A stretch of DNA of 64,000 nucleotides. Origin: Octopus sinensis. Taxonomy: Eukaryota. The stretch is from positions 21,018,001 to 21,082,000 of the forward strand of contig NC_043000.1 in NCBI RefSeq assembly GCF_006345805.1, read 5' to 3'. The stretch's first letter is position 1; each line of letters starts with the position of its first letter. This document shows positions 1-64,000 of this stretch, one piece after another. Under the pieces are notes generated by a model that was given only the letters and a program-made list of their open reading frames with translations, did not search any database and was not told where the DNA came from. The translations under genes were made by a program, and so were the position numbers.

Positions 1-279
1 TTTTGAAAAATACACCCAGTGTACACTATGAAGTGAATGGCAAATGAGCAAAGAAAGCATAGGGTTGTAAGATTCCTTCAGTCCTGTCTTATTGAGAATT
101 TATCAACTTCTCTAGTGCTGGTGCCACAAGAAAATGCCCCTAGCATACTTTGCAGAGTGACTGACAATAAAAAAGACGTCCAGCTATAAAAACCAAGCCA
201 AAATAACACATGTAAGCAGCAGTCTATAAGAGCAGTAGTTCTCAGTAAGAAAGATCTCAGATCATAATAACCTAGGCAC

Positions 280-670
280 AGGAGTGGCTGTGTGGTAAGT
301 AGCTTGCTAACCAACGACATGGTTCCGGGTTCAGTCCCACTGCATGGCACCTTGGGCAAGTGTCTTCTACTATAGCCTCGGGCCGACCAAAACCTTGTGT
401 GTAGATTTGGTAGATGGAAACTGAAAGAAGCCTGTCGTACATATGTATATGTATATATATATGTGCTTGTGTGTCTGTGTTTGTCCCCCCAACATCACTT
501 GACAGCTGATGCTGGTGTGTTAATGTCTCCGTAACCACATGGTTCTGGGTTCAGTCCCACTGCATGGCACCTTGGGCAAGTGTCTTGTACCATAGCCTCA
601 GGCTGACCAAAGCCTTGTGAGTGGATTTGGTAGACAGAAACTGAAAGAAGCCCGTCGTATATATGTATGT
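280..670 (+). mobile_element. SINE family A (tRNA-derived head GGAGTGGCTGTGTGGTAAG), two stacked 5' parts; the 3' half of the second copy resumes at about 3525-3762
   Basis: A/B-box-like head (GGTTCAGTCCC); same sequence recurs many times in the window. Confidence 0.8.
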
Positions 671-674
671 AGGT

Positions 675-3525
675 ATTTCGTGTTGCAAGACAGTGTGTGA
701 GAGAGAATCGTGATGTGGTAGGAGAGAAATGTGTTCGCATGGAGGATGGTTCACTTGCGCTAAATGAGGATGCAAAGAGAGAAGCTTGGAGACGCCACTA
801 TGAAAGGTTACTGAATGAGGAAAATGAATGGGATAAAGAGAGTCTGCCGAATGTTGACCCTACAGAGGGACCAGCTATCCGAGTTGATAGTCCGTGGTAG
901 CTAAGGCAATTAGAAGCATGAAGACAGGGAAAGCCCCAGGCCCATCAGGAATTACTGCAGAGATGCTCAAAATATCTGGCAGTGTCGGCTATAACCCAGT
1001 CACCCGTATAGTCAACCAGGTGATACACGAAGGAGTCATACCCAATGACTGGTGCAGCAGCATACTAGTCAACTGCTACAAAGGTAAAGGTGATGCCCTA
1101 GATACAAATAATTACAGAGGTATCAAGCTGTTGGATCAAGTAATGAAGGTTACGGAGAGGGTCATAGCCCAACTAATTAGAGAGAGAGTTAGTTTAGATG
1201 AGATGCAGTTTGGGTTCGTGCCAGGGAAAAGTACCACTGATGCTATATTCCTGGTAAGGCAGCTGCAGGAGAAATACCTAGCCAAAGATAAGCCTCTGTA
1301 CCTGGCTTTCGTTGACACGGAGAAAGCTTTTGATAGGGTCCCCCGATCCCTTATCTGGTGGTCAATGAGGAAACTAGGGATAGATGAATGGCTGGTGAGG
1401 ACTGTGCAAGCCATGTACAGAGATGCCGTAAGTAAGGTTAGGGTTGGCAACATGTACACAGAAGAATTCAAAGTAGAGGTTGGGGTCCACCAGGGTTCAG
1501 TACTCAGCCCCCTCCTATTTATCATAGTACTCCAGGCAATTACGGAGGAATTCAAGACAGGCTGTCCCTGGGAGCTCCTCTACGCTGACGACCTTGCTCT
1601 TATTGCTGAGTCACTATCAGAACTGGAGAAGTTCCAGGTGTGGAAGGAGGGTTTAGAATCAAGGGGCCTTAGAGTCAACCTAGCTAAAACCAAAGTACTA
1701 ATAAGTAGAAAGGTAGACAATCCACAATATCTTCAGGAAGATGGCCCTGCTCGATCTGTAGAAAAGGTTGTAGGTAGAAACTCTATAAGATGTACCCAGT
1801 GTAAGCTATGGACACATAAGAGGTGCAGCAATGTCAAAGGTAGGCTAACTGGGAAGATAGTTTTTGTATGTGGCAGATGCTCGGGAGCATTAACCTCCGA
1901 AAATCTGCAGAAAACAACTTCCGTCACTTTCCAGGGGGAAAAACTAGAAGTAGTTGATAGCTTCCGTTATCTAGGTGACCAAGTCAGTAGGGGGGTGGGT
2001 GCGCTGAAAGTGTAACTGCTAGAATAAGAATAGCCTGGGCAAAGTTTAGGGAGCTCTTACCTCTGCTGGTGACTAAAGGCCTCTCGCTCAGAGTAAAAGG
2101 CAGACTGTATGATGCGTGTGTACGAACAGCCATGCTACATGGCAGCGAAACATGGGCCGTGACTGCTGAGGACATGCGTAAGCTCGTGAGGAATGAAGCC
2201 AGTATGCTCCGATGGATGTGTAATGTCAGTGTACATACTCGACAGAGCGTTAGCACCTTGAGAGAAATGTTGTACCTAAGAAGCATCAGTTGTGGTGTGC
2301 AAGAGAGACGATTGCGCTGGTATGGTCATGTGGCGAGAATGGATGAAGATAGGTGTGTGAGAAAGTGCCAATCCCTAGCAGTTGAGGGAACCCGTGGAAG
2401 AGGTAGACCCAGGAAAACCTGGGACGAGGTGGTGAAGCACGACCTTCGAACTTTAGGCCTCACTGAGGAAATGACCAGAGACCGAGACCTTTGGAAATAT
2501 TCTGTACGTGAGAAGACCAGGCAGGACAAGTGAGCCCAGCCCACTTATGAATGCCTTTCCTCCCTTGGACACAAAGACCGGTTGAGGCAAGCGAAGTCGA
2601 TATAGAACCTCATCCGACGACAGACACCCATGCCAACCCCCCATGCTTGCGAAGACATGTTGGGGCAAGCGAAATCGAAATCGAAATCGAAATCGAAACC
2701 GAATTGAACCAGCCGGATCCCTGGCCTGGTGGTACGTAAAAAGCACTATCCGACTCGTGGCCGTGGCACGTAAAATACTCCAATGCGACCGTACGACAGG
2801 CACCATGCCAACCCCCTTTGCTTGTGAAGACATGTTGGGGCAAGCGAAATCGAAATCGAATTGAACCAGCCAGGATCCCTGGTCTGGTGGTACGTAAAAA
2901 GCACTATCCGACTCGTGGCCGTGGCACGTAAAATACTCCAATGCGACCGTACGACAGGCACCCTTGCCAACCCCCTTTGCTTGTGAAGACATGTTGGGGC
3001 AAGCGAAATCGAAATCGAATTGAACCAGCCAGGATCCCTGGTCTGGTGGTACGTAAAAAGCACTATCCGACTCGTGGCCGTGGCACGTAAAATACTCCAA
3101 TGCGACCGTACGACAGGCACCCATGCCAACCCCCTTTGCTTGTGAAGACATGTTGGGGCAAGCGAAATCGAAATCGAATTGAACCAGCCAGGATCCCTGG
3201 TCTGGTGGTACGTAAAAAGCACTATCCGACTCGTGGCCGATGCCAGCACCGCCTCGACTGGCTTCCGTGCCGGTGGCACATAAAATACACCAATCTGACC
3301 GTGGCCGTTGCCAGCCCCGCCTGGCACCTGTGCAGGTGGCACGTAAAAAGCACCCACTACACTCACGGAGTGGTTGGCGTTAGGAAGGGCATCCAGCTGT
3401 AGAAACATTGCCAAATTAGACTGGAGCCTGGTGCAGCCTTCTGGCTTCCCAGAACCCCGGTCGAACCGTCCAACCCATGCTAGCATGGAGAACGGACGTT
3501 AAACGACGATGATGATGATGATGAT
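675..3525 (+). mobile_element. 5'-truncated RTE-clade LINE: frameshifted RT (ORFs 697-900, 894-2015, 2069-2533), PHD finger, tandemly repeated 3' UTR, (GAT)n tail
   Basis: YRGIKLL, QFGF, AFDRVP, GVHQGSVLSP, LLYADD, FRYLG and WYGHVARM motifs; tail GGACGTTAAACGACGATGATGAT. Confidence 0.92.
2625..3239 (+). repeat. Tandem array of a 158-176 bp unit (about 3.8 copies) in the RTE 3' UTR
   Basis: Unit starts at 2625, 2801, 2959 and 3118; contains a variable (GAAATC)n run. Confidence 0.92.
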
Positions 3526-5204
3526 ATATATGTTTGTGTATGTGTGTGTGTATATGTTTGTCCCCCCATCCCCCCAACATCGTTTGACAACCGATGCTGG
3601 TGTGTTTACGTCCTTGTAATTTAGCGGCTCGGCAAAACAGACCGATAGGATAAGTACTAGGCTTACAAAGAATAAGTCCTGGGTTCGATTTGCTCGATTA
3701 AAGGTGGTGCGCCAGCATGGTCGCAGTCAAATGACTGAAACAAGTAAAAGAGTAAAAGAGTATTCAATTAGTGCATAATAAAATAATGATGACGGCAGGA
3801 GTGAAAAACAATGCTTAAATATGACACTACTGGCTGCAGTGGTTTTGTGGAGATAGTGGCAGTGGTGATGTTGTGTAGAAGACAATGATGAGAGTATTTT
3901 GCAGATGTTTATTCATAATCTTAATCAATGAGAATATTGCAACACCACAGAAAACAATATATGCAGTGTACAGTCAAATAAGTGCTTGCTTCAAGACTAC
4001 TGAAAAGGTTGCAAGACGCAACGAAAATTTTAGGAAAATTAAAATAAGAAAAAAGTGGAAATTTTATCGGTGAGTGTGTTACATTATAAGGCACAAAAAG
4101 TAAATGACTCTCCCCAGACACAACAGAAAGTGCTTCAAGGTTTCAGTTTTATTTCCAGAATTTCAGAATTAACAGTCACAGGAAAATAATTATTCCAGTA
4201 CATCATTAGTAAAAAATGAGCTTACATTAGCATTACATTTGTATTTAAAGAGACATTAGACTTGCAACAATGATTAGTTGGTTGAGAACAGTTATGGTCA
4301 GTAAACACAAAAGAAGACTCATTCAGGCAAATAAGGTCACAGCAGAGATGATGGTGATGATGATGATGTCAATGGCATCAGTTAGAGTAACCAGTCAAGA
4401 GGCCACTAGGTTTAGTGCTAGGCCCAAGAACCCAGAAACAAGAGATCCATTTTGCTGATACCAGTCTAAAGATTGAGGATGATGATGTCATTCAAGATGA
4501 TGATGATGGTGATGTCACTGAAGATGATGATGAAGATGATGGTGATGTCATTGACATGATGACAATGATGATGATGATAATACTGGTGATGCAGGGACGA
4601 TGGTGGTGTGTTGCACATGCAAACAATCACACGTTTTCTATTTGCGCCAACAATCATCAAAGCCTGTAAGAAATATATTCAAAAAGAATTCATATTATTG
4701 GATAATTCTTTCTTTGATTTAATCTAACACTGTGGTAAATTAGAAATACACTAAATTAATTATAATTACAGATTTTGATTCTATTAGATAACTCATACTT
4801 GGAAAAAGTGGACTATTCTTTGAATTACAAGTATAGAAAGGTTGACATTGCTGTGGATACAGAATAAAAGAGACACTAAATAATCAAAATCACAAAATGT
4901 AGGTTGGATACTATATTGTTGAGATAAGGAGGTGATGGTGGTGGTGGTGGTGATAACCGTTTTTAATTTGGGCATAAATGCCAGCAGCTCTGAAATGTGG
5001 AGGGTCGATACTATCAATCTTAGTACTTGACTGTTCGTTAAATTTATCAAGATAAATAAATGGCAAAGTTAACCACAATGATGATGATGATGAAATGCAA
5101 ATGCATTTGTCCTTCTACACTTGGATTATCTTCAAACTGGCATTTAAATGATGGCAGTTATCTTCAGTTCACAAAGAACTTCTAGCTTCTTCCATGGAAC
5201 CTAT

Positions 5205-5825
5205 AATTTCTGAAGACCCAGCAAGCCAAGTGAGATCATAACCCTTGGCCTATGCCAGGGGTGTAACCAGCACACTTATGCATACCTTTCCTTCATTGGA
5301 CACTAAACTCTGCTTGCGAAGACCTGTTGAGGCAAGTGAAATCGAAATCGAAATCAAATTCGATGACTGGCACCCGTACTAGTGGAGCGCTAAGAGCACA
5401 ATCTGAGCGTGATTGTTGCCAGAACAGCTAACTGGCTTCTGTTCCGGTGGCACGTAAAAAGCACCATTCAAGCGTGATTGTTACCAGTGTCGCCTTACTG
5501 GTACGTGAAAAAACATTTGAGCGAGGTCGTTGCCAGTGCCGCTGGACTGGCTCCTGTGCAGGTGGCATGTAAAAACACCATCTGTGTGTGGCTGTTGCCA
5601 GTACCGCCTGACTGGCCCTCATGCCGGTGGCATGTAAAAGCACCCACTACACTATCAAAGTGGTTGGCATTAGGAAGGGCATCCAGCTGTAGAAACTCTG
5701 CCAGATCAGATTGGAGCCTGGTGCAGCCATCTGGTTCGCCAGTCCTCAGTCAAATCGTCCAGCCCATGCTAGCATGGAAAGCAGATGTTAAATGATGATG
5801 ATGATGATGATAATGATGATGATGA
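5205..5825 (+). mobile_element. RTE 3' UTR fragment with (GAT)n tail
   Basis: Same terminal module (GGTGGCACGTAAAAAGCACC ... GTGGTTGGCATTAGGAAGGGCATCCAGCTGTAGAAAC) as the 675-3525 element. Confidence 0.85.
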
Positions 5826-6351
5826 AATGTCTCGAAATGTACCAGTGAAATGGTCTCTATTCAGTCACTTGATCTGCTAGAAACAGTAGCCGAATCTGTT
5901 TCAAACCACACCCTACTGTCTTAAAATAGGAAGGACATACTGAATGATGTAGTCTTAGATATACAAAACAATAATATGGTCGAATCAGAAATGACTTCGA
6001 ACACAAGCTTGCTAAACTGGGGTTGACATGGAGTTAAACAACTGAGATGCCAATGAAGGTATCTTCCATGCGGTCCCTCAAGTTGCTAGAAATAATAGCC
6101 AAATCTCTGCTGCTAGAAATAGTAGTCAAATCATGTCTCACTATCTTATCAAAAGAGAAGAACACATTAAATAATGTAATTCTAGATATTCTTTGACCAT
6201 AAGTTTACTTAATCAGAGTTGATCTAAGGTCCAACAACAACTAAGAATCAAATGTGATAAGGTGAATTTAACAAACCCAAAAGGTTAATGTAGATCAGGG
6301 TCCATAAGGCCTTTGGAATCTATATAAGATTTTCATTGCTCATAAAATTTA

Positions 6352-6685
6352 GGAGTGGCTGTGTGGTAAGTAACTTGCTTACCAACCACATGGTTCTAGG
6401 TTCAGTCCCACTGCATGGTACCTTGGGCAAGTGTCTTCTACTATAGCCTCAGGCCAACCAAAGCCTTGTGAGTGGATTTGGTAGACAGAAACTGAAAGAA
6501 GCCCGTCGTATATATGTATATATATATATATATATATGTTTGTGTATGTTTGTCCCTCCAACATCGCTTGACAACTGATGCTGGTTGTCAAGTCCTGGGG
6601 TCGATATGCTCGACTAAAGGCGGTGCTCCAGCATGGCCACAGTCAAGTGACTGAAACAAGTAAAAGAGTAAGAGTAAAAGAGTAT
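6352..6685 (+). mobile_element. SINE family A, internally deleted
   Basis: Head and GACTGAAACAAGTAAAAGAG tail present. Confidence 0.8.
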
Positions 6686-6864
6686 TAGACTGGTTATATT
6701 TCTACACTACAAAATATTTAAACATTCTTTTTTACAATTCTTAATAATATTTAATCATAAAAATATAATAAGGAGTTTTTAGACATTGAATGACTATGAG
6801 AGTATCCCTTCCCTGAGTAAAATAGGAACGAAAGGGGTCCATAGGTAAACAATGGTTGAAATAC

Positions 6865-7041
6865 CCTGATGTAGATGAACAAGAAGAAAATGGTGATGAA
6901 GATTGATCTGATGAGAAGACAACAAGCAACTTACTGTGAAGTGTTTTCTCATCCATTCTGGTACTTAAGGCAACATCAAAATGTCCCTTTTGCTGTAATT
7001 CGCTTGGAAGGACAATGGGTGGACTAAACACATTCCAGTCT
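6865..7041 (-). CDS. CFAP20DC: CFAP20DC coding exon 17 (DWNVFSPPIVLPSELQQK...); 3' boundary uncertain
   Basis: ttctgtag acceptor in phase 2. The donor at 6864 (gtattt) is weak; otherwise the frame stays open to a TAA at 6741. Confidence 0.7.
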
Positions 7042-7879
7042 CTACAGAATAAAAAAAAATATCTTTAGAAAAATGAAGAAGTAAATAGCAACAACAACTA
7101 AATACTAAGAAAGCAAAACAAATTTGGATTAATCAATTAATTTATTCAAGCTGGTGCATGTATGACTGTGTAAGAAGCTTGCTCCCCAACTACATGGTTC
7201 TGGGTTCAGTTACACTATGTGGCACAATAGGCAAGTGTCTTCTACTATAGCCATGGGCTGACCAAAGCCTTGTTGGTGGATTCGGTAGGCAGAAAGAGAA
7301 AGAAGCCCATTATGTGTATGTATATATATATATATATAGAACAAACTTACTTAGAAAAGGATGCGTTCTGTCGTGTAATAACAAATTAATAAATAAAACA
7401 TATGCATATATACATACATATATGTACGTACCTACATCTACATGTATATATACATGCATATATGGGTACAGGACACCAAAAAAACGTTGAACACAATGAG
7501 AAACGAAAACATAAACACAAAACCAAGGAACTGGACATTTTTCTTAAACAACAATAAAATAGAGTACAGGACAAATAACACAAGGAAAATTCCCCTTCTT
7601 CAGTCGCATGGTTTCATCTACTCCGCATTTCAAAGGTGAAGGCGAGACGTGACTTCAACTGAAACATATGACTGTCTTCTTTTGGTTTCTGTCAAACAAA
7701 TCCATTCACAATGCTTTGATTGGCCTGAGGCTATAGTAGAAGACACTTGCCCAAGACGCCACATAGTGGGACTGAACCTGGAGCCATGTGGTTGGGAAGC
7801 AAGCTCTTTCCCAAATGGCCACACTTTGTTTATACTAAAAACTTAGATTAAAAAGGTTATTAGATAGAATTAATATTAC

Positions 7880-7968
7880 CTGGGGTTTGAAGAACTCAAG
7901 GTGTCGGTGCTGCGTCTGGAAGGGTACTTCATTTCTTCTTTATAGTTGTGGCCACCTATTACAGGAAG
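7880..7968 (-). CDS. CFAP20DC: CFAP20DC coding exon 16 (LPVIGGHNYKEEMKYPSRRSTDTLSSSNPR)
   Basis: atttaacag acceptor, gtaata donor, 89 nt, phase 0/2. Confidence 0.82.
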
Positions 7969-8103
7969 CTGTTAAATAATGACACAAATAATGTAAAAAA
8001 AGATTTGTCATACTAAAGAGAGAGGATATTAAAAGTGCGCGTGTGTGAGAGAGAGAGAGAAAGAGACAGATTCAAACAAGTGCTCCTGGCCTGTGCACAC
8101 ATA

Positions 8104-8669
8104 TGATAGGGAGTTGAAAAGTTCCTGGTTTTAAGGGTGTCGCAAAAGGCGTGGCTGGAGGCCCAACCTTCTGAGTTCTTTTTATTTATTTATTTATTTA
8201 TGTGCCCTTTTCAAGCCTAGCCAGGCTCATGGGCCCAGTTTCCCGGTTTCTGTAGCATATGTGTTCCCCCCAGCTGGACGGGATATCAGTCCATCGCAGC
8301 GTTACTCAAGAAACAGGAAGAAAGAGTGAGAGAAAGTTGGGCGAAAGAGTACAACAGGGGTCGCTATCACCCCCTACCAGAGCCTCGTGGATCTTTTAGG
8401 TGTTTTTGCTCAATAAACACACACAACGCCTGGTCTGGGAATCAAAACCGCGATCCTCCGACCACGAGTCCGCTGCCTGAACCACTGGGCCATTGCGCCT
8501 CCACCTGAATTCTTTTACAGGGCTTAAAAAAACTGAAGGACCGCTGCAATTTGAAAGACTGCTGCAAGTGTGTGAATCTGAGAGGAGAATATGTTGGATA
8601 AAATCATAATTAACTGATCCTTCTGTAGTTTCCTTTTTCCAAAGCCAGGAACTTTTCACCATCCCCTTG
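8104..8669. mobile_element. Mariner-derived MITE (TA target duplication) interrupted by a SINE
   Basis: Ends TA-TGATAGGGAGTTGAAAAGTTCCTGG and CCAGGAACTTTTCACCATCCCCTTG-TA are inverted. Confidence 0.7.
8181..8503 (-). mobile_element. SINE family C (head TGGAGGCGCAATGGCCCAGTGGTT), full length, Nin-domain-like tail
   Basis: 12-bp TSD CTGAGTTCTTTT / CTGAATTCTTTT; (TAAA)n end; CTGCGATGGACTGATATCCCGTCCAG segment. Confidence 0.82.
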
Positions 8670-9869
8670 TACAGTCAACAATTAGCTCCGTCTGTGTATG
8701 CATGTGTATATGTGCAAATGCTATTAGCATTCATATGTGTGGGAACAAAACAAGGACTTTTTGTTTAACAAAATATTGTTAAATTAATTCAATTTATTTT
8801 GTTGTACTATGTATATTATTTATGTTTATCTTTTATCTTTCACTTGTTTCAGTCACTGGACCGTGGCCATGCTGAGGTACTGCCTTGAAGGGTTACACAA
8901 ATCATTACCATTACATATTTTTCCTGAAGTCTGGTACTTATTCTACCAGTATCACTGGCCAAACCTCTAAGTTACAGGAGTGTAAACAAACCAACACCAG
9001 TTGTCAAGTGCTGGTGTGACATAAACACACACACACATACATAAATATGTATATGATGGGCTTCTTTCAGTTTTCATCTACCTAATCCACTCAGAAGGCA
9101 TTGTCAACCTAAGTCTATAGTAAAAAACATTTGCCCAAGATGCCAGTGGGACTGTTGCTAAGGCAGTAGTAATAATGATCAATAAATAAGTGCAAGGCTG
9201 AAAAGCAGGACTTGTGTCAACACAACTGATTTGAAACTCTTAAAGGTGATACTCTAGCATGGCCACAATCAGTAAAGAAAATCAGTGAATAAGAAAAAGA
9301 TTACAGATCACCAAACACAGCTGATTTTCTCTTTTGCTGTGGTGCCAGATAAAGGACTGCTACAAATGGGTTGATGCTGTTAGATCTATCCAACACATGT
9401 CAGTAGGCTGTATGATTAAGAAGTTTGCTTCCCATTCACATGGTTACAGGTTCAGTCGTCCCATTGCATGGCACCTCGGGCAAATGTCTAGGGCCAACCA
9501 AAGTTTTGTAATTGGATTTGGTAATTGGAAACTAAAAGGAATCCATTGTGTGTGTGTGTGTGTGTATGTGTGTGCACATGTGTTTATGTGTGTGCAACAT
9601 CATGTGATAGCACTAAATGAGTGTCACTGTCATACAAGCAGTGTCATTCATTTCTAAAATTCTGCGAGAATATGTCCAGCAATGAGGAAATATTACTTTG
9701 CTTGGAAACAGGTGAAGATTGGCAACAAGAAGGGCATCCAGACGTAGAAAATTTGCTTCAGTAAACTCTGTCCAATCCATGCAAGCATAGAAAAGAAGAC
9801 ATTAAAACATTGATGATGATGATGATGATGATGACGATTGTTGTTAATTAGAAATGATTAATGCTTGAT

Positions 9870-10145
9870 GCGCAACTTTTTCACGCTGAGAGTTGCTGAA
9901 GCGTGGAACAAACTGCCGGCATCGGTTGTTAGTTGTCGGAGCACTGCATCCTTCAAGACTTCCATGCTTCCTGAGATTCGCCAACACTACACTTGATTTT
10001 CTCCCCTCCATACACACACAAGCATGTTCACTTTCCAGACATTTCTACATTACTGCATGTACTTTATATGCACTTTCTGACAAGTTGTGGTGCACCTGAG
10101 CACTGTATACAATAATTTCATTATTTATTATTATTTATTTATTTA
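9870..10145 (+). mobile_element. CR1-like LINE 3' end
   Basis: FFTLRVAEAWNKLP coding end and CCTGAGCACTGTA..(ATT)n tail, shared with 24910-27290. Confidence 0.82.
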
Positions 10146-10186
10146 TAAATGACTGAAAAAGGAAAAACATCAAAAGCAACACCTAC

Positions 10187-10417
10187 TGGAACTTTGAGTG
10201 AGCTGAACGTATCATCATCACTAGTTGTAGTGGTTGAGTCCTCATACAGGTGGTTTGCCAAAGCCATCGGGTTAGCATTTGAGTTGGCATCTCTGTCTCT
10301 TTGATGTAAAGCAAATTCTTCTTCTTGTTGACGTTTCATGCTGGCCAGAACGAGTTTTTCACAGGAATCCATTGTGTTACTGTAATTTGTCTGGTATTTG
10401 TTGCTGTCATAAATTTT
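10187..10417 (-). CDS. CFAP20DC: CFAP20DC coding exon 15 (KIYDSNKYQ...LVLASMKRQQEEE...TTTTSDDDTFSSLKVP)
   Basis: ORF 10139..10372 extended to a cattttag acceptor; gtaggt donor; 231 nt, phase 0/0. Confidence 0.8.
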
Positions 10418-10689
10418 CTAAAATGAAATAGGTTTTTGAATATATTTACGAGCAAAACGCACCCCTCCCCCGTCCAATGGACGGTGCTGAGTTGTCAAAC
10501 ATTTAAACCAAATTTTCTCAAAACAACTTGTCCGACCATCCCATAGGCCTCCCCTTTGAGAAACACTGATTTAACCTAAATTTGAGACACCAGCAAAAGA
10601 AGAAATAAAGATAGACTTTTTTTCTATTCCAAAGAAAAATGATTTTATTCACACAAATATGCAACTGAAGAGTTTAAAGTACCAGTAAG

Positions 10690-10904
10690 TACATCGCAAC
10701 AGCTGATGTACTTGCGCGTACAAATGCACGTTCTCAGGGCTTTATCGATCACATTCTCACCTGCAATCGATTTTTGTAATTTTTCAAGACCTATACACGC
10801 CCTGATATCGTCGGTATCTACATATCAAATTTGAGCGCAATCGGATGGAAGATGCCCGAGATCCTAGAAGACACACAGACAGACAGACAGAATGGATTTA
10901 TATA

Positions 10905-10910
<6 letters not shown>
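10690..10910 (+). mobile_element. Non-autonomous Helitron-like element, 3' part
   Basis: CAAATTTGAGCGCAATCGG...ACACAGACAGACAG-(TA)n ending, typical of such elements; family inferred. Confidence 0.45.
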
Positions 10911-10991
<81 letters not shown>

Positions 10992-11360
10992 ACAGATGTG
11001 AAATGATGACGAAGATGGTTGATATCTATATCTATATATAAGCAAAAATTTAGATTCAGATGAATTAGGTACCTAACTTGAGGCACCAGAATTTAGCACC
11101 GTATTATCCATACAGTTTCAAAATAAGGTGATTAAAATCAAAATAAGCAACAGGATATCCAGAGGTAATGCAGTATGTTCATTTCAAGTGACTCCATTTA
11201 ATTGAACAATGCAACCATTACATCAATTTAAATGCAGAGCAATCCTTAGCTGCATAAATACATAGAATTAAATCAAATTAAAACAGATGGACACATTTGT
11301 ATAATTTTACCTAAAACCTCCAAGAAGGTATCTATCTATATCTATCTATCTATCTATCTA

Positions 11361-11415
<55 letters not shown>

Positions 11416-11756
11416 GTTGGTGTGTTGAACTCATAATTGCATGATCATGGTTTCAACTCCCTGACCAGGCCGTGCACTGTGTTCTTGAGCAAAACACTTC
11501 ATTTCATGTTGCTCTGTGATCACTTTGACATCTGACATGTGACACACCATCCACCTGTTCAGGCAATGTTGATCTGATGGTAAGAGTGAGCTAATGTACA
11601 TTAAACACATTTAAATCACTATAAACAAATTATTTGTGCAGATTGTTCAACAAGAAATTGCAGAGCCCTCAACTGTTAATTACAACAAGAAAAACCATCA
11701 CATACATGCATGCATGCACCTCAAAAAACATTGTATTTCTAAAAGAACCTTGTATT

Positions 11757-12175
11757 TCTTATTTCTTTATTGCCCACACGAGGCTATACATAGAGGGGAC
11801 AAACAAGGACAGACAAAGGAATTAAGTCGATTACATCGACCCCAGTGTGTAACTGGTACTTAATTTATCGACCCCGAAAGGATGAAAGGTAAAGTCGACT
11901 TCGGCGAAATTTGAACTGAGAATGAAATGGCAGATGAAATACCTATTTCTTTATTGCCCACAAGGGGCTAAACATAGAGGGGACAAACAAGGACAGCCAT
12001 AGGTATTAAGTCGATTACATCGACCCCAGTGTGTAATTGGTACTTAATTTATCGACCCCGAAAGGATGAAAGGCAAAGTCGACCTCGGCGGAATTTGAAC
12101 TCAGAACGTAGCAGCAGATGAAATACCAGTAAGCATTTCACCTGGCATGCTAACATTTCTGCCAGCTCGCTGCCT
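11757..12175 (-). mobile_element. SINE family B (Meta/MESC-like core), with tandem partial duplication of its 3' part
   Basis: Core GCCTTTCATCCTTTCGGGGTCGATAAATTAAGTACC occurs twice. Confidence 0.8.
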
Positions 12176-13241
12176 TGCATTTCTAAGCAGTACAATTTAA
12201 GTTTACATAAGAGACCATATTATTTCACGCATGACACAACAATGATTACAGTATTTGCTGGTCAGTTACTTGACATGACAGTTTGACAATGATGGCTCCT
12301 CAACAGAACCACCAGTAGCTTAAACTCCTCATTAGCCTAAACTCCATCCCTTCTGTATATACAGAAACAGACCTTTTATTCTGTTAGTCACATCTGAACT
12401 ATGCTTAAAAGGTAAGTGGGAACAGAGCCAACACAAAATACCAGGTTCCTTTTAACTTTCCCATATAAGACAATCACTCTTGTGGATAAAGTGCACCCAG
12501 CTCCTGGTGTTAAATTGTTAGTGACAGGAACAATATTCTATTGTAAAAACCTACCAACAATAATGAGATACACAACTAAAAAGTTGGCCATTTTCTCCTT
12601 TGTTGTGTGTGTCAGGTGCTAAAGGCCATGTTAACAAAACAAAAAACAGAGTCAGGTGACAAGATGAAAGATCTTAGTGAGTAGCTTGGCAAGACAAAGA
12701 CAACACTTGGTGATATGGTAAACAAATCACCAGGTGGTGTAGTAATATGAGTTTCTTTCAGTTTCCATCTCTCAAATCCACCCGTAAGGCTTTAGTCAGC
12801 CCAGGTAGATGGTAGAAGACACTAGCCCAAGGTATTGTGCAATGGGACCAAACCCCAAATCCAGCAGTTGAGAAGCAAGCTTCTTAACCACACAGCCACA
12901 CCCTTCTGTATCCTTCAATCATACTGCACAATACCTGGGGTAAGTACCTGCTACCATGCTTTTGATCAAAATTTGGTAGAGAAAAACTGTGCAAGCCCTT
13001 AGGATGGATGTTCCAGTTCTTGGATAATAAACTTAATTTTTTGCCTCGTTTATCACCACTGACTGGGCCTTTGGGGGTTCTTCAGTGGAATGCACTCTGT
13101 TGCAAGCATTTGGGCCCCATTTCCATCATAGGATAACTTTCTCCTGTCTTCCTACCGGTCAGAGAAACCATAAAAAAGGGTCATGCGCACTACCTCTTCC
13201 CTGCCAAGCTTTTACAAAAAAAAAACCCAGTTGTTACTCAC

Positions 13242-13718
13242 CTCAGTAGTAGTAGATTCACCGAGTAGCTTTACTTTTGATGAATTGACTTCTCGTAATG
13301 ATTTCAGACTCAACCTGGACAACTGACTCGGTTGAACTTTCATTTGTGATGGATTTGTCGTTGTAACGTAATTAGCAGAATTATATTTGAGACCACTTCC
13401 AGGCTGTAACTGGGAATGGTTATTAGAAACAGAATTATATTGTTGGACGGTTTGACTATGTACAGGCAGACTTTCTCCTTTTTCAGGTAGCAAGATGTTA
13501 GTCCTTGAATTGGATCCAGCATGAACACTTTTACTAGAACTGCCTCTACTGGAAGTAGCACTACTTGTGTGTGAACGAGAATTCCCTAGTTTCACATGTG
13601 TTTTCCCTCTTTCTTCATCACTGTCACTCAAAACAAAATCATCTTCTGGTTTTGCCCCTCGAGCAGAATACAGTAGATCCCCTAAACCCCCTTTTACTTT
13701 GCCGCCAGACTGCACTCT
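13242..13718 (-). CDS. CFAP20DC: CFAP20DC coding exon 14 (Ser-rich; RVQSGGKVK...QPSQLSRLSLKSLREVN...TTTE)
   Basis: ORF 13212..13715; ctttatag acceptor, gtgagt donor, 477 nt, phase 0/0. Confidence 0.82.
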
Positions 13719-14007
13719 CTATAAAGACAATAAATTTAAGAGAAAAAAAAGAGCAATAAAACATTTAATTTTGTAAGAAGAGTGTTGTAGTTTGTTTGAA
13801 GCATTGTAGTACAGAAATAGAAAAATTAATGAAATAAGAAATTAGGAAAATTCTAACGATGCAGAAAGATTAAAAAGAAAAAAATTATATTCCAGGTGCA
13901 AAAGCTTCATTAGAAGCTTTCCTTATTTCTCATTTTGTAGAATTTAATTTTGTAGAATGATTTCCCATTAATTGGTTGCATGGTTCAAGAAGTGGTGTAT
14001 CTATTTT

Positions 14008-14406
14008 GCTGCTGCTGCTGTTGTTGCTGTTGAGCGAACGGTCTTCGTCCCAGAGCTCGCAAGATGGGAGAAGTCCGAAACATGATTTTTTGCTATTCGT
14101 AAGACCCGCAGAAGAGAAAGCAGGTCAACCCCCGACACCGAGAGCATCGATGGATGGATGGATGAATGTGCGTCCAGGCTCAGCAATTGCATAGGAAGTT
14201 GGGGACAAGAAATAGGGAAAAAGAGTGAGAGAAAGTTGGGGTGAAAGAGTACAACAGGGGTCGCCACCACCCCCTGCCGGAGCCTCGTGGTGCTTTAGGT
14301 GTGCTTTCGCTCAATAAACACACACACAACGCCCGGTCTGAGAATCGAAACTGCAATCTTCCAACCACGAGTCTGCTGCCCTAACCACTGGGCCATTGCA
14401 CCTCCA
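14008..14406 (-). mobile_element. SINE family C with a second tail type ending in (CAA/CAG)n
   Basis: Head and body as at 8310-8503; different 3' 190 bp. Confidence 0.75.
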
Positions 14407-15264
14407 CTGCTGCTGCTACGGCTACTGCTACTACTTCGCCACCACTGCCATCATCATCATTTTACTATCCACTGTCCATGGTCGATGTCTTCTTGGATCT
14501 CCCTCTTCCACAAATCCCTCCACTTAGTGATCAGCACTTCTTTTAAAATGGATTATTATATACTTTGGAAATGTATTCAAAGGAAAACATATAATGTGAA
14601 GAAAGCACACAATTTATTAAAATTGTGTGCTTCCTACATATTATATTTTACCTTTGAATGCATTTCCAAAATATATAATAATCCATTTTAAAAGAAGTGC
14701 CATTCACTTTAAGTGTGTGTGTGTGGGGGGGGGGGGTTGTAGAAGAGCGAGACCCAGGAAGATAGGGGACAAAGTACTGAAGGCCGATCTCAAAATGCTG
14801 AGCCATATGAAGAAGGTGACAGAGGACCAAGAGATGTAGTACACTGCTGTAACCAAGAAGACTCGCCCACCACAAGAGAACTGAGATCCTAAAACCAGGG
14901 TCCATGTAAAAAGTGCTGGTGATGGTGCCCTGTAAAAAGCACCCAGTACACTCTGTAAAGTGGTTGGCATTAGGAAGGGCATCCAGCTGCAGAAACCAAA
15001 CCAAAACAGACTATGGAATCTGGGGCAGCCCTTAGCCTTAACATCTCCTGTCAAGCCATCTAATTCATGCCAGTATAGAAGACAGATGTTAAAAGTTGAT
15101 GATGATGATGAATTTAATTGTATATTTATATTAATAAAAGATATTTTGTTTATAATTTATCATCAACATTTACTGGTATTGTTCCATGCTGGCTTGGATT
15201 GGATAGTTTGATAGGATCTGATGAGTTCGAGGACTGCATTATGCTCCAATGCTTATTTTGGCAT

Positions 15265-15630
15265 CTGTATATATAAAAGGCAGGATGTGTGTGTGTGTGT
15301 GTGCATGAATGTTATTTATGCACATCTACAAATTAGCACACATGTCGCTCCAATTTTAGGACATGCATTATGACCCTAGCTGTATTTTCGTCAACTTATT
15401 TTTCCCAGAGGCACCAGCGAATAGCAGTAAAAATAAATTTTCAACCAAAACTTTTAACAATTTTCAAGTCGGAGAAATCACCATTGTTTGCAAACAGGAG
15501 TTAAGTCCCTTCTAGCGACGAGTAAGTTTTTGTTAAGACTTTTTTTGTTTTTTTTCATCGATGAAAAAAGTGTTTTGGTGATATATGGGCAACACACACA
15601 TGTATGCAATAGGTGTACGTACATATGTGT

Positions 15631-15669
<39 letters not shown>

Positions 15670-15808
15670 GCCCATATATATATAAACCAATTTCAACGGA
15701 TTTCGCCCAAATTTGTCATGGATGTTACTTAGTTTGATTTGAAATAAAGAACTTGATTAGCTTAATAATCCTAAATTAATCCTGGGCAAAGCCGGGTTAT
15801 ACTGCTAG
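15265..15808 (-). mobile_element. Non-autonomous Helitron-like element
   Basis: Starts CTAGCAGTATAACCCGG with a hairpin and ends (CA)n-CCTTTTATATATA; similar to 53905. Confidence 0.5.
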
Positions 15809-16911
15809 GAGTTTCTAAAGCTGGGTGCCTTTCTTAATGCTAACCACTTTATAGCTGGTACTCATTATTTATTTTTTTTGTTTAGCTTTGTGACACCAGC
15901 ACTCATGAGCCACAACATAGCTTACAAAACAGAGATCCCCTCCCATTGAGTGGGACTGCAGTACCAAAAGAAGGAGAGGGGGGCAGCTTTATGCTAGGAG
16001 ATGAGAGGTTAAAATCTGAGAGAAAGGACCAGAACAAGTTTCTTGTCCTAGAGAAGCTACCTACCTACTCATGTTATCGGCACTGGATTAACCATTAAGC
16101 AAAATAAGCACACACTTAGGTCATAAATGGAGGGGGGGCACCACAGAAATGGTAAATGGTTAACAGCACAAAAGAAATCACTTTAAACTTGCTAAAATAA
16201 TATTTGAAGTGGTTTATATGATTAGAAATATAATTCCAATGTATTCATGGTGTCATAGTGAGGATCTGATTGAAGACTTTGCAGTTAAGAAAAAAGTAGG
16301 AGAAAACTTTACAAATATAGATAAAGTGGAAGAACACAAAAATAAACATTATTTTCCATCATAATGTTAGTTATTTCTTTTATGTTTTATTATCGTTTGT
16401 ACTTTGAATTATATATGGGGGCATCAAAACCTTTTAAGAGCTTAGGGTCTCTATGGGTCTTGATCCACCCCTGAATATTATAGAAGAGTAGGTGAGAGTG
16501 ACTAAGGTGGAGCTGGAAATAGAAATACTGGTGATGAGATTTCAGGGTGGACCCTCAAGCTACAAGGAGTGAGTATATCGCAAGAGTGTAGGGGTAGATA
16601 CAGACAAGTGCATGGGGAGAGTGAATGATGTATGGCAGTGGAAAAGGGGAGATAATTTGGTGGCTCATGTGGGTGATCAATGTAAAATGTGGGTGGAGAG
16701 AGGATAGTATTATGGATGAAAGATGGATATCTAGCATTTTCAATAAGCTAATGAATTATTTTTCATTTGGTACATCTATTGATATGCAAATTAGACCAGT
16801 GAATAAAATGATTGTTGAGTAGAAGATAAAAGGACAATCTTTAAAATTTAATCTCAAAATGTATTAAATGTTTCATGTAGAAACTTCAAACAATATAGTC
16901 AACCAACTTAC

Positions 16912-17017
16912 CCCAGCACTGTCATTTTCCTGAACTGGTGAATGACTATACTTAGGAGCTGATTTGGGTGAAGATGTAAACAAATAAACATAATCACCTT
17001 GGTCGGAATTTTCTCCT
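16912..17017 (-). CDS. CFAP20DC: CFAP20DC coding exon 13 (RGENSDQGDYVYLFTSSPKSAP...SAG)
   Basis: ttattatag acceptor, gtaagt donor, 106 nt, phase 2/0. Confidence 0.82.
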
Positions 17018-17301
17018 CTATAATAAAAACAGAAGAAATAACACAAGTTCATGATTAACTGTACAAATAGTTTAATGTTTCGAGTGTCAGTATAAATATT
17101 GTGTAGTAGTAAATAAATGTACCATGAAATCTCTGTCTTCTGAGATAAAAAAAAAAACAATTGATTTTATATAAGGTTAATCAAATCAAAATTTAACATT
17201 TATTTTGAAGCCTGGAAACTTATTCTGCTGGTCTCTTTTGCCATAACACTAAGTTACCAAAGACAAGGACATAAATAAACCAACAGTTTAGTTTGTAAAA
17301 G

Positions 17302-17532
17302 GCGGTGAGCTGGCAGAAATGTTAGCATGCCGGGCAAAATGCTTAGCGGTATTTCGTCTGCCGTTACATTCTGAGTTCAAATTCTGCCGAGGTCGACTTT
17401 GCCTTTCATCCTTTTGGGGTCGATAAATAAAGTACCAGTTACACACTGGGGTCGATGTAATTGACTTAATCCCTTTGTCTGTCCTTGTTTGTCCCCTCTA
17501 TGTTTAGTCCCTTGTGGGCAATAAAGAAATAA
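17302..17532 (+). mobile_element. SINE family B (other copies at about 27890, 29570, 29960, 31015, 61790, 62953)
   Basis: GGCGGTGAGCTGGCAGAAA head, GAGTTCAAATT B-box, GTGGGCAATAAAG tail. Confidence 0.85.
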
Positions 17533-17969
17533 AAACAAACCAACAGTGTTTGTCAAGCAGTGGCTCAATAAACACACACACACACACACACACACACAGC
17601 AGCTCAAATTAGATCAAGCAGACTCAATATGAAAGGCACTCCATCAGTGACGATCCCATTTATTTTTAGGTACAGTGCATTCTCCATAATGTCCACCTTT
17701 ATTTAAGGTTTTAAAATTTGGCTGTGTTTTTGAGCAGCTTGAGCAACAGCAAAGCGGTTACCTTTTTGATAATTATCCACATCATCAATTACTGTCCATT
17801 TTCCATTCTGGCATAGATTTAGGGTATACTAATAATATTGGAGGTGGTCACTATCAACATTTCAAGCTGGAAATAGTTGGGTTCTTTTGGTCAAAGGGAA
17901 CACTGCTAAGAAAGAGATATCCTACTATAGTTAAATGTTGCTACTACATCTCATCTTTATTTTCCTTCT

Positions 17970-18372
17970 TACTCTTTTACTTGTTTCAGTCATTTGACTG
18001 TGGCTATGCTGGAGCACCGCCTTTAGTCAAGCAAATCAACCCCAGGACTTATTCTTTGTAAGCCTAGTACTTATTCTATCGGTCTCTTTTGCTGAACCGC
18101 TAAGTTACGGGGACGTAAACACACCAGCATCGGTTGTCAAGCGATGTTGGGGGAACAAACTTAGACACACAAACACACACACACACACATATATACATAT
18201 ACATATATATGACGGGCTTCTTTCAGTTTCCGTCTACCAAATCCACTCACCAGGCTTTGGTCAGCCTGAGGCTATAGTAGAAGACACTTGCCCAAGGTGC
18301 CATGCAGTGGGACTGAACCTGGAACCATGTGTTTGGTAAGCAAGCTACTTACCACACAGCCACTCCTGCGCC
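17970..18372 (-). mobile_element. SINE family A, full length (other copies at about 7150, 7655, 8835, 12755, 19780, 21995, 23590, 24435, 47860, 56705, 62125)
   Basis: Complete head, internal (CA)/(TA) linker and tail. Confidence 0.85.
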
Positions 18373-18683
18373 TATAATCATAATGTTTTCACTGATCTTT
18401 CAGTCATCATTACCTAGAATCCTGAAGGTGCCTTTAACTGGTCATTTAACCTGCTAATAATAGCAGCCAAATATCTTTTAACTACATCCAATTGTATTAA
18501 AATAAAAGAATACATTGGATAATGTTGTTTTTGGATGCTAAGCTTGGAATAAAGGTGGGATCGTCATGGTTAGAATGCTTTTGATTAGGGGCAACTAGGG
18601 GCTAAATAACAACAAATTAAGTAGTACAATCCAAGATAGAGCCACAAACAGTGGTGAAGATGATGAAAGTATTGCTGTCTTAC

Positions 18684-18816
18684 CTGATTCCATCTTCATT
18701 ATCTCTTGGTTCGTTATGTTCATCAATATATTGATTAACATCACTGGTGTCTATATTTAGATCATTTCTGTCCTTTAACATTGCAATGATGGCCGACAGG
18801 GATTCATCCATCTCAA
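18684..18816 (-). CDS. CFAP20DC: CFAP20DC coding exon 12 (VEMDESLSAIIAMLKDRND...EDGI)
   Basis: cactcctag acceptor, gtaaga donor, 133 nt, phase 1/2, open frame. Confidence 0.78.
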
Positions 18817-18864
18817 CTAGGAGTGAAAATAAGAAATAAAATTACATCTCATGTTTAACAGGAA

Positions 18865-18902
<38 letters not shown>

Positions 18903-19003
18903 ATAATAATAATAATAATAATATTAGGGATTATAACTCCAAACTTACAGGGAAAAATTCAATTTAGTACTAAATCAACATTATAGTGGTTTTATCTCTA
19001 ATT

Positions 19004-19042
<39 letters not shown>

Positions 19043-19676
19043 TATACATATAGACAAAATGAGAAGGCCAACCAAAGCCTTGTAAGAGATGACTATAAAT
19101 CTATAAATGCTTTCAAAATTTCGAAATCAATTTTTTTGCCAAATTAATTTTCAACTGAACATTTGGCTTTCAATCTATAACAAGTTTGCTCTGCAGCCAC
19201 ATGGTTCCAGCCTATGCTTTTTATGCACCGTTCGCTTATATGAGGAGGATCTCTCAAACCTGATAATGCAGTATTTGATGTTCTAACAAGTCATCTACAT
19301 TAAGGTGAATACAATTATTGCCTTTTGGTACTAATTGTGCTTCTTTTGCTAATAATTTTTAATAAACCTGCTGGCTATTTGTGACATCAGTGCCTGGAAA
19401 GATGCTGATATTTTATATATTGAGGCAGTGAGATTTGACATGTATGTGGCCACAAGACACCTCCCACTGCTGAGGTCCAGTGAAATCACATAAGGGAATT
19501 TTAGGGCCCATAACAGATGATTTTTGTCTGGTATGATTTATGTCCATGCACCAAGCACCTATATGAAAGGATCTCTCACGGCTAATAATGTAGTATTCAG
19601 CATTTCACAAGACAACCATGTTAAATTGGATATAGAAATTGCCATTCAATATTAATACTACTTCCCTCCCTAATAA

Positions 19677-19721
<45 letters not shown>

Positions 19722-20432
19722 CATTGCCCCAGCATGGCCACAGCCTCGTGACTAAAATATCTAAAAGAATATAATGTATTCTTTTATTCTTTTAGTTGTC
19801 TCAGTCATTTGACTGCGGCCATGCTGGAGCACTGCCTTGAAGGATTTTCATTGAACAATTCAATCCAAGGACTTATTACTTTAAGCCCAGTACTTACTCT
19901 ATCAGTCTCTTTTGCTGAACTCCTAAGTTACAAGGATGTACACACACCAACACTGGTTGTCAAGCGGTGAGAGTGGGGACAAATAGACACAAAGATACAT
20001 ACATATATATATATATACACACACACATATATTATAAATATATATATATATATATATATATACAATGGATTTCTTTCAGTTTTCATCTCCTAAATCCACT
20101 CACAAGTCTTTGGTCAGCCCAAGTCTATAGAAGACACTTGCCCAAGGTGCCATGCAGTGGGACCTTGGGCAAGTGTATAATGGTGGATTTTGACACAGTT
20201 TACATCTACTAAATCCTCTTGCAAGGCTTTGGTTGGCCAGGGCTACAGGAGACACTTGGTCAAGGTACTGCACAGTGCGACTGAACCCAATGCTATGTGG
20301 TTGTGATGCAATCTTCTTAACCACACCATAGAATGTCTGCACCTTCATAGAATGTATGTTAAATAAATTTTTAGCCAACTCCTCTCCTGACAATCTTTAC
20401 ATTTTTTTTTTTTCAAATTCTGTTAAGTTTAG

Positions 20433-21284
20433 CCCCTTAATGGATTATCCTGAATTTACTCGTGCATTGCAAATGTATCTTTTTAGAACCAGACGTGTAT
20501 ACTTGGTCAAAATTAACTTTTAATTTTAGCACTCAAACGAGTTTATTTGTTTTGTGTCATTTCATTTTTGAGCAATCATGAATTTACTAGCGTTGTTTAA
20601 AAAAAATAGGTATTTTTTTTTTATTTGATGGATTTGGCTATCTGGAATACTTATGTTTTGTATAAAGCATCTTTGGAAACTTCAGCTACTATGAAACCGC
20701 TAAAATTTAGAGTGCAAATAATCACCAAGATTATTGAAAAATATAGGCCCTTATTGTCTCCCATGAAACCAAGAAGACCATCATCGATCCCACATCCAAC
20801 AAGATTTGCCCCAGCTGGTCATTTTCCCATGGAAATACCACCAAGTGATAAGAAAAAGAACCCTACAAGATAGTGTGCAAAATGCACAGAGAAGAGAGAC
20901 GCTAAAGGAAAGAAGATTCGAAGAGGAAGCAGATACATGTGTGATTTCTGTAAGATAACTTTGTGTGAAACTCTTTGTTTTAAAAATTATCATTCTAAAT
21001 AAACTGTCTATCTCATTTTTTAAAAATGTTCCTTTGATTTAAAAGCAATACATCCCATAAAAAATCGAAGATAGTTAAGTTATATGTATTTTTTCAATGT
21101 CCGAGTTAACTCGTTTAAATCCAAATGAGTAAAAGTACATTTTAATTTCTATAATAAAAAATAAAGGAAACAAGATAAAAAAACAACTTTTTTAAAAATT
21201 AACAGTGTATATAATTAAAAAAGGAAATAAAAAAATATTCTCTGAAATGAAACACCATGTCAAAATAATTGATCCATTAAGGGG
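20433..21284 (+). mobile_element. Internally deleted piggyBac retaining only the transposase C-terminus with its Cys-rich domain
   Basis: TIR CCCCTTAATGGAT / ATCCATTAAGGGG; TTAG and TTAA flanks; ...GHFPMEIPP..NPTR*CAKC...SRYMCDFCKITLCETLCFKNYH. Confidence 0.85.
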
Positions 21285-21338
21285 TTAACACAATACCTAA
21301 CAGAGAACAATATTAAATCAGGAACAAAAAGCATTTAC

Positions 21339-21884
21339 CTGGTTTGCGTGGCAACTGAGTATCAGGCTCATCACACTCTGTTGGTTTTTCTTTAGAAACA
21401 GACTGAGCTTGGTGTTTGTTCTGTCGTTTATTATCAACATTTCTTTTCACTTTTGTCGTATTAGAATTCAAACTGTTTGCATGGCTGCCATTTTCATTTT
21501 TTATATCTTGACCTTGATTTAAAGAAGTTCTTTGTTGTTGCGTACTCTTTTTTGAGCTTTCTTTTATTTTGCTACCCTGTTGAAAATCAGGACTTTTGCT
21601 ATTTTTATTAATTCCTTTTGTTTCTCTCAAACCCTTATGGAGATTTTGATCTTTCATGGAAGAATTCTTCAGTCTAGAACTTGATCCATTTTGAGACACA
21701 TTACATAACTCTGAATTATTTACACTCAACATAAGGTCTTCACCAAGAATAATATTTGTTGCTCCATCTGAGCTGGCACTATTGGATTGTCTGTCTGAAC
21801 TTGTACTCTTTACACGAATTTTTCTTCGATTTTTTTCCGTAGAAGGCTCTCGGGGTGGATGTGGCTTAAAAAGCATAGAAGTAC
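21339..21884 (-). CDS. CFAP20DC: CFAP20DC coding exon 11 (TSMLFKPHPPREPSTEKNRRKIRVKSTS...LPRKP)
   Basis: ORF 21313..21876; ttaatcag acceptor, gtaaat donor, 546 nt, phase 1/1. Confidence 0.85.
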
Positions 21885-23818
21885 CTGATTAAAAAAAAAT
21901 ATTCAAATGATGAGACAAACATGGAAAACATTTACTAGAATATTTGAGTCCTACTGATAACAGATACTTCCTTTTCAATACACTTTAATCTTTAATCTTT
22001 TACTTGTTTCAGTCGTTTGATTGTGGCCATGCTGGAGCACCACTTTAAAGGGTTTTAGTGGATCAGATGGATCCCAGTACTTATTTTTAAAGTTTGATAC
22101 TTATTCTATCAGTCTCTTTCACTAGACCACTAAGTTACAAGGATGTAAAAAAAAACAATACCAGCTGTCGAGTGATGTAATAGGGAGGACAACTAGACAT
22201 GAAAGAAACAAACACAGACACTCACATAAACATAGGTTGTAGAAATTAAAAAAACAAACACAATGACAAAATAAAAACAGAGTGTGCCCAGGAAAAGAGA
22301 GGGAAAAGTTGTTTATGTTTGAGCATACACTCTTCTGCAGAAAGAGTAGATGAGAAAAGAAAAACAATAGAGAAAAGGACAAATGTGTCTCAATCAGATG
22401 GTCAACGCATACTGAAATGACCAGAAAAAGAAGCGACTAAAGGTGTGAGTGGCAAGGGGGACAACTGTGAAACCAGCATATGTGTATGTGTGAGCAAGCA
22501 TTCATATGTATTTATACTCTGAGTATTTGTGCATGTGTATATAGTGCATGCACACATGCACATATAAGTGTCCATGTTTTCTCTGTATGTGTTTGAGGAT
22601 ATCAGACATATGTATCATCATCATCATCATTCTTTAACATCTATTTTCCATGCTGGCATGGATTGGAAGGTTTAACCCAGAGCTGGCAAGCTGGAGAGCT
22701 GCACCAGGTTCCGGTCTGATTTGGCTTGGTTTCTACAGCTGGATGCCTTTCCTAAGGCCAACCATTTTTCAGTGTGTGCCACATGCTTTTAACATGGCAC
22801 CACATGAGTGCTGCCGCATGGCACTAACATGAGTGCTTTTTATGTGGCACCAGAACAGGACATTTTACATGGCACTGGCACACTTTTTATGTGACACCGG
22901 CACATATTTTTTATGTGGCACCAGCACATACATATATGTAGCTATCTGATGTGTGTGTGTGTGTGTGTGAGTCCTATGAAGTTATTGTGTGTTCATGCAA
23001 GTGTGTATATGTGTGTGTTTGTGTGTCCTTGTTTTCCCTTTATGTGTGTGTATGAGACTATCGGTCGTGTATGTCATGTATGTGTTTGTGTGTGTGTGTG
23101 AAGCTACTGTTTGCATGTGTATTGTGTGTGTGTGTGTGTGTGTGTCTATTTTCAGTTTGTGTATGTGTTTACAAATTATTACACAATGTATGCATATGAA
23201 CATGTGCAAGAACACGTGTCTATAAAGCTGTAGTGTGCTTGTGTAAATGTGTGTGTGTGTGTGTGTAAGTCTGTTTTCTGCTTGTGTGTGTGTGTATGCA
23301 GATGTTATGTGTGTCATACTGGATAGAGGTGTCAGGTGGAAAAAGTGGTTGGTGTTGGGAATTGCAGGTGTATTGTTATTAACCTGCTACTATAAGTGTG
23401 AAGACAGGTAGCACAAGGGACTGTGATGGAAGTGTGGGTGCTGGTGTGTGTGAAGTAGGATGGAGTGAATGTGTGTAGGTGTATGCTGTTTGAACATAAA
23501 TGGTATGTGTGATGTTGAGTAACAAGTTATATGGCAGGTTTCCATCAGCCAAAATCATTCACAAGACATTAGTCAGCCATGGACTATACTCTCTTTTACT
23601 CCTTTACTTGTTTCAGTCATTTGACTGTGGCCATGCTGAAGCATTGCCTTTAGTCGAGCATATCGACCCTAGGACTTATTCTTTGGAAGCCTAGTACTTA
23701 TTCTATCAGTCTCTTTTGCCGAACCGCTAAGTTACGGGGACGTAAACACACCACCATCGGTTGTCAAGTGATGTTGAGGGGGGGGAGGGGACAAACACAG
23801 ACACACAAACATATACAC

Positions 23819-23864
<46 letters not shown>

Positions 23865-24017
23865 GACAGGCTTCTTTCAGTTTCTGTCTACCAAATCCAC
23901 TCACAAGGCCCTGGTCGGCCCGAGGCTATACTAGAAGACACTTGCCCAAGGTGCCACGCAGTGGGTCAATAAATTAGTTAAAATAACTAACACACAGAAT
24001 GTGTTGACTACAAAAAT

Positions 24018-24237
24018 TTAACCCTTTAGCATTCAGATTCCTCTGTCAAAAGTAATGCTTATTTATTCACATTGTTTAGAATTCATCATGCATTATCTCA
24101 TAGCTTTGAGATTTTGACTTGATTGGTTGTTTTAAGAATGACAATGTCAGGTAGATGTGAGAGGCTGGATCTGGCCAGTTCGAACATAAAATAGAATAAT
24201 TGGGCCAGATATAGATGGTTTAAATGCTAATGAATTA
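24018..24237. mobile_element. TTAA-flanked piggyBac-type MITE, degenerate
   Basis: TTAACCCTTTAGCATT at left; AATGCTAATGAATTAA at right. Confidence 0.5.
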
Positions 24238-24246
24238 ACAACTCAC

Positions 24247-24295
24247 CAGTAATTTTGGATGAGGTAGACTGGACATTTTTCTCCACAGATAATCG
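24247..24295 (-). CDS. CFAP20DC: CFAP20DC coding exon 10 (RLSVEKNVQSTSSKIT)
   Basis: ttattattag acceptor, gtgagt donor, 49 nt, phase 0/1; supplies the phase change needed between exons 9 and 11. Confidence 0.7.
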
Positions 24296-24909
24296 CTAAT
24301 AATAAAAAAGACAAAAGGAAATTAGATGATGAAACAGTGTTGATAATGCACTTTCAATCATGTTCTTTTATTCTTTTCCTGATTAATTCTCATATTTTCA
24401 TAATCTCTATTTATTCTTACGGACCTTACATATTCTTTACTCTTTTACTTGTTTCAGTCATTTGACTGTGGCCATGCTGGAGCACCATCTTTAGTCGAGC
24501 AAATCGACCCCAGGACTTATTCTTTGTAAGCTTAGTACTTATTCTATTGGTCTCTTTTGCTGAACTACTAAGTTACGGGGACGTAAACACACCAGCATCG
24601 GTTGTCAAGCGATGTTGGGGGGGGGGAACAGACACACAAACACACAAACATACACACACACACACATATATAGGTATATATACATATATATACAATGGGC
24701 TTCTTTCAGATTCTGTCTACCAAATCCACTCACAAGGTTTTGGTCGGCTTAACGCTATAGTAGAAGACACTTGCCCAAAGTGCCATGCAGTAGGACTGAA
24801 CCCGGAACCATGTGGTTCGTAAGCAAGCTACTTACCACACAGCCACTCCTACACCTATTACTTATTCTCATTCTTTAATAATTCTTGTTCTTACTTATTC
24901 TTATGTTCT

Positions 24910-27290
24910 TTCGATTGGGAAACCTTCTGTTGGCCACAGAGTGCAAACGATTTTGTTGAGCTTGTGCTGGACTCAAACTGGTCACAAGTAGTCACCTCTC
25001 CAACAAGAGGCGACAACACCTTGGACCTGCTCTTCACCACAACTCCTGAAGCGGTTATCAATTGCACTACGGAGGAACCTCTAGGTGACTCTGATCATGC
25101 TATGATCATCGCCAATCTGGCTCTTGCGGGCAACAAACACCTGAACATCTCCAATCTGCTCCCTTCGATTGGAAGAGAGCAGATTGGAACTGTACCACAC
25201 TGAACTACAGCACCCAAACTGGCGTGAATTCTACAACTCTGGAGATGTGAATACTATACTCCAGAGTATCCTGGACTCAATATGGGCAGCATGTGCAGCA
25301 TCAGTGCCACGTAAACAAAAAAAGAAGAACCGCCCCAAAAGGGCAATTTGGGAAACTTTAGCGGTCCGACTTGCCAGGAAGGAACGTCGGACTGCTGAAC
25401 AGAATACAAGTTGCATAAATCAGACACCAACAGGAAGAAGCGGAATAAATCCTCCAACCATCTCAGCAAGTGACAAAAAAATGCAGTGCTTGAATTTGAA
25501 CAGTGCATAGCAGCCAATCCCGACAGCAAGGTTTTCTGGAAATATGTGCATTCAAAGCAGAGACCTCACTCTCCAGTGGGCCCTCTTCGCAACCTTCACG
25601 AACCAGATCACTGACGACCCCAAGGAATGCGCAGAACTCATTGCCGAGTGCTATGCAAACATATTCACTGTCGAAAGTCAAAATGTACCATCTTCACCAT
25701 CACTAACAGCAAACTCCATAACAACTATGGAATTTACACCTGCAATGCTTCGACGTCACCTTCAAAATAAGCGCAACTATGCCTCCCCTGGTCTCGATGG
25801 AGTTACATACCTGCCTTCTCAAACGTGGCAGGCACTTCCTTTTACACCAGCTTTCTATTTTCTTCCAGTACTGTCTCAACAATGGTGCTATCCGGAGCAG
25901 TGGAAAACTGCCAGTGTCATTCCTCTGTTCAAAAAGGGTGACCGCACATCACCTGTCAACTATCGCCCAGTCAGTCTCACTAGCTGTATTGCAAAACTGA
26001 TGGAATCGTGTGTCAGAGAAACACTCTGGAACTTCTGGAGCTCTCACAGTCTCATCCGACCCTCACAATATGGATTTGTCCCTAACTCCAGCTGCAGTGA
26101 CCAGCTTGTCGAGTTCCTTGAGGACATTACTCAGATCACTGACAGTGGCTCATGGGTGGATGTTATCTACCTTGACTTTGCTAAGGCTTTCAACTCTGTG
26201 CCACACAAAAGGCTTATGGTGAAACTCTCTGCAATGGGTGGGGGGATGACTTTTTAACTGGTTGAAATCCTTCATCCTCAGCCGAAAGGAGGTAGTCACA
26301 GTTCTAGGACAGCACTCTACACCATATGAGATGTCATCGGGTGTACCACAGGGATCTGTCCTTGGTCCCCTCCTGTTTGTGGATACATTAATGACATAGA
26401 TGCCAATTTAAAGAATGCCACAGTATTGAAATATGCAGACGACATCAAGCTGTACCTTGAAATCAAGAGGACTGATCCTGATGTCTACAACTCTTTCCTG
26501 CAATCAGACCTAGACACAATGCAGCAATGGATCACAGACTGGCAACTGAACTGGCTGTGGACAAGTGTACCACCATGCATTTTGGGAGAAAAAACCCTGC
26601 GTCACACATACTCCCTCCACAACACTGATATCAAGAAATCCTCTTGCGAGCGTGACCTAGGCATCACTGTCAGCAGTGATTTGCGTTGGACAAAGCATAT
26701 CTCTAAAATTGTCAAGAAGCCGAGAGTGTCTTGGCATCACTCAGCAAGATTGTTAGCCGCTCTCCAGCCATCTATTTAAAACTGTATACAGCTATGGTAT
26801 GACCACACTTGGAATTCGCATCATCAGTTTGGAATCCCTATCTTGCTCAGAACATTGACCTCCTGGAATCTGTCCAGAGACGTGCAACCAAACGCATACC
26901 CTCCATCAGACACCTACCATATTCTGAGCGCCTTGTTTCCCTGGGCATGGATTCACTGAAGCTCCGGCGTCTAGCGACGGACTTGGTAAACACCCACAAG
27001 GTTATCAACCACCTCACCAACAACAACACTGAACACCTTTTTGATCTCCATGTGTCTAACACACGTGGACATGCCTACAAAGTCAGAAAACAGCACAGCT
27101 CCCATGACTTTCGGAAACATTTTTTCACGCTCAGGGTTGCTGAAGCGTGGAATAAACTGCCTGCATCAGTTGTAAGGCCCTCATGCTTCCCGAAATCCGT
27201 CGAAACTACACCTGATTATATATACACTTTAGATGAATTGTAGTGCACCTGAGCACTGTACACAATTATTATTATTATTATTATTATGTC
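24910..27290 (+). mobile_element. 5'-truncated CR1-clade LINE (endonuclease end plus RT, multiple frameshifts)
   Basis: TRGDNTLDLL, LGDSDH, NYRPVSLTS, QYGF, YLDFAKAF, GVPQGSVLGP and KYADD motifs; (ATT)n tail. Confidence 0.92.
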
Positions 27291-27449
27291 TAGAGCTGGC
27301 AAACCGGAGTGCTGCTCTAGGCTCCAGTCTGATTTGGCATAGTTTCTACAGCTGGATCCCTTTCCTAATGCCAACTACTTTACAGAGAGTGCTGGGTGCT
27401 TTGGTGGGAAAAAAAAACTTCCAAAAATACAAAACAATACCATACAAAC

Positions 27450-27523
27450 CTCTTTGGAACTTTTCCGTTGAACTGGAAGAGAAGTTTTAGAACCGAATGC
27501 TATCAGCTTCTTTGTCTTTAAAT
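27450..27523 (-). CDS. CFAP20DC: CFAP20DC coding exon 9 (DLKTKKLIAFGSKTSLPVQRKSSKE)
   Basis: tttacctag acceptor, gtttgt donor, 74 nt, phase 1/0; IAFGSK motif. Confidence 0.8.
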
Positions 27524-28139
27524 CTAGGTAAAGAAAGAAATAAAGTCAAAATGTTGACTGTTAACATGTATTTTCTAGGATACCTGTCTGCATTCAATTT
27601 ACAGTGTTTTCCGTATTCCACAAACTCAAGATTTTGCATGAATTGTTTAATGGGAAGCCTCTACATGTCACACAATCTCTCTTAAATCCCCCAAATCCAT
27701 TTAAAATATATAAAAATTAATATTAAACAACGATAGGATAGTCATAGCTGGAATGCCTTTAATTATAGATTTGCTCAGTCAGAACTGATTTGAGCTAATT
27801 AACAACCTTCCAACATCAGTTATGAAGTATGACTAGAATCTGATTTCAGCAATTTGAACTAATTTTAATTAAGCACAGTATACTAATTGTGTGGTAAGCT
27901 GGCAGAATCATTAGCATGTTGGAAAAAATGCTTAATGGCATATCTTCCAGTTCTGTACATTCTGAGTTCAACTTTTCCTTTCATGTCTTCAGGCTTGATA
28001 AAATAAAGTACCAGTCAAGTACAGGGATGGTTAGTCCACATTTATCTGTAAGGAGCCTAGCACTGGTTTCTCTGGCATATATATATATTTCTTCCTGGAC
28101 AGGACACTGGCCTGTTGCAGGACCACTCATTTTTACCAG

Positions 28140-28272
28140 CTGAGTGGACTGGAGCAACATGAAATGAAGTGTTCTGCTCAAGAACACAATGCATCACCTG
28201 ATCCAGGATTTGAAACTACAATCCTATGATCATGAGACTAACACCCTAACCACTAAGTCATGCACATCCACA
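28140..28272 (-). mobile_element. SINE family D head, CpG-decayed
   Basis: Aligns by eye with 53543-53680. Confidence 0.65.
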
Positions 28273-28404
28273 TTCTTGGATAGATGTAATCAACTTGTCC
28301 CCTCCTTTCAAATCGCTAGCCTTGAACCCTGCAATGGATGAGCATCTTGTTCAGAGGGAATGTTGTGATCTTGGTCACTTGTATGCCATGGAAACCAGCC
28401 TTAA

Positions 28405-29457
28405 CCCTTTCGTTACTATATTTCTGACCAAAATACACCCCTTATGTGTTTCAATTAATTTCTAACATAATCATAAATTTAGTCTGGTTTCATTAAACAA
28501 CTATAACTTTTTTATTTATCAATATATTAACGTGAATTTTGGAAGATAATTTAATGAAATGTTCTCAACCAATTCTATACTATAATTTTTGTCACAAAGT
28601 GACTCTAATTGCAGGTAGATACAGGTAAATTCAACAAAATATAAAATTATTAAAATTTTGTTCAAACATCGCTATAGAAAATGGGTTATTAGCTAATATT
28701 CAATTGGGTATACAACAAAATTTTACGATAGAATTTGTTATTCTGGGTAACTTTCTGATACCCATAATAATATTTATGGCAAAATAAGCCTTAATTTCAT
28801 TTAAGGTTATGGGAAACCACAAAGTATCCTTTCTTTCGTTTTGTTTACATTTAGCGTAACGGTTCATTTCCGCCGTAATGATTTCAAATAGGCTCATTCG
28901 AAAAAGTAAAAAGAAATAGTCTAAGGCTTTACTCTTCTGGGAAAGTCTGTGGCTTGGTCCAGTTTCTTCAGAAAAATCACCGAAAGAAACAGTTTTTAAA
29001 TTTTCACTCCATTCGGGTGCCAATTCATTTTCTTTATCGCTGTCGGAGCTCTCGGATTCACTGTTTTCACTTTCGGAAAATGAAACATCAGATTCATTAT
29101 CAAATACCACGTGCTTTTTTTTTTTCAGTCATAGAGTTAGATTTATGAAGGTCTTCAGTAGAAAATCCTTCGAATTCTGACTCGCTGCTTGATATAATGA
29201 AATTCGTATCCATTTTTTGTCAGAATTACAAATTTTGAAAACACAATAGGAACAAATTTTGGGAAAAAATCTCCCAAAATTACACTTCGATTTTTGTACA
29301 AAACTGTAGTTGAACTCTTTACGAAGTATAATACGTATTTTCACGAATGTACTAAAGAGATTTGCTCTAATATTCTCATTTAAGTATGAATAGGTAAATT
29401 CGGGCGGTTTGGTGACATTAACCAAAATTTTTTTTGGGTGGTTTGGTAACGAAAGGG
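28405..29457 (-). mobile_element. Internally deleted piggyBac retaining the transposase N-terminus (ORF 28700-29110)
   Basis: Perfect TTAA at 28401 and 29458; TIR CCCTTTCGTTAC; acidic N-terminus, YFFLLF..EIITAEMNRYA, EIKAYFAINIIMGI. Confidence 0.9.
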
Positions 29458-30193
29458 TTAAAGTCCTAGGGTTCAAAAACAATAAGGAAAAACCCACATA
29501 TTTGTAAAATAGTTATTAGAGTAAAGAGGAGACAATGGCAACAATTCTTTTCTACTCAAGGTACAAGGCCCAAAATTTTGGTGGAGGGGGCCAGTCAATT
29601 AGATCGACTCCAGTATGCAACTGGTACTTAATTTATTGACCCCGAAAGGATGAAAAGCAAAGTCGACCTTGGCAAAATTTGAACTCAGAATGTAAAGACA
29701 GATGAAATGCTGCTAAGCAATTCCCCTGATGTGCTAATGTTTCTGCCAGCTTGCTTCCTGAGACAATAACAAGAATGAAGCAACAGATGGTGTATTATGA
29801 ATTCCTCAATCAAACAGAATTGGTAATTTAACCTGTTTTAAACCAACCTATCTGAGACACTATTGGTTCTATGATACAAACTTGTGATCTAAATTAAAAC
29901 CTTCATCAAAAGTTAATTCATGCTCTGAGCACCAGTTTAAAAATGGTTTCAAATTTTGGCACAAGGCCTGCAATTTCAAGGAGAGGGTACGTTGATTATA
30001 TCGACTCCACTGCTCAACTGATACTTATTTTACTGACCCTGAAAAAAAATGAAGGGCAAAGTCAACCTTGATGGAATTTGAACTCAGAACATAAAGGACA
30101 AAATGGTGCTAAGCAGTTTGCCCAGCATGCTCATGATTCTGCCAGCTCACTGCCTTTAATAATGACAAATTTATTTTACTAAATTCTTCATAA

Positions 30194-30782
30194 AGTGGCT
30201 GTGTGGTAAGTTGCTTGCTTACCAACCACATGGTTCCGGGTTCATCTACTACTACCTCGGGCCGACCAAAGCCTTGTGAGTGGATCTGGTAGATGGAAAC
30301 TGAAAGAAGCCCGGTGTATATATGTATATATTATGTGCAAGTGGCACATAAAAAGCACCATTTGAGCGTGGCCATTGCCAGTACCACCTGATTGGCCCTC
30401 GTGCCGGTGGCATATAAAAGCACCCACTACACTCTTGGAGTGGTTGGCGTTAGGAAGGGCATCCAGCTGTAGAAACTCTGCCAGATCAGATTGGAATCTG
30501 GTTCGCCAGACCTCAGTCAAATCGTCCAATCCATGCTAGCATGGAAAGCGCACGTTAAATGATGATGATGATGATGATGATGTGTGTGTGTTTGTCCCCA
30601 CCAACATCGCTTGACAACCAATGCTGGTGTGTTTACGTCCCCGTAACTTAGCGGTTCGGCAAAAGAGACCAATAGAATAAGTACTAGGCTTACAAAGAAT
30701 AAGTCGTGGGGTTGATTTGCTCAACTAAAAGCGGTGCTCCAGCATGGCCACAGTCAAATGACTGAAACAAGTAATAGAGTAA
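30194..30782 (+). mobile_element. SINE family A interrupted by an RTE 3' fragment (about 30335-30582)
   Basis: SINE head, RTE terminal module with (GAT)n, then the SINE 3' half. Confidence 0.82.
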
Positions 30783-31499
30783 ATTTCAAAATTAATTGAA
30801 ATGAAGGGTTCATCTAGACAACTGCTCAACACTTTCAATGTCACACAGCCCTCCACCACCAAATTGCTTATATTCCATAAATATATTGATGTTGAATGAA
30901 TTTAACAAAGGAAAGTAGATACTTCCGTTAAAGCACAATGATCAGATGTGAATGCAGTTGTTGGATATGAATGCACAATAATTGGTATGACAGTACAATT
31001 CACACAAATGAAGGCAGCGAGCTGGCAGAAACGTTAGCATGCTGGGCGAGATACTTAGCAGTATTTCGTCTGCCGTTACGTTCTGAGTTCAAATTCCGCC
31101 GAGGTCGACTTTGCCCTTCATCCTTTTGGCGTTGATAAATTAAGCACCAGTTACGCACTGGGGTCGATGTAATCGACTTAATTCCTTTGTCTGTCCTTGT
31201 TTGTCCTCTCTATGTTTAGCCCCTTGTGGGTAGTAAAAGAAATAAGTACAATTCACACAAATGCACTCATTTATACAATAGGATTCCACACAGTTTCTGC
31301 CTTAAATTTTGCTCATAAAACAGTGGTAAGCCTGAAGCTATAGTAAAAGAATATTTGTCCAATGTATCATGCAGTGGTATTGAATCAAACTGCTTAGCTA
31401 TACAGCCATGCCTGCATCATCATCATCACCAGTCAATGCCCAGCTTTCATGCTGCTGTGGATTAGATGGTTTGAAGTGATTGATACTGCATCACCTTAC

Positions 31500-34400
31500 T
31501 AGCATGTATGCTGGTGGCACGTGAAAAAAACATTCGAGCGAGGTCGTCGCCAGTGTCGCTGGATTAGCTCCTGTGCAAGTGGCACATAAAAAGCACCATT
31601 TGAGTGTGGCCGTTGCCAGTACCACCAAACTGGCCCTCCTGCCGGTGGCACGTAAAAGCACCCACTACATTCTTGGAGTGCTTGGCATTAGGAAGGGCAT
31701 CCAGCTGTAGAAACTCTGCCAGATCAGATTGGAGTCTGGTTCGCCAGGCCTCAGTCAAATTGTCCAACCCATGCTAGCATGGAAAGCGCACGTCAGAAGA
31801 TGATGATGATGAAAAGGTGTGAAGAGTCATGCACCAATACTTTGGCATGGTTTCTACAGCTGGACACCCCTCCTAACACTAAGAAGAAATACCTAGGCAG
31901 TAATTCTAAGACAGAAGTCGATCACCTGTATCTGACATAGATGAATGCTGAAACTCATTTCTGTTGCCTGATGCTTCCCATGATATATTTCCATTTTCCA
32001 TATTATTTAACTTTTCTCCATGCTGTATTTTTCTGATGTTGATAATCTAGAATGAAAAATATGTTGATAATATAATTTGATAAACAAAATTATGTAAGAA
32101 TGCAATTCCTTTAATTTATATTAATTTATTTACTTCATTTTCATACAAATTAATTTTCAAGAAGTCAATCACAAAAGCTGGATGCCTTTCTTAATGCCAA
32201 CCACTCCAAGAGTGTAGTGGGTGCTTTTTATGTGCCACCAGCACGGGTACCAATTACAAAACACCAGCATTTGTTATGACTACGATCTCACTTGGCTTGG
32301 CAGATCTTCTCAAGCACAGTATATTGCCAAAGATCTTGGTCATTTGTCACAGCTTCTGTGAGGCCCAAAGTTTGAAGGATGCTTTTTAAATGCCACCGGC
32401 ACAGGTGCCAGATATGTGACACTAGCATTGGTCATGACTACAATTACACTTGGCTTGATGGGTCTTCTCAAACACAACATATTGCTCACATTTGAAGGGT
32501 GCTTTTTGGCTAACTGGCTTCCATGCCAGTGGCACGTAAAAGGCACCATCCGAGCATGATCATTACCAGCATCATCTTACTGGCACTTGTGCCACGTGTT
32601 AGTGGGGCACTAAGAGCACCATCCAAGCGTGATCATTGCCAGAGCGGCTAACTGGCTTTCATGCCGGTGGCACGTAAAAGGCACCATTTGAGCGTGATTG
32701 TTACCAGCATGATCATTACCAGCATTGCCTTACTGGTACTTGTGCTGGTGGCACGTGAAAAAAAATTTGAGCGAGGCCATTGCCAATACTGCCTGACTGG
32801 CCCTCATGCCGGTGGCACGTAAAAGCACCCACTTCACTCTCAGAGTGGTTGGCGTTAGGAAGGGAATCCAGCTGTAGAAACACTGCCAGATCAAGATTGG
32901 AGCCTGGTGCAGCTATCTGGTTCGCCAGTCCTCAGTCAAATCATCCAACCCATGCTAGCATGGAAAGCAGACATTAAACGATGATGAGTATCAAGTAAAT
33001 AAAAATCTTTAGCCCTTGATTAATAAATACACTATGCATTTCTGTTTTTTTCTAATTCTCTTATTTGGTCATAATTTGACTGAAAATCATTCCACCAAAT
33101 TTTCCAGTTCTCAGCCATATTGTGTTTCATCCTTAAATTTCAATCCCCATGTCTTTCTATTAACTATCTTCCAAGACTCCAAACATTGAAACAAGGTCTC
33201 AGATTTAAAATGAGTATGAGAAAATGAAGTTGTGATGTTCATGCCTTTTATAAAAATAGTGCAAATATTTGTGTGATAAGACGGCTGCAAGCAGCAGTGA
33301 AAGCCAGAGCAGAAATCTAGACCAAAGATTAAGTGTTCTACAACACTTGTAAGTACTCCACAATTATATTTAATATCATGAGTGGATTCAGTAGACTGTC
33401 ATATGTATGTATATGCATGTATATATGTGTTTGTCTCTTTGCTCACATCTTCAATCACTTGTATGAAAGAGTGGTGTTGTGGTGTTATCAATAAATTATT
33501 GAGGCACTCTGTGCCATGAGGAATAAACAACGGCTTACTTGAAAAACAAGTAAGAGTTGATATTAGAAAGGGTGTCTGGTTGTAAAACAATTCCTCAAAT
33601 ATAGCGTGTCTTGAATGGCACAACAATGCAGAGTGGACTATAATAACTGTTATGATTTAATTATCCATAGTCTGTGGGACACAAAACTCTACTTGTGAAG
33701 ACCTGTGGAAGCAAGTGAAAATCAAAATCAAAATCGATCAACATCAATGGAATTGTAGCTGTGATACCAGTGCCGGTGGCACGTAAGAGAACCATCCGAA
33801 TGCGGCCATTGCCAGCGCCGCCCCGACTGGCCTCCGTGCTGGTGGCATGTAAAAAGCACCATCCGATCGTGGCCGTTGCCAGCCTTGTCTGGCACGTAAA
33901 AAGCACCTACTACACTCACGGAGTGGTTGGCATTAGGAAGGGCATCCAGCTGTAGAAACACTGCCAGATCAGACTGGGCCTGGTGCAGCCTTCTGGCTTC
34001 CCAGACCCCAGTTGAACCGTCCAACCCATGTTAGCATGGAAAGCGGACGTTAAACGATATGATAATGAATATAAAAATTCCTTCTTCAGATATCGCTAGG
34101 AATTGATTGAGTCGCTGCTATAATCGGTTTTCTAATGGTTACTGAAATTTTTTTTTCCAGAAGTGTCTCTGCAGTGGTCTCATGAAGCTCCTTCCGAAAT
34201 TCTTCATGAGAAGTGCATGCGAGCAGCCATATTTCAAGCTCACATGTGTTGGCACATCTGCAGCACTGATTTTAAGTTATGTATTATACATGTAGTTTCT
34301 TGTTCCTTTTTTTTTATTTCCAATACATGGGCATGTTATCAAAAATGAACCTACATGCATCCAGATGTAGCTAAATTCCTCAAATAATACAGTTGTCCAA

Positions 34401-35190
34401 CCTATGTAAGCATGAAAAATGGACTTTGAACAAATGCTAAGACTGTCTAAATTGTATGAATCACCAAATATAAGAAACCAAGATGAAACATAAAAATGAG
34501 TCTGAGGTTTGCATATATCAAACTTCTATGTAAAAACAAATTACATAATTCGGATCTGTAAGCTTGAATCTGACATCCAAGCTACAATGACCCCTTTTCA
34601 CTTAGGATAAAGCCACATCACTCTATAAATTAATTAAGATCAATAATTGATTTTTTGGGGTCTCACAGAGGCAATGACTAGTGACTAAGACTTTTGGCGA
34701 TACGCTATGCTTGAGAAGACTCATCAAGCCATGTGAAATTGTAGTTGTGGCCAATGCTGGTGTCACATAACTGGCCCCCATGCCAGTAGCATGTAAAAAG
34801 CACCTTTCAAGCATTGGGCTTCAAGGAGGCAAGGTGGCCAATGCTGGTAGCAGGTGAAAAGCACCCTTTCGGTGTTGGGCCTCACAGAGACAATGACGAA
34901 TGACTGAGACCTTTGGTATTATGTCGTGCTTGAGAAGAAGATCCATCAAGCCAAGTAAAATTGCAGTAGTGGAAGATACTGGTACACACAAATGACATCC
35001 CTGCTGGTGGCACATAAAAGCACCCATTACACTCTCGGAGTGGTTGGCGTTAGGAAGGGCATCCAGCCATAGAAACCATGCCAAATCAGACTGGAGTCTG
35101 ATACAGCTTGCGAGCTTGCCAGCGCTGGTCAAACTGTCCAACCCATGCCAGCATGGAGAATAAATGTTAAATGATGATGATGATGATGAG
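31500..35190. mobile_element. Cluster of RTE 3' UTR fragments (about 31500-31812 +, 32165-32500 -, 32510-32990 +, 33670-34070 +, 34630-35190 +)
   Basis: Repeated terminal modules and (GAT)n tails; CFAP20DC exon 8 lies among them. Confidence 0.75.
31926..32046 (-). CDS. CFAP20DC: CFAP20DC coding exon 8 (IINIRKIQHGEKLNN...SMSDT)
   Basis: tcattctag acceptor, gtgatc donor, 121 nt, phase 0/1. Confidence 0.78.
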
Positions 35191-35263
35191 TTGATAAAGA
35201 AATCTAGAAATAAAAAGTAAAACATAGTGAATGGAAAGATTATTTAAAAAAAAACAATCTTAC

Positions 35264-35346
35264 TTGAGTAGAACTCTGTACATCATTTACAAACTGACAT
35301 TGTTTTGGGATATAGTCAAATTCCAGCTGACAATTGCCAACATCAT
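35264..35346 (-). CDS. CFAP20DC: CFAP20DC coding exon 7 (DDVGNCQLEFDYIPKQCQFVNDVQSSTQ)
   Basis: ttttcatag acceptor, gtaaga donor, 83 nt, phase 1/0. Confidence 0.85.
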
Positions 35347-35374
35347 CTATGAAAAGGAAATATAAGGGTTTTAA

Positions 35375-35409
<35 letters not shown>

Positions 35410-35489
35410 TGCTCAAATATTCATACATACACACACAAACACAAATATACATAAATGTTAGTTTTAATGCACCACTGATCTGACAAATA

Positions 35490-35974
35490 TATCTTAAAAT
35501 CCAGAAGCCTCATACCTCTGGTCTTCACACAGCAGAACATTGGCAAACTTCTCCCTTTATGCTCCCCTTCTAGCTAAATATACCAGTCTTCCAGACCTTC
35601 CAGGCCTATTATTTGGCTCTACTTCTTCGCTGTTTCACCACTATGTCACCCTAGATCAGGGTGGGACTTTGCACCAGCCACAAATTTGGTCTGTGGCCAT
35701 CAGTAAGCTGCCCTATAGTAGGAACTTCTCATTGTCCCCTATATTAAATGTCTCTATTTCCCTACGTCTTGTGAAATGCTTTAATTAGGACGTCTCTAAA
35801 TCTCTGACTATTCAAAAGTTCCTTATACTTCCATATCTTCTTTTTCCAAATTGGTTTGCTTCTGGGAGTCTTTCTAGCCAAAAGTATGAAGTCACTAATG
35901 ACTAACCTATGTTAAGGAGTCCAAGTGTCTTTGCATTTATAAGCAACTATTTATCCTGCTTTCTGGTGAGAACA
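35490..35974 (-). mobile_element. Old RTE copy: endonuclease end and linker (continuation of 38743-38950)
   Basis: YVLTRKQD, LVISDF and REKFANVL..EDQR remnants. Confidence 0.7.
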
Positions 35975-35976
35975 TA

Positions 35977-38740
35977 CTGTAAATCCTCGAGTATAGTCCG
36001 CCCTTGAGTATAATACGCAGGGGATTTTAAGGGGCTGTCATCATCATCATCATCATCATCATCGTTTAGCGTCCGTTTCCATGCTAGCATGGGTTGGACG
36101 GTTCAACTGGGGTCTGGGAAGCCAGAAGGCTGTACCAGGCCCAGTCTGATCTGGCAATGTTTCTACGGCTGGATGCCCTTCCTAACGTCAACCACTCCAT
36201 GAGTGTAGTGGGTGCTTTTTACGTGCCACCGGCACAGGTGCCAGACGAGTCTGGCAAACGGCCACAATCGGATGGTGCCTTTTATGTGCCACCGGCACGG
36301 GGGCCAGGCGAGGCTGGCAACGACCACGAACGGATGGTGCTTTTTACGTGCCACCGGCACGAGGCCAGTCGGGGCGGCACTGGCAATGGCCACGTTCGGA
36401 TGGTTCTCTTACGTGCCACCGGCACTGGTATCTCAGCTGCAATTTCCATTGATCGATTTCGATTCTGATTCTCACTTGCCTCAACAGGTTTTCACAAGTA
36501 GAGTTTTGTGTCCCAAGAAGGGAAGGTATGCATAAGTGGACTGGCTACATCCCGTGTAGAAGGCCACGGGTTATGGTCTCACTTGTCCAGCCGGGTCTTC
36601 TCACGCACAGCATACTTCCAGAGGTCTCGGTCTCTAGTCATTTCCTCAGTCTGCCTCTTCCACAGGTTCCCTCAACCGCTAGGGTGTGGCACTTTTTCAC
36701 ACAACTATCTTCATCCATTCTCGCCACATGACCATACTGGTAAACGTCTCTCTTGCACACCACATCTGATGCTTCTTAGGTCCAGCTTTTCTCTCAAGGT
36801 ACTTACACTCTGTCGAGTATGAATACTGACATTACACATCCATCGGAGCATACTGGCTTCATTTCTTGCGAGCTTACGCATATCCTCAGCAGTCATGGCC
36901 CATGTTTCACTGCCATGTAGCATGGCTGTTCATACACACGCGTCATACATTTTGCCTTTTACTCTGAGCGAGAGGCCTTTTGTCACCAGCAGAGGTAAGA
37001 GCTCTCTGAACTTTGCCCAAGCTATTCTTACTCTAGCAGTTACACTTTCAGCACACCCACCCCCGCTACTGACTTGGTCACCTAGGTAACGGAAGCTATC
37101 AACTATTTCTAGTTTTTCTCCCTGGAAAGTGACAGAAGTTGGTCTCAGAGCATTTTCAGTGTTTATTGTTCCTGAGCATCTGCCACATACAAAAACTATC
37201 TTCCCAGTTAGCCTTCCTTTGACATTGCTGCACCTCTTATGTGTCCATAGCTTACACTTGGTGCATCTTATAGAGTTTCTACCTACACCTTTTCAACAGA
37301 TCGAGCAGGGCCATCTACCTGAAGGCGTTTGTGATTTGTCTACCTTCCTACTTATTACGACTTTGGTTTTAGCTAGATTGACTCTAAGGCCCTTCGATTC
37401 TAATCCTTGCTTCCACACCTGAAACTTCTCCTCCAGTTCTGATAGTGACTCAGCAATTAGAGCAAGGTCATCAGCATAGAGGAGCTCCCAAGGGCATCCT
37501 GTCTTGAATTCCTCCGTTATTGCCTGGAGGACTATGATAAATAGGAGGGGGCTGAGTACTGAGCCTTGGTGGACCCCTACCTCTACCCGGAATTCTTCAC
37601 TGTACTCGTTGCCAACCCTCACCTTACTTACAGCATCCCTGTACATGGCTTGCACAGCTCTCACCAGCCATTCATCTATCCCTAGTTTCCTCATTGACCA
37701 CCAGATAAGAGATTGGGGGACCCTGTCGAAGGCTTTCTTCATGTCAACAAAAGTCAGGTACAGGGGCTTATCTTTGGCTAGGTATTTCTCCTGCAGCTGC
37801 CTTACCAGGAATATAGCATCAGTGGTACTTTTCCCTGGCACGAACCCAAACTGCATCTCATCTAAACTAACTCTCTCTCTAATTAGTTGGTCAATGACCG
37901 TCTCCGTAACCTTCATTACCTGATCCAACAGCTTGATGCCTCTGTAATTATTTGTATCTAGGGCGTCACCTTTACCTTTGTAACAGTTGACTATTATGCT
38001 GCTACACCAGTCATTGGGTATGACTCCTTCGTGTATCACTTGATTAACTATACGGGTGACTAGGCTATAGCCGACACTACCAGATATTTTGAGCATCTCT
38101 GCAGTGATTCCTGATGGGCCTGGGTCTTTCCCTGTCTTCATGCTTCTAATTGCCTTAACTACCAAGGAACTGTCAACTCGGATAGCTGGTCCCTCTGTTG
38201 GGTCAACATTCGGCAGACTCTCTTTATCCCATTCATTTTCTTTATTCAGCAACCTTTTATAGTGGCGTCTCCAAACCTCTCTCTGAACTTCTGAAAAACC
38301 TAAACCTTGTGTATAATATGCACCCCTTCTCTAACTTGAGTCGTACATAATTAAGCCAGCAGCACCTAGTCGAACAAATATTTCCGTGCATGTGCAATAC
38401 AATAATGGTGATGTTCTGTTATATGGGAATGTAAATATGTTTGCAAATTGTTTTTGTTACATGTTATTCTGTGTTCTGAATACTTTTATTTTAATAAATG
38501 TTGCTTACTGCAAGTTATGGATGATTCTTTTATGACTTCATTGCTTTCCGGTTTAGCTTAAGGTATTTTCGTGCCCGACATCAGAAAATGCATCTGAATA
38601 AACATTGCCAGACAGCAAATAGAGACTCGGACATTGCTTGGAAAATATTTTTCATTTTTAACCTCGTATATAGTACGCACTAGGGATTTTGACCTTTAAA
38701 TTTTGGGGAAAAAGTGTGAATTATACTCGAGGATTTACGG
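35977..38740. mobile_element. pogo/Tc1-type MITE with TA TSD, split by a younger RTE
   Basis: TA-CTGTAAATCCTCGAGTATA ... TATACTCGAGGATTTACGG-TA. Confidence 0.82.
36048..38283 (-). mobile_element. 5'-truncated RTE LINE (RT ORF 37293-38252, PHD finger with a nonsense codon, modular 3' UTR)
   Basis: Near-identical protein to the 675-2533 copy; (GAT)n tail at about 36048-36065. Confidence 0.92.
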
Positions 38741-38742
38741 TA

Positions 38743-38950
38743 ATCAATCTGGCTTGTGCAGTCACCAGAGTGACAGGTGATCAAGTGACTGGGTGGTTTC
38801 CTGAAGTCAGTGTTGTAGATCTTAGGTCATTTGCATCACAAAACTCCAATAGCACACCATCGAAGCCACCAGGATGGTACCCAACATGCCCATTGAAATC
38901 ACCAGCCATGAAGATAGGGCCATTATCAATAATCATTGAAGTAGTCAGCT
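38743..38950 (-). mobile_element. Old RTE AP-endonuclease fragment
   Basis: IFMAGDFNGHVG..LLEFCDANDL..SQID. Confidence 0.75.
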
Positions 38951-39652
38951 ACAATAATTTATTTTTTAACCCTCTGTAACCTCACTAATAAACAAAAGGC
39001 TAAAACACAAATCCTACAGAGCTAATGTTCTTTCATATTTAATGTTCTATTATATCTAATTATTTTTACAGGTCATGGAATATTTAAAAATTTGCCATTA
39101 AATTTACCATAAAATTAAAACATAATCTAGCACAAATTTTTCAACTGAAACGAAATTCAGTTCTACCTATTTGATATCACAGAAGGAGATAACTGGATGC
39201 AGCTGTTTGGACACTGATGATTTGCACAGCAGACTGGACATTCAGCCTGTTTTGGTGACAGTACTTTTTGGCACTGGAGGAAAGCAAACAAACACATATG
39301 TGCATGGAGAGAGAGAGAAAGAGAGATAGATAGATAGCTAGATAGAGAGAGTAGAATTTATTAATTGAGTGAGATTGACATAAACACTTTCTTCTTGTAT
39401 AAAGAGAAATATGCCCACATACGTAGAAAGAGAGGTAGACATTGGGAGGGAAAAATGAGAGAAATATTAAAACGTCTGATGTCAAATAAGTCAGCATCGA
39501 ATCAGCAATGCTAAATACATGGTGCCAAAATGTCTACAACCAGATCAACATTAAATAATCATGTGAATATGATTATGAATCTTGGTTATTTATTTTGATC
39601 ATGCCACACATAGAATAAGAGGACACATTAATGAAAACAGAGGAAAACTAAC

Positions 39653-39809
39653 CATTCTCATCTGGCGTCTCATAGGGTGGTAACTTCATGGTAAAAATGC
39701 GTCGAAGACGACATGAGGCAGAGACAGTGATGTTGTCAACAGCTTTAAATGTCTGATTTTTCCAAAGATCATTTACTGCAGAGACTAAATCAACACAGAG
39801 GTTAATCCA
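39653..39809 (-). CDS. CFAP20DC: CFAP20DC coding exon 6 (WINLCVDLVSAVNDLWKNQTFKAVDNITVSASCRLRRIFTMKLPPYETPDEN)
   Basis: tgtttcag acceptor, gttagt donor, 157 nt, phase 0/1; end of the CFA20 domain. Confidence 0.9.
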
Positions 39810-39996
39810 CTGAAACAAAACAACATATAAATTATTGTAATGACTAAAGTAAAAAAAAAGTTTTAAAATAATTATTGCCACAAGAAAATCAGAAAACACT
39901 TAATCTGAGATTACCTCATTGATACTGAATGAGATATTGCAAGACAGAGATTGTAATAGAATAAAACTTGATGCTTAATTAAATATTTCTACTTAC

Positions 39997-40111
39997 CAAA
40001 CCTCTCTTGATTTTCAACAAAGGCACTTTGGCATGAAGTGGAGTACACTGGATCTCTCTTTGTGCAGTTGACAGCAATATTCTTCGCTTGTTATTTCCAA
40101 GGTCAATTAAA
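39997..40111 (-). CDS. CFAP20DC: CFAP20DC coding exon 5 (LIDLGNNKRRILLSTAQREIQCTPLHAKVPLLKIKRGL)
   Basis: ttttccag acceptor, gtaagt donor, 115 nt, phase 2/0. Confidence 0.9.
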
Positions 40112-40404
40112 CTGGAAAATTAAACATTGAATAAAATTTACATATTAAACAATAGCCAAGATAATTTTTTTTAAATATTAGCCACAGGCTAAAATTGTAT
40201 TGTTTTTTGTTTTTTTTACCAAATAATTTTTTGAATTAGCTTACCAATATTCTTTGCATAAACCTTTTAGCATTTAATTCGACCATATCAGGCCAAAATA
40301 TTCAAACTGGCCATATCTAGCCTCTCACACTTTTTTTCCAATGTCATTCTAAAAATAAACAATTGCATCAACAAAATTTCGAAGCTATGAGATAATGTAC
40401 GATT

Positions 40405-40850
40405 ATCATCATCATCGTTTAATGCCTGCTTTCCATGCTAGCATGGGTTGGACAGTTTGACTGAGGGCTGGCGAACCAGATGGCTGCACCAGGCTCCAGT
40501 CTTGATCTGGCAGAGTTTCTACACCTGGATGCCCTTCCTAACGCCAACCACTCCAAGAGTGTAGTGGGTGCTTTTACGTGCCACCGGCATGGGGGCCAGT
40601 CAGGCAGTACTGGCAACAACCTCACTCGAATCTTTTTACACATGCCAACAGCACAGGTGCCAGTAAGGTGATGCTGGTAACAATCCTGCTCGAATGGTGC
40701 CTCCTACATGCCACCGACACAGAAGCCAGTTAGCAGCTCTGGCAATGATCACGCTCGGATGGTGCTCTTAGCACCCTACTAGCATGGGGCACAAGTGCCA
40801 GTAAGGTGAAGCTGGCAACGATCACACTCGAATGGTGTCTTTTATGTGCC
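40405..40850 (-). mobile_element. RTE 3' UTR fragment
   Basis: Reverse-complement terminal module with (ATC)n. Confidence 0.8.
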
Positions 40851-41745
40851 ACAATTCAAAACAATATGAACAAGAGCACTCAGAGAGTGCAAACTTCTGC
40901 CAACATACTCTCAACGATTAGCCGAGATGATTTATAAAATGAGAATATCTGAAATAAACTCAACTGCTCTCACAAACGAGAATACTAAAAATGAACCTGA
41001 CTGCTCTCAAAAATTAAGTAAAAAAACAGGAAAAATAATCCAGAATCCTTGTCCGGTACCAGATCAATTCCAAAATCTAATCAGTTTGTGCCAGTCACAA
41101 AGCCAAACATCTCTGAAAGTTTCATCCAAATCCATCCAGGAGTTCTCAAGATATCTTGTCCACAGTCAAACCAACAAACACAACTGAAAACAATACCTCC
41201 TCCTTTGCTAAGGCAGAGATAATAAATAAACGTTACATTTTACAGAGTACCTTGAATGCTGAATGGTTAAACATGTCAGCAGTAATGATCTTTCAATCGT
41301 AAGTACAGCATCTTAACCACAAGGCCACAGGCATTCACCCCCAAGATCATACCTTGTCTTAAAAAGTGACACTGGTACAATGTTCTGAATAAAACGATGG
41401 AACAGTCATTACTAGAATACCTTAGATCATAGGTCTAATTGACCAGGGCCATCTTGGAGCTAAATTACAAGACAAATGTTGCTGTGAAGTTGTTACTCAT
41501 GACTACTCAGTTTAGTCATATTAGATTTCCATATGTATATATTTTTTAATAATATATTATTATTAATATTAGGAAATCGATATCAGAAAACTCCTCAGAA
41601 AGATATACGCGTGTGAAAAATAATTGTTGTATTAAAAATATATAAATAAATAAATATAAATATGTATAAAAATATATGTAAATATGTATATGTATAAATA
41701 TATAATATATGACAGTTTAAAAGTTTTGAATTAAGTATTTAAAGC

Positions 41746-41835
41746 ATCTTACGATCGTTTCACAGAAGTGTTGTCCCTATAATGAAATCCTATATTGATA
41801 AGCATTTATAGACAACTCTTCTGCTCTTCAGAGAT
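41746..41835 (-). ncRNA. Type I hammerhead ribozyme-like motif (family A), sense to CFAP20DC intron 4
   Basis: AUCU-CUGAAGA-GCAGAAG..CUUCUGU-GAA-ACGAUCGU-A-AGAU; complete core, long stem II, GUA site. Confidence 0.75.
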
Positions 41836-42025
41836 ATAAAATTTGAATTTTTTTATAACATATTGAATGGTAGTTTTTTTTTTTAATTTGAAGCAATACT
41901 ATAAAATGGTGTTTGTTTGAAATATAAATTTAAAATTAAAAGCTACTGCTTTTGATGAGTCTTAAATTCCATATATACTTCCTTGGTTGGTCTTTCCATT
42001 CGTGGGACTTCATAAAGTAATTTCC

Positions 42026-42098
42026 CTACTTCAACAGGTGTTCCAACCCTAATCCTTCACATAACAAGCAGGAATACTCACCACTACACTACTAAGGA
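42026..42098 (-). pseudogene. Decayed tRNA-Asp-like relic
   Basis: TCCTTAGTAGTGTAGTGGTGAGTATTCCTGCTTGTTATGTGAAGGATTAGGGTTGGAACACC resembles metazoan tRNA-Asp(GTC) with CpG-type decay. Confidence 0.55.
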
Positions 42099-42152
42099 TT
42101 GGAATGGCAGTTTGGGTACAAATATACTGGATACAAACATACTGAGTCTTAC

Positions 42153-42225
42153 CCAAGTTCAAGAGAGAAATCTTGGCCTCTTCCCAAGTATAACTGGACT
42201 ATTAGAAATTGTTGGATCAAAACCA
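42153..42225 (-). CDS. CFAP20DC: CFAP20DC coding exon 4 (LVLIQQFLIVQLYLGRGQDFSLELG)
   Basis: ttttcag acceptor, gtaaga donor, 73 nt, phase 1/2. Confidence 0.9.
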
Positions 42226-42536
42226 CTGAAAATGAAAAAAAAAAGATAGTTTAATTTGTTAAAAACCACTAAAATGCTTGTTTTTCTTCAAATTGGCTTA
42301 CGCTTGATAGGTATTCAAATCATTACCACATGAATAGTTAATGTAGCTAGATTACAATCATCCAGATGTTAGCTCTCTCTGCATGTGCTTTCTCATGAGC
42401 TTAACCTTAAAATTGATTTAGAGTGAAGTAAACAATACTACAAGGAGCATATATTGAATGAAAATAAATTAATCTGTTACAACTAAGTTCTAACAAAAAA
42501 GAAATTTTAATAATTGTATATAAAATTCACACCTAC

Positions 42537-42630
42537 ATGATTGGCGAGAATCTTTTGGTAATACCATTTTTGTTGTACTTGTGCTTCCTTCCAGACTATA
42601 AATATACCCTTTGACTTCTTTTTCATAAAT
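42537..42630 (-). CDS. CFAP20DC: CFAP20DC coding exon 3 (IYEKEVKGYIYSLEGSTSTTKMVLPKDSRQS)
   Basis: atttctag acceptor, gtaggt donor, 94 nt, phase 0/1. Confidence 0.9.
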
Positions 42631-43862
42631 CTAGAAATAAGCATAATGATTCTTATATAACAAAATCTGAATATATTTTCATCCATTTAGTAGCAATTTT
42701 TCCGTCGACAATTTTTATAATAAAAATTCTCTCTCGCTTTTGAATGTTTATTTCTAAACTAGAAACCTTTGTTCTTACTCCTTTTTGTTTTGTTTTGTGT
42801 ACTGTATATGGCATATATGTCTGCTGTCTTTTATCTTTTATCCATTTTTAACAAGTTGTAGTACATCTGAGCACACTATACAATAAGAAGGTTGTCAGCA
42901 TTATCATAATTATTATAAATTTTATGGAAGAATATCTTATATTGCAAACACAAGATCAATAATGACAGTTATTTTATTAAAATCTTTCCGTTTTTTCCAA
43001 AAGAAATTGAAACAAAAGATGGTGCCTTTCATTACAGATAAAGTCACAGAATGGTTAAATGAATTTATGAATTAGGAATGGAAAAACAATAAATAAAATA
43101 AAAATGGATATTTTAAAATTGAAGGAGCTTTAACTGTAAATAATATTCTTTATAAAGAAAATATTTCTAGATTAATTCTAAAACAATTTAGGATTTTATA
43201 CTCCAAGAGAGAACATACAGATCCATCTATAAACTTAAGAATTCTCATTTCAACCTAGTTAGATCTCTTTAGCTTTGGTGCAGCTAAAAGCATGTATGTT
43301 CTTTATCTACATCATAAACTGGTGTATTATAGATACTGATTTGTATTTAAATAGCCAAACTAAGAGAACATATTTGATTCTCATAGCACTTAAGCTGATG
43401 AGATTCAATTAGGCTGAAAGGCTGAAATCACAATCAGGCCATCTCCACATATTCTCTCTAATGAGTTCAACCTCAAAATTGATTTAGAGTAAAGCAAGAA
43501 ATAATTTCTTTAATTTGTATGATCTGTAGTGCGTTACATAATTTTCAATAAAGTTATATAAATATATTCATAGTTATAAATAAAATGATACAGCTGACAT
43601 AAAATGTGAAAGATGATAAGCCACCAAAGGACTCTCTATATGGTCACTCAATTTGCTAAAAATATCAGTCAAATTTTCCTTCTTTTCTACCTTCTGAAAA
43701 AAGAGGGACATATCTGACAATGTAATACTAGATATGCAATACTGAGGAACAGATGGGATGATCAAGACGGGAACATCTCTGATCCTAAGTCCCTGTTCTG
43801 TCAGAGTTGATCTGAGCTAAACAACAGCAAACAACAACAAATGTGAGATGAAAACTACTCAC

Positions 43863-43949
43863 CTTCCGGATCCCAGAACCCCCCACAAGTTTCCAGTTTG
43901 CTGTAGCATCTTTGCCTTGTGAAGAGAATATTTCAAAGAAAGAGCCACC
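43863..43949 (-). CDS. CFAP20DC: CFAP20DC coding exon 2 (GGSFFEIFSSQGKDATANWKLVGGSGIRK)
   Basis: ttttctag acceptor, gtgagt donor, 87 nt, phase 0/0. Confidence 0.9.
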
Positions 43950-44203
43950 CTAGAAAATAAATGTTATTAAGAAATATCAGATATCATCAAGTCAGTCTTT
44001 ATATGTCTATAGAGAATTCTGTAGCTAAGTCACAGAGGTCCTCGCATGTTTTCATGGGAGATAATATTTCTGCATGGCCAGACAAGTTTTCACAGAAGAT
44101 TGGAAACAAAGGACACTGCTTGTATGATGGAAATTACAACTATCTTCAAACTGTTACAATTACAACTACCACGAGGTATTAAGACAAGAAGACATTAACA
44201 CAC

Positions 44204-44276
<73 letters not shown>

Positions 44277-44782
44277 CATAAACAAAAATTCTTATAATTA
44301 TGAGTATAATTATAATTAGGGTTCAGCAAAAAATTTGCTTCACCACATACCAAAATTTAGAACTAGCACCCAAAATTAGCTATATCTCTACCATAAGAAA
44401 ATCTCCCAGACAACAATACTCAAACAACCCACATAGGTAAAGAGAAAAAAATAACGAATTCACTCGGTTTAGATTAACTGTGGATGTGTTTCAGAGTTAG
44501 ATAGCTATGAAAAATGCAAAAACCACATTTCCATTCTATCATTCTCACTGTGCTAAAATTTTATTTTAGAATTTCTGGGAGCAGCTGTCTTTGAAGACTC
44601 ATATTGTTGTTAAATGCTCGAAATGAGGAGTGGATGGACAGCCAGCAACTGATGAGGGGTCCTTTTTCTGTGTTTACTTGTCTTGGCTTCCACTTTTTTT
44701 TTCAATGATTGCATATTTAACTTGTTTGTTTACGTATTTCAGGTTATTTGCACCGTTGGTGATGTCCTGTACCCATATATGC

Positions 44783-44828
<46 letters not shown>

Positions 44829-45649
44829 TAATAAATAAAATATATGCATACATACAAACATATATGTACGTACCTACATCTACATGTACATATACATGCA
44901 TATATAAATATATACGTGAGTACAGGACACCACAACTAGACGTAGAACTCAACGAGAAACGAAAACGGAAAAACAAGCATGGAACAAACCATTTTTTTAC
45001 AACAGAAAAACAGAGTACAAGACAAATATATATATAAATATATATATATTATTTAATTGAACACAATGCTCCATTTCTAAGTAAGTATATATATATATAT
45101 CATCACCATTAATATTATCTTCACTATCATCCTAATTCCATGCTGATATGGTTTGGATAGTTTAACACAGATCCAATGAGTCAAGGACTGCATCATACTC
45201 CAGAGTCTGCTTTGGCATGGTTGCTACAACTGGATGCCTTCTTAATACCAACCACTTTACAGTGAGGTTGCCATTTAGCTTCCATGTTAACAAACTCAGG
45301 GTTAAGCTGGTGGTTAAGGTATGAGGAAGAGGTTGGAATAGGGCAGATTCCTGTGAAAGGTTCTAGAAGTTTTGCCTAACTCTATAAAAACTGGGAAATT
45401 GAGCTCCTGAATAGAACAACCTTTGGTGCTACACAAAACTCTATCAGTCAATTTTGTAATAAGGTGTTCTCATTTTTTCAACTTATTCTGTCTTTAATAA
45501 CTGTGAAAGATTCTCATGTAAATAACAAAAATATTTTATGCAATGCAAACTTTTAATTATCATTATCTTCAGTATGTTGTTTTATTCAAATAACTGTTGC
45601 ACATTTTTAAATGCAAATCTCTCAGGTGTTAAAAAATATATGCTTTTAA

Positions 45650-45854
45650 CCCTTTCTTTACCAACCTGGCTCTGTAGTACAAGTATCTTGTTTTCATAAG
45701 TTTTGAATTAAAATCTTCCACCAAACTTTAGTAACAATTTAAATTCCTAACAATAGTTTAATGGTAACTAAGTTATTTTACTAAATTCTTTGTTATATTT
45801 AAAATAATTGAAAGAAACACAGAGCATCTCAAAATAAATACAGTAACGAAAGGG
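45650..45854. mobile_element. piggyBac-type MITE
   Basis: TTAA flanks; TIR CCCTTTC(G/T)TTAC shared with 28405-29457. Confidence 0.78.
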
Positions 45855-45955
45855 TTAATCTCAGGAACTAGACAACATCAACAACAACATTATTGGGATT
45901 GCCATTAAATTTATTTACAGATTAAATTTTGAATATCAATAAAGTCAATACAGAC

Positions 45956-45976
45956 CTGGTACTCATTCTTGTACAT
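45956..45976 (-). CDS. CFAP20DC: CFAP20DC coding exon 1 (MYKNEYQ)
   Basis: ATGTACAAGAATGAGTACCAG|gtctgt; acceptor ttatgcag 16 nt upstream of the ATG (exon starts 45992). Confidence 0.85.
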
Positions 45977-46074
45977 ACTGTAGTTAAGTTTCCTGCATAA
46001 ATAACAAAAAAATTACGAATTAATATATTTATAGATTAGCTGTGTAATTTTATGAAATATAAACAAATACAGGC

Positions 46075-46447
46075 GCAGGAGTGGCTGTGTGGTAAGTAGC
46101 TTGCTTAACAACCACATGGATCCGGGTTCAGTCCCACTGCGTGGCACTTTGGGCAAGTGTCTTCTACTATAGCTTCGGGTCAACCAAAGCCTTGTGAGTG
46201 GATTTGGTAGACAGAAACTGAAAGAAGCCTGTCGTATACATGTATGTATGTATGTGTATATGTTTGTCCCCACCAACATCGCTTGACAACTGATGCTGGT
46301 GTGTTTACGTCCCGTAACTTAGCAGTTCAGCAAAAGAGACCGATAGAATAAGTACTAGGCTTAGAAAGAATAAGTCCTGGAGTCAATTTGTTCGACTAAA
46401 GGCAGTGCTCCAGCATGGCCGCAGTCAAATGACTGAAACAAGTAAAA
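46075..46447 (+). mobile_element. SINE family A, full length
   Basis: Head to GACTGAAACAAGTAAA tail. Confidence 0.85.
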
Positions 46448-47280
46448 AGAACTGCAAAAACAAACATCACAAGCTAATGTGGTTGTTTGACCTGCTAGAA
46501 ATAGCAGTCAATTCTTCACTTTATACCTTGCTGTCTTTTAAAAAGGGGCAATATATGAAAGGTGTCTGGATAAAAAAGGTGGGGGTGGTGTGGCTGGAAT
46601 GCTTTTTCTCTTAGGTGTGATAGATCAGAACTCTTTTTGGATTAAACATGAACAACAAGAAACATCAGTAAACAGGTAAGAAATATTTTGTTGGCATATG
46701 AGATAAAGGTAAATGAGGTCATGCTTAATGAGAAATATGGAGTGGAAAGCAAACAGTGACTAGGATGTATGAAGTAAGACATTGAAATAATATTTTTAAA
46801 ATGCTTAGGTGATCAACTACATAAAACAAAGATGTTTTGCAGCTTGAAACTAATTAGTTTGGCATTTGATCACAAGTTTATTTGATCAGTTCACCTAAGC
46901 CTAAACAATAACAATTCAATTAGATTTATTATTGGCTTATATTGGTCTGAACAGCAGATATGCTTACATTATAAACAGACTGAGAGAGGGAGAAAAAGAT
47001 AGAGAGAGAGAGAGAGCATGTGTGTGTATGTGTGTGTGAGAGATATAAGATATAAGAACTGGATTCTAGGAATCAAGTGGAACCCAGCTATCAGGTTATA
47101 CAGTTATTTAAATTCCAAAGTATTTGAACAGGACCATGCAACTGTGAATACGGTTTCTATACATCCAGAGGTTTTGAGGCAACCTTCCTACAGTCTGAAG
47201 TTATAGTCTTCTCTCTTCTGTGCATTGTAGTATGTTTATAGTGTATGCAACTACATATACATACATAAGTACAAGTACAG

Positions 47281-47319
<39 letters not shown>

Positions 47320-48283
47320 AATGTTTACATTGAAGTTAATGAGATAATTCTGAGTGGTTTATGAAACAGCTGTAACCTATTCAGAAGTATTAAAATTCTT
47401 CTTGCCTTTTACTTCTTGTTTTATATGTGGATACAGAAAAGGCTGCATAGTTAAGAAGTTTAATTCATAACCACTTCCCATTTTTTTCAGGGTCAATTCC
47501 ACTGTGTGGCACCTTGGGTACTTTCCACTATAGCTCTGGTTTGACCAATACTACATGAGGGAATTTAGTAGATGGAAACTGTAGGAAGTTCACTGTGTGT
47601 GTGTGTGTGTGAATGTGCATGAATGTCTATGTTCCATGCATGTCACTGCTTCAATGAAGTGATGCTGTTGATATTGATGTTCCTTGTTAACATTATAACA
47701 GATTTACTCTTTTCTTTGAAAGATGTGTGCAATAAAGACACATCTTTATTGAAAAAAAAGGCAAGGGTTGGCAACATTAAGAATGTCCAGCCATAAAATC
47801 CAGCCTCAACTCTCCATCTAAACTCATACTAATGGACATTAAACAAATGAACTAACATATTCTTTTATTTGTTTCAGTCATTTGACTGCAGCCATGCTGG
47901 AGCACTGCCTTTAGTTGAGCAAATCGACCCCAGGACTTATTCTTTGTAAGCCTAGTACTTATTCTATCGGTCTCTTTTGCCGAACTGCTAGCTGACGGGG
48001 ATGTAAACACACCAGCATCGGTTGTCAAGCGATGTTAGGGGGACAAACACAGACACACAAACATATACATACACATATATATATATATCGACGAGCTTCT
48101 TTCAGTTTCCGTCTACCAAATCTACTCACAAGGCTTTGGTTGGCCTGAGGCTATAGTAGAAGACACTTGCCCAAGGTGCCACGCAGTGGGACTGAACCCA
48201 GAACCATAATCTATAGAAATCTATAGTAGCAGAGTGGTATCTAAGAGTTCAGAAAAGGTCATTTGGAAGGTCTCCACAATGAT

Positions 48284-48383
48284 NNNNNNNNNNNNNNNNN
48301 NNNNNNNNNNNNNNNNNNNNNNNNNNNNNNNNNNNNNNNNNNNNNNNNNNNNNNNNNNNNNNNNNNNNNNNNNNNNNNNNNNN
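48284..48383. other. Assembly gap (100 N, probably of unknown true size)
   Basis: Run of exactly 100 N. Confidence 0.99.
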
Positions 48384-48657
48384 AGGTCATCCACATAACA
48401 TTTCATATCTCGAACATTTAATCATAGAATTTATGACATCACGGAAGATGAAACATAACTCATCTGTACAAGCATATAAGAAAGTGCGAGAAAAATGTGT
48501 GAATACAGTTCATCACGGTTAATGTTAATACCTTAGCGATTAAGAAATATATATTTTTTAAAGAACATTACAACACCTAGAAAATAAATACGTAAAAATA
48601 TAGTTTAAAGTAATATATAAATATATAGGTATATAAAAATATATAATATATATATAT

Positions 48658-48698
<41 letters not shown>

Positions 48699-48700
48699 CA

Positions 48701-48746
48701 AAAACTGTCTGATGAACGGCAACGAGAAACTCAGAGTAACAGATTT
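48701..48746 (+). ncRNA. Minimal hammerhead-like motif (family B)
   Basis: CUGU-CUGAUGA-A-CG(GCAA)CG-A-GAA-ACUCAGAGU-A-ACAG. Confidence 0.55.
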
Positions 48747-48860
48747 TGTTGAATTTTCTGCTGCTTTAAATAAAGTATATATATATATATAGGAAGCATG
48801 TAAATAAGTAATATAGTAAAAAACCAGTGTCCAAGCAAAAAAGAAGAAACCATATTTATA

Positions 48861-48942
48861 TTCCCTATGGTCATTTCAGGGGTACATTACCGTATTTAAA
48901 GCACTAGGGTGCATCACAATAATAACTCCTTCGTCAGGGGAA
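48861..48942 (-). ncRNA. Type I hammerhead-like motif (family C)
   Basis: UUCCC-CUGACGA-AGG..CCU-GAA-AUGACCAU-A-GGGAA; perfect 5-bp stem I. Confidence 0.7.
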
Positions 48943-49024
48943 ACAATAGAGAGACAGACATCATCCCGTACCGGAGCGAGACCTCCTTAACTAGACTTAA
49001 CACAATATTGTGTGCTTATTTATT

Positions 49025-50350
49025 GAAGAAGTCATGCTTAGACGAGCCCAAATGAAAGAATTAGAGCAGCAAATTAAAAGGAGGGCTGGGTATGCCGTGG
49101 TTGATGATGCGCAGACACGTGCTGAGACTGCGACGTCTTCGGCTCTATGTAGACGACGGTGAACAGGTGTGGTCGCCGTTTGTGAGGCACGCTTTCCCGC
49201 AGCTCGTCTCCATGACAGAACTGCAGTCGTGGATAAAAAAGAGGCCGAGGAAGGGCGAATGGCACCGTGAGTGTCGCGTTGCTCTCAAGCAACTATGCCG
49301 TCCCGGGTCGACCTTGAGTGATTTCAACACAACCCAAGCATTCTATAGGGGATTAGTGGAGGGGAGGTACGACGACAATCTTGGGGCGAACCTGGGCGTC
49401 GACGAGGAATACCTGACCCGCCTGTTTGAGACGACTTTCGGGCCGGGACCTATGGACAACTTCCAGAGATCCCTAGCGTGGCAGTGCTATCGAGAAGCGC
49501 TACCCGTTTGGGATAAGCTCTATAGGCATGGCTCGAGAAACACGGGGCCGACCTGCCCGAGATGCGGGCAGAGATACGAAACCGTTCTACACGCAATCGT
49601 GCAGTGTCCAACCATCTCCGACCTGTGGGTTTATGTCGAACGACTGCTGTCACGTGTGGGACGAGTCGGTTTATCAGCCGAGTCTATCGTAAATATCGTC
49701 ACGCCTCCTTCCTTCAAACGGGAAGGAAGAGCTATTTTTATCATACTTGTGGCTATGGCGAAAGAATGTATCTGGTGGACGCGCCTGAAAGGATTAGAGA
49801 CAAACACTTCCCTCTCTGGTCAATCTCTCATCAACTTCTTCAAGTATCACTTGAAGAGGAAAGTGGGAGTAGAGAGGCAAGTTTTGTCTAGTGAATGTTT
49901 TAAAAAAAGATGGGTGAATGTAGCAAGGGTGGCACGTATAAATGACGAAGCCACCTTGACTATGATTCTATGAACCGTAAAAATTAATACAGAGAATTGC
50001 TTAATTGCAAAAAAAAAGAAGAAATATAACATGTAACTTCATTGACCGAGGTTACCGTGGTCTTTTCCGTAGGCTTTTCTTTCCACGGGTAAACCTCACC
50101 TGTCTTCCCCTTTACACTTCATATTGGCATTTCTGTGATAACGATCCCTATTGATCAATTTTTTTCCTTTCCCTTTTTTTCCTCACCCCTTTTTTAAAAA
50201 TTTTATTTTATCCCCCCATTTTTTTGTCCTCTTTCTTTCCATTTATGATCCCTTTTGATCGAAAACCAAACCCCCTTCTTTTACCCCCAAAAGAAAAGCT
50301 CTACCTTGTAATTTTGTCCTGTCTGTGTGCAGCCCTGGGTGGCTAATAAA
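49025..50350 (+). mobile_element. L1/Tx1-clade LINE 3' part (ORF 49092-49973 with zf-RVT-like CPRC..ETVLHAIVQCP) plus pyrimidine-rich 3' UTR
   Basis: CxxC...HxxxxC motif with the preceding FQRSLAWQCYREALPV segment; ends GGCTAATAAA before (TATC)n. Confidence 0.8.
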
Positions 50351-50351
50351 C

Positions 50352-50352
50352 A

Positions 50353-50408
<56 letters not shown>

Positions 50409-50417
50409 CATCTATCC

Positions 50418-50483
<66 letters not shown>

Positions 50484-50550
50484 GTGTCTGTCTGTCTATC
50501 TACCGATCTATCTATCCATATATCCATCTATCTATCTATCTATCTATCTC
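50352..50550. repeat. (TATC)n microsatellite
   Basis: Direct reading. Confidence 0.95.
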
Positions 50551-51187
50551 TCCCTTCCCCCCTCTTCCCACTCCCTCCCCCTCTCCTTCTCCCTCTCCCT
50601 CTCTCTCCTCTCTGTATTTCGAATCAATAAAGAAAAGTTTACTTCATGCCCACGAGAAGTAAAGCAACAAATACAAAACGATTTATTTATAATAAAATAA
50701 TATCTAATGTGACTCCTGGGGTCATAACGTTCATTCCTATTTTCTGAACGGTTGCTACTAAGTGGTATTTCAAATGAATTAAAAGTACATCAAGTTTTAT
50801 GTAGCTTGCGTTGAATACTTCAGACACACCTTAAAGAAGGGTAAAATGTCCCTATAAACGTTTTGTATATCATCATTCAAAAAACATTACTACTTCTCAT
50901 GTTTAGTACACACGAATTATTTTACTATGTGAACAGCTGTGTCACTATGTGAACGCTTTTTAGATATCTGAATAATAATCGCTTACTAAATGGAAAACTA
51001 GAAGTTAACATTATTTATAAAAGGTGATTTTATTCATGTCATTTTTTATTACTTTATTCTGTATTATTTCAATATGAAGGAAGGTAAAAAGAAAAAAGTA
51101 AGAAAAGACGGAATATTTTATTCGGAGTCAACAGTTTAAATTTTTATACTCTGATTTTTTAAGGTGATCGAAACTTTTAGTGGATTT

Positions 51188-51570
51188 GGAAGCACTCCGT
51201 CGGTTACGACGATGAGGGTTCCGGTTGATCCGAATCAACGGAACAGCCTTCTCGTGAAATTAACGTGTAAGTGGCTGAGCACTCCACAGACACGTGTACC
51301 CTTAACGTAGTTCTCGGGGATATTCAGCGTGACACAGAGAGTGACAAGGCCGGCCCTTTGAAATACAGGTACAACAGAAACAGGAAGTAAGAGTGAGAGA
51401 AAGTTGTGGTGAAAGAGTACAGCAGGGATCACCACCATCCCCTGCCGGAGCCTCGTGGAGCTTTAGGTGTTTTCGCTCAATAAAAACTCACAACGCCCGG
51501 TCTGGGAATCGAAACCGCGATCCTATGACCGCGAGTCCGCTGCCCTAACCACTGGGCCATTGCGCCTCCA
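51188..51570 (-). mobile_element. SINE family C with a third tail type
   Basis: CpG-intact head and body; tail with hairpin at 51218-51244. Confidence 0.82.
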
Positions 51571-52239
51571 CTTTTAGTGGATAAGAAATATACAAATGGA
51601 GTTAATAGTCCGAAGCCTCGCACTGCTTGAGCGAAGTATGAATCAAACTGTATCATTAAGAATATCAAGCAATGAAAAAAAAAAATCAGCGGACATGTTT
51701 TAAGACATGTTGCATTAGTTTAACGCTTAAAAGAAGGGAAACAGTCTTGGCGTTTCGGACTCTACTTCATAGAGAGAGTGATAAAGAAGAAAAATGAAAG
51801 ATGGAGAAAAAGTGGTAGGGAAGGAAAAAGGGTAGGGGCTAGGTGGGAATGCGGTTCTATGGAGACGAGTTAGGGAGGAGGCAGAGTCGTGTGTACATGT
51901 GTAGGAGGATATCCATTGCGCATGTGTGTGTGTGTGTATTTGTGTGTGTGGTGTAGCGCGTGTGTGGTTTATTGGGGAGCGTGTTTTATTGGGGTGTGTA
52001 TACGTGTGCGAGTGTTAGAGTGTAGTGGTACAGGAAAGTGAGGGTATGAGAGTAGGTAATCATATTGTACGTGACAGGAAGGCGTGGGGGGAGGGGAAAG
52101 GGAAATAAGAAAAGACCTTGCAGATTACAGTTTAAATAGTAAGAAAAACAAATAAATCAAAGAATGATAAATGATCATATTTCATTCCTATAAAAGAAGC
52201 TGCCTTACACAGCTCCCGCAGTGTTATAACTGAGTATTG

Positions 52240-53487
52240 AAACAACTAATGAATCGCTCAAATATGGATGTAATATATCTCCATTCTACTTTGATAAAGT
52301 TTGTCATGGGATGATATGTCAGAATCTACGGAGACTCAACATAGTTGGAAAACTGTGATAGTGGTTACATGACTTCTAAACAAACAGAAGCCAGTCTGTG
52401 ACAGCCAATGGAGCCCTTTCCATTGAGATAGTATTAGCGGCTGGAGTGCCTCATGAAACTGTCTTGGAGCTGCTGTTGCTTATGGTGGCACTTTCGGACA
52501 CGCCACCAGTTACACACACAGCTATACTTACTAGCTATGCCGACGACGCAAAAGTAGTAGAAGCGTTCAAGTAAGTAACCTCTCAATGCTTATCTTCTAC
52601 AGAATGCTCTAGATGCCATTTATAAACCGGCTGAAAGAAGCAACATTCAATTTAATGCAAGAAAACCCCAAGCCCTTCGCTATCAGCCAGCTTGTGCTAA
52701 AATGCCGCTACAACATTACTTTGGACCAAAAGGAATGCCAACCCTAGAGTCGAGTACAGTGCTTGAACTAAGGATTGATATGAACCTTGTTTCATCTGCA
52801 TATCGCTAAGATGCATATCGCAAAGTGTTAGCGATTGACTGGCTGGATTCTGAGAACTTCCAGAATATGCTGGCTCTATGGAGGACGGTTGTCCTCGGCC
52901 GTCTGGACTACTGCTCACAACCCTGGTTACCCCACGGTATCAAATGAATTGCTGAACCTGAGGCAGTTTAACGATACTACATTAGGAAGATTACATAATT
53001 GGACCAGCTGAGCAACTGGGAGAGACTGAAAGAGTTACGTTTCTACTCACTGGAGCGAAGATGGGAGAAATGTGCAGTGATATGTGCATGGAAGATCCTG
53101 GAGGGGTTGGCACCAAACTTTGGCACTGAAAGCTATACCAACCTCCGAACTGGACCACACTGCACGAATCCAAAGATCCCAGCTATCGCATCTAGAGTGA
53201 GGAGCACGTACTGCAATAGCTTGGGATTCAAGGGCTCACAGCTATTTAATACCTTGCCAGAATATCTGAGAGATCTACATGGAGTATGGGCGGAGACTTT
53301 CAAGAAACAACCTGACTTCCAGCTGCTGAAGGTCCCAGATGAGCCTACATCACGGTAAGAAACTCATAAAAGAGCAACAATATCGAGCTCCTTTCTCCAC
53401 CCCAAGCCAATCATATAACAATGACCATTGAAATGGTGACAATACTAACGCTGCCCCAGCATAGCCACAATCTTGGGGCTGAAACGC

Positions 53488-53490
<3 letters not shown>
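52240..53490 (+). mobile_element. Degenerate CR1/L2-like LINE, RT C-terminal half and 3' end
   Basis: FDKVCHG, GVP..TVLE, SYADDAKV, WERLKELRFYSLERR and GSQLFNTLP remnants. Confidence 0.78.
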
Positions 53491-53537
<47 letters not shown>

Positions 53538-53542
53538 ATAGT

Positions 53543-53873
53543 GAAGGCGCATGGCTCAGTGGTTAGAGCGTCGAACTTACGATCGTGAGGTTGTGAGTCC
53601 GATTCCCGGACCAGGCTGCGTGTTGTGTTCTTGGGCAAGATACTTTATTTCACGTTGCTCCAGTTCACTCAGCTGTAGAATTGAGTTGCGATGTCACAGG
53701 TGCCAGGCTGTATCGGCCTTTGCCTTTCCCTTGGACAACACTGGTGGCGTGGAGAGGGGAGGCCGGTATGCATGGGCGACTGCTGGTCTTCCATAAACAA
53801 CCTTGCCCGGACTTGTGTCTGGGAAGGTAACTTTCTAGGTGCAATCCCATGGTCAGTCTTGACCAAAGGGGGT

Positions 53874-53878
<5 letters not shown>
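53543..53878 (+). mobile_element. SINE family D (V-domain-like TGTTCTTGGGCAAGATAC); its 3' part recurs at about 58975-59105 and 60470-60600
   Basis: tRNA-like head GGCTCAGTGGTTAGAGCG...GAGTCCGATTCCC. Confidence 0.78.
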
Positions 53879-53904
<26 letters not shown>

Positions 53905-54720
53905 CTAGCAGTATTGCCCGGCTCGTGCGCTCGTGCGTTCTATGCACGCGCGAATTAAGCTAAACTTGGATGAAGTTCAATCAAAATTCAATTATTTTTG
54001 GTTTTAAAATCAAGCATTTAATGCCCTCTATTTTTTCGCTTATGTGTTCCATTTCCTCAATAGGAAGTACGTAGAAGCGTTTCATAAATTTTTGTTGATC
54101 AAATAATTGCACTGTTGAATTATTCTTTTAGATCAGTGTTTCTCAACGAGGATTTCAGGGGAGAGTTTCAGGGAGTCGCTGGCGATGTATCGTGATGATC
54201 AAAAATCCGGCTTGCTAAAATTAGGTTAAAGTGATTCAAACTGCAGACTCAACGCAAAATGGTCACATTTAATTCAAGGCGTTAAAAATTTTATGAAAAC
54301 AATTGGTATGTGTTCACAAAGTCCAAACGATTAATACGAAAAAACCCTCCAGGCTACATCCCGAAAATTCATTTCTTTGCCGAATTTCTACAATGTTTAC
54401 GGCGATTCGTTTTTATATCTTGATTTTTATATTTTTCATGCAATTTACGTCAAACAGCTGACTGAGTAAAGTTCACTATTCAATGCATGGGATAAGGCTT
54501 AAACAAACACATTATCGATTTTTGCACTTGCGAGATGAATTTCGGAACAGAAATAGCGCAGTCCAATTTTCATTCGCCTAAACTTTAAGTGACCCATTTT
54601 TGGTGGTTCTACGATTTGTTGGCTAGGAGGAGATGAGCCGGGAAGTTAAACAGATAGACACACACACAGACACACAATTAGTTTTATATATAATATATAT
54701 ATATATATATATTATATATA
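53905..54720 (+). mobile_element. Non-autonomous Helitron-like element inserted in (TA)n
   Basis: Starts CTAGCAGTATTGCCCGG; ends ACACACAGACACAC-TTTTATATATA. Confidence 0.5.
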
Positions 54721-55094
54721 GAGGGCATTATACATACATGCCAGAAGGCATTATACATACATGCCACACTAGAGGGACATTAGTCATTTCTACCAAAATA
54801 TTACTAATCCCACCGAATGCAATTTTCAAAGTAGACATTTAAAATATAGACTGTATCACGTGATTTCATACTTACGTATTCATCAGCAGGCCTGAATGTT
54901 TATAAATAAACAACGACCTGCCCCGCTTAAGCCGATCAGCTAATGATCAACATCAACGAAGCACATGGGTGAGTTTACAATATTACATCCGGATAAATGG
55001 CAACTTTTACGAATTGCCTTTCGGAGAGAAAAGTTTTTTCGGAATAAAAATTTAGCATTAAGGACAACTACTTAATATATATATATACTGAGTT

Positions 55095-55418
55095 TCCGCA
55101 AAAATATGGGGATCACTTCCACACCCGCCTTATTCGTCAGATTTAGCACCTGCGGACTTCCATCTCTTTCCCAAGAAAATGCGGCTCAAAGGTCGCCGTT
55201 TTAGCACCATTGTCGAAATCCAGAGCGAATCACAGAAGGTCCACGACTCGCTTACGGAAAATAACTTCCTGGCCGGATTCCAAACGTGATAGGAATGCTG
55301 GGACTGATGGATTGCTGCGCAAGGTAACTATTTCGAAGAGGATAATGTTAAAACTTAGGTAAATAAGTTATTTTTTTATTAAACATAGTTAGTACGGAAT
55401 CTTTGATACTACCTCATA
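55095..55418 (+). mobile_element. Mariner transposase 3' fragment with terminal repeat
   Basis: LPHPPYSSDLAPADFHLFP motif, QGNYFEED end, ...GATACTACCTCATA terminus. Confidence 0.82.
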
Positions 55419-55721
55419 TATATATATATATATATACATGCATGCATGCATACATATATATACGTGCATACATGCGTAAGTTCATGTATAAAATTGATCT
55501 TTTTTCTACTTCAATTATTACATATATTTTTCTCTTATGAAAATGCAGGAGGAGTTATTCATATATATAATAATACTTTGAATGTGGTTCCTGAGAAACA
55601 GTAAAAGTAATTACCCGATCAACGACGGGTATTACTGCTAGTGTGTGTGTGTGTACCGCGTGTGTACCGTTGGCGATTTTTTTCCTTTGTCTTCCTTTCT
55701 CAGGATCTTTCCTTCTCCTAT

Positions 55722-55756
55722 GTTTCCGACGAAGAGCTCCGCTCGAAACGTTAAAC
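55722..55756 (+). ncRNA. Minimal hammerhead-like motif (family D, U4C variant)
   Basis: GUUU-CCGACGA-A-GAGC(UCC)GCUC-GAA-ACGU-U-AAAC. Confidence 0.55.
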
Positions 55757-55859
55757 CCTCCTTCTTTCCTTCTTTCCTGAGCGTCCTATAATACTATATT
55801 TGTTCCACGTCCTCACGTTGCTGTGTTTTTTTGTGCTTTCATGTTTGGATTAACTGTAT

Positions 55860-55895
<36 letters not shown>

Positions 55896-55992
55896 GTGTG
55901 TATGTGTGTGTGTGTGTATAAAAATACAAACTGGGACAAGAACGCAAAACATTTTGATGACGACACGAAAAACACAGACGGGACATATATAT

Positions 55993-56035
<43 letters not shown>

Positions 56036-56039
<4 letters not shown>

Positions 56040-56625
56040 TTAGAAATAATAAGGGGAAAAAATTGAACATTAATTTGATTAATATCAATTTAAAACCAGT
56101 GGTCTACCATATAGAAAAATATAAAGATTCAGAAAAATTGTATTACATACATATAAGAGGGATGACCACTAAGTGGACATCCATATGCTAGAAGTAGGCT
56201 TCCTATGGTCTTACCACTAAGAAAGGAATGTTCTCAAGAACATACGTTCTGGCGTTTGCTAAATTTTCTTCTAGCATATGGATGTCCACTTAGTGGTCAT
56301 CCCTCTTATATGTATATATATATATATTATATATATATATAAATTAGAAATAATAAGGGGAAAAAATTGAACATTAATTTGATTAATATCAATTTAAAAC
56401 CAGTGGTCTACCATATAGAAAAATATAAAGATTCAGAAAAATTGTATTACATACATATAAGAGGGATGACCACTAAGTGGACATCCATATGCTAGAAGTA
56501 GGCTTCCTATGGTCTTACCACTAAGAAAGGAATGTTCTCAAGAACATACGTTCTGGCGTTTGCTAAATTTTCTTCTAGCATATGGATGTCCACTTAGTGG
56601 TCATCCCTCTTATATGTATATATAT
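56036..56625. repeat. Two tandem 304-bp units, each with a perfect 47-bp inverted repeat
   Basis: Arms 56148-56194 / 56268-56314 and 56452-56498 / 56572-56618. Confidence 0.9.
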
Positions 56626-57199
56626 ATATATTTATACAAACACACACACACACACACCACACACACACACACACAACACACACACACATATATATATATA
56701 TTTGTGTGTGTGTGTGTGTGTGTTTGCCCTCCCACCATTGCTTGACAACCGATACTGGTGTGTTTATGTCCCCGGAACTTACCGGTTCGCCAAAATATAA
56801 CCGATAGAATAAGTATTAGGCTTACAAAGAATAAGTCCTGGGGTTGATTTCTTCGGCTAAAACCCTTTAAGGCCGTGCTCTATCATGGCCAGAGTCAAAT
56901 GACTCAAACAAGTAAAAGGATAAAAGTATACATACATACATACATATATACATACATACATACATACATACATACATACATGTCTGTGAGTGCATGTACA
57001 TATTAGTATATTTTTTTATTACCCAGCAATAAAAAGGGCTTCAGTCGGTTACATTTCCATCTTCTCCACCACTACATTTTATTTATTTATTTTACAATTC
57101 CTGCCGTTTAATCGAACAGCCATTAAATTTGCCTTGTTTCCTTTCAAATGAATAATAAACTGAATGTTATTCCAATATAGTCTTCTATAATGCCTTGCG

Positions 57200-57600
57200 A
57201 GAGCATTTTCAAATCTTGTTGAGCTTTAATCCTTTAACTTTGAAATCTATCACCATAGATAAGCATCTTTTGCTTGCTTCCAACATAAATGACATGACAA
57301 AGCTATCCGTCATTAATACGAAGCATTATTTGTAGAGAAATTTCCTAGATATTTCATGATATCGATTCTAGTCCCCCATTTGATTTGGATTCATCAATAA
57401 ATCAAATCCAGTTTATGAATATTATTTGTTGGTAGTTCTTTGAGGTAAAAACATAACCAATTCCAGCCAGTTTCTTGAAACAGGTTTATCTTGATCAAGG
57501 TCACAACTTTATCGATCTGTTTATAACCAGATGTACATTTTTAGTGTGAGGCCTATATTGGAGCGTTTAAATAGCGTAGATAGTAACACTATCCTGTTTA
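57200..57600 (-). mobile_element. Very old RTE-like ORF2 C-terminal relic
   Basis: IGLTL..KC, LCHV..KQKMLIYGD remnants with stops and frameshifts. Confidence 0.35.
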
Positions 57601-57807
57601 GCTGAAGTTTTTTCTTTTTTTTTGGTGTGATTCAAAAACTAAAAGCTAGACGTTATATTCTTTTATTCAGTTGTACTCAGTTTTTCGTCTCATAAATAAC
57701 ATTGAACTTAAATTAATTTACAACTGTTCTGTTGTTGACGTAATGTCATTTTATAGATCGTTAGACGAGACCACTCTAAATAGCATGCATGTAATACACA
57801 TATAGTA

Positions 57808-57819
<12 letters not shown>

Positions 57820-57857
<38 letters not shown>

Positions 57858-57920
57858 ACGTATTGTTGACGTCACCATCCCCCAAAACGTTACATATATA
57901 CATACATACATACATACATA

Positions 57921-57964
<44 letters not shown>

Positions 57965-58705
57965 GCATACACACACATATATACATACATACATGCATAC
58001 CTACCTACCTACCTACCTACCTACCTACATACATACATACATACATACATACACACATACATACACACATACATACATACACACATACATACATACATAC
58101 ACACATATATACATACATACATACATACATGCATGCATAGACACACACACACATACACTGACCCACACACATGCGCACAAACAGACAAAAAGGAACGCAG
58201 TGTAAATAACGGAAAGAGTCAAGACTATTGAAAAGGTTGCAAGACGCAACGAAAATTTTAAGAAAATAAAAATAAGAGGAAATTTTACCGGTGAATGTGT
58301 TAAATTCTAAGGCACAAAAAGAAAATGACTCTCTTCAGATAAAACAGTATATATATATATATATATATAATATTAGGGAATAAATCCAAACTTACAGGGA
58401 AAAATCAGATTTAGGATTGAATCCAATTTTATAGTAAAATATTATATTATATTAAATTAGAGATAAAACCACTATTAGGCAAATCATACAATGAAAAACT
58501 TAAGCCAATATATAAGATTATTTAATTTATATTATTTAAATATATAACAAAATTATTAAAAAAATATAATTAATATAACACTACGATCGTTTCATGGCTG
58601 TTAATTTCTTTAAATTTTCGAGTTACAGTCATTCATCAGGTGGTTTAAATATTTAACTTGGCGAGGTTTATCATTGATTTGCCTAATAGTGGTTTTATCT
58701 CTAAT

Positions 58706-58774
<69 letters not shown>

Positions 58775-59235
58775 AATCCAAACAAGAAGAAGCAAGAAAG
58801 ATCAACAACGCGAGGACGTGGTACAAGTACTGTGTTACTGGACGCTCAGGAAAGGAAAGAAAGGAAGAGGATTTCACGTTTCGAGCGGAGCTCTTCATCA
58901 GAAATATAGAAAAAGTTCAAACAAGGGAAGACAGAGAACGAAAATCGTCAACGATACACACGTGGTCACATGTGTGGCGTGGAGAGGGGAGGCTGGTATG
59001 CATGGGCGACTGCTGGTCTTCCATAAACAACCTTGCCCGGACTTGTGTCTAGGAGGGTAACTTTCTAGGTGCAATCCCATGGTCATTCATGACCGAAGGG
59101 GGTCTTTTATATATATATATATATATACATATACGTATATATATACACTTATATATTATATATATATATTCACTTATATATGTATCATGTATAAATATAT
59201 AAGTGTATGTATTTGTGTGTGTGTGCGTATGCATG

Positions 59236-59280
<45 letters not shown>

Positions 59281-59840
59281 ACGTATTGTTGACGTCACCA
59301 TCCCCCAAAACGTTACATATATACATACATACATACATACATAATACATATATATATATATATATATTATACATATGCATACACACACATATATACATAC
59401 ATACATGCATACCTACCTACCTACCTACCTACCTACCTACATACATACATACATACATACATACATACATACATACATACACACATACATACACACATAC
59501 ATACATACACACATACATACATACATACACACATACATACATACATACATACATACATACATACATACATACATGCATGCATAGACACACACACACATAC
59601 ACTGACCCACACACATGCGCACAAACAGACAAAAAGGAACGCAGTGTAAATAACGGAAAGAGTCAAGACTATTGAAAAGGTTGCAAGACGCAACGAAAAT
59701 TTTAAGAAAATAAAAATAAGAGGAAATTTTACCGGTGAATGTGTTAAATTCTAAGGCACAAAAAGAAAATGACTCTCTTCAGATAAAACAGTATATATAT
59801 ATATATATTATATATATATAGATATATATATATATAATAT

Positions 59841-59872
<32 letters not shown>

Positions 59873-60222
59873 ATATATATATATATTAGGGAATAAATCC
59901 AAACTTACAGGGAAAAATCAGATTTAGGATTGAATCCAATTTTATAGTAAAATATTACATTATATTAAATTAGAGATAAAACCAAACCACCATTAGGCAA
60001 ATCATACAATGAAAAACTTAAGCCAATATATAAGATTATTTAATTTATATTATTTAAATATATAACAAAATTATTAAAAAAATATAATTAATATAACACT
60101 ACGATCGTTTCATGGCTGTTAATTTCTTTAAATTTTCGAGTTACAGTCATTCATCAGGTGGTTTAAATATTTAACTTGGCGAGGTTTATCATTGATTTGC
60201 CTAATAGTGGTTTTATCTCTAA

Positions 60223-60272
<50 letters not shown>

Positions 60273-60599
60273 AATCCAAACAAGAAGAAGCAAGAAAGAT
60301 CAACAACGCGAGGACGTGGTACAAGTACTGTGTTACTGGACGCTCAGGAAAGGAAAGAAAGGAAGAGGATTTCACGTTCGAGCGGAGCTCTTCATCAGAA
60401 ATATAGAAAAAGTTCAAACAAGGGAAGACAGAGAACGAAAATCGTCAACGATACACACGTGGTCACATGTGTGGCGTGGAGAGGGGAGGCTGGTATGCAT
60501 GGGCGACTGCTGGTCTTCCATAAACAACCTTGCCCGGACTTGTGTCTAGGAGGGTAACTTTCTAGGTGCAATCCCATGGTCATTCATGACCGAAGGGGG

Positions 60600-60650
<51 letters not shown>

Positions 60651-60770
60651 ATATATACACTTATATATATATATATATTCACTTATATATGTATCATGTA
60701 TAAATATATAAGTGTATGTATTTGTGTGTGTGTGCGTATGCATGTATATATATGTGTGTGTGTGTGTGTC
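57820..60770. repeat. Direct tandem duplication of a unit of about 1.45-1.52 kb, bounded by (TG)n
   Basis: Unique segments repeat, e.g. 58577 vs 60095; differences are mainly microsatellite lengths and small indels. Confidence 0.92.
58577..58645 (-). ncRNA. Type I hammerhead-like motif (family E), copy 1; copy 2 at 60095-60163
   Basis: AACCAC-CUGAUGA-AUGACUGU..ACAGCCAU-GAA-ACGAUCGU-A-GUGUU. Confidence 0.7.
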
Positions 60771-60792
60771 TGCGTGTGTGCGTGTGTGTATG

Positions 60793-61095
60793 TGGAGGTG
60801 CAATGTTCCAGTGGTTAGGTCAGCGGACACGCGGCTGTACGATCGCGATTTCGATTCCCAGACTGGGCGTTGTGAGTGTTTATTGAGCGAAAACACCTAA
60901 AGCTCCACCAGGCTCCGGCAAGGGGTCGGGTGGCGATCCCTGCTGTACTTTTTCGCCACAACTTTCTCTCACTCTTTCTTCTGTTGGCCTCCTCGCTTAA
61001 CCAGCGTGATGACGTCATTTGAAGGCTAAGACAATACGAAGCGCATTGTGACCAGCGATATGTAGCAACATCTGATAGCCTGGTCGGTCACGATG
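60793..61095 (+). mobile_element. SINE family C with a fourth tail type
   Basis: Same head and body; tail ends GGTCGGTCACGATGAT. Confidence 0.75.
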
Positions 61096-61160
61096 ATATA
61101 TAAGCATCTATGTAAGCATCTACAAGTAAGATTTGTTACGTATATATTTATATAATTCCA

Positions 61161-61214
<54 letters not shown>

Positions 61215-61406
61215 TTTGCTTTGATCAATGCTTTGGATATGTTAAATGTTATCAATTAATTGATGGGCAACGCCTTGTAGTACATGAATAAAGTTTTCAG
61301 GGTTATTGATTGCTTAAACAGTTAATGTTAAATGCAGTGGTCGAAGTCGCCGTTCACAGAAACTGTTATTGATTCTGTTGCTATTGATATCACTTGAGAT
61401 AACTTA

Positions 61407-61763
61407 TTCTACACTGAAATCTATGAGTTATTAACAGTAGTATTTTTAAAAAAATTGATTAATCTGAAATCTATCAATCAGCGGGTAACGGTTTCAATCC
61501 CACAACTGGGAACCTTGAGCAAATGTCTTCTACTTCAACTCTCAGGACGAACTATAGTTTGTGAGTGAATTTGGTTCATGGAAACATTCCATGAACCAAA
61601 TTCAATCACAAACTATAGTTCGTCCTGAGAGTTGAAGTAGAAGACATTTGCTCAAGGTTCCCAGTTGTGGGATTGAAACCGTTACCCCCTGATTGATAGA
61701 TTTCAGATTAATCAATTTTTTAAAAAATACTACTGTTAATAACCCATAGATTTCAGTGTAGAA
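61407..61763. repeat. Near-perfect palindrome, 177-bp arms with a 3-nt spacer
   Basis: Centre at 61585; about 4 mismatches by eye. Confidence 0.92.
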
Positions 61764-62015
61764 ATATATATATATTATATATATATATATTTCTTTATTA
61801 CCCACAAGGGGCTAAACATAGAGAGGACAAACAAGGACAAAGGGATTAAGTCGATTATATCGACCCCAGTGCGAAACTGGTACTTTATTTATCGACCCCG
61901 AAAGAATGAAAGGCAAAGTCGACCTCGGCGGAATTTGATCTCAGAACGTAACGGCAGACGAAATACCGCTAAGCATTTCGCCCGTCGCGCTAACGTTTCT
62001 GCCAGCGCGCCGCTC

Positions 62016-62057
<42 letters not shown>

Positions 62058-63254
62058 CGTGCGTGTGTTGTGTGTGTGTGTGTGTGTGCATGTGCTTGTG
62101 TGTGCGCGTGCGTGTGTCTTTACGTTGGTGTTTGTTCCCCTCCTCACCACCTGACAACCGTTGTTGGTTTGCTTACGTCCCCGTAACTTATCGGTACGAC
62201 AAAAAAGTACCTCCGGTAGAATAAATCCCAGACTTAAAAATATGCACTGGGATCCATTTGTTCGACTAAAACCATTCAAAGCGATGGCCCAGCATGGCTA
62301 CAGTCCAATGACTGGAGCAATTTTAAAAGATAACATATTAAAGGCGCAATTATTTTGTAAATAAACAATCCTTGATATTAATTAGAATAAGGCGATAAAT
62401 AAGCTGAGGTTTTAGAGCGTCGGATTGCTCCGACCCACTCTGTGCTCTAAGTTCAAATTCCACCGAAGTCAATTTAGCATTCATTCTTTCGGGGTCAACT
62501 GATGTTGATTATTTTCTTTCTAATCGAGAAGGCCTATAGTCAAAACCATTCCCGCAGTAACCGACACGCCATTTTCAGCAATGTCTAGACTTACGTTGTC
62601 TAATGCGTTCTTTAATTACTCAACCCAAAAGTTATTTTGTTGTCAGGATGTTTTTACCTGATTTGAAGGGTTTTTTTGATATACTGAATGAAAAATGGAA
62701 TCCATCTCTTATCACATCTAGAATGCAAGCTACCCAAACCACACATTTTTCTGAAAAAAATGCTTTGTTTTACCTATGAAAGTGTGTACGAAATTAAATT
62801 ATGCATGTGGTACAACTGAGCTAAGGAAAAATAGTGCCTGATCAAAGAATGGCCACAGAAAACATTAGTTCCAAGGCCTTTTAATGTGGTTGAAAAATCT
62901 TTCATTCAACTGGAGAAAATCATCCAACCTCCACTCTATATCGAACTTGGTACGGCGGCGAGCTGGCAGAAACGTTAGCACGCCGGGCGAAATGCTTAGC
63001 GGTATGTTGTCTGTCGTTACGTTCTGAGTTCAAATTCCGCCGAGGTCGACTTTGCCTTTCATCCTTTCGGGGTCGATAAATTAAGTACCAGTTACGCACT
63101 GGGGTCGATGTAATCGACTTAATCCTTTGTCTGTCCTTGTTTATCCCCTTATATGTTTAGTCCCTTGTGGGCAGTAAAGAAATATATATCAAAATTGGTA
63201 TCACGAAACAGTTAAATCTCTGGATAAAGACAGAACACGCTTTTACTATATCTG

Positions 63255-63990
63255 CAGCACTTTTCCCGGTTTGAGCAGTGACAAGATAAATGCCGGATTA
63301 TTTGATAGGCCTCAAATCAGAAAATTGATGACAGATAGGAACTTTGTAATTTCAATGAATTTCATTGAAACAGTAGCATGGAATTCATTTGTAATAGTTG
63401 TAAATGACTTTCTGGTCAACAAGAAAACAGCCAACAATAGCGAAACAGTTGACAAAATGCTGGAGAACTTTCAAAAGTTGGGAGAAAATTTGATCATAAA
63501 GGTGCAGTCACGTTGATAAATTCCCTGAAAACATCGATGTCATAAGTGACGAGCATGAAGAACGTTTCCAACCGCGACATCAAATCAATGGAACAAAGAT
63601 ACAAAGGCAGATGGGACTTGCATATGATAGTGGACTATTGTTGGAACTTGGCTCGTGATATTCCTGAGGTTCAGTTCGCAAGAAAATCATTCAAACACAA
63701 ATTCATGGAAAATTAGGTATAAACAATGATATAATTTGTCTGTAAAAATTTTAAAATTTCTACCAGATTTTCCGTAGAACTTCAAGAAAGCATTTTGGTT
63801 TTCAAAAAAGGAAAAACAATTTCTAATGTTTGTATGTTATGCCTTGTTCATCATAAGCTTCTTTATTGAAGAAAAACAACGGTCTATGGTTCCAGTATCT
63901 TAATATCTTGACATGATGGTAATAAATGGATGTAATTTTCGGATTCCGTGTCAAAAACCCCTAGCTCAGACCTAAATGTTTTGACAACAG
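63255..63990 (+). mobile_element. Degenerate DNA transposon 3' part, probably Chapaev-like (CMC)
   Basis: AGLFDRPQIRKLM, FPENIDVISDEHEERF, RYKGRWD..MIVDYCWNL remnants; family assignment from memory. Confidence 0.6.
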
Positions 63991-64000
63991 AATAAAAACA

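What the first reader, a model, noticed from the sequence alone, without database searches (positions are those of the whole stretch)
41570..41860. Intact-looking hammerhead in the sense strand of a CFAP20DC intron
Seen: on the gene's strand, between exons 4 and 5, AUCU/AGAU stem I, CUGAAGA core, a long stem II (GCAGAAG-GUUGUC-CUAUAAAUG pairing with CAUUAUAG-GACAAC-CUUCUGU), GAAA, a perfect ACGAUCGU palindrome and a GUA cleavage triplet. It would be in every pre-mRNA. Inference: cleavage could modulate splicing or expression. The palindromic stem III suggests it needs a second copy in trans, which could limit harm.
Basis: partly seen in the sequence, partly recalled or inferred. Interest (0 to 1): 0.72.

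Follow-up and report, generated by a model that had tools for sequence, protein, structure and literature searches.

The report
Solo dimer-type hammerhead motif in an intron
A complete hammerhead self-cutting RNA motif sits in the sense strand of an intron of a cilia-gene relative, but it is the weak, pair-dependent kind carried by mobile elements in many animal genomes, so it is most likely a passenger and not a gene switch.

Summary
On the minus strand at 41836-41745 there is a full type-I hammerhead: UAUCU / CUGAAGA / 63-nt helix II / GAAA / palindrome ACGAUCGU / A17 / AGAUG. The predicted cut is between 41750 and 41749. It lies in sense, 316 nt into a 2,041-nt intron (42152-40112) of a CFA20-domain gene. 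A strict descriptor finds 2 such motifs in the window against 0.015 expected from shuffles. A looser one adds two more, so there are four, all on the minus strand. Three of them share the exact 12-mer GAAACGAUCGUA.

A short palindromic helix III is the published hallmark of metazoan type-I hammerheads of Penelope-like elements and non-LTR retrozymes, which work as dimers. Folding agrees. The monomer prefers an inactive fold that buries the cut site (-23.0 against -18.7 kcal/mol). The homodimer minimum-energy structure is exactly the double hammerhead with an 8-bp helix III (-52.2).

[quoted passage not shown] The motif has a G·U at 10.1-11.1 and no recognisable loop-loop contacts. Regulation of the host gene is therefore unsupported. 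Verdict: a new member of a known kind, of low to moderate interest.

The parts
41745..41836 (-). Complete type-I hammerhead motif (92 nt)
   Evidence: Read from sequence. Descriptor hit with helix I 5 bp, helix II 7+7 bp, palindromic helix III.
41832..41836 (-). Helix I, 5' strand UAUCU
   Evidence: Pairs with AGAUG at 41749-41745, four Watson-Crick pairs plus one U·G.
41825..41831 (-). Core box C3-A9, CUGAAGA (N7 = A)
41762..41824 (-). Helix II, a 63-nt imperfect hairpin. Basal pair is G10.1·U11.1.
   Evidence: Predicted in every fold. It is far longer than the 4-6 bp of canonical metazoan hammerheads (PMC4209133).
41758..41761 (-). Core box G12 A13 A14 A15.1 (GAAA)
41751..41758 (-). Helix III palindrome ACGAUCGU. 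As a monomer it forms 2 bp plus a GAUC loop. As a dimer it forms an 8-bp intermolecular helix.
   Evidence: exact palindrome, 4 observed against 0.22 expected. (dimer minimum-energy fold uses it as helix III).
41749..41750 (-). Predicted scissile bond, 3' of A17 (41750) and 5' of A1.1 (41749). GUA triplet at 41752-41750.
   Evidence: Position follows from standard hammerhead numbering. Cleavage itself was not tested.
41745..41749 (-). Helix I, 3' strand AGAUG
40112..42152 (-). Host intron (2,041 nt, GT...AG). The hammerhead starts 316 nt from the 5' splice site, and the cut site is about 1,640 nt from the 3' splice site.
   Evidence: Splice sites and reading frame across the junction (LELG|LIDLGNNK) read. 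CFA20_dom match.
42153..42225 (-). Upstream exon (..FLIVQLYLGRGQDFSLELG)
39997..40111 (-). Downstream exon (LIDLGNNKRRILLSTAQREIQCTPLHAKVPLLKIKRGL)
58579..58642 (-). Related hammerhead: CAC-CUGAUGA-helix II 39 nt-GAAACGAUCGUA-GUG. Same 12-mer as the finding.
60097..60160 (-). Duplicate of the 58.6-kb hammerhead, 1,518 bp away in a tandem duplication
   Evidence: (D16).
54848..54892 (-). Third hammerhead type: CUGAUGA-AUACGUAAGUAU-GAAA-UCACGUGAU-A|CAG. Its own palindromic helix III is AUCACGUGAU.
58436..58712 (-). 277-nt strongly self-paired element carrying the 58.6-kb hammerhead. Retrozyme-monomer-like or MITE-like, with 42-bp terminal pairing, abutting (TA)n.
   Evidence: -78.3 kcal/mol, z = -11.1. 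(68% self-complementary over 290 nt).

Best explanation
This is a genuine type-I hammerhead motif of the class with a weak, palindromic helix III. In animals that class is carried by Penelope-like elements and their non-autonomous relatives, the non-LTR retrozymes. Here it is a solitary copy lodged in sense orientation in a 2-kb intron of a CFA20-domain (CFAP20DC-like) gene, so it is transcribed as part of the pre-mRNA.

On its own the RNA is predicted to adopt an inactive fold in which an extended helix I swallows the cleavage site. The catalytic fold becomes the preferred one only when two RNAs carrying ACGAUCGU pair to build an 8-bp helix III. There is no second copy in the intron or in the part of the gene seen here. 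The motif has a G·U at 10.1-11.1 and a helix II too long for loop-loop contacts. The next exon is only about 1.6 kb downstream. Self-cleavage of the pre-mRNA is therefore expected to be rare and slow relative to splicing, and the motif is most likely a neutral passenger of mobile-element origin.

Shown: motif, strand, intron, non-chance occurrence, sibling motifs, fold predictions.
Inferred: mobile-element origin of this particular copy, low activity, lack of host function.
For: - All core positions and three helices are present.
- Shuffles give 0.015 hits per window against 2 observed with the strict descriptor, and 4 motifs in all.
- The exact 12-mer GAAACGAUCGUA is shared with two other hammerheads at 58.6 and 60.1 kb.
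- A further hammerhead with its own palindromic helix III lies at 54.9 kb.
- The 58.6-kb copy sits in a 277-nt highly self-paired element next to (TA)n, as described for retrozyme RNAs and for PLE insertion preference (PMC7229834, PMC8557442).
- Monomer minimum-energy fold is -23.0 (inactive) against -18.7 for the hammerhead fold. The homodimer minimum-energy fold is the double hammerhead at -52.2 against 2 x -23.0. A heterodimer with the 58.6-kb copy also forms helix III.
- PMC4209133 states that most metazoan type-I hammerheads have a 1-2 bp helix III capped by a 2-4 nt palindromic loop, need a second copy, and show low activity in vitro.
- In Xenopus about 44% of retrozyme copies are intronic and monomers are evenly dispersed (bioRxiv 10.64898/2026.07.22.740005).
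- Slow intronic ribozymes do not disturb splicing.
- Cephalopod genomes already carry hundreds of annotated hammerheads (235 in giant squid, PMC6962438).
Against: - The flanks of this copy are not detectably homologous to the other hammerhead-bearing elements, nor to anything else in the window. Its membership of a repeat family is therefore inferred from the motif alone.
- No Penelope-like ORF is nearby.
- It is not in a tandem repeat. A possible decayed second copy 230 nt downstream is not statistically supported.
- It keeps two CpGs and a fully intact core, which could also reflect constraint.
- Rfam hammerhead models do not score it.
Confidence: 0.66

Rival explanations
1. Domesticated regulatory ribozyme. 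The hammerhead cuts the CFAP20DC-like pre-mRNA and tunes splicing or mRNA output. Activity may be gated by trans-dimerisation with other RNAs carrying the same palindrome.
For: - Sense orientation inside a constitutive-looking intron.
- Intact core with two CpGs retained.
- Heterodimer with the 58.6-kb type is predicted to form helix III.
- Precedents exist for conserved intronic ribozymes that affect host mRNA: amniote intronic hammerheads (PMC7761336) and the CPEB3 ribozyme (PMC10919898).
Against: - No conservation data could be obtained.
- Helix III is weak, 10.1-11.1 is G·U, and no tertiary-contact loops are recognisable.
- The inactive monomer fold is favoured by 4.3 kcal/mol.
- Only about 1.6 kb lies between the cut site and the next exon, so a slow bimolecular reaction would lose to splicing (framework).
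- The same motif class is scattered outside the intron.
Confidence: 0.08
2. Live or recently live mobile element using the host gene. This would be a retrozyme or PLE-derived unit that has no promoter of its own. Its sense orientation lets host read-through transcription produce element RNA, which is then processed when paired with other copies. The function serves the element, not the host.
For: - Retrozymes are reported to lack promoters and to depend on read-through transcription (PMC7761336).
- All four hammerheads in the window are on the gene's strand.
- The core is intact.
Against: - Only one cleavage site is present, so no unit-length RNA can be released.
- The surrounding 321 nt show no self-paired structure (z = +0.55), unlike the 58.6-kb element.
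- Four of four on one strand amounts to three independent events (p about 0.25).
- The copies at 54.9-60.1 kb probably lie upstream of the gene's CpG-rich putative promoter at 49-50 kb.
Confidence: 0.17
3. Chance or incidental. Either the core boxes happen to flank an unrelated hairpin (a miRNA-like or inverted-repeat hairpin), or the whole motif is a random match.
For: - Rfam finds no hammerhead here.
- Weak sub-threshold hairpin-type hits cover the helix II region: MIR3627 at 14.8 bits, E = 3.5.
- The sequence context is AT-rich.
Against: - Strict descriptor hits in shuffles average 0.015 per window.
- The exact 12-mer is shared with two canonical hammerheads.
- The homodimer minimum-energy fold reproduces the double hammerhead without any constraint.
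- The miRNA hits are far below gathering scores.
Confidence: 0.03

Closest known systems
Metazoan type-I hammerheads of non-LTR retrozymes and satellite-like repeats (newt satellite 2, Schistosoma, mussel, coral, axolotl; PMC7229834, PMC7761336)
   Same: - Type-I topology and full conserved core.
- Short helix III with a palindromic loop that allows a double-hammerhead dimer.
- Low-GC context.
- Occurs as dispersed monomers as well as repeats, often in introns.
- A sibling copy at 58.6 kb lies in a roughly 280-nt highly self-paired unit.
   Different: - This copy is solitary, not in a 170-400-bp tandem repeat.
- Helix II is 63 nt instead of about 4 bp plus loop.
- No recognisable loop 1-loop 2 contacts.
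- 10.1-11.1 is G·U.
- Not detected by the Rfam hammerhead models.
[quoted passage not shown] 2017, cited in PMC7761336)
   Same: - Longer helix II than canonical.
- Palindromic 15.2-16.2 region and loop 3.
- Dimer-dependent architecture.
- Extreme sequence variability between copies in one genome.
- Sibling copies abut (TA)n, the preferred target of some PLE clades (PMC8557442).
   Different: - No PLE reverse transcriptase or GIY-YIG ORF, and no pseudo-LTR, recognisable near this copy.
- The G10.1-C11.1 pair that the authors call highly conserved is absent from all four motifs here (G·U or A-U).
[quoted passage not shown]
Conserved intronic hammerheads of amniotes (HH9/HH10 type; de la Peña & García-Robles 2010, cited in PMC7761336) and the intronic CPEB3 HDV-like ribozyme (PMC10919898)
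   Same: Self-cleaving motif in the sense strand of an intron of a protein-coding gene.
   Different: Those are defined by deep conservation at orthologous sites and by activity as single motifs. Here conservation is untested, and the monomer is predicted to be inactive.

Membership tests
Hammerhead ribozyme, type I | Invariant core: C3 U4 G5 A6 N7 G8 A9 and G12 A13 A14 | tested here: met
   CUGAAGA at 41831-41825 and GAA at 41761-41759, no mismatch.
Hammerhead ribozyme, type I | A15.1-U16.1 pair and a non-G nucleotide at 17 (NUH cleavage triplet) | tested here: met
   A15.1 = 41758, U16.1 = 41751, A17 = 41750. Triplet is GUA.
Hammerhead ribozyme, type I | Three helices around the core, with helix I open (5' and 3' ends in helix I) | tested here: met
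   Helix I is 5 bp. Helix II is 14 bp with one mismatch, plus a distal part. Helix III is 2 bp plus GAUC loop as a monomer, or 8 bp as a dimer.
Hammerhead ribozyme, type I | G10.1-C11.1 closing pair of helix II (highly conserved in natural hammerheads, PMC4209133) | tested here: not met
   G10.1·U11.1 wobble here. The three sibling motifs have A-U. G10.1 itself is kept.
Hammerhead ribozyme, type I | Loop 1-loop 2 tertiary contacts needed for fast cleavage at physiological Mg2+ | tested here: inconclusive
   Helix II is at least 14 bp, so its loop is far from helix I. No canonical loop motifs are recognisable by eye. No tool here scores tertiary contacts.
Hammerhead ribozyme, type I | Score at or above the gathering threshold of an Rfam hammerhead covariance model | tested here: not met
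   No hammerhead hit at gathering, nor at E <= 10 on 501 nt. The sibling motifs are also missed. The models probably penalise the long helix II and the near-absent helix III.
Hammerhead ribozyme, type I | Site-specific self-cleavage giving 2',3'-cyclic phosphate and 5'-OH | not testable with these tools
   Needs in vitro transcription or end-mapping.
Dimer-dependent metazoan hammerheads (retrozyme / Penelope-like element class) | Helix III of 1-2 bp capped by a 2-4 nt palindromic loop | tested here: met
   A-U and C-G pairs closing GAUC. The whole 8-mer ACGAUCGU is a perfect palindrome.
Dimer-dependent metazoan hammerheads (retrozyme / Penelope-like element class) | Two copies can fold into a double hammerhead that is more stable than the monomers | tested here: met
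   Unconstrained cofold minimum-energy structure is the double hammerhead, -52.2 against -46.0 kcal/mol for two monomers. This is a prediction only.
Dimer-dependent metazoan hammerheads (retrozyme / Penelope-like element class) | Located in short tandem repeats (170-400 bp) or in the pseudo-LTRs of a PLE | tested here: not met
   Solitary. No significant second copy within 400 nt. No PLE ORF nearby. The sibling copies at 58.6 and 60.1 kb are direct repeats, but 1,518 bp apart.
Dimer-dependent metazoan hammerheads (retrozyme / Penelope-like element class) | Member of a dispersed multi-copy family in the same genome | tested here: inconclusive
   Three independent hammerheads in 64 kb, two types sharing the 12-mer. 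Flanks of this copy match nothing else in the window. The rest of the genome was not available.
Domesticated intronic ribozymes (HH9/HH10, CPEB3 type) | Conservation at the orthologous intronic site across species | not testable with these tools
   No related eukaryotic sequence was reachable: protein search empty, exact-ORF look-ups empty, metagenome scan empty.
Domesticated intronic ribozymes (HH9/HH10, CPEB3 type) | Sense orientation within an intron of the host pre-mRNA | tested here: met
   Minus strand, as for the CFA20-domain exons.
Domesticated intronic ribozymes (HH9/HH10, CPEB3 type) | Competent as a single motif | tested here: not met
   The hammerhead-compatible monomer fold is 4.3 kcal/mol above the inactive minimum-energy fold. 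This is a prediction, not an assay.

The most novel reading that the evidence does not exclude
The motif is a lineage-specific, domesticated, dimer-gated ribozyme. Under this reading, CFAP20DC-like pre-mRNA is cut only when abundant retrozyme-type RNAs carrying the same ACGAUCGU palindrome (such as the 58.6-kb type) pair with it in trans. Host gene output in testis or ciliated tissue would then respond to mobile-element RNA load. This would be a trans-activated natural hammerhead acting on a host pre-mRNA.
Probability: 0.04. Interest if true: 0.8.

Novelty: new member of a known kind. Interest (0 to 1): 0.28.

Why it matters
Taken as read, it adds one more example to the thousands of mobile-element-type hammerheads in invertebrate genomes. 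It also shows that Rfam models miss this long-helix-II, palindromic-helix-III variant. That is useful for annotating cephalopod genomes: four motifs in 64 kb suggest a sizeable family that has not been catalogued. It would matter much more if the site proved conserved and cleaved in vivo, because natural examples of intronic ribozymes that tune a host mRNA are very few.

Tried and rejected
- Rfam at gathering and at E <= 10, on the window and on each motif: no hammerhead hit, only low-complexity miRNA noise.
- Protein search with the concatenated CFA20-domain exons, to reach orthologues: nothing.
- Exact-product look-ups of three window ORFs near the motif, to fetch other assemblies: none on record.
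- Metagenome scan for the inverted-repeat end of the 58.6-kb element: 0 hits. I did not use the second scan. A generic hammerhead pattern would return mostly random matches and would not bear on this locus.
- Homology between the flanks of this motif and the 58.6-kb element: alignment scores lie within about 2 sd of shuffles.
- A decayed second copy 230 nt downstream (41607-41575): suggestive by eye, but in the top 0.7% of window tiles only post hoc, so not significant.
- The fourth ACGATCGT at 53579 is part of a tRNA-derived SINE, not a hammerhead.
- 'CUGAAGAG' at 58331 and 59775 has no matching 3' half.
- Search for a Penelope-like ORF: only LINE-type RVT_1 and a piggyBac-type fragment found.
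- The start-codon exon of the gene was not located.

Full report
**1. What is in the sequence**

Reading the minus strand gives a contiguous 92-nt motif:

5'-UAUCU | CUGAAGA | GCAGAAGAGUUGUC...GACAACACUUCUGU | GAAA | CGAUCG | U A | AGAUG-3'

- Helix I 5' strand: 41836-41832.
- Core box C3-A9: 41831-41825.
- Helix II hairpin: 41824-41762.
- G12-A15.1: 41761-41758.
- Palindrome ACGAUCGU (15.1 to 16.1): 41758-41751.
- A17: 41750.
- Helix I 3' strand: 41749-41745.

This is the type-I hammerhead layout, and every invariant core nucleotide is present.

- Only 92 of the 291 flagged bases belong to the motif. The remainder is AT-rich low-complexity sequence, and a 321-nt fold of the region shows no structure beyond helix II (z = +0.55).
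- Helix I reaches 5 bp with a U·G pair.
- The closing pair of helix II is G10.1·U11.1, not G-C.

**2. Is it more than chance?**

I wrote a descriptor requiring:
- CUGANGA;
- helix II of at least 4 contiguous pairs;
- GAAA;
- helix III as a hairpin or palindrome closed by A15.1-U16.1;
- H17;
- helix I of at least 3 pairs.

I ran it on both strands of the window and on 200 dinucleotide-preserving shuffles. The real sequence gives 2 hits (41831 and 54886, both minus). The shuffles give a mean of 0.015 and never more than 1.

A version that allows one helix mismatch and one core mismatch but requires a palindromic helix III returns this motif plus two identical ones at 58639 and 60157. The 12-mer GAAACGATCGTA occurs exactly three times, all on the minus strand. 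The 8-mer palindrome occurs 4 times against 0.22 expected. The fourth occurrence belongs to a tRNA-derived SINE and is unrelated.

The motif is real.

**3. Gene context**

Minus-strand open stretches give exons with clean AG/GT boundaries:
- 43949-43873
- 42630-42532
- 42225-42153
- 40111-39997
- 39809-39651

Three of these exons concatenated (43949-43873, 40111-39997 and 39809-39651) match Pfam CFA20_dom (PF05018) at E = 1.4e-16. Long serine-rich exons further downstream fit a CFAP20DC-like protein, an assignment from my own knowledge of the human protein.

The hammerhead lies in the 2,041-nt intron 42152-40112, in sense. It starts 316 nt after the 5' splice site, and the cut site is about 1,640 nt before the next exon. 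The exon numbers 4 and 5 are plausible but not proven, because I could not find the start-codon exon.

**4. What kind of hammerhead**

The helix III region is the informative part. As a hairpin it can form only A-U and C-G pairs around a GAUC loop. As a duplex between two copies it forms 8 bp.

[quoted passage not shown] The same group showed that classical type-I hammerheads belong to non-LTR retrozymes: 170-400-nt, low-GC, highly self-paired units found in molluscs among others (PMC7229834; review PMC7761336). A 2026 preprint links these retrozymes to Penelope-like elements. It finds about 44% of Xenopus copies in introns, with monomers evenly dispersed. A giant squid genome paper lists 235 Rfam hammerhead loci (PMC6962438).

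Folding supports the dimer reading:
- The unconstrained monomer minimum-energy fold (-23.0 kcal/mol) extends helix I across the cleavage site and half of the palindrome. This is an inactive fold.
- The best hammerhead-compatible monomer fold is -18.7.
- The unconstrained homodimer minimum-energy fold (-52.2) is exactly the double hammerhead: helix I, helix II and an 8-bp intermolecular helix III.
- A heterodimer with the 58.6-kb copy forms the same helix III (-34.7 against -28.4 for the separate RNAs).

**5. The neighbours**

The 58.6-kb and 60.1-kb copies (CAC-CUGAUGA-AUGACUGU...ACAGCCAU-GAAACGAUCGUA-GUG) lie in a 1.5-kb tandem duplication (D16/D17). Each sits inside a 277-nt element that is 68% self-complementary over its length. 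That element folds into a rod with z = -11.1 and abuts (TA)n, a preferred target of some Penelope-like clades (PMC8557442). It looks like a retrozyme monomer, or possibly a MITE-like element.

The 54.9-kb motif has a canonical 4-bp helix II with a GUAA loop and its own palindrome, AUCACGUGAU.

All four motifs have non-G-C 10.1-11.1 pairs. None is detected by the Rfam hammerhead models, even at E <= 10 on short stretches. This genome's hammerheads are thus a variant set that standard annotation misses.

**6. What cannot be shown**

The flanks of the intronic copy are not significantly similar to those of the 58.6-kb element, nor to anything else in the window. The only repeat in the intron is a SINE-like family at 40402-40852.

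A sequence 230 nt downstream (41607-41575) looks like a helix-II-deleted, mutated second copy. That would fit an old tandem dimer, but the score is not significant once the post hoc choice is allowed for.

No Penelope-like ORF is present. So the mobile-element origin of this copy rests on the motif class and on its siblings, and conservation is untested.

**7. How it most likely works**

The motif is transcribed in every pre-mRNA that spans the intron. As a lone copy it should mostly sit in the inactive fold. Cleavage would need a bimolecular encounter with another RNA carrying ACGAUCGU.

Even the better-behaved mussel retrozyme hammerhead cleaves at about 0.1 per minute, and PLE minimal hammerheads cleave poorly even as dimers. 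Work with intronic ribozymes shows that slow cleavage leaves splicing unaffected, whereas only fast ribozymes abort it (Dye 2006 and Fong 2009 as summarised in PMC2995048 and PMC10919898). In the CPEB3 case the half-life is matched to a 10-kb run to the next exon.

Here the run is about 1.6 kb, so a slow, partner-dependent reaction should rarely win. I therefore rate the motif as a neutral passenger (0.66). The alternatives are an element exploiting host read-through (0.17), a domesticated regulator (0.08), and chance or incidental (0.03).

**8. Novelty and score**

The kind is well known. This is a new member with some variant traits: a 63-nt helix II, G·U at 10.1-11.1, and invisibility to Rfam. 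A specialist would not be surprised by a sense intronic solo hammerhead in an invertebrate. Interest: 0.28. The most novel reading not excluded is a trans-activated, domesticated ribozyme that couples host mRNA output to retrozyme RNA load (probability about 0.04).

Noticed in passing
58579-58642 and 60097-60160 (minus); element 58436-58712: Two identical canonical-core hammerheads share the 12-mer GAAACGAUCGUA with the finding. Each sits inside a 277-nt strongly self-paired element (z = -11.1) next to (TA)n, within a roughly 1.5-kb tandem duplication. This is a candidate non-LTR retrozyme unit or MITE-like element.
   Followed up: partly
54848-54892 (minus): A third hammerhead type: 4-bp helix II with a GUAA loop, its own 10-nt palindromic helix III (AUCACGUGAU), and an AUA cleavage triplet. 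Solitary, near a mariner-like fragment.
   Followed up: partly
41575-41607 (minus): UAUAUCUUUCUGAGGAGUUUUCUGAUAUCGAU resembles a helix-II-deleted, core-mutated second copy of the hammerhead 230 nt downstream of the intact one. It would fit an old tandem dimer, but it is not statistically significant.
   Followed up: yes
whole window: None of the four hammerhead motifs is reported by Rfam 15 models, even at E <= 10 on short stretches. The lenient scan is instead flooded by microsatellite-driven miRNA false positives.
   Followed up: yes
53545-53700 (+) and related copies, e.g. 40402-40852: A tRNA-derived SINE at 53545-53700, whose anticodon-arm region happens to contain ACGATCGT. Separately, a SINE-like repeat with at least 10 copies in the window, one of them inside the same intron as the hammerhead.
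   Followed up: partly
891-2530 (+), 37296-38330 (-), 28703-29128 (-): Two LINE-type reverse transcriptase ORFs (Pfam RVT_1) and a piggyBac-type transposase fragment (DDE_Tnp_1_7). No Penelope-like GIY-YIG ORF seen.
   Followed up: partly
48283-48382; 49000-50000: A 100-N assembly gap. Just upstream on the gene's strand is a GC-rich (0.53), CpG-undepleted block that may be the promoter or first exon of the CFA20-domain gene.
   Followed up: no
56037-56632; 61407-61763: A perfect 304-bp tandem duplicate (100% identity), and a near-perfect palindrome with 177-nt arms and a 3-nt spacer.
   Followed up: no
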